Assembly (NCBI GenBank): GCA_018712865.1
Contig: DVGH01000041.1
Location: 21,516-53,515, forward strand
DNA length: 32,000 nt
Direction of reading: 5' to 3'
Source: Candidatus Scatovicinus merdipullorum
GTDB taxonomy: Bacteria > Bacillota > Clostridia > Oscillospirales > Acutalibacteraceae
In this document: in pieces, positions 1 through 32,000 of the stretch
Layout of the letters: every line of letters starts with the position of its first letter
How positions within the stretch are numbered: position 1 is the first letter of the stretch
Made by a program: the position numbers and the translations under genes
The notes under the pieces: generated by a model
Database searches by the model: none
The model's input: only the letters and a program-made list of their open reading frames with translations
Told to the model about the DNA's origin: nothing

Positions 1-1
1 T

Positions 2-514
2 GCAGCAATCGGAGCTGTGTGGGGACTTGTGGATAAAGAAACCATACAGGAGGTAGCGCGTACTTTTCAAGGGGTTGAGCACCGTGCGGAATTTGTCCGT
101 GAAGTCAACGGCGTGCGCTATTATAACGACTCGATCGCGTCGAGTCCAACCAGAACGATTTCCGGGACACTTTCCCTGTATGATCAAAAAATTATTTTGA
201 TTGCAGGCGGTTATGACAAAAACATCCCCTATGCGCCGCTGGGGCCGGTTATCGTACAAAAGGTAAAGCTTTTGATTCTTCTGGGGGCAACGGCTGATAA
301 AATTGAAGCGGCGGTCCGGCAGGCGCAGGGATATTCTGCCGGGAACCCTGTGATCCTGCGGGTGAATACCATGGAAGAGGCTGTCCAAGCTGCGCATGCG
401 CATGCGCAAAGCGGTGATATTGTATCCATGTCTCCGGCCAGCGCCAGCTTTGACCTTTATAAAAATTTTGATCAAAGAGGTAAGCATTTTAAGAAGCTGG
501 TCAACAGCCTATAA
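2..514 (+). CDS. murD: UDP-N-acetylmuramoyl-L-alanine--D-glutamate ligase, C-terminal part (5' end outside window)
   Basis: The frame of ORF 17..514 is open back to the window edge. Mur-ligase C-terminal domain strings are present: GVEHRAEFV, YYNDSIASSPTRT, LIAGGYDK, SPASASFD. Confidence 0.85.
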   Translation, partial: AAIGAVWGLVDKETIQEVARTFQGVEHRAEFVREVNGVRYYNDSIASSPTRTISGTLSLYDQKIILIAGGYDKNIPYAPLGPVIVQKVKLLILLGATADKIEAAVRQAQGYSAGNPVILRVNTMEEAVQAAHAHAQSGDIVSMSPASASFDLYKNFDQRGKHFKKLVNSL

Positions 515-537
515 TACAATTGCAAAGGATGAATAAC

Positions 538-1554
538 ATGATAGAAACATTGCGGCAGCTTTGCAGCGCACGCGGCGTTTCCGGCAGCGAGGATGCCGCA
601 GCGGCAGTGGCAGGGAAGTTGCTAAGCGATTATGCACAGGTGTCTGTAGATAAAAATGGAAATGTCATCGGCATACTGGGGGATACAAATGCAGATTTTA
701 CCATTATGCTGGATGCACATCTGGACCAGATTGGTTTGATTGTTACAGATATAAACGCAGATGGCTTTATAAAAGCAGAACCCTGCGGCGGGATAGACCG
801 AAGGGTATTGCAGGGAACCATGTGTGCAGCTCTGGGAAAACAGGAAGTCCCCTGCGTGGTGTGCTGCCTGCCTCCGCATTTATCAGACGGCGGGGAAGAC
901 ACGGCGGTGGCAGCAAAGGATTTATGGCTTGATACAGCCTTGCCGCCAGATATGGTAAAGCAGTTGGTTTGCCCGGGTGACCGCATTGTATTTAACTGTG
1001 TGCTGAAAGAAATGCTTGGCACACGCGTGACCGGGCCGGCGCTGGATAACCGTGCCGGCGTCGCCTGCCTTTTGTACTGTGCAAAGCAGCTGTCACAGGA
1101 AACGCCTAAATGCAAGGTCGTAATCCTTTTCAGCACACAGGAGGAAACCAGCGCCAGCGGAGCAAAAACAGCTTCTTTTCTACAGACTCCCGATGAGGCA
1201 ATTGTTGTTGATGTAAGCTTTGCGCGCCAAAGCGGCGTGCAGCCAGGGAAAAGCGGTGTTATGGGAAAAGGTAGTATGATTGCGGTAGCGCCGACGATTT
1301 CAAAAAAAATGTCCGACCGCTTGATTGCTGTGGCAAAAAATAACAGAATTCCATATCAGCTTGAGGTGATGGGCTCGGCCACCGGAACCAATGCAGACGC
1401 GGTTTCCATAACGAAAGGCGGGATTCCAACGGCTTTGCTTTCCATTCCTTTGAAAAATATGCACACACAGAGTGAAATTGTGGACTTATGCGACATAAAA
1501 GCGACGGCTGATATAATAACGGCATATATTTTGGAAAGGGGCAGAATGATTTGA
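538..1554 (+). CDS. M42 family metallo-aminopeptidase (FrvX/YsdC/TET-like), paralogue 1
   Basis: ORF 520..1554. Metal and catalytic motifs are in the expected order: DAHLDQIG, ALDNRAG, TQEET, VVDVS, NMHT. ATG 538 lies 8 nt after AAAGGA (524-529). TTG 520 and ATG 529 are alternative starts. Confidence 0.85.
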   Translation: MIETLRQLCSARGVSGSEDAAAAVAGKLLSDYAQVSVDKNGNVIGILGDTNADFTIMLDAHLDQIGLIVTDINADGFIKAEPCGGIDRRVLQGTMCAALGKQEVPCVVCCLPPHLSDGGEDTAVAAKDLWLDTALPPDMVKQLVCPGDRIVFNCVLKEMLGTRVTGPALDNRAGVACLLYCAKQLSQETPKCKVVILFSTQEETSASGAKTASFLQTPDEAIVVDVSFARQSGVQPGKSGVMGKGSMIAVAPTISKKMSDRLIAVAKNNRIPYQLEVMGSATGTNADAVSITKGGIPTALLSIPLKNMHTQSEIVDLCDIKATADIITAYILERGRMI

Positions 1555-2585
1555 TGGATTTAAAGCTTTTGGAGGAACTCTGCCTTGCAAACGGTGTGTC
1601 CGGTGATGAAGAGCAGGTTCGAAAGATCCTTTTTTCTGCCGTTGCGCCGTATGCGGATCATATACAGACGGATGCTATGGGAAATCTGCTTGTCTTTAAA
1701 AAGGGAAAGCGCTCCCCAAAAAGGAAGCTGATGCTTAGCGCGCATATGGACGAGGTTGGTTTTATTGTTATAGATATTACAAGCGACGGGATGCTGAAGG
1801 TGGAGCAGGTAGGCGGCATGGACCGACGTGTAATTTGCGGTAAGGCTGTTACTGTTGGGGCAAGCGGGGTCAAGGGTGTATTTGGGATCAAGCCTGTGCA
1901 CCTTTCCAGCCATGAGGAAAAAGAGAAAATCCCATCTATGGAAAAAATGTATGTGGACATTGGCGCCGAAAGCAAGGAGCAGGCGTTGCGTTTTGTAAAT
2001 GTTGGGGACTATGCTGTGTTTGACACACCGTTTTTATGCAGGGAAGGTCGTGTTTTTGCAAAAGCACTCGACGACAGAGCGGGTTGCCTTGTGCTGATAG
2101 AAATGCTGAAACAGCAGTTGGCATATGATATGCATTTTTCGTTTTTAGTGCAGGAGGAGGTTGGCCTGCGGGGAGCCGCTGCGGCTGCGTATACGGTCGA
2201 GCCGTATGCAAGTATCGTGGTAGAGTCGACAACTGCGGCGGATACTGCCGGCGTGGATCCTTCCAGACAGGTTTGCCGTTTGGGCGAAGGTGCAGTGGTT
2301 TCTTTTATGGACAAGCGGACCATTTATGATAAAGACTATTATAAGCTTGCGCTGCGTTGCGGCCAGCATGCAGGCGTAAAGGTTCAGCTCAAGCAGGCTG
2401 TAGCGGGCGGAAACGATGCGGGTGTGATCCATTGCTCCAGAGGCGGCGTACGTACGGTTGCCGTGTCGCTTCCATGCAGGTATATCCACAGCGGCACATC
2501 CATCATTACCGAAGAGGATCTGGAGGCTGTCTATCAGACGGTATTTTTAACAGCGGAAAAAATTGCCGGGGATGAGGTTGTATGA
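1551..2585 (+). CDS. M42 family metallo-aminopeptidase, paralogue 2
   Basis: ORF 1551..2585 has the same motif set (SAHMDEVG, ALDDRAG, VQEEVG, YIHS). It overlaps the upstream stop with ATGA. Confidence 0.88.
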   Translation: MMDLKLLEELCLANGVSGDEEQVRKILFSAVAPYADHIQTDAMGNLLVFKKGKRSPKRKLMLSAHMDEVGFIVIDITSDGMLKVEQVGGMDRRVICGKAVTVGASGVKGVFGIKPVHLSSHEEKEKIPSMEKMYVDIGAESKEQALRFVNVGDYAVFDTPFLCREGRVFAKALDDRAGCLVLIEMLKQQLAYDMHFSFLVQEEVGLRGAAAAAYTVEPYASIVVESTTAADTAGVDPSRQVCRLGEGAVVSFMDKRTIYDKDYYKLALRCGQHAGVKVQLKQAVAGGNDAGVIHCSRGGVRTVAVSLPCRYIHSGTSIITEEDLEAVYQTVFLTAEKIAGDEVV

Positions 2586-3367
2586 TCTTTCTGGGGGACA
2601 ACACCTACGAAAAAGCGATCCTGCAAAGGGTTTTACAAACCCCAAACCCTTATAATGTCCGGATCTATTCCTTATTTCATGCCTATAAGCATACAGCCCT
2701 TTGCCAGTTCTGGGTACAGCGCACGGGGGAAAGGTCCGTTTCTTTTCTTGCAAAAAATGGTGCCTCCCTTATTTTGGATGCCGATCCCTGTGCAGATATG
2801 GAAGAGCTGTCTGCTTTTATAGCGCTTACGGGGGCTGTAAGCCTGTTGTGCGATGCCGCGCTTCCTCTACAGATCCCGGGCTTTTCCGCGCGCATCTGTC
2901 CGGTTATGCGCCTTAAAAAGATGCAATCGCTTGATACTCTGTCCGGGTGTGTTTATACGCAACCCCGACTGCAGGATATTTATGCCCTTTTGCATCAATG
3001 TGAAGGCGAAGGCTTTATACTACCGGCGTTTGAGGGTTTTTATCTGGAACTGTCACACAGAATACGGCATGAATCTGCACTGTGTGTGGGTATTATGCGC
3101 AATGGAAGGCTTTGCGCCTGTGCGCTGGCAGTGTTTTATTGCCCGCACGGAGCGGTAATAGGTTGTGTAGCAACACATCCGCAATACAGAGGAAATGGCT
3201 TGGGAAAACAGGCCGTTACAGCTTTGACAGGGCAACTGCAAAAGGCGCAGGTGGAGCGGATCTTTTTGCACGCGGCACATCGCAACACGGTCGCTTTTTA
3301 TGAAAAAACGGGCTTTGCCGTATGCGGCAGCGCATTGGAATTACATAGGGAAAATGGAGTGGTATAG
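2582..3367 (+). CDS. GNAT family N-acetyltransferase with an uncharacterised N-terminal half
   Basis: The C-terminal part carries the acetyl-CoA motif YRGNGLGKQAV followed by FYEKTGF. The start overlaps the M42 stop (ATGA at 2582-2585). Confidence 0.7.
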   Translation: MIFLGDNTYEKAILQRVLQTPNPYNVRIYSLFHAYKHTALCQFWVQRTGERSVSFLAKNGASLILDADPCADMEELSAFIALTGAVSLLCDAALPLQIPGFSARICPVMRLKKMQSLDTLSGCVYTQPRLQDIYALLHQCEGEGFILPAFEGFYLELSHRIRHESALCVGIMRNGRLCACALAVFYCPHGAVIGCVATHPQYRGNGLGKQAVTALTGQLQKAQVERIFLHAAHRNTVAFYEKTGFAVCGSALELHRENGVV

Positions 3368-3368
3368 T

Positions 3369-4649
3369 ATGAAAAACAGTTTATTTCAGATAGATGATAA
3401 AATTCTGCAAATGTCAGAGCAGGCCATGAAATTGTGTGCCAGACAGATGCAAAGGATAGAGGAGATTCAGGAATACAACCAGCAAAAGATGCTGTATGCC
3501 TTTCAGCAGGCCGGTGTAAGCGAAAGCCATTTTGCAGCAAGTACGGGCTACGGCTATGGGGATAGAGGGCGTGATGCACTGGACCAGGTCTTTGCAACAG
3601 TTTTTGATGCACAGGATGCGCTGGTGCGGCATAATTTTGTCAGCGGAACACATGCGTTGACCGTAGCACTGTTTGGCCTTTTGCGCCCGGGCGATACCAT
3701 GCTGTGTGTGACTGGAAGGCCGTACGATACGCTGCTTGGCGTAATAGGAATAGACGAAAAGCAGGGAACACGCAATAAAGGGTCATTGCAGGACTTTGGC
3801 ATCTGTTACCGGGAAATACCTCTGGATAAAAATGGGCATGTCAATTTGCAGGCAATGAAAGAGGCTTTGGACAGTCATACGAAAATGGTTTACATACAAC
3901 GGTCACGGGGGTATGATCTGCGTCCGTCTCTTTTAACAGAAGAAATCGCACAGATCGCCCATGCGGCAAAAACAGTTGTACCGGGTTGTATTGTTATGCT
4001 GGACAATTGTTACGGTGAATTTGTTGAAACAGAGCAGCCGCTTGCAAACGGCGTTGATATTATGGCAGGTTCATTGATTAAGAATCCCGGAGGCTCAATC
4101 GCACCTACAGGCGGATATATTGCCGGGAAAAAGGATTTGGTCGAAATGTGCGCCTGCCGTCTTACGACGCCTTCTACCGGAAGGGAAATCGGCGCGACCC
4201 TTGGCAACAACCGCGAACTGTTCATGGGCGCGTTTCATGCGCCGCATGTTACGGGGGAGGCTGTGAAAACGGCCGTTTTCGCAGCGGCGCTTTTTGAACT
4301 GCTTGGCTTTGCGGTATCGCCGCGCTATGATGAAAAACGGGGGGATATTATCCAAACTCTTTTGCTGGAAAACAGCGGGGCGCTGGTAGCTTTCTGTAAA
4401 GGCATTCAGCGCGGCGCGCCTGTGGATTCTTTTGTGATACCGGAGCCGTGGGACATGCCGGGGTATGACAGCAAAGTGATCATGGCGGCAGGCGCGTTTA
4501 CCCTTGGCGCTTCCATTGAGCTTTCTGCAGATGCGCCCTTGCGCCCTCCCTATGCCGCCTGGCTGCAGGGAGGGATCAATTTCCACAGTGGAAGGCTGGG
4601 AGTTATGCTGGCGGCGCAGTCCATGCTGGAAGAAGGGTTTATAAAATAG
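3369..4649 (+). CDS. PLP-dependent YnbB / aluminium-resistance family protein (Met_gamma_lyase-like fold)
   Basis: ORF 3300..4649 contains the family string AGSLIKNPGGSIAPTGGYIAG (PLP lysine). ATG 3369 is 1 nt after the GNAT stop and is preceded by GGAG. The 3300 start would overlap the GNAT gene by 68 nt. Confidence 0.8.
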   Translation: MKNSLFQIDDKILQMSEQAMKLCARQMQRIEEIQEYNQQKMLYAFQQAGVSESHFAASTGYGYGDRGRDALDQVFATVFDAQDALVRHNFVSGTHALTVALFGLLRPGDTMLCVTGRPYDTLLGVIGIDEKQGTRNKGSLQDFGICYREIPLDKNGHVNLQAMKEALDSHTKMVYIQRSRGYDLRPSLLTEEIAQIAHAAKTVVPGCIVMLDNCYGEFVETEQPLANGVDIMAGSLIKNPGGSIAPTGGYIAGKKDLVEMCACRLTTPSTGREIGATLGNNRELFMGAFHAPHVTGEAVKTAVFAAALFELLGFAVSPRYDEKRGDIIQTLLLENSGALVAFCKGIQRGAPVDSFVIPEPWDMPGYDSKVIMAAGAFTLGASIELSADAPLRPPYAAWLQGGINFHSGRLGVMLAAQSMLEEGFIK

Positions 4650-4723
4650 CGAATTGTTTTATATGGTGGCTACAGGCAGCGGCTTTTAATAAGCTTATAA
4701 AAAGCTATGTTTCTGTTTTCTAC

Positions 4724-4759
4724 AAAAAAGGTGAAAGCAAATATTGCTTTCACCTTTTT
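4724..4759. terminator. Bidirectional rho-independent terminator between convergent genes
   Basis: Stem of 11 bp, GGTGAAAGCAA (4730-4740) with TTGCTTTCACC (4745-4754), and a 4-nt loop. It is flanked by A6 (4724-4729) and T5 (4755-4759). Confidence 0.85.
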
Positions 4760-4763
4760 GCTT

Positions 4764-5270
4764 TCAAATCCAACCCGGTGGATTATCAGACTCTTTTTTT
4801 TGGCGCAATTCTTTAAAAAAGTTACGCAAAACAGCGCTACACTCTGTCTGTAATACTCCGCCGGTCAACTTTGGCTTATGATTGTACGGCAGATCAAACA
4901 AGTTAACAACAGAACCGCAGGATCCGGCTTTTTTATCATACGCACCAAATACCACGCGTTCTAAGCGGGCGTTGATAATAGCGCCTGCACACATAGGACA
5001 TGGCTCAAGCGTTATATAAATCGTACATTGCCACAGCCGCCAGCCGCCAAGTATCCGGCATGCCTGCGCAATCGCCTCAAGCTCTGCATGGCACAGCGCG
5101 TTTTTTACCTGTTCGCGACGGTTATACCCACGCGAGAGGATCTGCCCGTCCTTTACGATTACAGCACCTACCGGCACTTCGCCATTTTCGGCAGAATGTT
5201 CGGCGCAACGCAAAGCTTCGCGCATAAATAAGATATCTTCTTGCTGTGGTTGTGTTACATAAGCATCCAA
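4764..5270 (-). CDS. tadA: tRNA adenosine(34) deaminase
   Basis: CDA zinc motifs HAELEAI and PCPMCAGA are present, with GEVPVGAVIV near the N-terminus. TTG 5270 is preceded by AGAGGT. ATG 5225 is an alternative start, but the equivalent Met is internal in E. coli TadA. Confidence 0.92.
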   Translation of the reverse strand: MDAYVTQPQQEDILFMREALRCAEHSAENGEVPVGAVIVKDGQILSRGYNRREQVKNALCHAELEAIAQACRILGGWRLWQCTIYITLEPCPMCAGAIINARLERVVFGAYDKKAGSCGSVVNLFDLPYNHKPKLTGGVLQTECSAVLRNFFKELRQKKESDNPPGWI

Positions 5271-6298
5271 AACGATATTACCTCTAATAAAATCAATATA
5301 CTTAAAACAATCATACCGGGGGAAAGGAAAAAGCAGCGTATCTTTTCACGGAAAGTCAAAATATGATTCGGCTTCTTAAAAGTAAGCAAAGTATGGTCTT
5401 TTTTTGCGACCAGTGCAATCCCAAGAATACCCAACAGAAAAAACAGACCCATAAAACCTGCGTAATAGATTTCTGCAACGGTTTGTCCAAACTGCGAATT
5501 TATAATATCGCCCAGCACGGAAAACAAATTATTCATAAAATGCAGCAACATTGCCGGGATTATGGATCCGCTGTATACAGTGATGTAAGCGAAAACCAGG
5601 CCTCCAATGAATGCAAACGGGATCTGAATCAGATTACCGTGTATCAGTCCGAAAATAATCGAGGATGTTAAAACAGCAAAGCCGTCGCCATAGCTTCGTA
5701 AAGCGCCCAATAAAACACCACGGTATAGAAATTCCTCCACAAAAGCCGGCGTGACGGCAACCGCCAGAATATAAAGGATATTGGTGGCCCATTGGCCATC
5801 GAGTTTTACAGTGGATACCGCATCTAAGTTATAATGGATACCGATCATCGAAAGATTTTGCAGCATGCAGTCAACCATATAATTTGCAAACATTGCCACG
5901 GCAAGCCCCGCGGGCAAAAGCGCAGCAATACGCTTTATGCTGACAGTTTGCTGGAATGAAAAAAGATCGTCAAAACGCCGGCCGACCATGGCACGCAGAA
6001 TCAAAGCAGTTGTAAACATTCCCACAACCGACACAATTCCCGAAAGTGTATAGTACACATCTGGCGGGAAAGTAGAAGCTATGTCCATCTGGCCATAATT
6101 GATGGCACCGAAAATTACTGTAATGAAAATAAGAAAGGTCGTTATCAGGTTAAAAATAACAAGAAGAATGCATTGCGAAATTCCCGTTTTATTTGCAAGC
6201 GAGCGAAGCCTTCTTTTTTCGGTATCTTTTTTATAATCTTTATGATAGAAATAAAGCCAATCTGCGCCTTGTGTAAAGCCCTGCGGCGTCCACTGCAT
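5255..6298 (-). CDS. CPBP (CAAX/Abi) family intramembrane glutamic endopeptidase
   Basis: The protein is multi-TM with motifs EEFLYRG, FGLIHG and HFMNN. I prefer ATG 6298 over the ORF-track TTG 6391 because a near-consensus promoter (6353-6381) lies between the two. Confidence 0.8.
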   Translation of the reverse strand: MQWTPQGFTQGADWLYFYHKDYKKDTEKRRLRSLANKTGISQCILLVIFNLITTFLIFITVIFGAINYGQMDIASTFPPDVYYTLSGIVSVVGMFTTALILRAMVGRRFDDLFSFQQTVSIKRIAALLPAGLAVAMFANYMVDCMLQNLSMIGIHYNLDAVSTVKLDGQWATNILYILAVAVTPAFVEEFLYRGVLLGALRSYGDGFAVLTSSIIFGLIHGNLIQIPFAFIGGLVFAYITVYSGSIIPAMLLHFMNNLFSVLGDIINSQFGQTVAEIYYAGFMGLFFLLGILGIALVAKKDHTLLTFKKPNHILTFREKIRCFFLSPGMIVLSILILLEVISFWMLM

Positions 6299-6352
6299 AG
6301 AATCACATCCAACGTTTTTATTCAAATTTTTAATTTGATTATTTGCTTTGTT

Positions 6353-6381
6353 ATTATAGCATTCCTTTTTTTTGATTACAA
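6353..6381 (-). promoter_or_regulatory. sigma-A type promoter for the CPBP-tadA operon
   Basis: The minus strand reads TTGTAA (6381-6376), a 17-nt spacer ending in TGC, then TATAAT (6358-6353). Confidence 0.55.
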
Positions 6382-6462
6382 TAAAAACCAATAATTTATA
6401 AAAACAAAGAGAACTTCTTCGCGAAAAAAGTTTTTAAAGTTGTATAAATACACGGCTTTTGC

Positions 6463-6490
6463 TTGATTATATACAAAAATATGCTATAAT
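6463..6490 (+). promoter_or_regulatory. sigma-A type promoter upstream of nusB
   Basis: TTGATT (6463-6468), a 16-nt spacer, then TGC-TATAAT (extended -10, 6482-6490), 35 nt before the nusB ATG. Confidence 0.5.
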
Positions 6491-6524
6491 TATTAGATAA
6501 ACAAAAGGTTGGGATGGATAAAAA

Positions 6525-6983
6525 ATGGAAACATCTTTTTCGCGCATACAGGCAAGAGAGCAGGCGTTTATACTGGCGTTTGAAAAAAATTTTACAAACG
6601 ATTCGGTAGACGAAATTTTAGAAGCCGCACGCCTGTCTGACGACCGGCGGCCCGATGACTTTGCCGTTACGCTGGTCAGGGCGATGGAAGGAAAATTGCC
6701 CGAAATTGATTGTGAGATCCAAAAAAACATCAAAGGCTGGAAGATGGGCAGATTATCAAAAGTAAGCCTTGCATTGCTGCGGCTGTCTGTATTTCAAATT
6801 TTATTTGTACAAGAAAACAGTGATGCAGAAAATCCTGTAAGCGTGGTGATCAACGACGCCGTGCGTCTTGCAAAAAAGTATTCCACCCCGGAGGACGCGG
6901 CTTTTATAAACGGCGTGCTGGGAACAGTGGCCAAGCATGCAAAATGTACGCAATTGCCAGATGCAAGGGATAAAGAGCAATGA
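6525..6983 (+). CDS. nusB: Transcription antitermination factor NusB
   Basis: 152 aa of NusB-like sequence (AREQAFILAFE, VINDAVRLAKKYS, FINGVLG). It sits at the head of the conserved xseA-dxs-recN block. Confidence 0.88.
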   Translation: METSFSRIQAREQAFILAFEKNFTNDSVDEILEAARLSDDRRPDDFAVTLVRAMEGKLPEIDCEIQKNIKGWKMGRLSKVSLALLRLSVFQILFVQENSDAENPVSVVINDAVRLAKKYSTPEDAAFINGVLGTVAKHAKCTQLPDARDKEQ

Positions 6984-7915
6984 AAACGGTGCTTGGATTG
7001 GATACCAGCAATTATACAACGTCTGCAGCCGTTTTAAAAAACGCGACGATCTACCAGTCAAAGCTGCTTCTGCCCGTTAAAAAAGGGGAAAAGGGCTTGC
7101 GCCAGAGCGAAGCTGTTTTTCACCATATTAATCAACTGCCGCAGGTGATAAAGACGCTGCAGGCGCATTTTACACAGACGCCGCCCGGTTTGCTTGGCGC
7201 TTCTGATGCTCCCAGAAGGGAAGCAGGCTCCTATATGCCGTGCTTTACTGTCGGGCTTAGTGCCGCCCGGGTGTTATCAGACGTTTTAAAAGTACCCTTG
7301 TATACCTTTTCTCATCAACAAGGGCATATTGCGGCAGCGCTGTATAGCGCCGAAAAGCTGGAGCTGTTGGAACAGCCTTTTTTAGCATTCCATGTTTCAG
7401 GCGGTACGACGGAAGCGCTGCTGGTAAAGCCGGATCGTGAGGAGATCTGTAAAACGCAGGTTGTTGCGGGCACGCTGGATTTGAACGCAGGTCAGGCGAT
7501 CGACAGAACGGGCGTTATGCTTGGGCTTTCTTTTCCATGCGGGAAAGATCTGGAGCAACTGGCGTTGGGCTGTGATGAGGAAATAAAGGTCAGGCCGGTC
7601 TTAAAAGGTACAAATTGTTGCCTGTCCGGATTGGAAAATATCTGTGCAAACCTGAAAAGGAAAGGCGCGCCGGATGCGTATGTTGCAAAATACTGCCTGA
7701 AATATGTTGAACAAACGCTTGTTCTTATGTGTGAAAAGCTGCTTATGCAATATGCTAAGTTGCCTGTTTTGTTTGCAGGGGGCGTTATGTCAAACGCGAT
7801 GATACAAAAGATTTTGGCAAAACGCTTTTCCGCTTTTTTTGCGGCTCCGGAATTTTCCTGCGATAACGCCGCAGGGATTGCGGTTTTGGCGAATTTAAAA
7901 GAAAATGGATTTTAA
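6980..7915 (+). CDS. Kae1/TsaD (peptidase M22 / glycoprotease) family protein, divergent paralogue
   Basis: It is colinear with remembered E. coli TsaD: VLGLDTS, SHQQGH (HxxxH metal site), HVSGGTTE, DLNAGQAIDRTGVMLGL, FAGGVMSN, PEFSCDNAAGIA. There is an ATGA overlap with nusB. Confidence 0.75.
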   Translation: MKTVLGLDTSNYTTSAAVLKNATIYQSKLLLPVKKGEKGLRQSEAVFHHINQLPQVIKTLQAHFTQTPPGLLGASDAPRREAGSYMPCFTVGLSAARVLSDVLKVPLYTFSHQQGHIAAALYSAEKLELLEQPFLAFHVSGGTTEALLVKPDREEICKTQVVAGTLDLNAGQAIDRTGVMLGLSFPCGKDLEQLALGCDEEIKVRPVLKGTNCCLSGLENICANLKRKGAPDAYVAKYCLKYVEQTLVLMCEKLLMQYAKLPVLFAGGVMSNAMIQKILAKRFSAFFAAPEFSCDNAAGIAVLANLKENGF

Positions 7916-7930
7916 GAGAAGGAAGAATTT

Positions 7931-9124
7931 ATGCAGGCTCCAATACTTTCTGTTTCACAGTTGAATTTTTATGTTCGTTCTCTTTTGGACGGGGACAGCA
8001 ACCTGGCCTCTCTTTTTGTTTCCGGGGAAATTTCCAATCTTTCTGATCAATACCGCTCAGGACATATTTATTTTACACTTAAGGATGAAAAAGCGGCGGT
8101 AAAATGTGTGGTTTTTGCAAGTTTTGCGTCACGTCTGAAGTTTATACCGCAAAATGGTATGAAGGTGATTGTCCGCGGTAAAGCGTCCTTATATGAAGCG
8201 GGAGGGCAATATCAGCTCTATATTGAAGATATGCAGCCGGATGGGGCCGGCGCACTTGCCGTTGCTTTTGCGCAATGTAAAGAGCGTCTGGAAAAAGAAG
8301 GCCTTTTTGACGCATCACATAAAAAAACGCTTCCAAAATTACCGCGCAAAATTGGGGTGATTACTTCTCCAACAGGTGCAGCGGTAAAAGATATACAAAA
8401 TATACTGAACAGGCGTTTTCCAATGGCTGAAATTTTACTTTGCCCCGTGCTTGTGCAGGGGGATATGGCAGCGGGACAGATCCGCAGGGCGTTGCGGTAT
8501 TTGGACCGTACGCATTTATGCGATGTGATCATTATTGCCCGGGGAGGCGGCAGCGCGGAAGATCTTTGGGCGTTCAACGACGAACTTCTTGCAAGGGAGA
8601 TTTATCGTACGCAGACGCCCGTTATTTCTGCGGTCGGGCATGAAACAGATTTTACAATTTGTGATTTTGTCGCAGACCTGCGCGCACCAACGCCCTCAGC
8701 CGCGGCGGAGCTGGCCGTACCGGACGCATCACAGCTTCAGATGGCGCTGCTCGATCAATTTATAGCTATGCGCAGGATGGCAGAGCAAAAGGTTTGGGAG
8801 GCAAAAAGCCGTTTGCACACACTTGCTGAAAAAGATGTGATGAGAAACCCTTTGGCTCCTATCCAAAACCGTTTTTTGGCGTTGGATCAAATAGCGTCTG
8901 GGCTACAGCGTAGCTTTGAACGCTTTTTTTCCTGTAAAGAGCAGCAATTGTCCAATCTATCCGTCAAGCTGGATATGCTTAGCCCATTGCGCATATTGTC
9001 TTGCGGTTATGCATTGGTCCAAAAAGGAAAAAAGCCGGTTAAAAGCGTAAAAACGCTGTCGAAGGGGGATGTCCTTACCTTGCGTTTTTACGACGGACAG
9101 GCAGAATGCGTAGTAAAGGAATGA
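7931..9124 (+). CDS. xseA: Exodeoxyribonuclease VII large subunit
   Basis: 397 aa with an N-terminal OB-fold region (VSGEISN, GHIYFTLKD), the catalytic core GVITSPTGAA and ARGGGS.EDLW, then a coiled-coil tail. Confidence 0.93.
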   Translation: MQAPILSVSQLNFYVRSLLDGDSNLASLFVSGEISNLSDQYRSGHIYFTLKDEKAAVKCVVFASFASRLKFIPQNGMKVIVRGKASLYEAGGQYQLYIEDMQPDGAGALAVAFAQCKERLEKEGLFDASHKKTLPKLPRKIGVITSPTGAAVKDIQNILNRRFPMAEILLCPVLVQGDMAAGQIRRALRYLDRTHLCDVIIIARGGGSAEDLWAFNDELLAREIYRTQTPVISAVGHETDFTICDFVADLRAPTPSAAAELAVPDASQLQMALLDQFIAMRRMAEQKVWEAKSRLHTLAEKDVMRNPLAPIQNRFLALDQIASGLQRSFERFFSCKEQQLSNLSVKLDMLSPLRILSCGYALVQKGKKPVKSVKTLSKGDVLTLRFYDGQAECVVKE

Positions 9125-9336
9125 GTGGGATGAAAGAATATAAAACGTATGAGGAAGCTGTTGAAAGACTGACCGAGATTGTAAGTTTTTTAGAAACCGG
9201 TGATCAGCCTTTGGAAGAGACACTGGCTTTATTTGAAGAAGGGACGCAGCTTACGGCTTTCTGCTATGGCAAGCTCAAGGATGCGGAACAGAAGATAAAA
9301 ATTTTAACCGTACCGGAGGAAAAGGAAAATGAATGA
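9121..9336 (+). CDS. xseB: Exodeoxyribonuclease VII small subunit
   Basis: Small helical protein (YEEAVERLTEIV..LE.G...LEE....FEEG). ATG 9121 overlaps the xseA TGA (ATGA). ATG 9130 is an alternative start. Confidence 0.88.
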   Translation: MSGMKEYKTYEEAVERLTEIVSFLETGDQPLEETLALFEEGTQLTAFCYGKLKDAEQKIKILTVPEEKENE

Positions 9337-10195
9337 AGATATCCGGTTGATTGAACAGGCCTTGGAAGAAGCGTTGCCGTCTGAAAATTGTCTGGAAAAG
9401 GATGTGGTGCAGGCCATGCGCTACAGCTTAATGGCGGGAGGAAAACGTATCCGACCGGTGCTTACGCTGGAATTCTGCCGGGCATGTGCAGGAAACAGCA
9501 GCGATGCATTGCCATTTGCGTGTGCAGTGGAGATGATACACACATACTCGTTGATTCATGATGACCTTCCGTGTATGGATAACGATCCTATGCGCCGGGG
9601 AAGGCCTGCAAACCATATTGCATTTGGAGAAGATATTGCGCTTCTGGCAGGTGACGCGTTGCAAAGCCTGGCCTTTGAAACCATTTTTCGTTCCTGCACG
9701 CCGGAGAATGCCATGCGCTGCGGCATGGCGGCCAAATTTCTTGCAAATGCCTGTGGAGCCTGCGGCATGGTGGGCGGACAGGTAATTGATCTGCAGAATG
9801 AAAATCGGAATGCGCCGATTGAAACGCTGAAAATTATGGATGCGAAAAAAACGGGCGCGTTGATCAAAGCAGCATGCGTGCTGGGGTGTATTGCCGCAGA
9901 TGCAGATGCGCGCAAAATCCACGCTGCAGCCGTATATGCAGAAAAAATTGGTCTGGCATTCCAGATTGTGGATGATATTTTAGACATTACTTCTGATGAA
10001 AAGACGCTGGGTAAACCGGTTGGAAGCGATATGTCCAAGCAAAAATCCACCTATGTTTCCCTGTTGGGACTGCAGGTGTGCAGGCAGCTTGCGCAGGAGC
10101 TGACGCAGGAAGCGATCCATGCACTGCATATCTTTGAAGACGGCGGGCGGCCATTGGCAGATTTGGCGCGCGCTCTTGTAACAAGGACGAGCTAA
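9329..10195 (+). CDS. ispA: Polyprenyl (farnesyl/geranylgeranyl) diphosphate synthase
   Basis: First Asp-rich motif LIHDDLPCMDND and second motif FQIVDDILD are present. It overlaps xseB by 8 nt. Confidence 0.92.
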   Translation: MNEDIRLIEQALEEALPSENCLEKDVVQAMRYSLMAGGKRIRPVLTLEFCRACAGNSSDALPFACAVEMIHTYSLIHDDLPCMDNDPMRRGRPANHIAFGEDIALLAGDALQSLAFETIFRSCTPENAMRCGMAAKFLANACGACGMVGGQVIDLQNENRNAPIETLKIMDAKKTGALIKAACVLGCIAADADARKIHAAAVYAEKIGLAFQIVDDILDITSDEKTLGKPVGSDMSKQKSTYVSLLGLQVCRQLAQELTQEAIHALHIFEDGGRPLADLARALVTRTS

Positions 10196-10227
10196 TGTAC
10201 TTGTAAAGAGGAGGATTTTAAAGTAAA

Positions 10228-12102
10228 ATGGCAGATTTTCAATATCTGGATAAAATCCGTACGCCATCGGACCTCCGTTTTCTTTCCATTTCCGAACTGA
10301 ATGTTCTTTGTTCTGAAATACGCCGGACAATTGTAGAAACCGTTTCCAAAAACGGCGGTCATCTGGCTTCAAACCTGGGTGTGGTAGAATTAACGGTTGC
10401 CCTTTTAAAAATGTTTCCGGATGTTCAAGACAAGATCGTCTGGGACGTTGGGCATCAAAGCTATACGCATAAAATTCTTACCGGCAGATTTCAAGAGATC
10501 GGAACAATTCGAACGGAAGGAGGGCTTTCGGGCTTTCCGAAAAGAACAGAAAGCCCCTATGATGCGTTCAACGCGGGACATAGCAGTACATCTATTTCTG
10601 CTGCATATGGTATTGCAAGAGCTAAGGCGCTTAAAGGAGAAGATGGATATACCATTGCAGTCATCGGCGATGGTGCTTTGACGGGCGGGCTGGCTTTTGA
10701 GGGCTTAAACAATGCCGGACGATTTAAGAAGAATTTTATAGTCGTATTAAACGACAATAAAATGTCTATTTCAAGAAATGTAGGATCTGTAGCGCGCTAT
10801 TTATCAGGGATCCGTATAAAACCGGCATATTTGCGGGTGAAAACAAAGGTGGAAAAGGCGCTGCTTCATACGCCCGTGGTTGGTAATCCGCTGCGGCGTT
10901 TTCTGAAACGGTCCAAGTCGAGCGTGCGCAAAATTGTATATAAAGATACGCTGTTTGACGACATGGGCTTTACCTATTACGGGCCGGTGGAGGGGCACAG
11001 CCTGCTGGAGTTGGAAAATGCCTTTAATGCGGCAAAACATGTAAACGGCCCGGTTTTGGTGCATGTGGTAACAACAAAAGGAAAAGGCTATCAATATGCA
11101 GAAAACGACCCCAAAAACTTTCATGGGATTTCAAGCTTTGATGTAGAAACCGGGGAGCCCATTACCTCAAAAATTGGATTTTCAGATGTATTTGGTGAAA
11201 AGCTTTGTGAAATGGCGCAGGATGATAAGAGAATCTGCGCTGTAACGGCAGCTATGAAATCCGGAACGGGGCTTAACAGTTTTGCAAGGCTTTATAAGGA
11301 TCGCTTTTTTGACGTTGGCATTGCAGAAGAGCATGCAGTGACTTTCAGCGGTGGGCTTGCCGCGGGCGGCATGCTGCCGGTGTTTGCCGTCTATTCTACT
11401 TTTCTGCAAAGAAGTGTGGATCAGATTATCCATGACGTAGCGACGCAAAAGCTGCATATGATTCTTGCTATTGACAGGGCGGGGATTGTCGGTGAAGACG
11501 GCGAAACACACCAGGGCGTTTTTGACGTGGCGCTTTTAAACCCCATACCGAATGTGGAAATATACAGCCCTTGCTATTTTGAAGAACTACGCCGCGATTT
11601 GCAGACAGCGGCGTATTCCAACAGCGGGGTGATTGCCGTGCGCTATCCCAAAGGCGGAGAACTCTATCGCCCAGCCAATTTTTTGCCGGGAAAAAAGACG
11701 TTTGATTTTTATGGTGGAATGTCTGCACAGGTGCTTTTGGTTACATATGGCAGGTTGTTCAGCTATGCTTGTATTGCAAAGGAAACGCTTTATAAAAGCG
11801 GTGTAGACATCACTATATTAAAGTTAAACAGAATTAAACCCATTCCAAAAGAGGCAATTTTGGAATCGCTGCATTTCAAGCATATTTTTTTCTTTGAAGA
11901 AGGGATGGCGGCGGGCGGTACAGGGGAGCATTTTATGTATGAGCTTTCCCGGCATTGTTGGAACGGGCATTATACGCTTACAGCCATTGATAACCGCTAT
12001 GTACAGCATGCGCCGACAGCCGTTTCTTTGCATGCGCTGCACTTGGACGACGAAGGTATGGTTCACGTTGTTGCAAAAGGAATACAGGAGGACATAAATT
12101 AA
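10228..12102 (+). CDS. dxs: 1-deoxy-D-xylulose-5-phosphate synthase
   Basis: 624 aa with GGHLASNLG, DVGHQSY and the ThDP motif GDGALTGG...NDN, plus the transketolase-like middle and C-terminal domains. Confidence 0.96.
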   Translation: MADFQYLDKIRTPSDLRFLSISELNVLCSEIRRTIVETVSKNGGHLASNLGVVELTVALLKMFPDVQDKIVWDVGHQSYTHKILTGRFQEIGTIRTEGGLSGFPKRTESPYDAFNAGHSSTSISAAYGIARAKALKGEDGYTIAVIGDGALTGGLAFEGLNNAGRFKKNFIVVLNDNKMSISRNVGSVARYLSGIRIKPAYLRVKTKVEKALLHTPVVGNPLRRFLKRSKSSVRKIVYKDTLFDDMGFTYYGPVEGHSLLELENAFNAAKHVNGPVLVHVVTTKGKGYQYAENDPKNFHGISSFDVETGEPITSKIGFSDVFGEKLCEMAQDDKRICAVTAAMKSGTGLNSFARLYKDRFFDVGIAEEHAVTFSGGLAAGGMLPVFAVYSTFLQRSVDQIIHDVATQKLHMILAIDRAGIVGEDGETHQGVFDVALLNPIPNVEIYSPCYFEELRRDLQTAAYSNSGVIAVRYPKGGELYRPANFLPGKKTFDFYGGMSAQVLLVTYGRLFSYACIAKETLYKSGVDITILKLNRIKPIPKEAILESLHFKHIFFFEEGMAAGGTGEHFMYELSRHCWNGHYTLTAIDNRYVQHAPTAVSLHALHLDDEGMVHVVAKGIQEDIN

Positions 12103-12103
12103 A

Positions 12104-12922
12104 TTGGCAGACAAGATACGATTGGACACGCTTGTTTTTGAACGCGGCTATACACAGAGCAGGGAAAAGGCGAAAGCGGTAATTATGGCCGGGCAGGTTT
12201 ATGTAAATAACCAGAAGGCGGACAAACCGGGAACGCTGTATCCTGTGGATGCGCAAATAGAGGTCAGAGGGGAAAAATTAAAATATGTCAGCCGGGGCGG
12301 CTTAAAACTGGAAAAGGCTATCGAGGTATTCAAAATTGATTTGAAAGATTGTATTGCTATGGACATTGGGGCATCTACCGGAGGTTTTACAGATTGTATG
12401 CTGCAAAATGGTGCGCGAAAGGTGTATGCGGTCGATGTGGGTTATGGGCAGCTTGACTGGAAGCTTCGTAACGACAAAAGAGTTGTCAATTTGGAACGTA
12501 CCAATATCCGCAAGGTAACAAAGGAAGAGATACCGGAACAGGTTGACTTCTTCAGTGTGGACGTATCGTTTATTTCGTTGCGGCTGGTTTTGCCTGTTGC
12601 AAGTGCCTTTATGAAAGAAACCGCGTCCGCCGTGTGCTTAATAAAACCGCAGTTTGAAGCTGGAAGAGAAAAAGTTGGAAAAAAAGGGGTCGTACGTGAT
12701 CCCCTTGTACATACAGAGGTAATAGAGAATATATGCACGTTTTGCCTTGCAAACGGCTTTGATGTTTTAGGCCTTGATTTTTCCCCGGTAAAAGGACCGG
12801 AAGGAAATATTGAATATCTGGTTTATATAAAACCGGCGACGCATGGAAAAATGCTTGCAGGTATAACACCGCAGGAGCTGGCAATCAAATCCCATGCAGT
12901 GCTGGATAAAAAGGAAAAGTGA
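12104..12922 (+). CDS. tlyA: TlyA family 16S/23S rRNA (cytidine-2'-O)-methyltransferase
   Basis: N-terminal S4 domain (RLD..L..RG...SR.KA), then YVSRGG.KLE and the SAM motif DIGASTGGFTD. TTG start at 12104 lies about 10 nt after CAGGAGG. Confidence 0.9.
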   Translation: MADKIRLDTLVFERGYTQSREKAKAVIMAGQVYVNNQKADKPGTLYPVDAQIEVRGEKLKYVSRGGLKLEKAIEVFKIDLKDCIAMDIGASTGGFTDCMLQNGARKVYAVDVGYGQLDWKLRNDKRVVNLERTNIRKVTKEEIPEQVDFFSVDVSFISLRLVLPVASAFMKETASAVCLIKPQFEAGREKVGKKGVVRDPLVHTEVIENICTFCLANGFDVLGLDFSPVKGPEGNIEYLVYIKPATHGKMLAGITPQELAIKSHAVLDKKEK

Positions 12923-12926
12923 TGCT

Positions 12927-13790
12927 ATGCAGATGAAAATTGCAGTTATTCCAAACCTGACAAAAAAGGGGGCGCGGGAATGTACGCGCGATGTTGCAAA
13001 AATTATTGCGCAGTACGGTGGACAAATGCTTTTGTTGGAAGAAAACAAAGAGCTTTGCCAGGAAAAGCATGTTGCCTTCTATAAAAATATAAAAGAGCTG
13101 GCAGCGCATAGCGATATCATGATCACCGTCGGCGGTGATGGTACCATTATACGCGTTGCCAAATATGCGGCGGTTGCAGACAAACCGCTTTTGGGCATCA
13201 ATCTTGGAAGAATTGGGTTTGTAGCGGGGCTTGAGCCGCATGAACTTTCAAAGCTGGAGCTTTTGTTCAAAAACGAATATACTTGTGAAAGCCGTATGAT
13301 GCTAAAGGCTACGGTGACACATAAAGAAAAAAAACATGTTTTTTACGCGCTCAACGATGTAACCGTATCCAGAGGCGCGCTTTCTAAAATGATTGATTTG
13401 TCCGTTTCACTTAACGAAAAGGAAATATGCGAATATCGTGCCGACGGCCTTTTGTTTTCAACGCCGACCGGTTCAACGGCGTATGCGCTTTCGGCAGGAG
13501 GCCCGGTGATCCAACCGCATATGCAGTGTATTTTATTAACGCCTATATGCTCTCATTCGCTTTTTTCACGCTCTGTTTTATTTTGCGCACATTCAAAGCT
13601 GACGGTTAAAGCGGCGCACCAGGAGCATGCAGAGGTTTTTCTTACGGTGGACGGGCAGGAATTTGTACCGGTCTGTTCAGAGGATATTATAGAAATTGAA
13701 AAGGCAGATATGCAGACAAAGCTGATTTGCCTGCATAATAAAAGCTTTTACAGAGTATTAAGCGAAAAATTAAGCGAACACACGGGATAA
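12927..13790 (+). CDS. nadK: NAD(+) kinase
   Basis: Contains GGDGT, NLGRIGF, ALNDV, DGLLFSTPTGSTAYALSAGGP. ATG 12927 follows the tlyA stop. The ORF-track start at 12894 would overlap tlyA. Confidence 0.93.
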   Translation: MQMKIAVIPNLTKKGARECTRDVAKIIAQYGGQMLLLEENKELCQEKHVAFYKNIKELAAHSDIMITVGGDGTIIRVAKYAAVADKPLLGINLGRIGFVAGLEPHELSKLELLFKNEYTCESRMMLKATVTHKEKKHVFYALNDVTVSRGALSKMIDLSVSLNEKEICEYRADGLLFSTPTGSTAYALSAGGPVIQPHMQCILLTPICSHSLFSRSVLFCAHSKLTVKAAHQEHAEVFLTVDGQEFVPVCSEDIIEIEKADMQTKLICLHNKSFYRVLSEKLSEHTG

Positions 13791-13807
13791 AAAGGTGGGT
13801 TGTTTTT

Positions 13808-14254
13808 ATGAAAACAAGGCGGCATGCAAAAATACTTGAATTGATCCAGGAAAACGCCATTGATACGCAAGAGGAACTTTTACGTCTTTTACGTCTGGAA
13901 GGCTTTAATGTGACGCAGGCGACCGTTTCCAGAGATATTAAAGAGCTGCGTCTTCTAAAAACACTTGAAAAAAATGGAAAATATAAGTACACTATGGGAA
14001 ATAAAAACGATGCAGATGTCAGCCGTAATTTTTATACGCTGTTTTCTGCTACCGTCTTACAAGTGGATTTTGCAGGGAATATGATTGTTTTGAAAACAGC
14101 CAGCGGTATGGCGCAGGGCGTATGCGCGGCTTTGGACCATATGGACTGGGAAGGTGTTGTAGGGACAATCGCAGGGGATGATACGATCTTTATTGTTGCG
14201 CGCAGCAACAGTAAGGCTGTTTCCCTTGCAACTACGTTAAAAAAGCTTTTATAA
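13808..14254 (+). CDS. argR: Arginine repressor
   Basis: Contains RHAKILELI......QEEL...L...G..VTQATVSRDIKEL (winged helix) and a C-terminal GTIAGDDTIF oligomerisation/arginine-binding domain. Confidence 0.93.
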   Translation: MKTRRHAKILELIQENAIDTQEELLRLLRLEGFNVTQATVSRDIKELRLLKTLEKNGKYKYTMGNKNDADVSRNFYTLFSATVLQVDFAGNMIVLKTASGMAQGVCAALDHMDWEGVVGTIAGDDTIFIVARSNSKAVSLATTLKKLL

Positions 14255-14277
14255 CCTTGTTTTAAAGGAAGGTTGTT

Positions 14278-15939
14278 ATGATTGCAACTCTTTTTATTGA
14301 AAATATAGCGGTAATTGAAAAAGCGTCTATTGATTTTACGATGGGATTAAATGTATTGACAGGCGAAACAGGCGCGGGTAAATCGATTGTAATTGACGCA
14401 ATCAATACAGTACTGGGGAGGAGAACCTCCAAGGATATTATCCGTACCGGCGCGCAATATGCCTTTGTAAGCGCTGTCTTTGAAAAGATAGACGAAGCTA
14501 CGCGCGCGGCTATGGAAACGTATGGCATTCCTTTAGAAGAGGACGGTACGTTGATTCTGCAAAGAGAAATTCAACAAAACGGGAAAAATATATGTCGGAT
14601 CAACGCAAGGCCGGTTCCGGTAAGCGTTTTAAAAGATATTGCGGCCAACCTTATTGATCTGCATGGACAGCACGAAAGCTATGAGCTGACATCTGCGCAG
14701 CGGCACCAGGAATATATAGACAGTTTTGGGAACCTGCAGGAAGACCTGGCTGCATACCGGCAGGTTTTTACAAGTTTAAAGACCTGTAAACAAGCGCTTG
14801 ATCGTGCGCAAACGGATGACGCGCAGCGTGCGCGCCAGATTGACCTGCTGCGTTACCAGACGGAAGAAATTGACAGCGCGCAGCTTGTTGAAGGAGAGCA
14901 GGAGCTGTTGACGGAAAAAAGAAATGCAATCGTCCATAAAGAAAAAATTACGCAGTCGTTTGCAGACGCTTACGGCCTTCTTAATGGAGATGCTTCGGGT
15001 GTTCTATCGCTTTTGGAAGAGGCGGTGTCGGATTTACGGAACGTACAGGATTATATTCCGGAGGCTGCCGGGCTTACGGCGCGCTTACAGGATATGTTCT
15101 ATGAGCTGCAGGATTGTGCTTCGGAGCTTGTGCATCTGCAGGAGCAAAATGAAGCGCCCACAGAAGATCTTGCACAAATCGAAACTCGCCTTGATATCAT
15201 TTACCGACTTTCCAAAAAGTATGGTGCGACCATTTTTGATATCTTGCAGTTTGCACAGCAGGCACATGCCGAGCTGGAAGAGCTTGAGGCTTATGAAGTT
15301 AATTTGGAAAAGCTTCAAACGGAGTTTAACAGGTTAGCAGAGCAAGCGTCTGTGCTGGCGGAGCATCTGTCTGAGAAAAGGCGAAAATGCGCGCAGGTGT
15401 TTGCCCAGCGTGTCAGGGAAGAAATGACTTATCTGGATATGCCAAATGCACGCCTGTTTGTCAATTTGAAACATACGCCTCTTACGGAGAACGGCTGTGA
15501 TAAAATAGAATTTTTAATCTCTGCCAATCCGGGTGAAGATCCAAAACCGGTATCTAAAATTGCTTCAGGCGGTGAGCTTTCACGTATGATGCTTGCCATT
15601 AAAAATGTGATGGCGGATAAGGAAGAACATGTTAAAACGCTTATTTTTGATGAGGTGGACACCGGCATTGGCGGAAGTGCAGCCCAGAAGGTAGGCTACA
15701 AGCTCAAATCGGTGGCAAATGGAAAACAGGTGATTTGTGTAACGCACCAGGCGCAGATTGCAGCGCTGGCAGATACACATTTTTTAATACGAAAGACAGT
15801 AAAGGATAACAGAACGTTTACACAGGTAGAGCGTCTTACGTATGAACAAAGGAAGTATGAGCTGGCAAGGATGATAGGCGGTGTAGAAATTACCGACCTT
15901 ACATTACAGCATGCGGAAGAAATGTTAGAAAAACAGTAA
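14278..15939 (+). CDS. recN: DNA repair protein RecN
   Basis: SMC-like protein with Walker A GETGAGKS, a long coiled coil, the signature ASGGELSR and Walker B LIFDEVDTGIGG. Confidence 0.96.
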   Translation: MIATLFIENIAVIEKASIDFTMGLNVLTGETGAGKSIVIDAINTVLGRRTSKDIIRTGAQYAFVSAVFEKIDEATRAAMETYGIPLEEDGTLILQREIQQNGKNICRINARPVPVSVLKDIAANLIDLHGQHESYELTSAQRHQEYIDSFGNLQEDLAAYRQVFTSLKTCKQALDRAQTDDAQRARQIDLLRYQTEEIDSAQLVEGEQELLTEKRNAIVHKEKITQSFADAYGLLNGDASGVLSLLEEAVSDLRNVQDYIPEAAGLTARLQDMFYELQDCASELVHLQEQNEAPTEDLAQIETRLDIIYRLSKKYGATIFDILQFAQQAHAELEELEAYEVNLEKLQTEFNRLAEQASVLAEHLSEKRRKCAQVFAQRVREEMTYLDMPNARLFVNLKHTPLTENGCDKIEFLISANPGEDPKPVSKIASGGELSRMMLAIKNVMADKEEHVKTLIFDEVDTGIGGSAAQKVGYKLKSVANGKQVICVTHQAQIAALADTHFLIRKTVKDNRTFTQVERLTYEQRKYELARMIGGVEITDLTLQHAEEMLEKQ

Positions 15940-15964
15940 ACCGATCACAAAAGCAGGATGAACT

Positions 15965-18010
15965 ATGAAAAAGTGGACCATTGCAAAATTGGATAAAGAC
16001 GCGGCTCTGCATATAGCGCAGCAATTTGAACTGCCGGTACTGGTGGCAATGCTGTTACAAATACGCGGCTTTAAAAGTGAAGACGAAGTTCTACAGTTTT
16101 TAAGCGACGAAGCAGATTTTTCAGATCCATTTCTTATGGCAGATATGGAAAAGGCCGTGCGGCGCATAAAGGCTGCGGTAGAGGCTTTTGAAAAAATATG
16201 TGTATATGGTGATTATGACGCCGATGGCGTTACCTCTACGGCGCTTTTATGTACGTACCTGGAATCTGTAGGTGCAAACGTTATGTATTATATTCCGGAA
16301 AGAGAATCAGAAGGTTATGGGATGAATACAGATGCGATCGATACGTTGCACGCACAAGATGTTACGCTGATTATTACAGTGGATAACGGGATTGCCGCCC
16401 ATCGTGAAATTGCCTATGCAAAGCAGCTGTCTATTGATACAGTTGTCACTGATCACCATATGCCATCGCAGGGGCTGCCGGATGCTGTTGCAGTGGTTGA
16501 CCCGCACAGGCCGGACTGTACCGCACCGTTTAAAGAGTTATCTGGTGTAGGTGTTGTATTTAAGCTGATTATGGCGCTGGAGGACGAAACGCTGGATATG
16601 GAAAGGCTGATTGCTTCTTATGCAGACCTTGCAGCAATCGGTACCATTGGAGATATTGTTCCCCTTGTGGGCGAAAATCGGCTGCTTGTCAGGCACGGAT
16701 TGTCCATTATAGAGAACGCTAAAAGGCCTGGGGTAGCTGCAGTGTTGAAGGAAGCGGGCCTGGAGGGTGAAAAGCTCACCGCAGGAAAAGTTTCGTTTAC
16801 AATTGTTCCGCGCATTAATGCATGTGGACGAATGGGATTATCGGAAAAATCTGTCCATCTTTTTTTGACAGAGGATATGGAACAGGCACAGCAGATTGCG
16901 GCGGCATTGGGACAAGACAACCGGAAAAGACAAGCGATTGAGAAAGAAATTTTAACAAGCATTATCAATAGGTTAACACAAAACCCTGCTTTAAAGCGCG
17001 ACAGAATTTTGGTGGTGGACGGGGATGATTGGCACCAGGGTGTGATTGGTATTGTTGCCTCCCGGCTAAAAGAAATTTACGGTAGGCCCGTTATTGTGAT
17101 TACGCGCAATGGTGATATGGCAAAAGGGTCGGGAAGAAGTATTAAAGGTTTTTCACTGTGCGATGCCGTTTTTTCTTGTAGCAGCTTGCTTACACATTAC
17201 GGTGGGCATCCTATGGCAGTTGGGATAAGCCTGACGGCTGATCATATAGAAGCCTTTCGCAGGGCAGTCAATAAATATGCTGCCGCCACACAGGAAATGC
17301 CGCTGCCTGCGTTGGAGATTGACTGTAAGCTTAACCCCGCGGCGCTTTCTGTAGCCCTTGCAAAACAGCTTTCTGTCTTGGAGCCTTACGGCGCAGGAAA
17401 TCCTTCGGCGTTGTTTGGGTTATATGCAATGCGTGTAGATGACATTCATCCGGTGGGTGGGGGCAAGCATTTGCGCCTGCGCCTTTCAAGAGGGGAAGCG
17501 GTTGTCGAAGCAATGCGCTTTGCTTGTACTGCTGCGCAATTTCCCTTTCTGGTGGGCGATATGGTAGATATCGCGGTAACATTAGACGTAAATGTATATA
17601 ACGGGCAGGAACACCTAAGCATTATTATTCGCGATATAAAGCTTTCAAAAGCAGATAATGAAGAAATGTTGTATGCACAGCGGCTGTTTGAGGCATTTAT
17701 GAGGGAAGAAGCTCTCAGTGAGGAGCAGTATACCTATCTTACGCCGCAAAGAGAAGAATTTGCGCTTGTATACCGTTTTTTAAAAAATGCTGGAGAATGG
17801 CGATTTGGAGCAGACCTGCTATGCTGCCGTTTGGCGGTACCATCTATAAATTATGGAAAGTTAATGGTGATTCTTACAGCTATGGAGCAGCTTTTGCTTA
17901 TAAATTTAAGGGATGATGGAAACATATGCCACATTCATTTACCGGCGTTTTCCGGAAAAGTAGACCTGGCTACGGCGCCGATTATGAAAACTCTTAAAAA
18001 CTTACAATAG
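15965..18010 (+). CDS. recJ: Single-stranded-DNA-specific exonuclease RecJ
   Basis: DHH family motifs are present: GDYDADGV, TVDNG, VTDHH, plus the DHHA1 motif GGHPMAVG. Confidence 0.94.
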   Translation: MKKWTIAKLDKDAALHIAQQFELPVLVAMLLQIRGFKSEDEVLQFLSDEADFSDPFLMADMEKAVRRIKAAVEAFEKICVYGDYDADGVTSTALLCTYLESVGANVMYYIPERESEGYGMNTDAIDTLHAQDVTLIITVDNGIAAHREIAYAKQLSIDTVVTDHHMPSQGLPDAVAVVDPHRPDCTAPFKELSGVGVVFKLIMALEDETLDMERLIASYADLAAIGTIGDIVPLVGENRLLVRHGLSIIENAKRPGVAAVLKEAGLEGEKLTAGKVSFTIVPRINACGRMGLSEKSVHLFLTEDMEQAQQIAAALGQDNRKRQAIEKEILTSIINRLTQNPALKRDRILVVDGDDWHQGVIGIVASRLKEIYGRPVIVITRNGDMAKGSGRSIKGFSLCDAVFSCSSLLTHYGGHPMAVGISLTADHIEAFRRAVNKYAAATQEMPLPALEIDCKLNPAALSVALAKQLSVLEPYGAGNPSALFGLYAMRVDDIHPVGGGKHLRLRLSRGEAVVEAMRFACTAAQFPFLVGDMVDIAVTLDVNVYNGQEHLSIIIRDIKLSKADNEEMLYAQRLFEAFMREEALSEEQYTYLTPQREEFALVYRFLKNAGEWRFGADLLCCRLAVPSINYGKLMVILTAMEQLLLINLRDDGNICHIHLPAFSGKVDLATAPIMKTLKNLQ

Positions 18011-18048
18011 CTTCTATTTGTATGGAAGCAAGAGAGGACTGATATTGA

Positions 18049-20232
18049 ATGCCGCAATCTATGATACATTATCAGGATTATGACGAGCTTGTAAGCATGC
18101 TCAAAAAGAGCGATCAAAATTTTGATATGGAGCTGATCGACAAAGCATATCATCTTGCGTTAGAGGCACACGGCGATCAACGGCGTGTTTCGGGTGTTCC
18201 GTATATTTTGCATCCTACGTCGGTTGCATGTATTTTGGTCGATCTGGGGATGGACACGGAATCTATCGCAGCGGCCCTTCTGCACGACGTTGTGGAAGAC
18301 ACGCCGGTCACACTGGATGAAATATCCAAGGAATTTGGGACGGAAATTGCACATTTGATCGACGGCGTTACAAAGCTGCGTAAAATTCCTTTTTCCTCTC
18401 GTGAGCTGCAGCAGGCCGAAAATATACGCAAAATGCTTATGGCTATGGCGGACGATATTCGTGTAATCATTATAAAGCTTGCGGACCGTTTGCATAATAT
18501 GCGTACAATCGACTGTATGGAAGAGCAAAAACGCAGAGATATTGCGCTTGAAAATATGGAGATTTTTGCGCCTATTGCACACAGATTGGGCATCCGTGCG
18601 CTGAAGGAGGAAATGGAAGACCTGTCGATCCGTTACCTGGATCCGGTAGGGTATTGTGAAATTGAGCATGTGCTTGCATTGAGTGAATCGGAGCGGGATA
18701 AGTTTATATCTGAAATTAAAAATGACATCATTTCGCGCACAAAAGGAATCATCCCCAATGTATATGTAGAAGGCCGTGTAAAAAGCATTAACGGAATTTA
18801 CCGCAAAACCTATATGAAAGGAAAAACCATTGAACAGATTTTCGATATTTTTGCAGTTAGGGTAATCGTAAACACGGTAAACGACTGTTATAACGTTCTG
18901 GGAATCATCCATGATATATTTCAGCCATTGCCAAACCGTTTTAAGGATTATATTTCAACACCCAAGCCCAATATGTACCAATCGCTTCATACCACGGTCA
19001 TTGGAAAAGAAGGAATTCCCTTTGAGGTGCAGATTCGCACTTGGGAAATGCACCATACGGCGGAATATGGAATCGCGGCACATTGGAAGTATAAGCTGGG
19101 CCTATCTAAAAAGGACTCCTTAGAGGAAAAGGTTGCCTGGATTCGTAAAATGCTTGAAAATCAGGCAGACGACGATGCAACCGATATCCTTCGCAACATT
19201 AAGACGGATCTTGCTTCCGACGACGTGTTTGTTTTTACCCCAAAGGGCGATGTGATCGATCTGCCGCTTGGCTCAACGGTCATAGATGTGGCATATGCCA
19301 TTCATTCCGCTGTCGGTAATCGAATGACAGGTGCAAAAGTGGATGGGAAAATTGTGCCCATAGACTATAAGATCAAAACGGGTGAAATTGTAGAGATTAT
19401 CACCAAAAAAGAGGGCGGCGCGCCCAACAGGGACTGGCTGAAAATTGTAAAAACGAGCGAAGCCAGAAGCAAGATCCGCCAATGGTTTAAAAGAGAAAAA
19501 CGTGATGAAAACATTGCAGAGGGCAAGGCAGAACTCGAACGCGAATTTAAGCACGCCGGGATTGCACTCAGCGAAGACGAAATGGCACAGTTTGTATTTA
19601 CTGTGCTGCGCAAACAGCATTTTGCAAGCAAAGAAGACCTTTTTGCCGCAATTGGATACGGCGGCGTGCAATTATGGAAAATTATGCCTCGTCTTAAAGA
19701 GGAGTATGCCAAACTGAAAAATCCCGCGCCGCAGGAAGCTCCGCAGATGATCCAAAAGGAAGCTCCGCCAAAGCGCCGGGTCAGCAGCGGTGTGATTGTC
19801 GAAGGCGTGGATGATATGCTGATTAAATTTTCAAAGTGCTGTAATCCGTTGCCGGGCGACGATATTGTCGGATTTATTACAAGAGGCTTCGGTGTTTCCA
19901 TCCATAAAAAAACCTGCGTAAATGTACCGCAAAATATGGACCAATGTGAAGCACCGCACCGTTGGGTGAAAGCCCAATGGGCAGAGCAGGTTAAAGAGGT
20001 TTTTCAGGCAAATCTGCGTATTTTGGCTTCTGACAGGACGGGGCTGCTCGCCGATCTTGCCATTCAACTGGCGAATATGCATATTTTTATTCATAATATG
20101 GATTCCAGAGAAAGCAAAAACGGCCAGGCAATTGTGCGTTTTTCCATTCGTGTAAACGGCAGGGAGCATTTACAATCGATTATGGATAAATTAAAGAGTA
20201 TTCCGGGAATTCTTACGGTGGAAAGAATATAA
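18049..20232 (+). CDS. relA: Bifunctional (p)ppGpp synthetase/hydrolase (Rel/SpoT homologue)
   Basis: HD hydrolase domain (HPTSVA, LLHDVVEDT), synthetase domain (RVKS..GIYRK, FKDYISTPKPNMYQSLHT, EVQIRT), and TGS and ACT C-terminal domains. Confidence 0.96.
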   Translation: MPQSMIHYQDYDELVSMLKKSDQNFDMELIDKAYHLALEAHGDQRRVSGVPYILHPTSVACILVDLGMDTESIAAALLHDVVEDTPVTLDEISKEFGTEIAHLIDGVTKLRKIPFSSRELQQAENIRKMLMAMADDIRVIIIKLADRLHNMRTIDCMEEQKRRDIALENMEIFAPIAHRLGIRALKEEMEDLSIRYLDPVGYCEIEHVLALSESERDKFISEIKNDIISRTKGIIPNVYVEGRVKSINGIYRKTYMKGKTIEQIFDIFAVRVIVNTVNDCYNVLGIIHDIFQPLPNRFKDYISTPKPNMYQSLHTTVIGKEGIPFEVQIRTWEMHHTAEYGIAAHWKYKLGLSKKDSLEEKVAWIRKMLENQADDDATDILRNIKTDLASDDVFVFTPKGDVIDLPLGSTVIDVAYAIHSAVGNRMTGAKVDGKIVPIDYKIKTGEIVEIITKKEGGAPNRDWLKIVKTSEARSKIRQWFKREKRDENIAEGKAELEREFKHAGIALSEDEMAQFVFTVLRKQHFASKEDLFAAIGYGGVQLWKIMPRLKEEYAKLKNPAPQEAPQMIQKEAPPKRRVSSGVIVEGVDDMLIKFSKCCNPLPGDDIVGFITRGFGVSIHKKTCVNVPQNMDQCEAPHRWVKAQWAEQVKEVFQANLRILASDRTGLLADLAIQLANMHIFIHNMDSRESKNGQAIVRFSIRVNGREHLQSIMDKLKSIPGILTVERI

Positions 20233-20289
20233 TTTTTCAGCGCACAGCTGTTTTGCCGTGCAAATTTGGTTTTTAGAGAGGAAAGCAAT

Positions 20290-20745
20290 ATGATAGCAGT
20301 CATACAGCGTGTTAGCAATGCCGCAGTTTGTGTACAGAGGCAAACGGTAGGAAAAATTGGGTGCGGTTTTTTAGTTTTGCTTGGTGTGGAAGCGGGCGAC
20401 AGCCGTAAAGAGGTAGAGGTATTGTCTGCAAAAGTGGCTGGGTTACGTATCTTTGAAGACACAGAGGGAAAAATGAATCTTGCACCTGCAGATGTTAAGG
20501 CGGGGATGCTGGTGATTTCAAACTTTACGCTGTGCGCAGACTGCAAAAAAGGACGGCGGCCCAATTTTATGCGCGCGGCCTTACCGGATTTAGCAAACGA
20601 GCTATACATGTATTTTTGTGAATGTCTGCGTAAAAATGGAATAGAAGATGTACAAAGAGGCGTTTTTGGAGCGGATATGCAGGTATCGCTTTGCAACGAC
20701 GGCCCTGTCACAATTATTTTAGATTCAAAGGAGCTTGCTTGTTGA
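20290..20745 (+). CDS. dtd: D-aminoacyl-tRNA deacylase
   Basis: MIAVIQRV start and SNFTL, both typical of Dtd. ATG 20290 is 7 nt after GAGAGGAAAG. The ORF-track start at 20266 lacks an RBS. Confidence 0.9.
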   Translation: MIAVIQRVSNAAVCVQRQTVGKIGCGFLVLLGVEAGDSRKEVEVLSAKVAGLRIFEDTEGKMNLAPADVKAGMLVISNFTLCADCKKGRRPNFMRAALPDLANELYMYFCECLRKNGIEDVQRGVFGADMQVSLCNDGPVTIILDSKELAC

Positions 20746-21392
20746 TGCTGGAAATCAAAAAATATACTGTGAATATGCTGGAAACCAATTGCTATCTTAT
20801 AAAAGATGTGGCAAGCGGACTATATGCGATCGTTGATCCGGGCGGCATGACGCCGCCCCTTTTGCAGCAGCTTGCAAAATGCAAACAAGACCTTCGCTAT
20901 ATTTTGCTTACACATGGGCATTTTGATCATATGTGCAACGCGCCAGATATTCAGAAAATGACGGGCGCACCTGTTGTTCTATGTGAAGATGAAGCCGCTC
21001 TTTTACGCGACCCTGCGCTGAATTTGTCGTCAATGTTTACACAATATTCTGTCAAACCTTTTGAAGCGGAGCTTCTGCTTGGAGAAAATGCGTCTGTAAC
21101 GCTTGGTCAGACAAGGATTTGTATGATCAAAACGCCGGGACACACAAGCGGCAGCGCCTGCTTTATAGCAGACGGAAGGATTTTCTCGGGCGATACGCTG
21201 ATGTGCGGTACAGTTGGAAGGACGGATCTGCCTACCGGCAACATTAAGAAATTGCAAGAATCTTTAAAAAAACTCAAAGCTTTAAAAGGAAATTATATGA
21301 TACATCCAGGACATGGAAAAGATACGACGCTTGCGTTTGAAATAGAAAACAATCACTATTTAAGGAATATGCGGTATGAAGATCTATATTGA
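20745..21392 (+). CDS. MBL-fold metallo-hydrolase (glyoxalase II-like)
   Basis: Contains LTHGHFDH (HxHxDH), TPGHTSGS and a distal HPGHG. ATG 20745 shares one nt with the dtd TGA. Confidence 0.88.
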   Translation: MLEIKKYTVNMLETNCYLIKDVASGLYAIVDPGGMTPPLLQQLAKCKQDLRYILLTHGHFDHMCNAPDIQKMTGAPVVLCEDEAALLRDPALNLSSMFTQYSVKPFEAELLLGENASVTLGQTRICMIKTPGHTSGSACFIADGRIFSGDTLMCGTVGRTDLPTGNIKKLQESLKKLKALKGNYMIHPGHGKDTTLAFEIENNHYLRNMRYEDLY

Positions 21393-22857
21393 AAACCATT
21401 CGTTCCATTATGAAATAGAAAACCTGGTTCGGGTGTTTTTTCCAAATGAAAAGCTGGAGGTTATCAAGGATCATCCAGATGAAATCTGTCAAGAACCCTG
21501 CATCTTAACACGCCTTGCCGATGCGGAGGCGGGATGCACTACCGTATATGTAGCTGTTGCGATTGACGGAAATAAAAAAGAAGCTTCGCAGAAGGTTTTT
21601 GATACGTGCAGCGAAACAGAAGATGAATGCGAGCGAGTTATGGCGGTTTTGCTGTACGAAATACTTTCCGAGCAAACGAAAATGTACCCACCCTGGGGAA
21701 TATTGACGGGCGTAAGACCGGTTAAGCTGCTGCGCGCGCTGACCGATGCGCACGGCAGCAGGTACGCACAGGATTATTTTATAAAGAAGCTCCTTGTTTC
21801 GCCTGCCAAAGCACAACTGGCTGCAGAAACGGAGCGTGTGGAACGGGAAATTCTGACACTTTCAAAAAAACACTCCTTTTCCCTTTATATCTCTGTCCCG
21901 TTTTGTCCTTCCCGCTGCAGCTATTGTTCTTTTGTATCACAGTCGGTAGAAAAGGCGGCGAAGCTGATAGAGCCATATACACAGCTTTTGTGCAGAGAGA
22001 TTGCCGAAACCGGCAGACTGGCGAATAGGCTGGGGCTTGTACTTGAAACGGTATACATAGGCGGCGGAACGCCGACTACTCTGTTTGCCGGGCAGCTTTC
22101 CAGAATTATGGAAGCTATTCATACAAGCTTTGATATGCAGACCTGCAGGGAGTTTACAGTGGAAGCCGGCAGACCAGACACGATTACCTATCAAAAGCTT
22201 CTGGCAATCCGGGACGGCGGAGCAGAACGGATCAGTATCAATCCGCAATCCTTAAACGATAAAATTCTTGCGCAAATTGGCAGGAGGCATACGGCAAAGC
22301 AAACGTTAGAAGCGTTCTCACTTGCGCGGCAGGCGGGCTTTGGCCATATCAATACCGATTTAATTGCCGGACTGCCAACAGAGAGCGTTCAAAGCTTTCA
22401 ACATACACTGGACACGCTGCTTTCCCTTTCGCCCGAAAGCATTACGGTGCATACGCTTGCAATGAAAAAATCCTCCCGGCTGACAGAAGAGGGGATGCGG
22501 CTGTACAGAGAAGATGCGGCAACAGCCGCCGATATGCATGCCCTTTGTGCTTTATCGCTACCAAAGCATGGATATCAACCGTATTATTTATACAGACAAA
22601 GCAGGATGGTAGGGAACCTTGAAAATGTGGGATGGTCCCAAAAAGGACACGAGGGGCTGTATAATGTTTTTATTATGGACGAAACGCATACCATTCTGGG
22701 CTGCGGCGCAGGCGCTGTTACAAAGCTTAAACAGCCGTCTGGAACGTATTTGGAACGTATATTTAATTATAAATACCCATATGAATATATCAGTCGTTTT
22801 GAGGAAATGCTCAAGCGTAAGGAAAGGCTAGAACCGTTTTATGAACATTATGCCTAA
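21376..22857 (+). CDS. HemZ/HemN-like oxygen-independent coproporphyrinogen-oxidase-family radical SAM protein
   Basis: 493 aa with radical SAM motif CPSRCSYCSF, GGGTP, and an N-terminal extension of about 170 aa as in B. subtilis HemZ. It overlaps the MBL gene by 17 nt. Confidence 0.85.
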   Translation: MKIYIENHSFHYEIENLVRVFFPNEKLEVIKDHPDEICQEPCILTRLADAEAGCTTVYVAVAIDGNKKEASQKVFDTCSETEDECERVMAVLLYEILSEQTKMYPPWGILTGVRPVKLLRALTDAHGSRYAQDYFIKKLLVSPAKAQLAAETERVEREILTLSKKHSFSLYISVPFCPSRCSYCSFVSQSVEKAAKLIEPYTQLLCREIAETGRLANRLGLVLETVYIGGGTPTTLFAGQLSRIMEAIHTSFDMQTCREFTVEAGRPDTITYQKLLAIRDGGAERISINPQSLNDKILAQIGRRHTAKQTLEAFSLARQAGFGHINTDLIAGLPTESVQSFQHTLDTLLSLSPESITVHTLAMKKSSRLTEEGMRLYREDAATAADMHALCALSLPKHGYQPYYLYRQSRMVGNLENVGWSQKGHEGLYNVFIMDETHTILGCGAGAVTKLKQPSGTYLERIFNYKYPYEYISRFEEMLKRKERLEPFYEHYA

Positions 22858-23803
22858 CAGCTATCACCGCTTTGTTACAACTGCCGAACAAATCAATACT
22901 TCTGTGCGCACCGCGCCGCAGGATTTTGTCCGGTATATTGAAGACGCATATAATAATGCTGTGCAACATATTGCACAGCAGATTCTTTCACCTGCATGTG
23001 GATGCCGGATTGTAATGCTGACGGGACCTTCCGGAAGCGGAAAGACAACAACGGCAAAAAAACTGTCTGATGCGCTTGCAAAACAAGGCTTTGGAGCGGT
23101 GACAATCTCTTTGGATGATTTTTTTCTGGGGGAAGCGCGTACCGCGCCTGGAAAAAACGGAAAGCCGGATTATGAATCTGTTTATGCTTTGGATATTCCC
23201 CAGGTACATAGCTGTATGTTTGACCTGCTTCACTATGGTTATTGTAAAATGCCAAAATTTAACTTCCGCATGAAAAAACCATATAATGAAAAAAAGATCA
23301 TAACTTTACCGGAAGGGCATATAGCTATAATAGAAGGACTGCACGCACTGAATCCGGTTTTTACGGATGAATTTCATTGCCACGGCCTTTTAAAGTTATA
23401 TGTGAGCGTAAAGCAGGGGATCTCCTCAGGCGGGCAGGAGCTTTTATCCGCGCAGGATATCCGCTTTTTAAGACGCATGGTACGCGACTATCAGTTCCGC
23501 AAGGCGCTGCCTGCGTTCACTTTTGATATTTGGCCGTCTGTGTGCGAAGGGGAAAAAAGAAACATTGCTCCTTATAAGAAGCATTCGGATTTTACATTGA
23601 ATACAATTCATCTTTATGAGCCGTGCGCGGTCGGTGGGCTTGCCGTACCATTGCTCAAAACGATAGAAAGGGACAGCCCCCACCACCGAAAAGCACAGGA
23701 GCTTTTAGAAAAGATCTGTTTTTTTGCAAAGCTGGATTTGCAACTGATCCCACAGGATTCCCTGCTCAGGGAATTTATTGGCGGCGGAAGCTACAGTTAT
23801 TGA
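22841..23803 (+). CDS. P-loop nucleoside/uridine kinase (PRK/Udk) family protein
   Basis: Walker A GPSGSGKTT, ISLDDFF, IIEGLHALNP. It overlaps the radical SAM gene by 17 nt. No SD is visible, suggesting translational coupling. Confidence 0.75.
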   Translation: MNIMPNSYHRFVTTAEQINTSVRTAPQDFVRYIEDAYNNAVQHIAQQILSPACGCRIVMLTGPSGSGKTTTAKKLSDALAKQGFGAVTISLDDFFLGEARTAPGKNGKPDYESVYALDIPQVHSCMFDLLHYGYCKMPKFNFRMKKPYNEKKIITLPEGHIAIIEGLHALNPVFTDEFHCHGLLKLYVSVKQGISSGGQELLSAQDIRFLRRMVRDYQFRKALPAFTFDIWPSVCEGEKRNIAPYKKHSDFTLNTIHLYEPCAVGGLAVPLLKTIERDSPHHRKAQELLEKICFFAKLDLQLIPQDSLLREFIGGGSYSY

Positions 23804-23824
23804 CAGCTGTTAACAATATTTTCA

Positions 23825-23853
23825 TTGAATCCAAATGCTGGCAGTGCTATAAT
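23825..23853 (+). promoter_or_regulatory. sigma-A type promoter for the zinc-ribbon gene
   Basis: TTGAAT (23825-23830), a 17-nt spacer ending in TGC, then TATAAT (23848-23853). The RBS AAAGGAGAAG follows at 23878-23887. Confidence 0.6.
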
Positions 23854-23892
23854 AAAACAAGAATCTGGTTGGAAAGAAAAGGAGAAGACAAT

Positions 23893-24357
23893 ATGGGGAT
23901 TTTTGACGATGTGGTGATGAATGCAAAATCTGCAGTCAATGTTGTTGGCAAGAAGGCAGAACAGTTGGTGGATTTATCAAAGCTTAAATATGCGGAAAGC
24001 GGTATTCATCATGAAATTGAGGAAAAGCTGCGGGATCTGGGCAGCTTTGTATATGAATCGACCGTCTCGGGTGAAACAGACGCGAAACTGCTGGAGAAGA
24101 AGATAGAGCAGCTGACAGAGTTGTATCAGCAGCTTGAAATGACCAGGGAAATGCTTGCGGCGGAAAAAAATAAAAAATGCTGTAAGGCTTGTGGGAGCGT
24201 TAATGATAAAGAGGCTTTTATCTGCTATAAATGCGGGGCAAAACTGCAAAAGGATAAAAAGTCAGGCCAGCCCTCTAAGGAGAAAAAAGCAAACGAAAAA
24301 AGCGCCAATGCAGGGCAAAAGCCAAAGAATACTGCTGAGGACACATCCACACAGTAA
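23893..24357 (+). CDS. Small coiled-coil plus zinc-ribbon protein, function unknown
   Basis: ATG 23893 follows a strong RBS. CxxC-N11-CxxC (CKACGSVNDKEAFICYKCG) is followed by a Lys/Ser-rich tail. The ORF-track start at 23623 lies inside the upstream gene and upstream of the promoter. Confidence 0.7.
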   Translation: MGIFDDVVMNAKSAVNVVGKKAEQLVDLSKLKYAESGIHHEIEEKLRDLGSFVYESTVSGETDAKLLEKKIEQLTELYQQLEMTREMLAAEKNKKCCKACGSVNDKEAFICYKCGAKLQKDKKSGQPSKEKKANEKSANAGQKPKNTAEDTSTQ

Positions 24358-24380
24358 TAATTTTGTAAAAGATACGGCTG

Positions 24381-24398
24381 GGCGGGGAAAACCCCGCC
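24381..24398 (+). other. GC-rich hairpin without a U-tract (possible weak terminator or processing site)
   Basis: GGCGGGG-AAAA-CCCCGCC, 24 nt after the zinc-ribbon stop. It is followed by TATCATT rather than a T-run. Confidence 0.3.
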
Positions 24399-24429
24399 TA
24401 TCATTATGACGGTCAAAGGTGGTGTTCCG

Positions 24430-26199
24430 GTGGCGGAAAAAGCAAAAACAGGCGGCCAGTCGTTTTTACAGGGAGCCATGGTGCTAGGCGTCAGTATGGT
24501 TATTGTAAAAATTATGGGGATGGTTTACAAAATCCTACTGGCACGTGTTTTAGACGGCGTTGGGAACGGCATTTTTAATATAGCGTATGAACTGTATAAC
24601 CCTTTGTTTATGCTGGCGACAGCAGGTTTTCCTATTGCCATTTCGCGTATGGTTTCTGAAAGCGTTGCGCAGGGAAGGTACAGAGATGTCCGGAAGCTGC
24701 ATAGGATATCAATCCCTATTTTTATCTGTACAGGGATGATCTGTTTTTTACTGATGCTGATTGGCGGCAATTTTTATGCAGATCTTGTGGAGTCATCTGA
24801 ATCTAAGCTTGCTATCTTTATGCTTTCGCCAATGATTTTGTTTGGATGCCTGATGGCGATTTACCGCGGATATTACGAAGGTCTGCGCAACATGGTGCCT
24901 ACGGCGGTTTCAGAAATTATTGAAGCGTCTGGAAAGCTGCTGTTGGGATTGTCGCTGGCCTATCTTGTGTCTTATTTTGGTACGCAGGAATATCAGACAA
25001 GCGGCACGCTGTTTGGGCAAGCCATTGCGAATGAAGAAGCATTTTATACACAATTAATGAGCTATACAGTAGCGGCTGCCATATTGGGCATTGCAATTGG
25101 TGCATTTTGTGGATTTCTTTATTTGTTTTTAAGGCATAAGATCAAAGGCGACGGCATACGCCGAGTACAGCTTGTACATGCGCCGCCGTCGCGTCCGGCA
25201 AAATCTATTACCAAGCAGTTGATAACAACGGCGTTTCCGATAGGTTTGGGCGCAATTATTATGAGTATTTCCGGTACAATTGACTCGACGCTGGTGCAAT
25301 TGCGTATTTTGGATATTATGGAATCGCAGCCGGACTTACTGCAGTCCTATTTTGATTTTGTGGATCCGTCCTACTTTTTGCCGAATGCAGACGGGGATTT
25401 TAAAATACAGACGTTCTTATTTGGCAGCTATGGCTATAGCCTGACGCTTATGATGCTAGTCACGGCCGTTACACAGGTGTTTGGTACAAGTGCGCTGCCT
25501 TCTATTACTGCTGCATGGACGGCAAGGAATAAGAAGCGGATCAGGAGAAGTATTGAAACGGTATTGCGCACGACAACGCTGGTAACGCTGCCGGCAGGTT
25601 TTGGGATGTCGGTGCTTGCCTGGCCGATTACAAATTTGGTTTATGGCAACGGCAATAACAGCGCAGAGGTTCAAATTGCTTCTAATGTGCTGCAAATTAT
25701 GGGCATATCGGTTATTTTTATTGCTACCAGTACGCCGGTTTGCAGTATGCTGCAAGCGGTAGGAAGAGTGGATCTTCCACTTAAACTTCTTACTATTGGT
25801 ATGGTAATTAAAATTATTTTAAATTATACACTGGTAGGAATTCCTTCTGTAAATATCCAGGGCGCAGCGGTCGGTTCTCTGGTCGGATATCTTTTTGTGC
25901 TGGTAATGGGGCTATATTTTCTTTGCAAAGAGACAAAAATTATACCAAATTTTGTCACGGTTTTTATTAAGCCTTTGCTTGCAGCTTTATTGTGCGCAGT
26001 TACGGCGATTTTAAGCTATAATCTGATTGTTTTGGTGATACCGACGAAGATTGCGACAATTTTGGCGATCCTTTTAGCGGTGGTTATCTATGCGATTGCA
26101 CTCTTTTTATTACGCGCTATTACAAAAGACGATATTAACATGCTCCCAAAAGGGAAGAAAATTGCAAAAACACTTGAAAAACATCATTTAATAAGGTAG
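24430..26199 (+). CDS. MOP-superfamily flippase (MurJ / SpoVB / YabM-like polysaccharide or lipid II flippase)
   Basis: Polytopic membrane protein whose N-terminus QSFLQGAMVLGVSMVIVKIMGMVYKILLARVLD is typical of SpoVB/YabM. It occupies the syntenic position of B. subtilis yabM. GTG 24430 is 7 nt after AAAGGTGG. ATG 24406 is an alternative start. Confidence 0.82.
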   Translation: MAEKAKTGGQSFLQGAMVLGVSMVIVKIMGMVYKILLARVLDGVGNGIFNIAYELYNPLFMLATAGFPIAISRMVSESVAQGRYRDVRKLHRISIPIFICTGMICFLLMLIGGNFYADLVESSESKLAIFMLSPMILFGCLMAIYRGYYEGLRNMVPTAVSEIIEASGKLLLGLSLAYLVSYFGTQEYQTSGTLFGQAIANEEAFYTQLMSYTVAAAILGIAIGAFCGFLYLFLRHKIKGDGIRRVQLVHAPPSRPAKSITKQLITTAFPIGLGAIIMSISGTIDSTLVQLRILDIMESQPDLLQSYFDFVDPSYFLPNADGDFKIQTFLFGSYGYSLTLMMLVTAVTQVFGTSALPSITAAWTARNKKRIRRSIETVLRTTTLVTLPAGFGMSVLAWPITNLVYGNGNNSAEVQIASNVLQIMGISVIFIATSTPVCSMLQAVGRVDLPLKLLTIGMVIKIILNYTLVGIPSVNIQGAAVGSLVGYLFVLVMGLYFLCKETKIIPNFVTVFIKPLLAALLCAVTAILSYNLIVLVIPTKIATILAILLAVVIYAIALFLLRAITKDDINMLPKGKKIAKTLEKHHLIR

Positions 26200-26257
26200 A
26201 ATATGTTACGAAACATCCTTAACATGGCTGTTTTTTGACTTGGGGGTGTAGCACACG

Positions 26258-27055
26258 TTGGAGTTTACACAAAAAGCAAATTATACGTTTGATGATTTAG
26301 TCCGTATTATGCAGCTTTTAAGAACGCCGCAAGGCTGTCCCTGGGACAAAAAACAGACCCACCGTTCCATAAGGCAAAACTTTATAGAAGAAACATACGA
26401 AGTTGTTGAGGCAATTGACAAAGAAGACACCGAGCTTTTAAAAGAAGAGCTTGGCGATGTGCTTTTACAAGTTGTCTTTCATGCGCAGATTGAAGCTGAA
26501 GCAGGTTCGTTTAATATAAATGACGTTTCAGATGGGATTTGTAAAAAGCTGATTATAAGGCATCCGCATGTTTTTTCTGACGTAAAGGCAGATACGCCTG
26601 AAAAGGTTTTAAGCAATTGGGACAAAATAAAAATGGAAACAAAATCACAGTCGACCCAGGGGCAGGCGATGGAGAGTATTTCCAAAGCGTTGCCTTCGCT
26701 TATGCGCAGTGCAAAGATTCAGCAGAAAGCGGCGAAGATTGGCTTTGACTGGAAAAGCGCAGATGGCGCTTTTGCAAAAGTGGAAGAAGAGCTTGGCGAA
26801 TTAAAGGCTGCTTTTGCAAAGGAGGATACTTGCGCCTGTGAGGAAGAACTGGGTGATTTGCTCTTTTCTGTAGTAAATGTTTCGCGTTTTGTCGGCGCAG
26901 ATGCGGAAAAAGCCTTATATAATGCTTGTGACAAGTTTATAAAGCGTTTTTCCGCTTTAGAGCAGCTGGCCGCACAGCGCGGCATTGATGTAAAAGAGGC
27001 ACCCCTGAACCAACTTGATTCTTTGTGGGATGAAGTTAAGGAGTGTCAAAAATAA
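26258..27055 (+). CDS. mazG: Nucleoside triphosphate pyrophosphohydrolase MazG (tandem MazG domains)
   Basis: CPWD..QTH.S, two EE.YE/EELGDLLF motifs and RHPHVF. TTG start follows GGGGGTG. Confidence 0.9.
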   Translation: MEFTQKANYTFDDLVRIMQLLRTPQGCPWDKKQTHRSIRQNFIEETYEVVEAIDKEDTELLKEELGDVLLQVVFHAQIEAEAGSFNINDVSDGICKKLIIRHPHVFSDVKADTPEKVLSNWDKIKMETKSQSTQGQAMESISKALPSLMRSAKIQQKAAKIGFDWKSADGAFAKVEEELGELKAAFAKEDTCACEEELGDLLFSVVNVSRFVGADAEKALYNACDKFIKRFSALEQLAAQRGIDVKEAPLNQLDSLWDEVKECQK

Positions 27056-27085
27056 ATAATATCAAATGGCATGGAGGATTTTTTT

Positions 27086-27361
27086 ATGAACAAGACAGAA
27101 TTAATTGCAGCAGTTGCAGAAAAAAGCGAACTTTCAAAGAAAGACGCTGAAAAGGCAGTAACAGCAGTGCTGGACACAATTGTAGATTGTGTAGCGAAGG
27201 CTGAAAAAGTGCAGATTGTTGGTTTTGGTACTTTTGAACAGCGCCAGAGAAATGAAAGAACCGGCTGTGACCCCAGAACGAAAACACAAATTACAATTCC
27301 GGCTTCTAAGGTTCCCGCTTTCAAGGCAGGAAAGGCTTTTAAAGAGGCTGTGGATCAGTAA
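27086..27361 (+). CDS. hup: HU family DNA-binding protein
   Basis: 91 aa, colinear without gaps with remembered B. stearothermophilus HU (MNKTELI...VGFGTFE.R.R......P.T......IPASKVPAFKAGKA.K.AV). ATG 27086 is 7 nt after GGAGGA. Confidence 0.93.
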   Translation: MNKTELIAAVAEKSELSKKDAEKAVTAVLDTIVDCVAKAEKVQIVGFGTFEQRQRNERTGCDPRTKTQITIPASKVPAFKAGKAFKEAVDQ

Positions 27362-27384
27362 TTTTGCTTTTTTGTAATGTAAAG

Positions 27385-27417
27385 GGCTGTCTTGGTGCGC
27401 ACCAGGGCAGCCTTTTT
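27385..27417 (+). terminator. Rho-independent terminator after hup
   Basis: Stem of about 12 bp, GGCTGTCTTGGT with ACCAGGGCAGCC (two G-U pairs), followed by T5 (27413-27417). Confidence 0.85.
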
Positions 27418-27448
27418 ATATAAAAAATTTTTGACAGGAGTTGTGTTT

Positions 27449-27691
27449 GTGAGATTAGATAAATATTTAAAGGTTGCAAGGATTATTAAGCGTAGGACGA
27501 TTGCAAACGAGGCGTGTGATGCGCAGCGGGTGTGTGTCAATGGGCGGCCGCAACGGGCTTCTTATACGGTTAAACCCGGTGATATTATTGAAATTCAGCT
27601 AGGAAATCGGCCGATGAAAGTGGAAGTCCTTGCGGTAAACGAACATATAAGAAAAGAAGACGCCGCACAAATGTATAGAATAATCCCTTGA
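27449..27691 (+). CDS. S4-domain RNA-binding protein (YabO / Hsp15-like)
   Basis: RLDKYLKVARIIKRR..A.......V.VNG. GTG 27449 is 8 nt after CAGGAG. The ORF-track start at 27392 lies inside the hup terminator hairpin. Confidence 0.85.
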   Translation: MRLDKYLKVARIIKRRTIANEACDAQRVCVNGRPQRASYTVKPGDIIEIQLGNRPMKVEVLAVNEHIRKEDAAQMYRIIP

Positions 27692-27696
27692 GTTCC

Positions 27697-27726
27697 GGTA
27701 TAAATGCCAGCACCTTCTCATAAAAT
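27697..27726 (+). promoter_or_regulatory. Candidate sigma-E-like sporulation promoter upstream of yabP
   Basis: GGTATAAA (27697-27704), 14 nt, then CATAAAAT (27719-27726). This resembles the remembered sigma-E -10 consensus CATACAAT. Confidence 0.3.
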
Positions 27727-27755
27727 TAACAGCAGGGATTATTTGGAGGTGCAAT

Positions 27756-28034
27756 ATGGCTGAAGAGAAAGTAAAGCAAAAAAAGCCGCACAGTATGATA
27801 TTGGAAAACAGAAATTTTCTTTCGCTTTCGGGCGTTTTAGACGTTGGAAGCTTTGACGAGCAGTCTGTAGTTATTTATACAGATTTTGGAGAGCTCAATA
27901 TCAAAGGCAGTACGCTGCATATCAATAAACTTAGTCTGGAAACGGGAGAAGTTTCTATAGACGGCGATATTGTATCGCTTATTTATACAGAAAACCGCCC
28001 TGCAGGCGGCTTGCTGACAAAGCTATTCAGATAG
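27756..28034 (+). CDS. yabP: Sporulation protein YabP
   Basis: 92 aa of YabP-like sequence (HSMILENRNFLSLSGV.DV.SFDE......T..G.L.IKG..L....L....G.V.I.G.I). RBS GGAGGTG. Synteny matches. Confidence 0.88.
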   Translation: MAEEKVKQKKPHSMILENRNFLSLSGVLDVGSFDEQSVVIYTDFGELNIKGSTLHINKLSLETGEVSIDGDIVSLIYTENRPAGGLLTKLFR

Positions 28035-28037
28035 GAT

Positions 28038-28580
28038 GTGGCATATGTGGAACTGCCGGAGCTCAATCAAACGCTCATTTTTTTTCTGGCGGTCGCGGCA
28101 GGTGCTGTGCTGGGTGTTGTATATGATGTTTTCCGTTTTTTAAGGGCGATGGGTCTGTGTTCATTTGTGCATACGTTTATTCAGGATATTCTTTTTATGT
28201 CTATAGCGGCTGTTTGCGCTTTCTTTTTTGCCATGGCCTATAATAATGGGGAGGTACGCGTATATACGGTAGCCGGACATCTATGCGGCCTTTTGGCTTA
28301 CCGCTTTACAATCGGTTTGCTCACAGGCCGTTTGTTTCTTTTGTTTGCAAGCGGAGGAAAAGCGCTGAAGCACGCCGCAATTGCGGTGTGCGGCCGGCTA
28401 AAGAGTGGCTTTTTTGCCTGTAAACGTACGTTTTTTAAAAAAAATATTATTTTTTATAAAAATCGTGAAAAAAAGAAGAAAAACAACTTGCAACTGAATT
28501 CTTCCTTGGTGTATAATAAAAAAAAGTTTTTTATTTTTTCCCGCGCTTGTAAAAAAGGAAAGGGGAACAAATATGTCTGA
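28038..28580 (+). CDS. yabQ: Spore cortex biosynthesis protein YabQ-like membrane protein
   Basis: It lies immediately after yabP and has 3-4 predicted TM helices followed by a Lys-rich tail. GTG start. The call rests mainly on synteny and topology. Confidence 0.7.
   Translation: MAYVELPELNQTLIFFLAVAAGAVLGVVYDVFRFLRAMGLCSFVHTFIQDILFMSIAAVCAFFFAMAYNNGEVRVYTVAGHLCGLLAYRFTIGLLTGRLFLLFASGGKALKHAAIAVCGRLKSGFFACKRTFFKKNIIFYKNREKKKKNNLQLNSSLVYNKKKFFIFSRACKKGKGNKYV
28488..28517 (+). promoter_or_regulatory. sigma-A type promoter for the divIC/ftsB-like gene, embedded in the yabQ 3' end
   Basis: TTGCAA (28488-28493), an 18-nt spacer, then TATAAT (28512-28517), in an A/T homopolymer-rich stretch. Confidence 0.45.
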
Positions 28581-28929
28581 TGTTGCAAATAAAAAAGTGA
28601 TTCAGGAAGTCAACCTGGAAGATTCAAAAAAGCAGAGAAAGCAAAAGAAAAAAAAGAAAAGCTTTGTTTTATACCTGGCTTTGGCCGGTTTTTCCATATA
28701 TGCAGTTGTTACGCTTGTCAATCAACAAATTCAGATTAATCAAAAAGAGGCGGAACTTTCCGCGCTGGAAAATGATATTATTATTCAAGAGGTTAAAAAT
28801 GAAGAGATAGCAGAAGTTTATAACTCTGATGAAAAGGACAATGCCTCTTATATTGAACGAATTGCGCGGGAGGAGTTTGATTATGCAAATCCAGACGAGC
28901 GCATTTTTATAAATATAGCAGGCGAATAA
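28573..28929 (+). CDS. divIC: Septum formation initiator (FtsB/DivIC family)
   Basis: Basic N-terminus, a single TM segment (LYLALAGFSIYAVVTLV), a coiled coil, and a C-terminal IERIAREEFDYANPDERIF box typical of the family. RBS AAGGAAAGGGGA. Confidence 0.88.
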   Translation: MSDVANKKVIQEVNLEDSKKQRKQKKKKKSFVLYLALAGFSIYAVVTLVNQQIQINQKEAELSALENDIIIQEVKNEEIAEVYNSDEKDNASYIERIAREEFDYANPDERIFINIAGE

Positions 28930-28978
28930 ACGGTTTTTCCGTATCTGACCCAACCGTCCAAGGAGGATAAGTTTTTTT

Positions 28979-29416
28979 ATGCAGCTTGAAGTCGGAAATA
29001 TTTTAGAAGGAAAAGTTACAGGAATCACAAATTTTGGCGCCTTTATAGATTTATCTGACGGTCTGACCGGCATGGTACATATTTCTGAAGTAGCGCCTAC
29101 TTATGTAAGCCAGATTCGTGACCATTTAAAAATTGGGCAGGAGGTCAAAGTGCGGGTCCTGTCTATCGGCGAAGATGGAAAGATCAGTTTGTCTATAAAA
29201 AAAGCAATGGAAAAACCGCGCACTGCTGAAAGAAGGCGTACGGCTTCGTCTGCGCCGCCTGTTAAAGGCCCTGGCGACTTTGAATGGCATAGTAAATTAA
29301 GCGAGCCTGCCAGCTTTGAAGATATGATGCTGCGCTTTAAGCAATCCAGTGACGAAAAGATGTCTGCGTTAAAAAGAGGGGAAAATACGCCGCGCAGACG
29401 TAAACCGCAAAAATAA
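28979..29416 (+). CDS. S1 RNA-binding domain protein (YabR-like)
   Basis: S1 fold string G.ILEGKVTGITNFGAFIDL..G.TGMVHISE...YV......L..GQEV.V.VL. RBS AAGGAGGA. Confidence 0.9.
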   Translation: MQLEVGNILEGKVTGITNFGAFIDLSDGLTGMVHISEVAPTYVSQIRDHLKIGQEVKVRVLSIGEDGKISLSIKKAMEKPRTAERRRTASSAPPVKGPGDFEWHSKLSEPASFEDMMLRFKQSSDEKMSALKRGENTPRRRKPQK

Positions 29417-29425
29417 ATGCTTTAA

Positions 29426-29451
29426 CCGACGCCTGTCAGGCGTCGGTTTTT
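29426..29451 (+). terminator. Rho-independent terminator after the S1 gene (may also serve the convergent HTH gene)
   Basis: Stem of 9 bp, CCGACGCCT with AGGCGTCGG, and a 3-nt loop, followed by T5 (29447-29451). Confidence 0.88.
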
Positions 29452-29509
29452 GTTGTATAAAGAAAACCACTTCGCCGGAAAAATCGGAATGCTCCCACGA
29501 AGGCTCATT

Positions 29510-29683
29510 TCATGCTATATTATATTTTTCAGCTATTGCCTGTGATATTTCTTTGCTTGGGGCGGATTTTCCGCTTTCCCAATCCGTTATATCATGCATC
29601 GCAACGCCCAAATATTCGGCCAATCTTTGCCGCAGCTCGGGCTGCGATTTTGTCAGGATTAATATTGCATCTCTTATATTCAT
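29510..29683 (-). CDS. Small XRE/Cro-type helix-turn-helix protein (57 aa)
   Basis: LAEYLGVAMHDITDWESGKSAPS resembles the HTH_3 pattern (LA..LGVS...IS.WE.GK..P). ATG 29683 is preferred over the TTG at 29698. The RBS is weak. Confidence 0.6.
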   Translation of the reverse strand: MNIRDAILILTKSQPELRQRLAEYLGVAMHDITDWESGKSAPSKEISQAIAEKYNIA

Positions 29684-29885
29684 ACACTTGCACCACAATT
29701 TTTTATTAAAATATAAATCAAAAATGACGCATGGTCGAGCCGGTTAAGCTTATTTTCTGCGTAAAATAGATTTAAAGTAAAATATAATAAGCGAATGATT
29801 TATTTATCCTATTAATATAACATTTAAAAGACTTAAAATAAAAATATTTTATAATTATAATTAGATAATACAGCGGCTAATAATG

Positions 29886-29914
29886 TTGACTTGGGGTTTT
29901 ATATAAAGTAAAAT
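29886..29914 (+). promoter_or_regulatory. Near-consensus sigma-A promoter for the MetRS-like gene
   Basis: TTGACT (29886-29891), a 17-nt spacer, then TAAAAT (29909-29914). It predicts a leader of about 95 nt. Confidence 0.6.
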
Positions 29915-30014
29915 AGGTATAGCAATTTTTGCCTATGCTTTGATAAAAGCGGAATTTTGCTTATATGAATGCAGGTTGGAAGGAGATCGGCTGGATTGGT
30001 CGGAATGTGTAAAT

Positions 30015-32000
30015 ATGACAGACAGTAAAAATAACGACATAAATATTGAGAAGCGCCCATCGTTTCCGAAGAGGGCAATAGTAACGGCCGGCATGCCTTA
30101 TGGGAATAAGGAGCTGCATTTCGGACATGTCGGCGGCGTGTTTATTCCGGCGGACATGATGGCAAGATTTCTGCGCGACAGGATAGGAAGCGAAAATGTT
30201 CTTTTTATTTCCGGCACCGACTGTTATGGCTCCACTATTGAAGAGGGGTTTGAAAAGCAGAAAGAAAACGGCGGATATACTGATATTCTTGAATATATAA
30301 AATCCAATCATGAAAAGCAGAAGTCGACGCTGGAGAAATTTTATATAAGCCTTGATTTGTTTGCAGCGTCGGCGTTCGGCGAGGCGGGCGAGATACACAA
30401 AAAGGTTTCCTGCGATATTTTTGAAAAATTTTATACTTCCGGTGCGCTTAAACTTGACAATGCGTATCAGTTCTATGATGAAGAGGCCGGCGCCTTTTTA
30501 AACGGCCGGCAGGTAGTGGGGCGCTGCCCTATAAGCGGCTGCAAGTCGGAGGCGGCGTACGCCAACGAATGCGCGCTTGGGCATCAGTATATGGAGCAGG
30601 GCCTCATAAACCCCATAAGCACTCTTACGGGAAAACGTCCGGTGCTAAAACCCACGCAGAACTGGTACATTGATATGGAAAAATATCGCGATGCTCTCAT
30701 AAAACGTCAGGACGAGCTACGCAAAAGAGACAATGTAAGGGAAAACCTTATAAGGGTGACGGACGAGTTTTACCGCGACCCGACTATATATGTAAAACGT
30801 GAGTTTATGCCACAGGCGCAGACTCTTTCAGATATGCCGGAATATACGGTAACAGACGACGAAAAGAAGCCGTCGGTCACACTGACTTTTTCGTGTCTGG
30901 CCGACCGAGAGAAAGCGTGTGAAATACTCAATAAAAACGACATACGCTATCGTACCGGCAAGACCATTGTGCCCTTTAGAATATCCGGCAACGGCGGCTG
31001 GGGCATAGCAGTGCCGGAAAAGGACGGCGTAAATGGGCGCACTTTCTGGGTGTGGCCGGAGTCTCTGTGGGCGCCGATATCATTTACAAAAGCGGCGCTT
31101 AAGATGCGCGGCTGCGATGATGACGAATGGCTTAAGTGGTGGACGGATGACGGCGCGGAAATATATCAATTTATAGGTGAGGATAATATATATTTTTACG
31201 GTATAGCCGAAACGGCAATGTTCATGGCGGCGTCAAAGCAGATGGAAAAAGGGTTGCGTCTGCCGAATATAATACCAAACCGGCATGTTTTCTTTATGGG
31301 AAACAAGGCCAGCAGCAGCGGCAAAATAAAGCCGCCTATGGCTGACAGATTGCTGGACTATTATACGCCTGAGCAGATGCGCATGCACTTTTTGGGAATG
31401 GCACTTTCCACTAAAAGCGTAAGCTTCAGTCCGCGCGCGTTTGCGCCGGAGGATGCAAAGCCGCAGGACAAATTTGACCCCGCGCTTAAAGAGGGAAGTC
31501 TGCTTACAAATGTATTTAACAGACTTGTGCGCTCCGGCTTTTACTCGCTGCAGAAGTATTTTGGCGGAATATTGCCGTATGGCGAGGTAAGCGCAGAGGT
31601 AAAGGAAAAGTGCGATAAACTTATACTAAAATACGAAGAGTGCATGTATAAATATGAGTTTAATGCTGTTATAGAAGAGCTTGACCTTTTTGTACGCGAC
31701 TGCAATAAGCGCTGGTCGGCAATAAGCCGCGAGGCTAAGGACGACGCGGAAGCTATGGGCCGGCTGCTTATCGATACTTTCCATGAAATACGTGTGCTGA
31801 CTACGCTTTATCATCCGATAGCGCCGGCGGGCTGTGAGATGATAAGGAAATATCTGCGTGTGCCGGAAAGCGTGTGGAACTGGGACAATATATTCGAGGA
31901 GATATATTTCTTCTTTGACAATGTGGATAATCATGAAATGAAGTTTTTAGAGCCGAGAATAGACTTTTTCGCTCCGCACGAAAGCCAAATTAAAAAATAG
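30015..32000 (+). CDS. Divergent class I aminoacyl-tRNA synthetase, MetRS-like paralogue (661 aa, complete; the stop is the last codon of the window)
   Basis: HIGH motif PYGNKELHFGHVGG, GTDCYG, zinc-knuckle CPISGC...ECALGH, WGIAVP, VW...APISF, and a C-terminal helical domain. The KMSKS position reads KASSS. The start is ambiguous among ATG 30015, CTG 29991 and TTG 29940. Confidence 0.8.
   Translation: MTDSKNNDINIEKRPSFPKRAIVTAGMPYGNKELHFGHVGGVFIPADMMARFLRDRIGSENVLFISGTDCYGSTIEEGFEKQKENGGYTDILEYIKSNHEKQKSTLEKFYISLDLFAASAFGEAGEIHKKVSCDIFEKFYTSGALKLDNAYQFYDEEAGAFLNGRQVVGRCPISGCKSEAAYANECALGHQYMEQGLINPISTLTGKRPVLKPTQNWYIDMEKYRDALIKRQDELRKRDNVRENLIRVTDEFYRDPTIYVKREFMPQAQTLSDMPEYTVTDDEKKPSVTLTFSCLADREKACEILNKNDIRYRTGKTIVPFRISGNGGWGIAVPEKDGVNGRTFWVWPESLWAPISFTKAALKMRGCDDDEWLKWWTDDGAEIYQFIGEDNIYFYGIAETAMFMAASKQMEKGLRLPNIIPNRHVFFMGNKASSSGKIKPPMADRLLDYYTPEQMRMHFLGMALSTKSVSFSPRAFAPEDAKPQDKFDPALKEGSLLTNVFNRLVRSGFYSLQKYFGGILPYGEVSAEVKEKCDKLILKYEECMYKYEFNAVIEELDLFVRDCNKRWSAISREAKDDAEAMGRLLIDTFHEIRVLTTLYHPIAPAGCEMIRKYLRVPESVWNWDNIFEEIYFFFDNVDNHEMKFLEPRIDFFAPHESQIKK

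Follow-up and report, generated by a model that had tools for sequence, protein, structure and literature searches.

Directly behind the terminator of yabR in Candidatus Scatovicinus merdipullorum, codon usage changes abruptly and a gene resembling methionyl-tRNA synthetase (MetRS) follows, raising the questions of whether this gene was acquired horizontally, how far the acquired DNA extends and what its product does. We analyzed this locus in a 32,000-nucleotide stretch of the genome (the window), together with related loci in other genomes. The reading that we favor, with a probability of roughly 0.8, is that a small patch was horizontally inserted at the yabR/hpf junction, and that its cargo belongs to a non-MetRS family with a putative tRNAGln-linked role.

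The S1-domain gene yabR (28979–29416, plus strand; Pfam S1, 1.4e-19; NCBIfam PRK08582) is the final host core gene ahead of the insert, and its intrinsic terminator (29424–29451, plus strand), consisting of an 11-pair hairpin at 29424–29448 and a following T-run, marks the left border. Foreign sequence starts in the junction zone at 29452–29509, where an IS200-type element is found in some strains. Strains carrying the element and strains lacking it share identical sequence from TTGTATAAAG, ~29452, onward, and the alignment of the window to two of the strain contigs (L001 and L006) breaks down 5' of ~29452. In a further contig (L103), a Y1_Tnp gene separates yabR from the module, adding 718 bp. 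The element is polymorphic among strains and secondary. The upstream context of L001 reads uvrB-gyrB-gyrA-secG-IS200; since the element is a simple insertion in L103, this context is probably an assembly join or a rearrangement via IS copies.

Beyond the junction zone lies a minus-strand ORF of 62 residues with an XRE-type helix-turn-helix (HTH) domain (29510–29698; Pfam HTH_3, 4.4e-6, 27 bits, cut-off 23), which gene callers skipped. An AT-rich divergent intergenic region (29699–29940, GC 0.228) separates it from the MetRS-like gene and contains promoter-like sites on both strands, a plus-strand TTGACT-17-TAAAAT at 29886–29914 and a minus-strand TCGACC-17-TATATT at 29738–29710. An SD-like GGAG, a hairpin and the start ATG follow at 29982–30017 (plus strand); the hairpin is kept in relatives, with UCGGCU/GGUCGG in the window corresponding to CCGGCC/GGCCGG in the homologous loci L007 and L008. 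The MetRS-like gene itself, the cargo of the insert, occupies 30015–32000 on the plus strand and encodes a class I synthetase paralogue of 661 residues (Pfam tRNA-synt_1g, 202 bits). Gene callers place its start upstream at TTG 29940, giving 686 residues, whereas the ATG at 30015 agrees with the N-termini of the family and with the start of the L007 ORF.

The codon break is sharp. In the MetRS-like gene, isoleucine is encoded by 34 ATA, 9 ATT and 1 ATC codons, i.e., an ATA share of 77%, slightly more codons than the roughly 32 of 42 estimated by hand in a preliminary description of this DNA, and the 6 of 7 that the same description gave for the HTH ORF was reproduced on recount. Its view of ATA as the minority isoleucine codon of core genes also holds: ATA makes up 22% (150/670) when the remaining 32 window ORFs are pooled, with a per-gene span of 0 to 47%, and 8 of 40 codons in dxs (10228–12102). 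The excess in the MetRS-like gene over other window genes is highly significant (p = 1.8e-13, Fisher), and codon choice is also shifted for Thr, Asp, Gly, Phe and Glu (p 7e-5 to 7e-3). As had been described, the shift begins directly past the terminator, ATA accounting for 2 of 9 isoleucine codons in yabR, and comes with a very low GC at 29700–29940, measured at 0.228 against 0.454 window-wide. The MetRS-like gene, with a GC of 0.47 and the highest GC3 in the window (0.54), is thus anomalous in codon choice rather than in base composition. Its relative synonymous codon usage (RSCU) correlates with that of the host genes at r = 0.56, while leave-one-out correlations for the 17 host genes that encode 300 residues or more range from 0.60 to 0.88; correlated with the genes flanking the L007 homologue, it reaches 0.77, as against 0.16–0.44 for host genes. 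The host baseline covers ~45 kb of the genome, comprising the window and flanks taken from other contigs, and within it the sole other ATA-rich gene is the IS200 transposase, so the wealth of ATA-rich core genes that would speak for a native origin was not found there.

Could the gene nevertheless be native, with its ATA richness under selection, e.g., through coupling to the lysidine-modified tRNAIle2(CAU)? Unmodified tRNAIle2(CAU) is a substrate of MetRS, and the connection between ATA codons, TilS and MetRS is established biochemistry, which lends the idea substance, as does the strong purifying selection on the gene. However, family homologues in other species follow their own flanks: across 80 other loci, the ATA share of the homologue lies at or under flank level (for example 0.03 vs 0.17, 0.35 vs 0.43 and 0.57 vs 0.58), showing that ATA richness is not a family-wide trait. 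This result largely refutes a native, selected origin, and we dropped a TilS/tRNAIle2 regulatory link on the same ground. Moreover, five further amino acids are shifted, the bias is common to the adjoining, non-homologous HTH ORF, and the closest relative has an empty site. We give this explanation almost no credence.

Horizontal acquisition starting directly past the yabR terminator, by comparison, is well supported by the genomic comparisons, namely by an empty site, by homologues in unrelated contexts and by the fact that two of the three closest homologues reside in ATA-preferring genomes. In L091 and L092, hpf directly follows yabR with a gap of 114 bp and the 12-gene upstream synteny is kept, which constitutes the empty site; in L093, another gene occupies the junction. 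None of the 80 other loci has yabR, hpf or groEL near the family gene, so an arrangement of yabR, HTH gene and MetRS-like gene, whose conservation would have pointed to vertical descent, is not conserved. The genes downstream of the MetRS-like gene, namely hpf, rlmL, groES, groEL and one for an ABC transporter, show normal codon usage (ATA in 2/10, 7/24, 0/10 and 3/44 isoleucine codons of hpf, rlmL, groES and groEL, respectively). Since core genes with normal codons resume straight after it, the insert would measure only about 2.8 kb, spanning 29452–32000 of the window and ~260 bp past the window end, and a large island running past the window end is excluded. The preliminary description had thus placed the acquisition correctly behind the yabR terminator, but its further expectations did not survive: the ancestral neighbor at this site is hpf, then rlmL, groES and groEL, not spoIIE; the patch is no left edge of a bigger island; and the HTH ORF appears not to be an XRE regulator (see below). 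Its observation that integrase, tRNA genes and direct repeats are absent extends to the downstream flank, as no integrase, mobility or tRNA genes were found within the insert and its flanks, and no convincing target-site duplications or terminal repeats at the insert edges, the TATAAAG after both terminators being at chance level.

The insert is present in all 10 long same-species contigs listed, out of 24 examined, and the dN/dS of the MetRS-like gene against L007 and L008 is ~0.06. Fixation in the species and strong purifying selection together imply that the gene is in use. Host core genes are saturated at synonymous sites relative to their nearest relatives (pS 0.62–0.82), whereas the cargo against L008 shows a pS of 0.34, below the host-core values. 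A dS of 0.45 to this nearest homologue suggests that the transfer is not recent and that the true donor lies outside the sampled sequences. The nearest empty-site relative is itself distant (YabR 76%, GroEL 91%), and ancestral presence followed by loss has to be weighed for this reason: the module could have been ancestral at yabR/hpf, lost in L091 and L092 and replaced in L093. Such differential loss would accord with the distance and saturation of the nearest relatives and with the fixation of the module in the species, but it leaves unexplained that the codon usage resembles the donor rather than the host, that the neighboring gene breaks off precisely at the junction and that the closest homologues sit in unrelated contexts; had the module been resident before these splits, amelioration would be expected to have erased the signal. 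We regard differential loss as improbable and retain horizontal insertion. Horizontal movement of synthetase genes is frequent, and the transfer as such is ordinary; its appeal is that of a neat small case in which both borders can be seen and compared to an empty site.

Where did the patch come from? The L008 homologue (Candidatus Timburyella) is 94% identical in amino acids and 88.8% in nucleotides, with the DNA match beginning at ~29508, at the HTH stop. The L007 homologue is 88% and 80.6% identical, respectively; its match stops exactly at the stop codon, and from ~29838 on the intergenic region is ~80% identical to that of L007. The third, in L087, is 78% identical and flanked by enolase and pyruvate kinase. 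The surroundings of all three are unrelated to the host locus. L007 and L087 represent genomes that natively prefer ATA, with ATA making up 0.69 of isoleucine codons in the L007 flanks and roughly 25–77% per gene in the L087 flanks (>45% in most larger genes). Part of the history could be vertical if L008, L007 or L087 were a close relative of the host.

An HTH neighbor accompanies the family gene in L007 and L008 too. In L007, a protein of 332 residues combining HTH and Methyltransf_11 (SAM-methyltransferase) domains is encoded divergently from the homologue, in the same position as the ORF in the window. The 62-residue window ORF matches the first ~55–60 residues of this protein with 43% identity, and a degraded 51-residue ORF in L008 with 62% identity. 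The window ORF thus appears to be the N-terminal remnant of an HTH-methyltransferase gene, still intact in L007, and to have moved along with the synthetase-like gene.

Taken together, these comparisons suggest the following history. In a donor lineage that used ATA as its main isoleucine codon and otherwise G/C-ending codons, the MetRS-like gene would have stood back to back with an HTH-methyltransferase gene. A patch excised from that locus would have reached a species of Acutalibacteraceae (Oscillospirales) from the human gut and landed there between the core genes yabR and hpf, bringing along only the first ~60 codons (HTH) of the methyltransferase gene, the shared AT-rich promoter region and the whole MetRS-like gene with its own terminator, and the gene would have retained the codon signature of the donor. 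In the clade to which the window copy belongs, the T-box found before other family members (see below) is absent, and expression would be driven by the sigma-70-like promoter.

We then asked what the cargo encodes. The best 120 of >5000 scoring database proteins are 51–78% identical to it and carry no annotation beyond "class I tRNA ligase family protein" or, apparently in error, MetRS. Its Pfam content is limited to tRNA-synt_1g and Anticodon_1, and it scores far below the curated NCBIfam MetRS cut-offs (213 bits against 587 for NF001100, and 163 against 336 for TIGR00398). The AF2 model (pLDDT 89) adopts a MetRS fold, with P. abyssi MetRS (1rqg) as the best PDB match. The HIGH motif reads HFGH (residues 35–38; 30117–30128, plus strand), is invariant in 28 family members and aligns with E. 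coli H21/H24; the KMSKS equivalent reads KASSS (residues 431–435; 31305–31319, plus strand), with K431, S433, S434 and S435 invariant, and aligns with P. abyssi KFSTS. A family-specific insertion at residues 257–314 (30783–30956, plus strand) has no counterpart in the MetRS of P. abyssi or E. coli when aligned by profile, falling in the gap between profile positions 256 and 322, and is predicted to fold as beta-alpha-beta-beta-alpha-beta in the AF2 model. The amino-acid pocket is altered at Tyr395 and Glu399 (31197–31211, plus strand), which occupy the positions of MetRS His301 and Trp305. Both substitutions, H301Y and W305E in E. coli numbering, are invariant in 28/28 family members, while both E. 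coli MetRS and the canonical MetRS of L085 have His at the His301 position. Further invariant pocket differences are L13M, H54Y and Y260F; kept from MetRS are HIGH, the alpha-amino-binding Asp52, Tyr15 and Trp253. The helical anticodon-binding domain is present and strongly conserved across the family. The MetRS anticodon-recognition residues Asn391 and Arg395 are apparently retained as well, which one would not naively predict for an enzyme that had turned to anticodon UUG or CUG. The family, which is Clostridia-wide, thus retains the catalytic motifs of class I as well as the anticodon-binding domain, with residues of the methionine pocket now polar, and we infer that the cargo is not a methionyl-tRNA synthetase. 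In L085, a canonical MetRS with a Met T-box and a family member share one contig, ruling out the family as the sole MetRS of its hosts.

The leader RNAs of the family offer a lead to its substrate. At 27 loci a T-box lies directly upstream of the family gene, and its specifier is a Gln codon in all 27 (CAA at 20 loci and CAG at 7). The specifier frame was calibrated on three other T-boxes, AUG before canonical MetRS, GUA before ValRS and CUC before leuA; together with the variants GCAAG, ACAGG and CAGG, this Met/Val/Leu calibration ruled out reading the specifier as ACA (Thr) or AAG (Lys). About two thirds of family loci, the window copy included, are without a T-box. In the window no T-box or other known leader was detected with Rfam at gathering threshold and at E up to 1, the upstream region gave no nhmmer match to the family T-box profile, and none precedes the gene in the window clade relatives L007, L008 and L087. 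The neighbors of family genes are mostly variable (GGDEF, methyltransferases, LacI-type), and only two recur, mnmA at three closely related loci and a divergent gltX immediately upstream on the same strand at four (L011, L053, L076 and L086). A Roseburia contig (L057) carries a canonical GlnRS 6 kb from a family member; the family is thus no simple substitute for a missing GlnRS, and its interpretation as a replacement for an absent GlnRS is weakened.

These observations point to a family that, at loci with a leader RNA, is controlled by a T-box sensing uncharged tRNAGln, and some tRNAGln-linked role for the cargo is likely. The most likely job would be making Gln-tRNAGln. That the cargo glutaminylates tRNAGln directly, i.e., that it is a MetRS-derived class Ia GlnRS, has in our view somewhat less than an even chance; as a variant, the enzyme may act with the divergent GluRS on Glu-tRNAGln. 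In the openly searchable literature, we came across no account of a MetRS-like family whose genes are controlled by Gln T-boxes.

Two other functions were considered. Resistance through acquired duplicates of an aminoacyl-tRNA synthetase (aaRS) is well documented (PMC5388404), and the cargo, being horizontally acquired and of a family found alongside canonical MetRS in at least one genome (L085), could on this precedent be a second MetRS that confers resistance to MetRS inhibitors, like S. pneumoniae MetRS2 or the mupirocin-resistant IleRS2. However, the family T-boxes never specify Met, the AUG T-box on the L085 contig belongs to the canonical MetRS, His301 is Tyr in all family members, and every MetRS equivalog cut-off is far out of reach. 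No biosynthetic or inhibitor cluster was found near family genes, whose contexts are housekeeping genes, and we consider a resistance enzyme very improbable. Alternatively, the cargo may be a tRNA-independent amino-acid ligase of the hydrazine-synthetase type, or an AsnA-like amide synthetase producing free glutamine. There are MetRS-like scaffolds (PyrN, Spb40 and Tri28) whose activation of Glu or Gly is independent of tRNA, PDB 9l8v is among the structural matches, and a Gln T-box would also suit an enzyme of glutamine supply. Yet no cupin domain was found in the cargo or among 144 neighboring ORFs, an N-hydroxylase and a cluster context are likewise absent, and the strong conservation of the anticodon-binding domain would be surprising in such a ligase, as would the stand-alone placement, like that of housekeeping aaRSs, and the operon with gltX in four lineages. 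This function is unlikely, and a tRNAGln-linked role remains our preferred reading.

The cargo is of more interest than its transfer, as many genes of its family combine a Gln-reading RNA switch with a methionine pocket in which polar residues have taken over. Should the enzyme produce Gln-tRNAGln, MetRS annotations of such proteins would be wrong, and both the catalogue of aaRS families and the history of glutamine decoding in bacteria would need an addition: class Ib GlnRS and GluRS/GatCAB would be joined by a third, independent route to Gln-tRNAGln, with the window copy as a horizontally transferred allele without T-box. This paralogue would then also have to be considered when the spectrum of MetRS-targeted drugs such as CRS3123 is interpreted for gut Clostridia.

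In comparison with canonical MetRS (MetG/MetS; 1rqg), the cargo has the same overall fold (Foldseek TM 0.72–0.78), sharing the Rossmann core with HIGH, a loop of the KMSKS type (KASSS, with KFSTS as the archaeal form), a single Zn knuckle within the CP domain and the helical anticodon-binding domain. It differs in sequence, with just 17–24% identity, in the 58-residue insertion at 257–314 and in the family T-box specifier, which is Gln instead of Met. With the acquired duplicates S. pneumoniae MetRS2 and IleRS2/MupA it has in common that an aaRS-family gene with foreign codons arrived as a single-gene patch and is under purifying selection; those duplicates, however, are isofunctional and serve inhibitor resistance, whereas the family described here apparently handles another substrate or tRNA. 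The hydrazine synthetases (PyrN, Spb40 and Tri28; 9l8v) likewise represent a MetRS-like scaffold retuned to another amino acid via the counterpart of His301: the MetRS-like domain of PyrN, which binds Glu, has Arg425 there, and the family has Tyr. Unlike these cupin/MetRS-like enzymes, the family is without cupin or natural-product cluster, has a T-box leader and is Clostridia-wide and stand-alone, with a conserved anticodon-binding domain. As to the known routes to Gln-tRNAGln (GlnRS; ND-GluRS or GluRS2 with GatCAB), the cargo is unrelated in sequence to GlnRS and GluRS, belonging to tRNA-synt_1g instead of tRNA-synt_1c and being without the beta-barrel anticodon-binding domain, and no MetRS-derived family for Gln appears in the AARS Online catalogue of 2024. 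Its likeness to these routes lies in the response to uncharged tRNAGln that the CAA/CAG T-boxes suggest, and in the divergent gltX that adjoins the family gene in the same orientation in four lineages.

Codon counts across 34 ORFs of the window (the MetRS-like gene, the HTH ORF and 32 others) bear out the shift in codon usage that the preliminary description placed right after yabR, the last host core gene before the insert (28979–29416, plus strand). In the 661-codon MetRS-like gene, from the ATG at 30015 to the stop codon at 32000 (plus strand), ATA accounts for 34 of 44 Ile codons, and in the 62-aa HTH ORF (29510–29698, minus strand) for 6 of 7, versus 0–47% per ORF and 150 of 670 pooled in the remaining 32; for the MetRS-like gene against the other ORFs, the excess gives a Fisher p = 1.8e-13. 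Codon choice for Thr (ACT), Asp (GAC), Gly (GGC), Phe and Glu is also deviant in this gene. The very low GC reported at 29700–29940 was measured as 0.228, versus 0.454 window-wide. As the MetRS-like gene itself is not AT-rich (GC 0.47; GC3 0.54, exceeded by no window gene), its anomaly is a codon-choice signature rather than a base-composition island. Elsewhere in the window, the region of the sole two minus-strand genes (4764–5270 and 5255–6391) may be a further patch of atypical DNA, or else may hold a divergent promoter; GC falls to 0.32 at 6001–6500, and the 378-aa gene has a GC of 0.40.

On the left, the break lies at the yabR terminator as proposed: a plus-strand hairpin followed by a T-run maps to 29424–29448, and two contigs, L001 and L006 (L006:1–75), diverge from the window exactly at ~29452. 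This divergence is explained by an IS200/IS605-type element inserted there in some strains of the host species, as in contig L103, where the element (L103:4615–5085) separates the yabR terminator from the module formed by the HTH ORF, the spacer and the MetRS-like gene. Its Y1 transposase has 156 aa with ATA at 8 of 11 Ile codons, and is also present at L001:7191–7661. On the 5' side of the element in L001, uvrB-gyrB-gyrA-secG replaces yabR, the result of a rearrangement or of assembly having joined sequences via IS copies.

On the right, the stop codon of the MetRS-like gene coincides with the last base of the window. In contigs reaching past this point, a terminator with a perfect 16-bp stem (L002:9224–9258) lies ~110–145 bp beyond the window end and the hpf promoter comes next, followed by hpf (S30AE), the RlmL/THUMP methyltransferase gene, groES, groEL, a dockerin protein gene and a branched-chain amino-acid ABC transporter. 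Because these 3' genes have host-like ATA shares (hpf 2/10, rlmL 7/24, groES 0/10, groEL 3/44) and no mobility genes were seen among them, the atypical block consists of nothing more than the HTH ORF, the MetRS-like gene and the AT-rich spacer between them, up to the 16-bp-stem terminator. The insert thus spans only ~2.8 kb, contradicting the earlier suggestion that only the left edge of a possible island was seen. A search of the insert and its flanks found no integrase, tRNA gene, convincing direct repeat or target duplication, in agreement with the first reading; TATAAAG follows both the yabR terminator and that of the MetRS-like gene and is too short for a target duplication.

The closest YabR homologues carry names that put the host in Acutalibacteraceae. 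In the nearest syntenic relative (L091/L092; identities with the host of 76% for YabR, 79% for Hpf and 91% for GroEL), the upstream order is the same as in the host (relA, dtd, MBL, radical SAM, spoVB, mazG, HU, S4, yabP, yabQ, divIC, yabR), and hpf-rlmL-groES-groEL begin 114 bp past yabR with nothing between. The junction in this relative is therefore an empty site, and the neighbour to be expected is hpf rather than spoIIE. In another relative, the same junction is occupied by an unrelated 583-aa LCAT/dockerin-type gene (L093:8594–10345), so that foreign genes appear to land repeatedly in the yabR–hpf spacer in Acutalibacteraceae; the order yabR, HTH ORF, MetRS-like gene is absent from both. 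Within the species, the module is present in all 10 long contigs shown (24 read). The MetRS-like protein, indexed in 832 blocks, is encoded on many human-gut metagenome contigs.

A survey of one genome per species yielded 80 loci encoding the MetRS-like family, none of which has yabR, hpf or groEL near the family gene. The clade of the window gene comprises three of them: L008 from Ca. Timburyella stercoris of chicken (94% aa and 88.8% nt identity, with homology from the HTH stop at window ~29508), L007 from an uncultured Clostridia (88% aa and 80.6% nt, with homology from ~29838 up to the exact stop codon) and L087, where the homologue (78% aa) lies between enolase and pyruvate kinase; further homologues drop to 61% and then ~50–55%. 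Among the genes flanking the L007 homologue, 69% of Ile codons are ATA and GC3 is 0.63, and the L087 flanks are likewise ATA-rich. The RSCU of the MetRS-like gene correlates at 0.77 with the L007 flanks versus 0.56 with the host, whereas 17 host genes of >=300 aa give 0.16–0.44 and 0.60–0.88, respectively, which points to the L007/L008/L087 clade as donor-like by codon usage. ATA richness as a functional property of the family was discarded, since in other species across the 80 loci the ATA share of each homologue tracks that of its own flanks.

The "XRE regulator" of the preliminary description retains its HTH homology and is probably not a complete gene. In L007, the divergent neighbour of the MetRS-like homologue encodes a 332-aa HTH_3 plus SAM-methyltransferase protein, and the HTH ORF aligns only with its first ~55 residues, ending ~58 bp short of the junction; the ORF is thus probably a gene fragment that shows where the transferred DNA was severed on its left side, and its L008 counterpart has decayed to 51 aa. 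The MetRS-like gene has a dN/dS of 0.06 versus both L008 and L007, with dS of 0.45 and 1.2, respectively; synonymous sites between host core genes and their nearest relatives are saturated (pS 0.62–0.82). Collectively, the codon break, the empty site, the homologues in other contexts and the donor-like RSCU support gain of the module by horizontal transfer.

The cargo protein matches Pfam tRNA-synt_1g (202 bits) and, weakly, Anticodon_1, yet misses all NCBIfam MetRS equivalog cut-offs widely (e.g., 213 vs 587 bits). The family has many members and is well conserved: the best 120 database matches of the cargo share 51–78% identity, and a 28-sequence family alignment has a mean column identity of 63%. 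Existing names are inconsistent, being "class I tRNA ligase family protein" in some sources and MetRS in others. The AlphaFold model (pLDDT 89, pTM 0.89) is closest to MetRS structures (1rqg, TM 0.72–0.78, 24% identity). Alignment to E. coli MetRS and one canonical clostridial MetRS indicates that HIGH (HFGH), Asp52, Tyr15, Trp253 and a KMSKS-type loop, KASSS (KFSTS in P. abyssi), are retained, while the side-chain pocket carries the invariant changes L13M, H54Y, Y260F, H301Y and W305E; a 58-residue insertion (257–314) is predicted to fold as beta-alpha-beta-beta-alpha-beta. Model and alignment together show a predicted MetRS-fold enzyme with adenylation motifs intact and an anticodon-binding domain present. 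Specificity in this scaffold is known to be adjustable at the position of His301; the MetRS-like domain of the hydrazine synthetase PyrN has Arg425 there, which binds the glutamate gamma-carboxylate.

Rfam detects a T-box directly 5' of the family gene in L. phytofermentans, C. sartagoforme, Anaerosporobacter faecicola and Clostridium sp. HCS.1, and a profile made from these leaders raised the total to 27 family loci. The specifier loops read GAA-A-CAA-G, GAA-G-CAA-G, GAA-A-CAG-G, GAA-CAG-G or GAA-CAG-U, placing CAA at 20 loci and CAG at 7, both glutamine. This frame was chosen because no other gives one amino acid throughout, and was calibrated on three other T-boxes present in the same set of loci, 5' of a canonical MetRS (GAA-C-AUG-G, L085), ValRS (GAA-G-GUA-G, L028) and leuA (CUC-G, L080). 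Transcription in about one-third of the lineages is thus apparently governed by whether tRNAGln is charged, and on comparative evidence the family appears linked to this tRNA. The T-box is absent 5' of the window gene and its clade. The window gene has a predicted TTGACT-17-TAAAAT promoter and, within 29982–30017, a sole Shine-Dalgarno-like GGAG ~30 nt from the ATG; a hairpin between the two, kept in L007 and L008 with paired changes, would shorten the effective GGAG–ATG spacing.

The L085 contig carries a family member (L085:1290–3248) 7 kb from the canonical MetRS with its AUG T-box (L085:10538–10829 and downstream ORF), which makes the family a paralogue rather than the housekeeping MetRS. 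On a Roseburia MAG contig, 6 kb 3' of a family member, there is a canonical GlnRS (L057:17866–19545) that matches TIGR00440 with 703 bits, so the two can coexist. Gene neighbourhoods are mostly variable, but in four lineages a divergent gltX (299–310 bits vs a cut-off of 290) lies immediately 5' on the same strand (L011:7973–9781, L053:7018–8652, L076:269–1915 and L086:2868–4505), encoding a longer GluRS of 545–603 aa in what looks like a gltX2–MetRS-like operon. A step on Glu-tRNAGln together with this co-encoded GluRS is a possible role, as is a tRNA-independent glutamine-supply reaction. In two related Ruminiclostridium/Oscillospiraceae loci, an mnmA-like gene lies 66–67 bp 3' of the family gene (L035:7049–8113 and L041:7880–8944); MnmA is the tRNA 2-thiouridylase that targets U34 of tRNAGln, tRNAGlu and tRNALys.

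The simplest reading, to which we assign a probability of roughly 0.4–0.45, is direct glutaminylation of tRNAGln by the family enzyme, which would thereby supply Gln-tRNAGln. Met and Gln side chains are near-equal in size; Tyr and Glu in place of His301 and Trp305 could serve as hydrogen-bond partners for the amide, and the pocket carboxylate would disfavour glutamate.

Synthetase genes are well known to move horizontally and to give rise to duplicates of the resistance type, and the main interest lies in the apparent tRNAGln link of the cargo family rather than in the transfer itself. The glutamine entries of the AARS Online catalogue (2024) are only GlnRS, GluGlnRS and GlxRS, and the full-text literature searched holds no description of a MetRS-like family of this kind, although a paper beyond the searchable literature is possible. 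The family differs from canonical MetRS by score, pocket residues and T-box specifier, and from resistance MetRS2-type duplicates in that its T-box senses another tRNA. Unlike the hydrazine synthetases, it has a T-box and lacks the cupin or cluster, whereas GlnRS and GluRS belong to a catalytic-domain family different from that of the cargo.

Follow-up and report, generated by a model that had tools for sequence, protein, structure and literature searches.

A MetRS-like synthetase family of Clostridia with a remodeled amino acid pocket and glutamine-specific T-boxes is a candidate non-canonical glutaminyl-tRNA synthetase

Results

A MetRS-fold synthetase paralogue among housekeeping genes

The window analyzed here is a 32,000-nucleotide stretch of a Candidatus Scatovicinus merdipullorum contig (DVGH01000041.1), and its last open reading frame, which starts with ATG at 30015 and stops at 31998-32000, encodes a protein that NCBI calls identically as HIR03649.1 (Table 1). 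The protein combines a Rossmann core and a zinc-knuckle CP domain with an additional subdomain of about 70 residues, a loop of the KMSKS type and a helical domain for anticodon binding. Its sole Pfam match is tRNA-synt_1g (E=1.7e-59), phmmer against the PDB finds the P. abyssi MetRS with E=6e-39, and the top Foldseek matches of the AF2 model (pLDDT 92.7) are all MetRS structures (P. abyssi MetRS, E=1e-34). The first-pass annotation, made from the sequence alone, had described a MetRS paralogue colinear with E. coli MetG. HMMER alignment with PDB MetRS chains and MAFFT alignment with MetG (24% identity) reproduce that alignment, all of the motifs that it quoted are found in the protein, and the C-terminal Trbp111/EMAPII domain is missing as described, since nothing in the MAFFT alignment matches the E. 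coli C-terminal tRNA-binding domain. The protein lies under the curated MetRS equivalog cutoffs of NF001100 (213.4 vs 587 bits), TIGR00398 (163.2 vs 336 bits) and NF008900 (81.6 vs 598 bits), and has zero matches to the canonical GlnRS models (TIGR00440, glnS; PF00749, tRNA-synt_1c).

Table 1. Features of the synthetase gene and its product, in window positions
Feature	Position	Residues	Strand	Basis
Promoter-like site TTGACT-17-TAAAAT, ~100 nt 5' of the start	29886..29914		+	sequence motif
MetRS-fold class I synthetase paralogue	30015..32000	661 aa	+	complete ORF
PYGNKELHFGHVGG, HIGH motif (HFGH, residues 35-38) and K32	30096..30137	28-41	+	alignment
GTDCYG, D69 = E. coli MetRS Asp52	30213..30230	67-72	+	HMMER, MAFFT
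Zinc knuckle CPISGC...EC..GH (C171, C176, C186, H190), CP domain	30525..30584		+	MAFFT, conservation
Family-specific insertion (RDPTIYVKREF...RYRTGKTIVPF)	30774..30977	~254-321	+	MAFFT gap against MetG
VWPESLWAPISF, equivalent of E. coli VWLDAPIGY	31050..31085	346-357	+	HMMER, MAFFT
GEDNIYFYGIAETAMF, remodeled side-chain pocket	31176..31223	388-403	+	HMMER, MAFFT
KASSS, KMSKS-loop equivalent, second Lys to Ser	31305..31319	431-435	+	HMMER
LLTNVFNRLVRS, anticodon-binding helix	31500..31535		+	MAFFT, conservation
NKRW, W567 = E. coli W461	31704..31715		+	MAFFT

Upstream of the gene lies a yabN-hup-yabO-yabP-yabQ-divIC-yabR run, and past the window end lie hpf, rlmL and groES/EL, i.e. housekeeping genes. 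The suggestion of a foreign segment associated with an XRE regulator was not upheld, the gene sitting amid housekeeping genes; with such genes on its flanks and an ordinary GC content, a horizontal-transfer island was rejected. What remains of the atypical codon usage is mild: the GC content is 0.47, but GC3 (0.538) is the highest and the codon-fraction correlation (0.745) the lowest of the 15 window genes, the other correlations ranging from 0.78 to 0.95. The adjacent regulator does exist: a 62-aa ORF, read from the other strand, matches HTH_3 (E=4.4e-6). As a partner of the family it is not conserved.

Distribution and neighborhoods of the family

At least 594 bacterial species, nearly all of them Clostridia, carry the MetRS-like family. 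Its members are 51-78% identical, and an identity of 51-55% holds across Clostridial families. NCBI labels the family only as "class I tRNA ligase family protein", some database entries say methionine--tRNA ligase, and a description of the family was not found in the full-text literature. Across 122 loci there is no conserved operon partner, the commonest neighbors occurring in at most 14, and the recurrent neighborhoods are housekeeping ones (lexA, rsfS, obg, nadD, hpf, groEL). The gltX gene adjoins the family gene in nine of these loci, five of them operon-like with a gap of 14-35 nt, and mnmA does so in five; MnmA thiolates U34 of tRNA-Gln, tRNA-Glu and tRNA-Lys. The same 122 loci hold no biosynthetic or resistance context and no recurrent neighboring cupin, N-hydroxylase or gene cluster, and the window protein has no fused cupin domain. 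No tRNA gene lies beside the family gene, either in the window or across 60 loci. A search for canonical metG or glnS in the examined family loci matched the family gene, a single ileS fragment and the Paenibacillus glnS and nothing else, and when contigs shared by GlnRS and the family were sought, the best 120 GlnRS matches were all from Bacilli, mostly Paenibacillus.

Intact catalytic motifs and a remodeled pocket

An alignment of 120 family sequences provides all conservation figures given here. HFGH is invariant, and so are the preceding "HIGH-loop lysine" K32, D69, whose E. coli equivalent Asp52 binds the α-amino group, and the four zinc ligands, which align with the E. coli C145/C148/C158/C161 knuckle. 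In the KMSKS-type loop K431, S434 and S435 are invariant and A432 and S433 nearly so. The first-pass annotation had called this loop degenerate, and the replacement of the second lysine by serine is confirmed, but the loop is less unusual than implied because the P. abyssi MetRS has KFSTS and the active PyrN domain KFSTG. There is a precedent in ArgRS for a HIGH-loop lysine compensating for a missing KMSKS lysine, and by analogy K32 would compensate for the absent lysine here.

In the MetRS pocket a histidine binds the sulfur and a tryptophan forms the floor. In the family protein, by alignment rather than from AF2 coordinates, the pocket block GEDNIYFYGIAETAMF carries K295 to Glu, His301 to Y395, Phe304 to A398 and Trp305 to E399, and VWPESLWAPISF keeps W253, replaces Y260 with F357 and has a three-residue insertion. 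HMMER and MAFFT thus give the same Tyr, Ala and Glu as had been proposed by eye for positions 301, 304 and 305, and neither a genuine KMSKS nor the His and Trp pocket residues come into register in these alignments. The replacements of His301, Trp305 and Tyr260 are family-wide, Y395 being invariant and E399 at least 90% conserved. The extra residues after the CP domain, first put at about 60, amount to about 70; they are without counterpart in MetRS, have confident secondary structure in the AF2 model, and are predicted to form a compact α/β subdomain.

The anticodon-binding domain is fully kept and conserved in the family. N502 and R506 of LLTNVFNRLVRS align with E. coli N391 and R395, and the loop YVDEQAP before W461, which includes E. 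coli D456, is deleted in the window protein (a six-column MAFFT gap). The retained equivalents of the C34-contacting residues N391, R395 and W461 would not obviously be expected for an enzyme that reads a UUG anticodon. Overall, the alignments and the conservation across 120 sequences bear out the core of the original reading, namely a MetRS-like paralogue whose catalytic motifs are intact and whose amino acid pocket is remodeled.

Glutamine T-boxes precede relatives of the gene

Rfam RF00230 T-box leaders lie directly upstream of the family gene in 19 of 81 genomic loci, with bit scores of 94-121 (gathering score 93). The specifier codon is a glutamine codon in all 19 (CAA in 13, CAG in 6) and never AUG; as a control, a pheS T-box reads UUC in the same alignment columns. 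Specifier registers shifted by -1 (ACA, GCA, AAC) or +1 (AAG, AGG, AGU) were rejected because the amino acids are inconsistent. Bacterial tRNA-Gln has G73 as discriminator base and tRNA-Met has A73; the T-box bulge is UGGC in 10 of the 19 leaders and therefore pairs with the former and not the latter. One leader (L079) has a perfect TTGACA-17-TATAAT promoter, followed by the T-box, and a hairpin with a T7 run, resembling a terminator, immediately precedes the ATG. On a Paenibacillus contig a genuine glnS also lies behind a full-length T-box, whose specifier is CAA. In a metagenome scan with a pattern that required CAR, and is biased accordingly, 35 of 67 Gln-type leaders were followed by a gene of the MetRS-like family.

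No T-box was found upstream of the window gene, even at E<=10, the motif is also missing in its closest relatives (L009 and L010), and the gltX-linked family loci have none. Only about one locus in four carries the T-box, which, together with its absence in the window, was counted against the GlnRS reading.

Two strains of L. phytofermentans carry the family gene, and its presence in a third, ISDg, is deduced only from synteny. ISDg has gatCAB, so that Gln-tRNA-Gln may also be made there by the indirect route; its gatCAB is clustered with aspS, which suggests a role in Asn-tRNA formation. A methionyl-tRNA synthetase of ISDg, Cphy_0025, is annotated separately; it has a T-box of its own and lies beside the aminopeptidase Cphy_0024, in a context unlike that of the family gene in the two other strains. 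A "glutaminyl-tRNA synthetase" is absent among the ISDg entries listed, which cover about half of the supplementary gene tables.

Discussion

What might a MetRS-like enzyme with a replaced methionine pocket be doing under the control of glutamine T-boxes? T-box control is typical of aminoacyl-tRNA synthetase, amino acid biosynthesis and transport genes. The T-box of the relatives is a sensor of uncharged tRNA-Gln, and the gene is therefore probably that of an unrecognized enzyme that charges glutamine tRNA. The T-box supports a protein that works like a GlnRS, not membership in the canonical GlnRS family. Of the roles that had been suggested at the outset, activation of a different amino acid is the one favored, and the specifier codons narrow it to the glutamine/tRNA-Gln system. 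We lean towards the view that the family is a non-canonical class I GlnRS, derived from MetRS and not serving methionine. That tRNA-Gln is the substrate is likely; that the amino acid is glutamine rather than glutamate is somewhat favored. Conservation and housekeeping neighborhoods fit an essential translation enzyme, and a housekeeping role of the enzyme in many Clostridia would be in keeping with them.

The proposed history would begin with an archaeal/E. coli-type MetRS that lost its methionine service as Tyr and Glu took the place of the sulfur-binding His and the Trp floor in the pocket, and as the anticodon-binding loop was reshaped. In the relatives, uncharged tRNA-Gln would induce expression of the gene. 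The enzyme would be catalytically competent, forming aminoacyl-AMP from amino acid and ATP and transferring the aminoacyl group to A76; it would bind tRNA-Gln and esterify it, most probably directly with glutamine. With Tyr at the His301 position, Glu at Trp305 and no conserved Arg, the pocket would suit a carboxamide and repel a carboxylate.

The family shares with archaeal/E. coli-type MetRS (P. abyssi, 1RQG; E. coli MetG) the Rossmann core, zinc knuckle, KMSKS-type loop and helical domain, as well as HIGH, the Asp52 equivalent and N391/R395/W461, and with the P. abyssi enzyme a KxSxS loop that lacks the second lysine. Unlike MetRS, it has a replaced methionine pocket and about 70 residues after the CP domain, lacks the D456 loop and a Trbp111-like domain, and is regulated by Gln rather than Met T-boxes. 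It is highly improbable that the family is a second MetRS, inhibitor-resistant as had been suggested or otherwise specialized, still charging tRNA-Met; the separately annotated MetRS of ISDg, with its own T-box and gene context, also speaks against this. Such an enzyme would explain the overall fold, the retained anticodon contacts and the entries named methionine--tRNA ligase, but not the scores far under every MetRS equivalog cutoff, the loss of His301, Trp305 and Tyr260 in every member, 19 Gln specifiers without a single AUG, or the lack of a biosynthetic or resistance context in 122 loci. A resistance paralogue of the MetRS2/MupA type would keep its cognate pocket and be patchy, mobile or cluster-linked in distribution, whereas the family has a remodeled pocket, is conserved across Clostridia and lies in housekeeping neighborhoods. 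A non-catalytic tRNA-binding or regulatory paralogue, another early suggestion, would account for the missing KMSKS lysine; it is scarcely credible when all other catalytic residues and the zinc ligands are invariant, K32 beside HIGH included, and KFSTS and KFSTG loops are found in active enzymes.

There is a known case of a MetRS-derived scaffold adapted to a polar amino acid. The MetRS-like domain of PyrN activates glutamate, and two arginines hold the γ-carboxylate, one of them at the His301 position. The bacterial hydrazine synthetases represented by PyrN-C, Spb40 and Tri28 are tRNA-independent, act with a cupin domain and belong to natural-product clusters. Their MetRS-like domains resemble the family in HxGH and a KFSTG-type loop without the second lysine, and differ from it in that the family has no cupin partner, occurs in housekeeping contexts, is controlled by T-boxes, and carries Tyr and Glu where PyrN has its carboxylate-binding residues. 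The MetRS-like half of the hydrazine synthetases and MshC exemplify ligases that pass an adenylated amino acid to a small-molecule acceptor. Foldseek and phmmer both match the adenylating PyrN-C (9l8v), but at a distance (phmmer E=6e-8 vs 6e-39 for P. abyssi MetRS), and a tRNA-independent ligase is improbable given the fully retained and conserved anticodon-binding domain, the T-box control and the absence of a fused or recurrently neighboring cupin and of a recurrent N-hydroxylase or cluster. Of more weight, though still unlikely, is a tRNA-Gln-specific mischarging synthetase, like Helicobacter GluRS2, that would place glutamate on tRNA-Gln for amidation by GatCAB. A T-box sensing tRNA-Gln charging would suit it equally, a MetRS scaffold can activate glutamate, gltX is adjacent in nine loci, and gatCAB is present in ISDg, a sister of the strains with the family gene. 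However, a conserved Arg or Lys is missing where PyrN holds the γ-carboxylate, the conserved E399 lines the pocket, and the linkage of gatCAB to aspS suggests that its role there is in Asn-tRNA formation.

If the family is a MetRS-derived GlnRS, it would share with canonical class Ib GlnRS (TIGR00440) its function and, as before Paenibacillus glnS, a CAA-specifier T-box, and nothing of the catalytic subclass or the anticodon domain, which is a helical bundle in the family and consists of β-barrels in GlnRS. AARS Online 2024 lists a single GlnRS family, only class Ib. The case would be reminiscent of class I LysRS, through which a canonical amino acid likewise has a second synthetase lineage of separate evolutionary origin, patchily distributed among taxa; B. 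cereus lysK is T-box regulated too (PMC2916919). Class I LysRS belongs to another fold lineage, serves another amino acid and is biochemically proven, whereas the family is known from sequence. Whether many Clostridia make Gln-tRNA-Gln via a class Ia MetRS-derived GlnRS, a third and independently evolved solution for glutamine next to class Ib GlnRS and transamidation by GluRS/GatCAB, is evenly balanced. If they do, GlnRS would have a second lineage unrelated to the first, and no canonical amino acid has gained such a lineage since class I LysRS. A natural synthetase scaffold would have been reassigned to another amino acid and also to another tRNA, showing that synthetase evolution can change both. 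It would correct the "methionine--tRNA ligase" and "class I tRNA ligase family protein" labels of thousands of proteins from gut, rumen and soil Clostridia, and would offer synthetic biology a naturally orthogonal-looking synthetase/tRNA pair, besides being a drug target specific to the lineage. Even with Glu-tRNA-Gln as the product, a MetRS-fold enzyme dedicated to tRNA-Gln would be new, and the family bears on Gln-tRNA synthesis in the dominant gut Firmicutes.

Fold and active site of the MetRS-like protein

The MetRS-like gene is a complete ORF of 661 codons, with its stop codon exactly at the window edge. An in-frame TTG would add 25 residues, but the shorter start is preferred because NCBI calls the identical protein at 661 aa (HIR03649.1, "class I tRNA ligase family protein", Candidatus Scatovicinus merdipullorum, Acutalibacteraceae) and because family N-termini align from about the ATG. 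Pfam matches are confined to tRNA-synt_1g (E=1.7e-59, in two pieces around an insertion) and a weak Anticodon_1. The NCBIfam MetRS equivalogs all match far under cutoff (213 vs 587 and 163 vs 336 bits; Bacillus-type, 82 vs 598). The nearest solved structures are the MetRSs of Pyrococcus abyssi (E=6e-39) and E. coli (about 1e-23), and a confident AlphaFold2 model from 120 family sequences (pLDDT 92.7, pTM 0.92) has only MetRS among its top Foldseek matches (1rqg, E=1e-34, TM 0.71/0.77).

The first-pass annotation had proposed a MetRS paralogue with an intact HIGH motif, a degenerate KMSKS and a remodelled pocket. The motifs it quoted are all in place, and concordant HMMER and MAFFT alignments bear out the altered pocket. 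Compared with E. coli MetRS, the protein has also lost the YVDEQAP loop, including D456, and the C-terminal tRNA-binding domain, and has gained about 70 residues (254-321) after the CP domain. The second lysine of KMSKS is indeed gone, but the resulting KASSS gives little cause for concern by itself: P. abyssi MetRS has KFSTS here and the active MetRS-like domain of PyrN, a hydrazine synthetase that activates glutamate, has KFSTG. A "HIGH-loop lysine" is known from ArgRS enzymes without the KMSKS lysine, and K32, invariant in the family two residues ahead of HFGH, may be its equivalent.

Equivalent residues in E. coli MetRS and the MetRS-like protein
E. coli MetRS	MetRS-like protein	Remark
H21-H24	HFGH 35-38	HIGH motif
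Asp52	D69	
Trp253	W347	
Tyr260	F357	
Lys295	E389	
Ile297	N391	Asn found in archaeal MetRS too
His301	Y395	
Phe304	A398	
Trp305	E399	
KMSKS	K431-A-S-S-S435	
N391/R395/W461	N502/R506/W567	loop with D456 deleted

Distribution and constraint

Searching 5.8 billion proteins with the MetRS-like protein gave more than 5000 matches, the best 120 of which are all 640-720 aa and 51-78% identical to it. The family-specific peptides WVWPESLW and G[EQ]DN[IV]YFY, sought in a single genome for each GTDB species, placed the family in at least 594 species, Clostridia nearly throughout, among them Lachnospiraceae, Oscillospiraceae, Ruminococcus, Clostridium sensu stricto, Herbinix, Lachnoclostridium phytofermentans and C. 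sartagoforme; C. cellulovorans, C. thermarum and Vallitalea are additional carriers. Invariant in the 120-sequence alignment are HFGH, K32, D69 and the zinc ligands C171/C176/C186/H190, together with WVWPESLWAP, D390, F394, Y395, K431, S434, S435, N502, R503 and R506; conservation of E399 and N391 is 90% or higher. The altered pocket is thus no product of decay but a state that strong purifying selection maintains in this enzyme.

T-box leaders

T-box riboswitches often precede Firmicute synthetase genes, and the specifier codon, which names the sensed tRNA, normally matches the enzyme's own tRNA. No T-box was found upstream of the gene in the window; 19 of 81 genomic loci have one 5' of the family gene (L006 and 18 of L009-L088; 94-121 bits, Rfam gathering score 93). 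With the 3' strand of stem I as reference for the specifier position, all 19 read CAA (13) or CAG (6), and in 18 the next base is a purine; the same Rfam columns read UUC in the pheS T-box of locus L007, and neighbouring registers were rejected as giving mixed, inconsistent codons. At its variable position the UGGN bulge has C in 10 leaders and U in 9, and a C there can pair with no discriminator base other than G73, present in bacterial tRNA-Gln and missing from tRNA-Met. The L. phytofermentans leader (L079) has the classic attenuation layout: a perfect TTGACA-17-TATAAT promoter, the T-box, and a hairpin with a T7 run that stops where the Shine-Dalgarno and ATG begin.

Scanning metagenomes for stem I, with CAR imposed as specifier in the search pattern, gave 67 leaders. 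Of these, 35 precede a family gene and one a genuine glnS, whose product shares 48% identity with E. coli GlnS and 96% with that of Paenibacillus cellulositrophicus and whose T-box is full-length (81 bits, E=7e-18). The reading frame of this glnS is interrupted by a stop codon at a position that is Tyr in E. coli GlnS (LRDPAL*RII vs MRDPVLYRI), which makes it a pseudogene unless the assembly is wrong there. About 17 leaders precede an MFS transporter, a candidate glutamine-related transporter (L095, L097, L099, L102, L108, L114, L115, L117, L122-L124, L130, L136, L144, L156; 100-118 bits where checked; 400-457 aa, MFS_1/MFS_3; apparently in Bacilli), and one precedes a 125-aa P-II-like nitrogen-regulatory protein (PF00543, E=3.5e-7). 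Flanks of related loci also contain a 6S RNA and a purine riboswitch, both unrelated to the MetRS-like gene. Few T-box classes are as rare as that for Gln, whose preferred specifier is CAA (TBDB paper).

Genomic neighbourhood

Ahead of the gene, the window has mazG(yabN)-hup-yabO-yabP-yabQ-divIC-yabR and a strong terminator; longer contigs that encode the identical protein continue into hpf, rlmL and groES/EL. In another contig encoding it, L001, uvrB-gyrB-gyrA-secG and an IS200/IS605-type Y1 transposase replace the yabN-yabR run, which places a rearrangement breakpoint just 5' of the gene. No neighbour is shared by all of the 122 family loci, and those that recur are housekeeping genes: LysM-like protein (14), lexA (13), ABC transporter (12), gltX (9), rsfS (9), obg/yhbY/nadD (5-6) and mnmA (5). 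The nine gltX adjacencies compare with an estimated 0.5 or so expected by chance, the loci not being phylogenetically independent, and gltX and mnmA provide weak, independent links to Glu/Gln-tRNA metabolism. In five loci (L013, L048, L055, L078, L088) the next gene upstream, in the same orientation and separated by 14-35 nt, is a long (545-556 aa), divergent gltX paralogue (TIGR00464, 303-310 bits, cutoff 290). The gltX found close by in Ruminococcus-type loci is canonical (487 bits) and oppositely oriented.

The segment had been described as atypical in codon usage and adjacent to an XRE regulator. Codon usage is mildly distinctive (GC3 0.538, the highest; codon correlation with other window genes 0.745, the lowest) and could reflect high expression or old transfer, but GC is ordinary (0.47). 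The regulator is not a partner of the family: the closest relative has a 332-aa HTH-methyltransferase fusion at the same position, and this 62-aa HTH_3 ORF, which matches just the N-terminal HTH of the fusion, looks like a truncated remnant or stand-alone HTH. Elsewhere in the window are a possible foreign insertion, on the strand opposite to nearly all other genes, and a radical-SAM protein (493 aa) overlapped by a P-loop kinase/AAA-like protein (320 aa), a pair flanked by dtd/MBL-hydrolase and a MurJ-like flippase and conserved in related contigs.

Coordinates of features in the window and in related loci
Feature	Sequence	Position	Strand	Remark
MetRS-like gene	window	30015-32000	+	
Alternative TTG start	window	29940	+	
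Terminator	window	29424-29448		
HTH_3 ORF	window	29510-29698	-	
HTH-methyltransferase fusion	L009	1149-2147	-	
Possible insertion	window	5255-6391	-	GC 0.40 vs neighbours 0.47-0.51
Radical-SAM/P-loop pair	window	21376-23803		
Rearranged 5' neighbourhood with Y1 transposase	L001	7191-7661 and upstream		
gltX paralogue (example)	L048	763-2433		
Leader before P-II-like gene	L143	1609-1691		
glnS in-frame stop	L094	1498-1500		
6S RNA	L007	14737-14921		
Purine riboswitch	L095	152-251		
Cphy_0025 T-box	ISDg	40126-40381		mapped TSS 40134

Substrate of the MetRS-like family

What might such an enzyme charge? MetRS identity was rejected on HMM thresholds, pocket residues and the T-box specifier as regulatory proxy, and canonical GlnRS on sequence. 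A hydrazine-synthetase domain was also rejected: no cupin, N-hydroxylase or biosynthetic cluster lies near the family gene among the 122 loci, and the full anticodon-binding domain is kept. In L. phytofermentans the setting of the family gene is gap-pgk-tpi-hyp-[gene]-EamA-MatE-gpmI-secG-rnr. Published tables for another strain, ISDg, give pgk, tpi and MATE as Cphy2875, Cphy2874 and Cphy2869, where the family gene would lie by synteny, and a "methionyl-tRNA synthetase" as a gene apart, Cphy_0025, located at 40.5 kb beside aminopeptidase Cphy_0024, with its own T-box and mapped TSS (PMC5171806, PMC4452783, PMC4230839). Indirectly, the MetRS-like gene appears not to be the only MetRS of this species.

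Most simply, the family would be an enzyme charging tRNA-Gln, because the adenylation machinery is intact, His and Trp are lost and Tyr and Glu gained, the anticodon loop is reshaped and control is by Gln T-boxes. We consider direct formation of Gln-tRNA-Gln somewhat favoured. The ISDg tables place gatCAB (Cphy_0637-0639) beside aspS, with no "glutaminyl-tRNA synthetase" among the entries listed (PMC5171806, PMC4452783, PMC4230839). Transamidation machinery is thus present in one or more strains of a family-carrying species, which keeps alive the less likely alternative that the family forms Glu-tRNA-Gln. In PyrN two arginines clamp the glutamate γ-carboxylate, Arg390 and, at the His301 position, Arg425; the family has Tyr at that position, no conserved Arg and an acidic residue lining the pocket, features that favour a Gln carboxamide over a Glu carboxylate. 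Other rivals to direct glutaminylation have a small share of the probability.

Literature searches and the 2024 AARS Online catalogue gave no description of the family. We rate it as a class I aaRS scaffold, of MetRS type, that would have switched to a different amino acid and a different tRNA. Because glutamine and methionine are nearly isosteric, the retuning of the pocket would be chemically modest.
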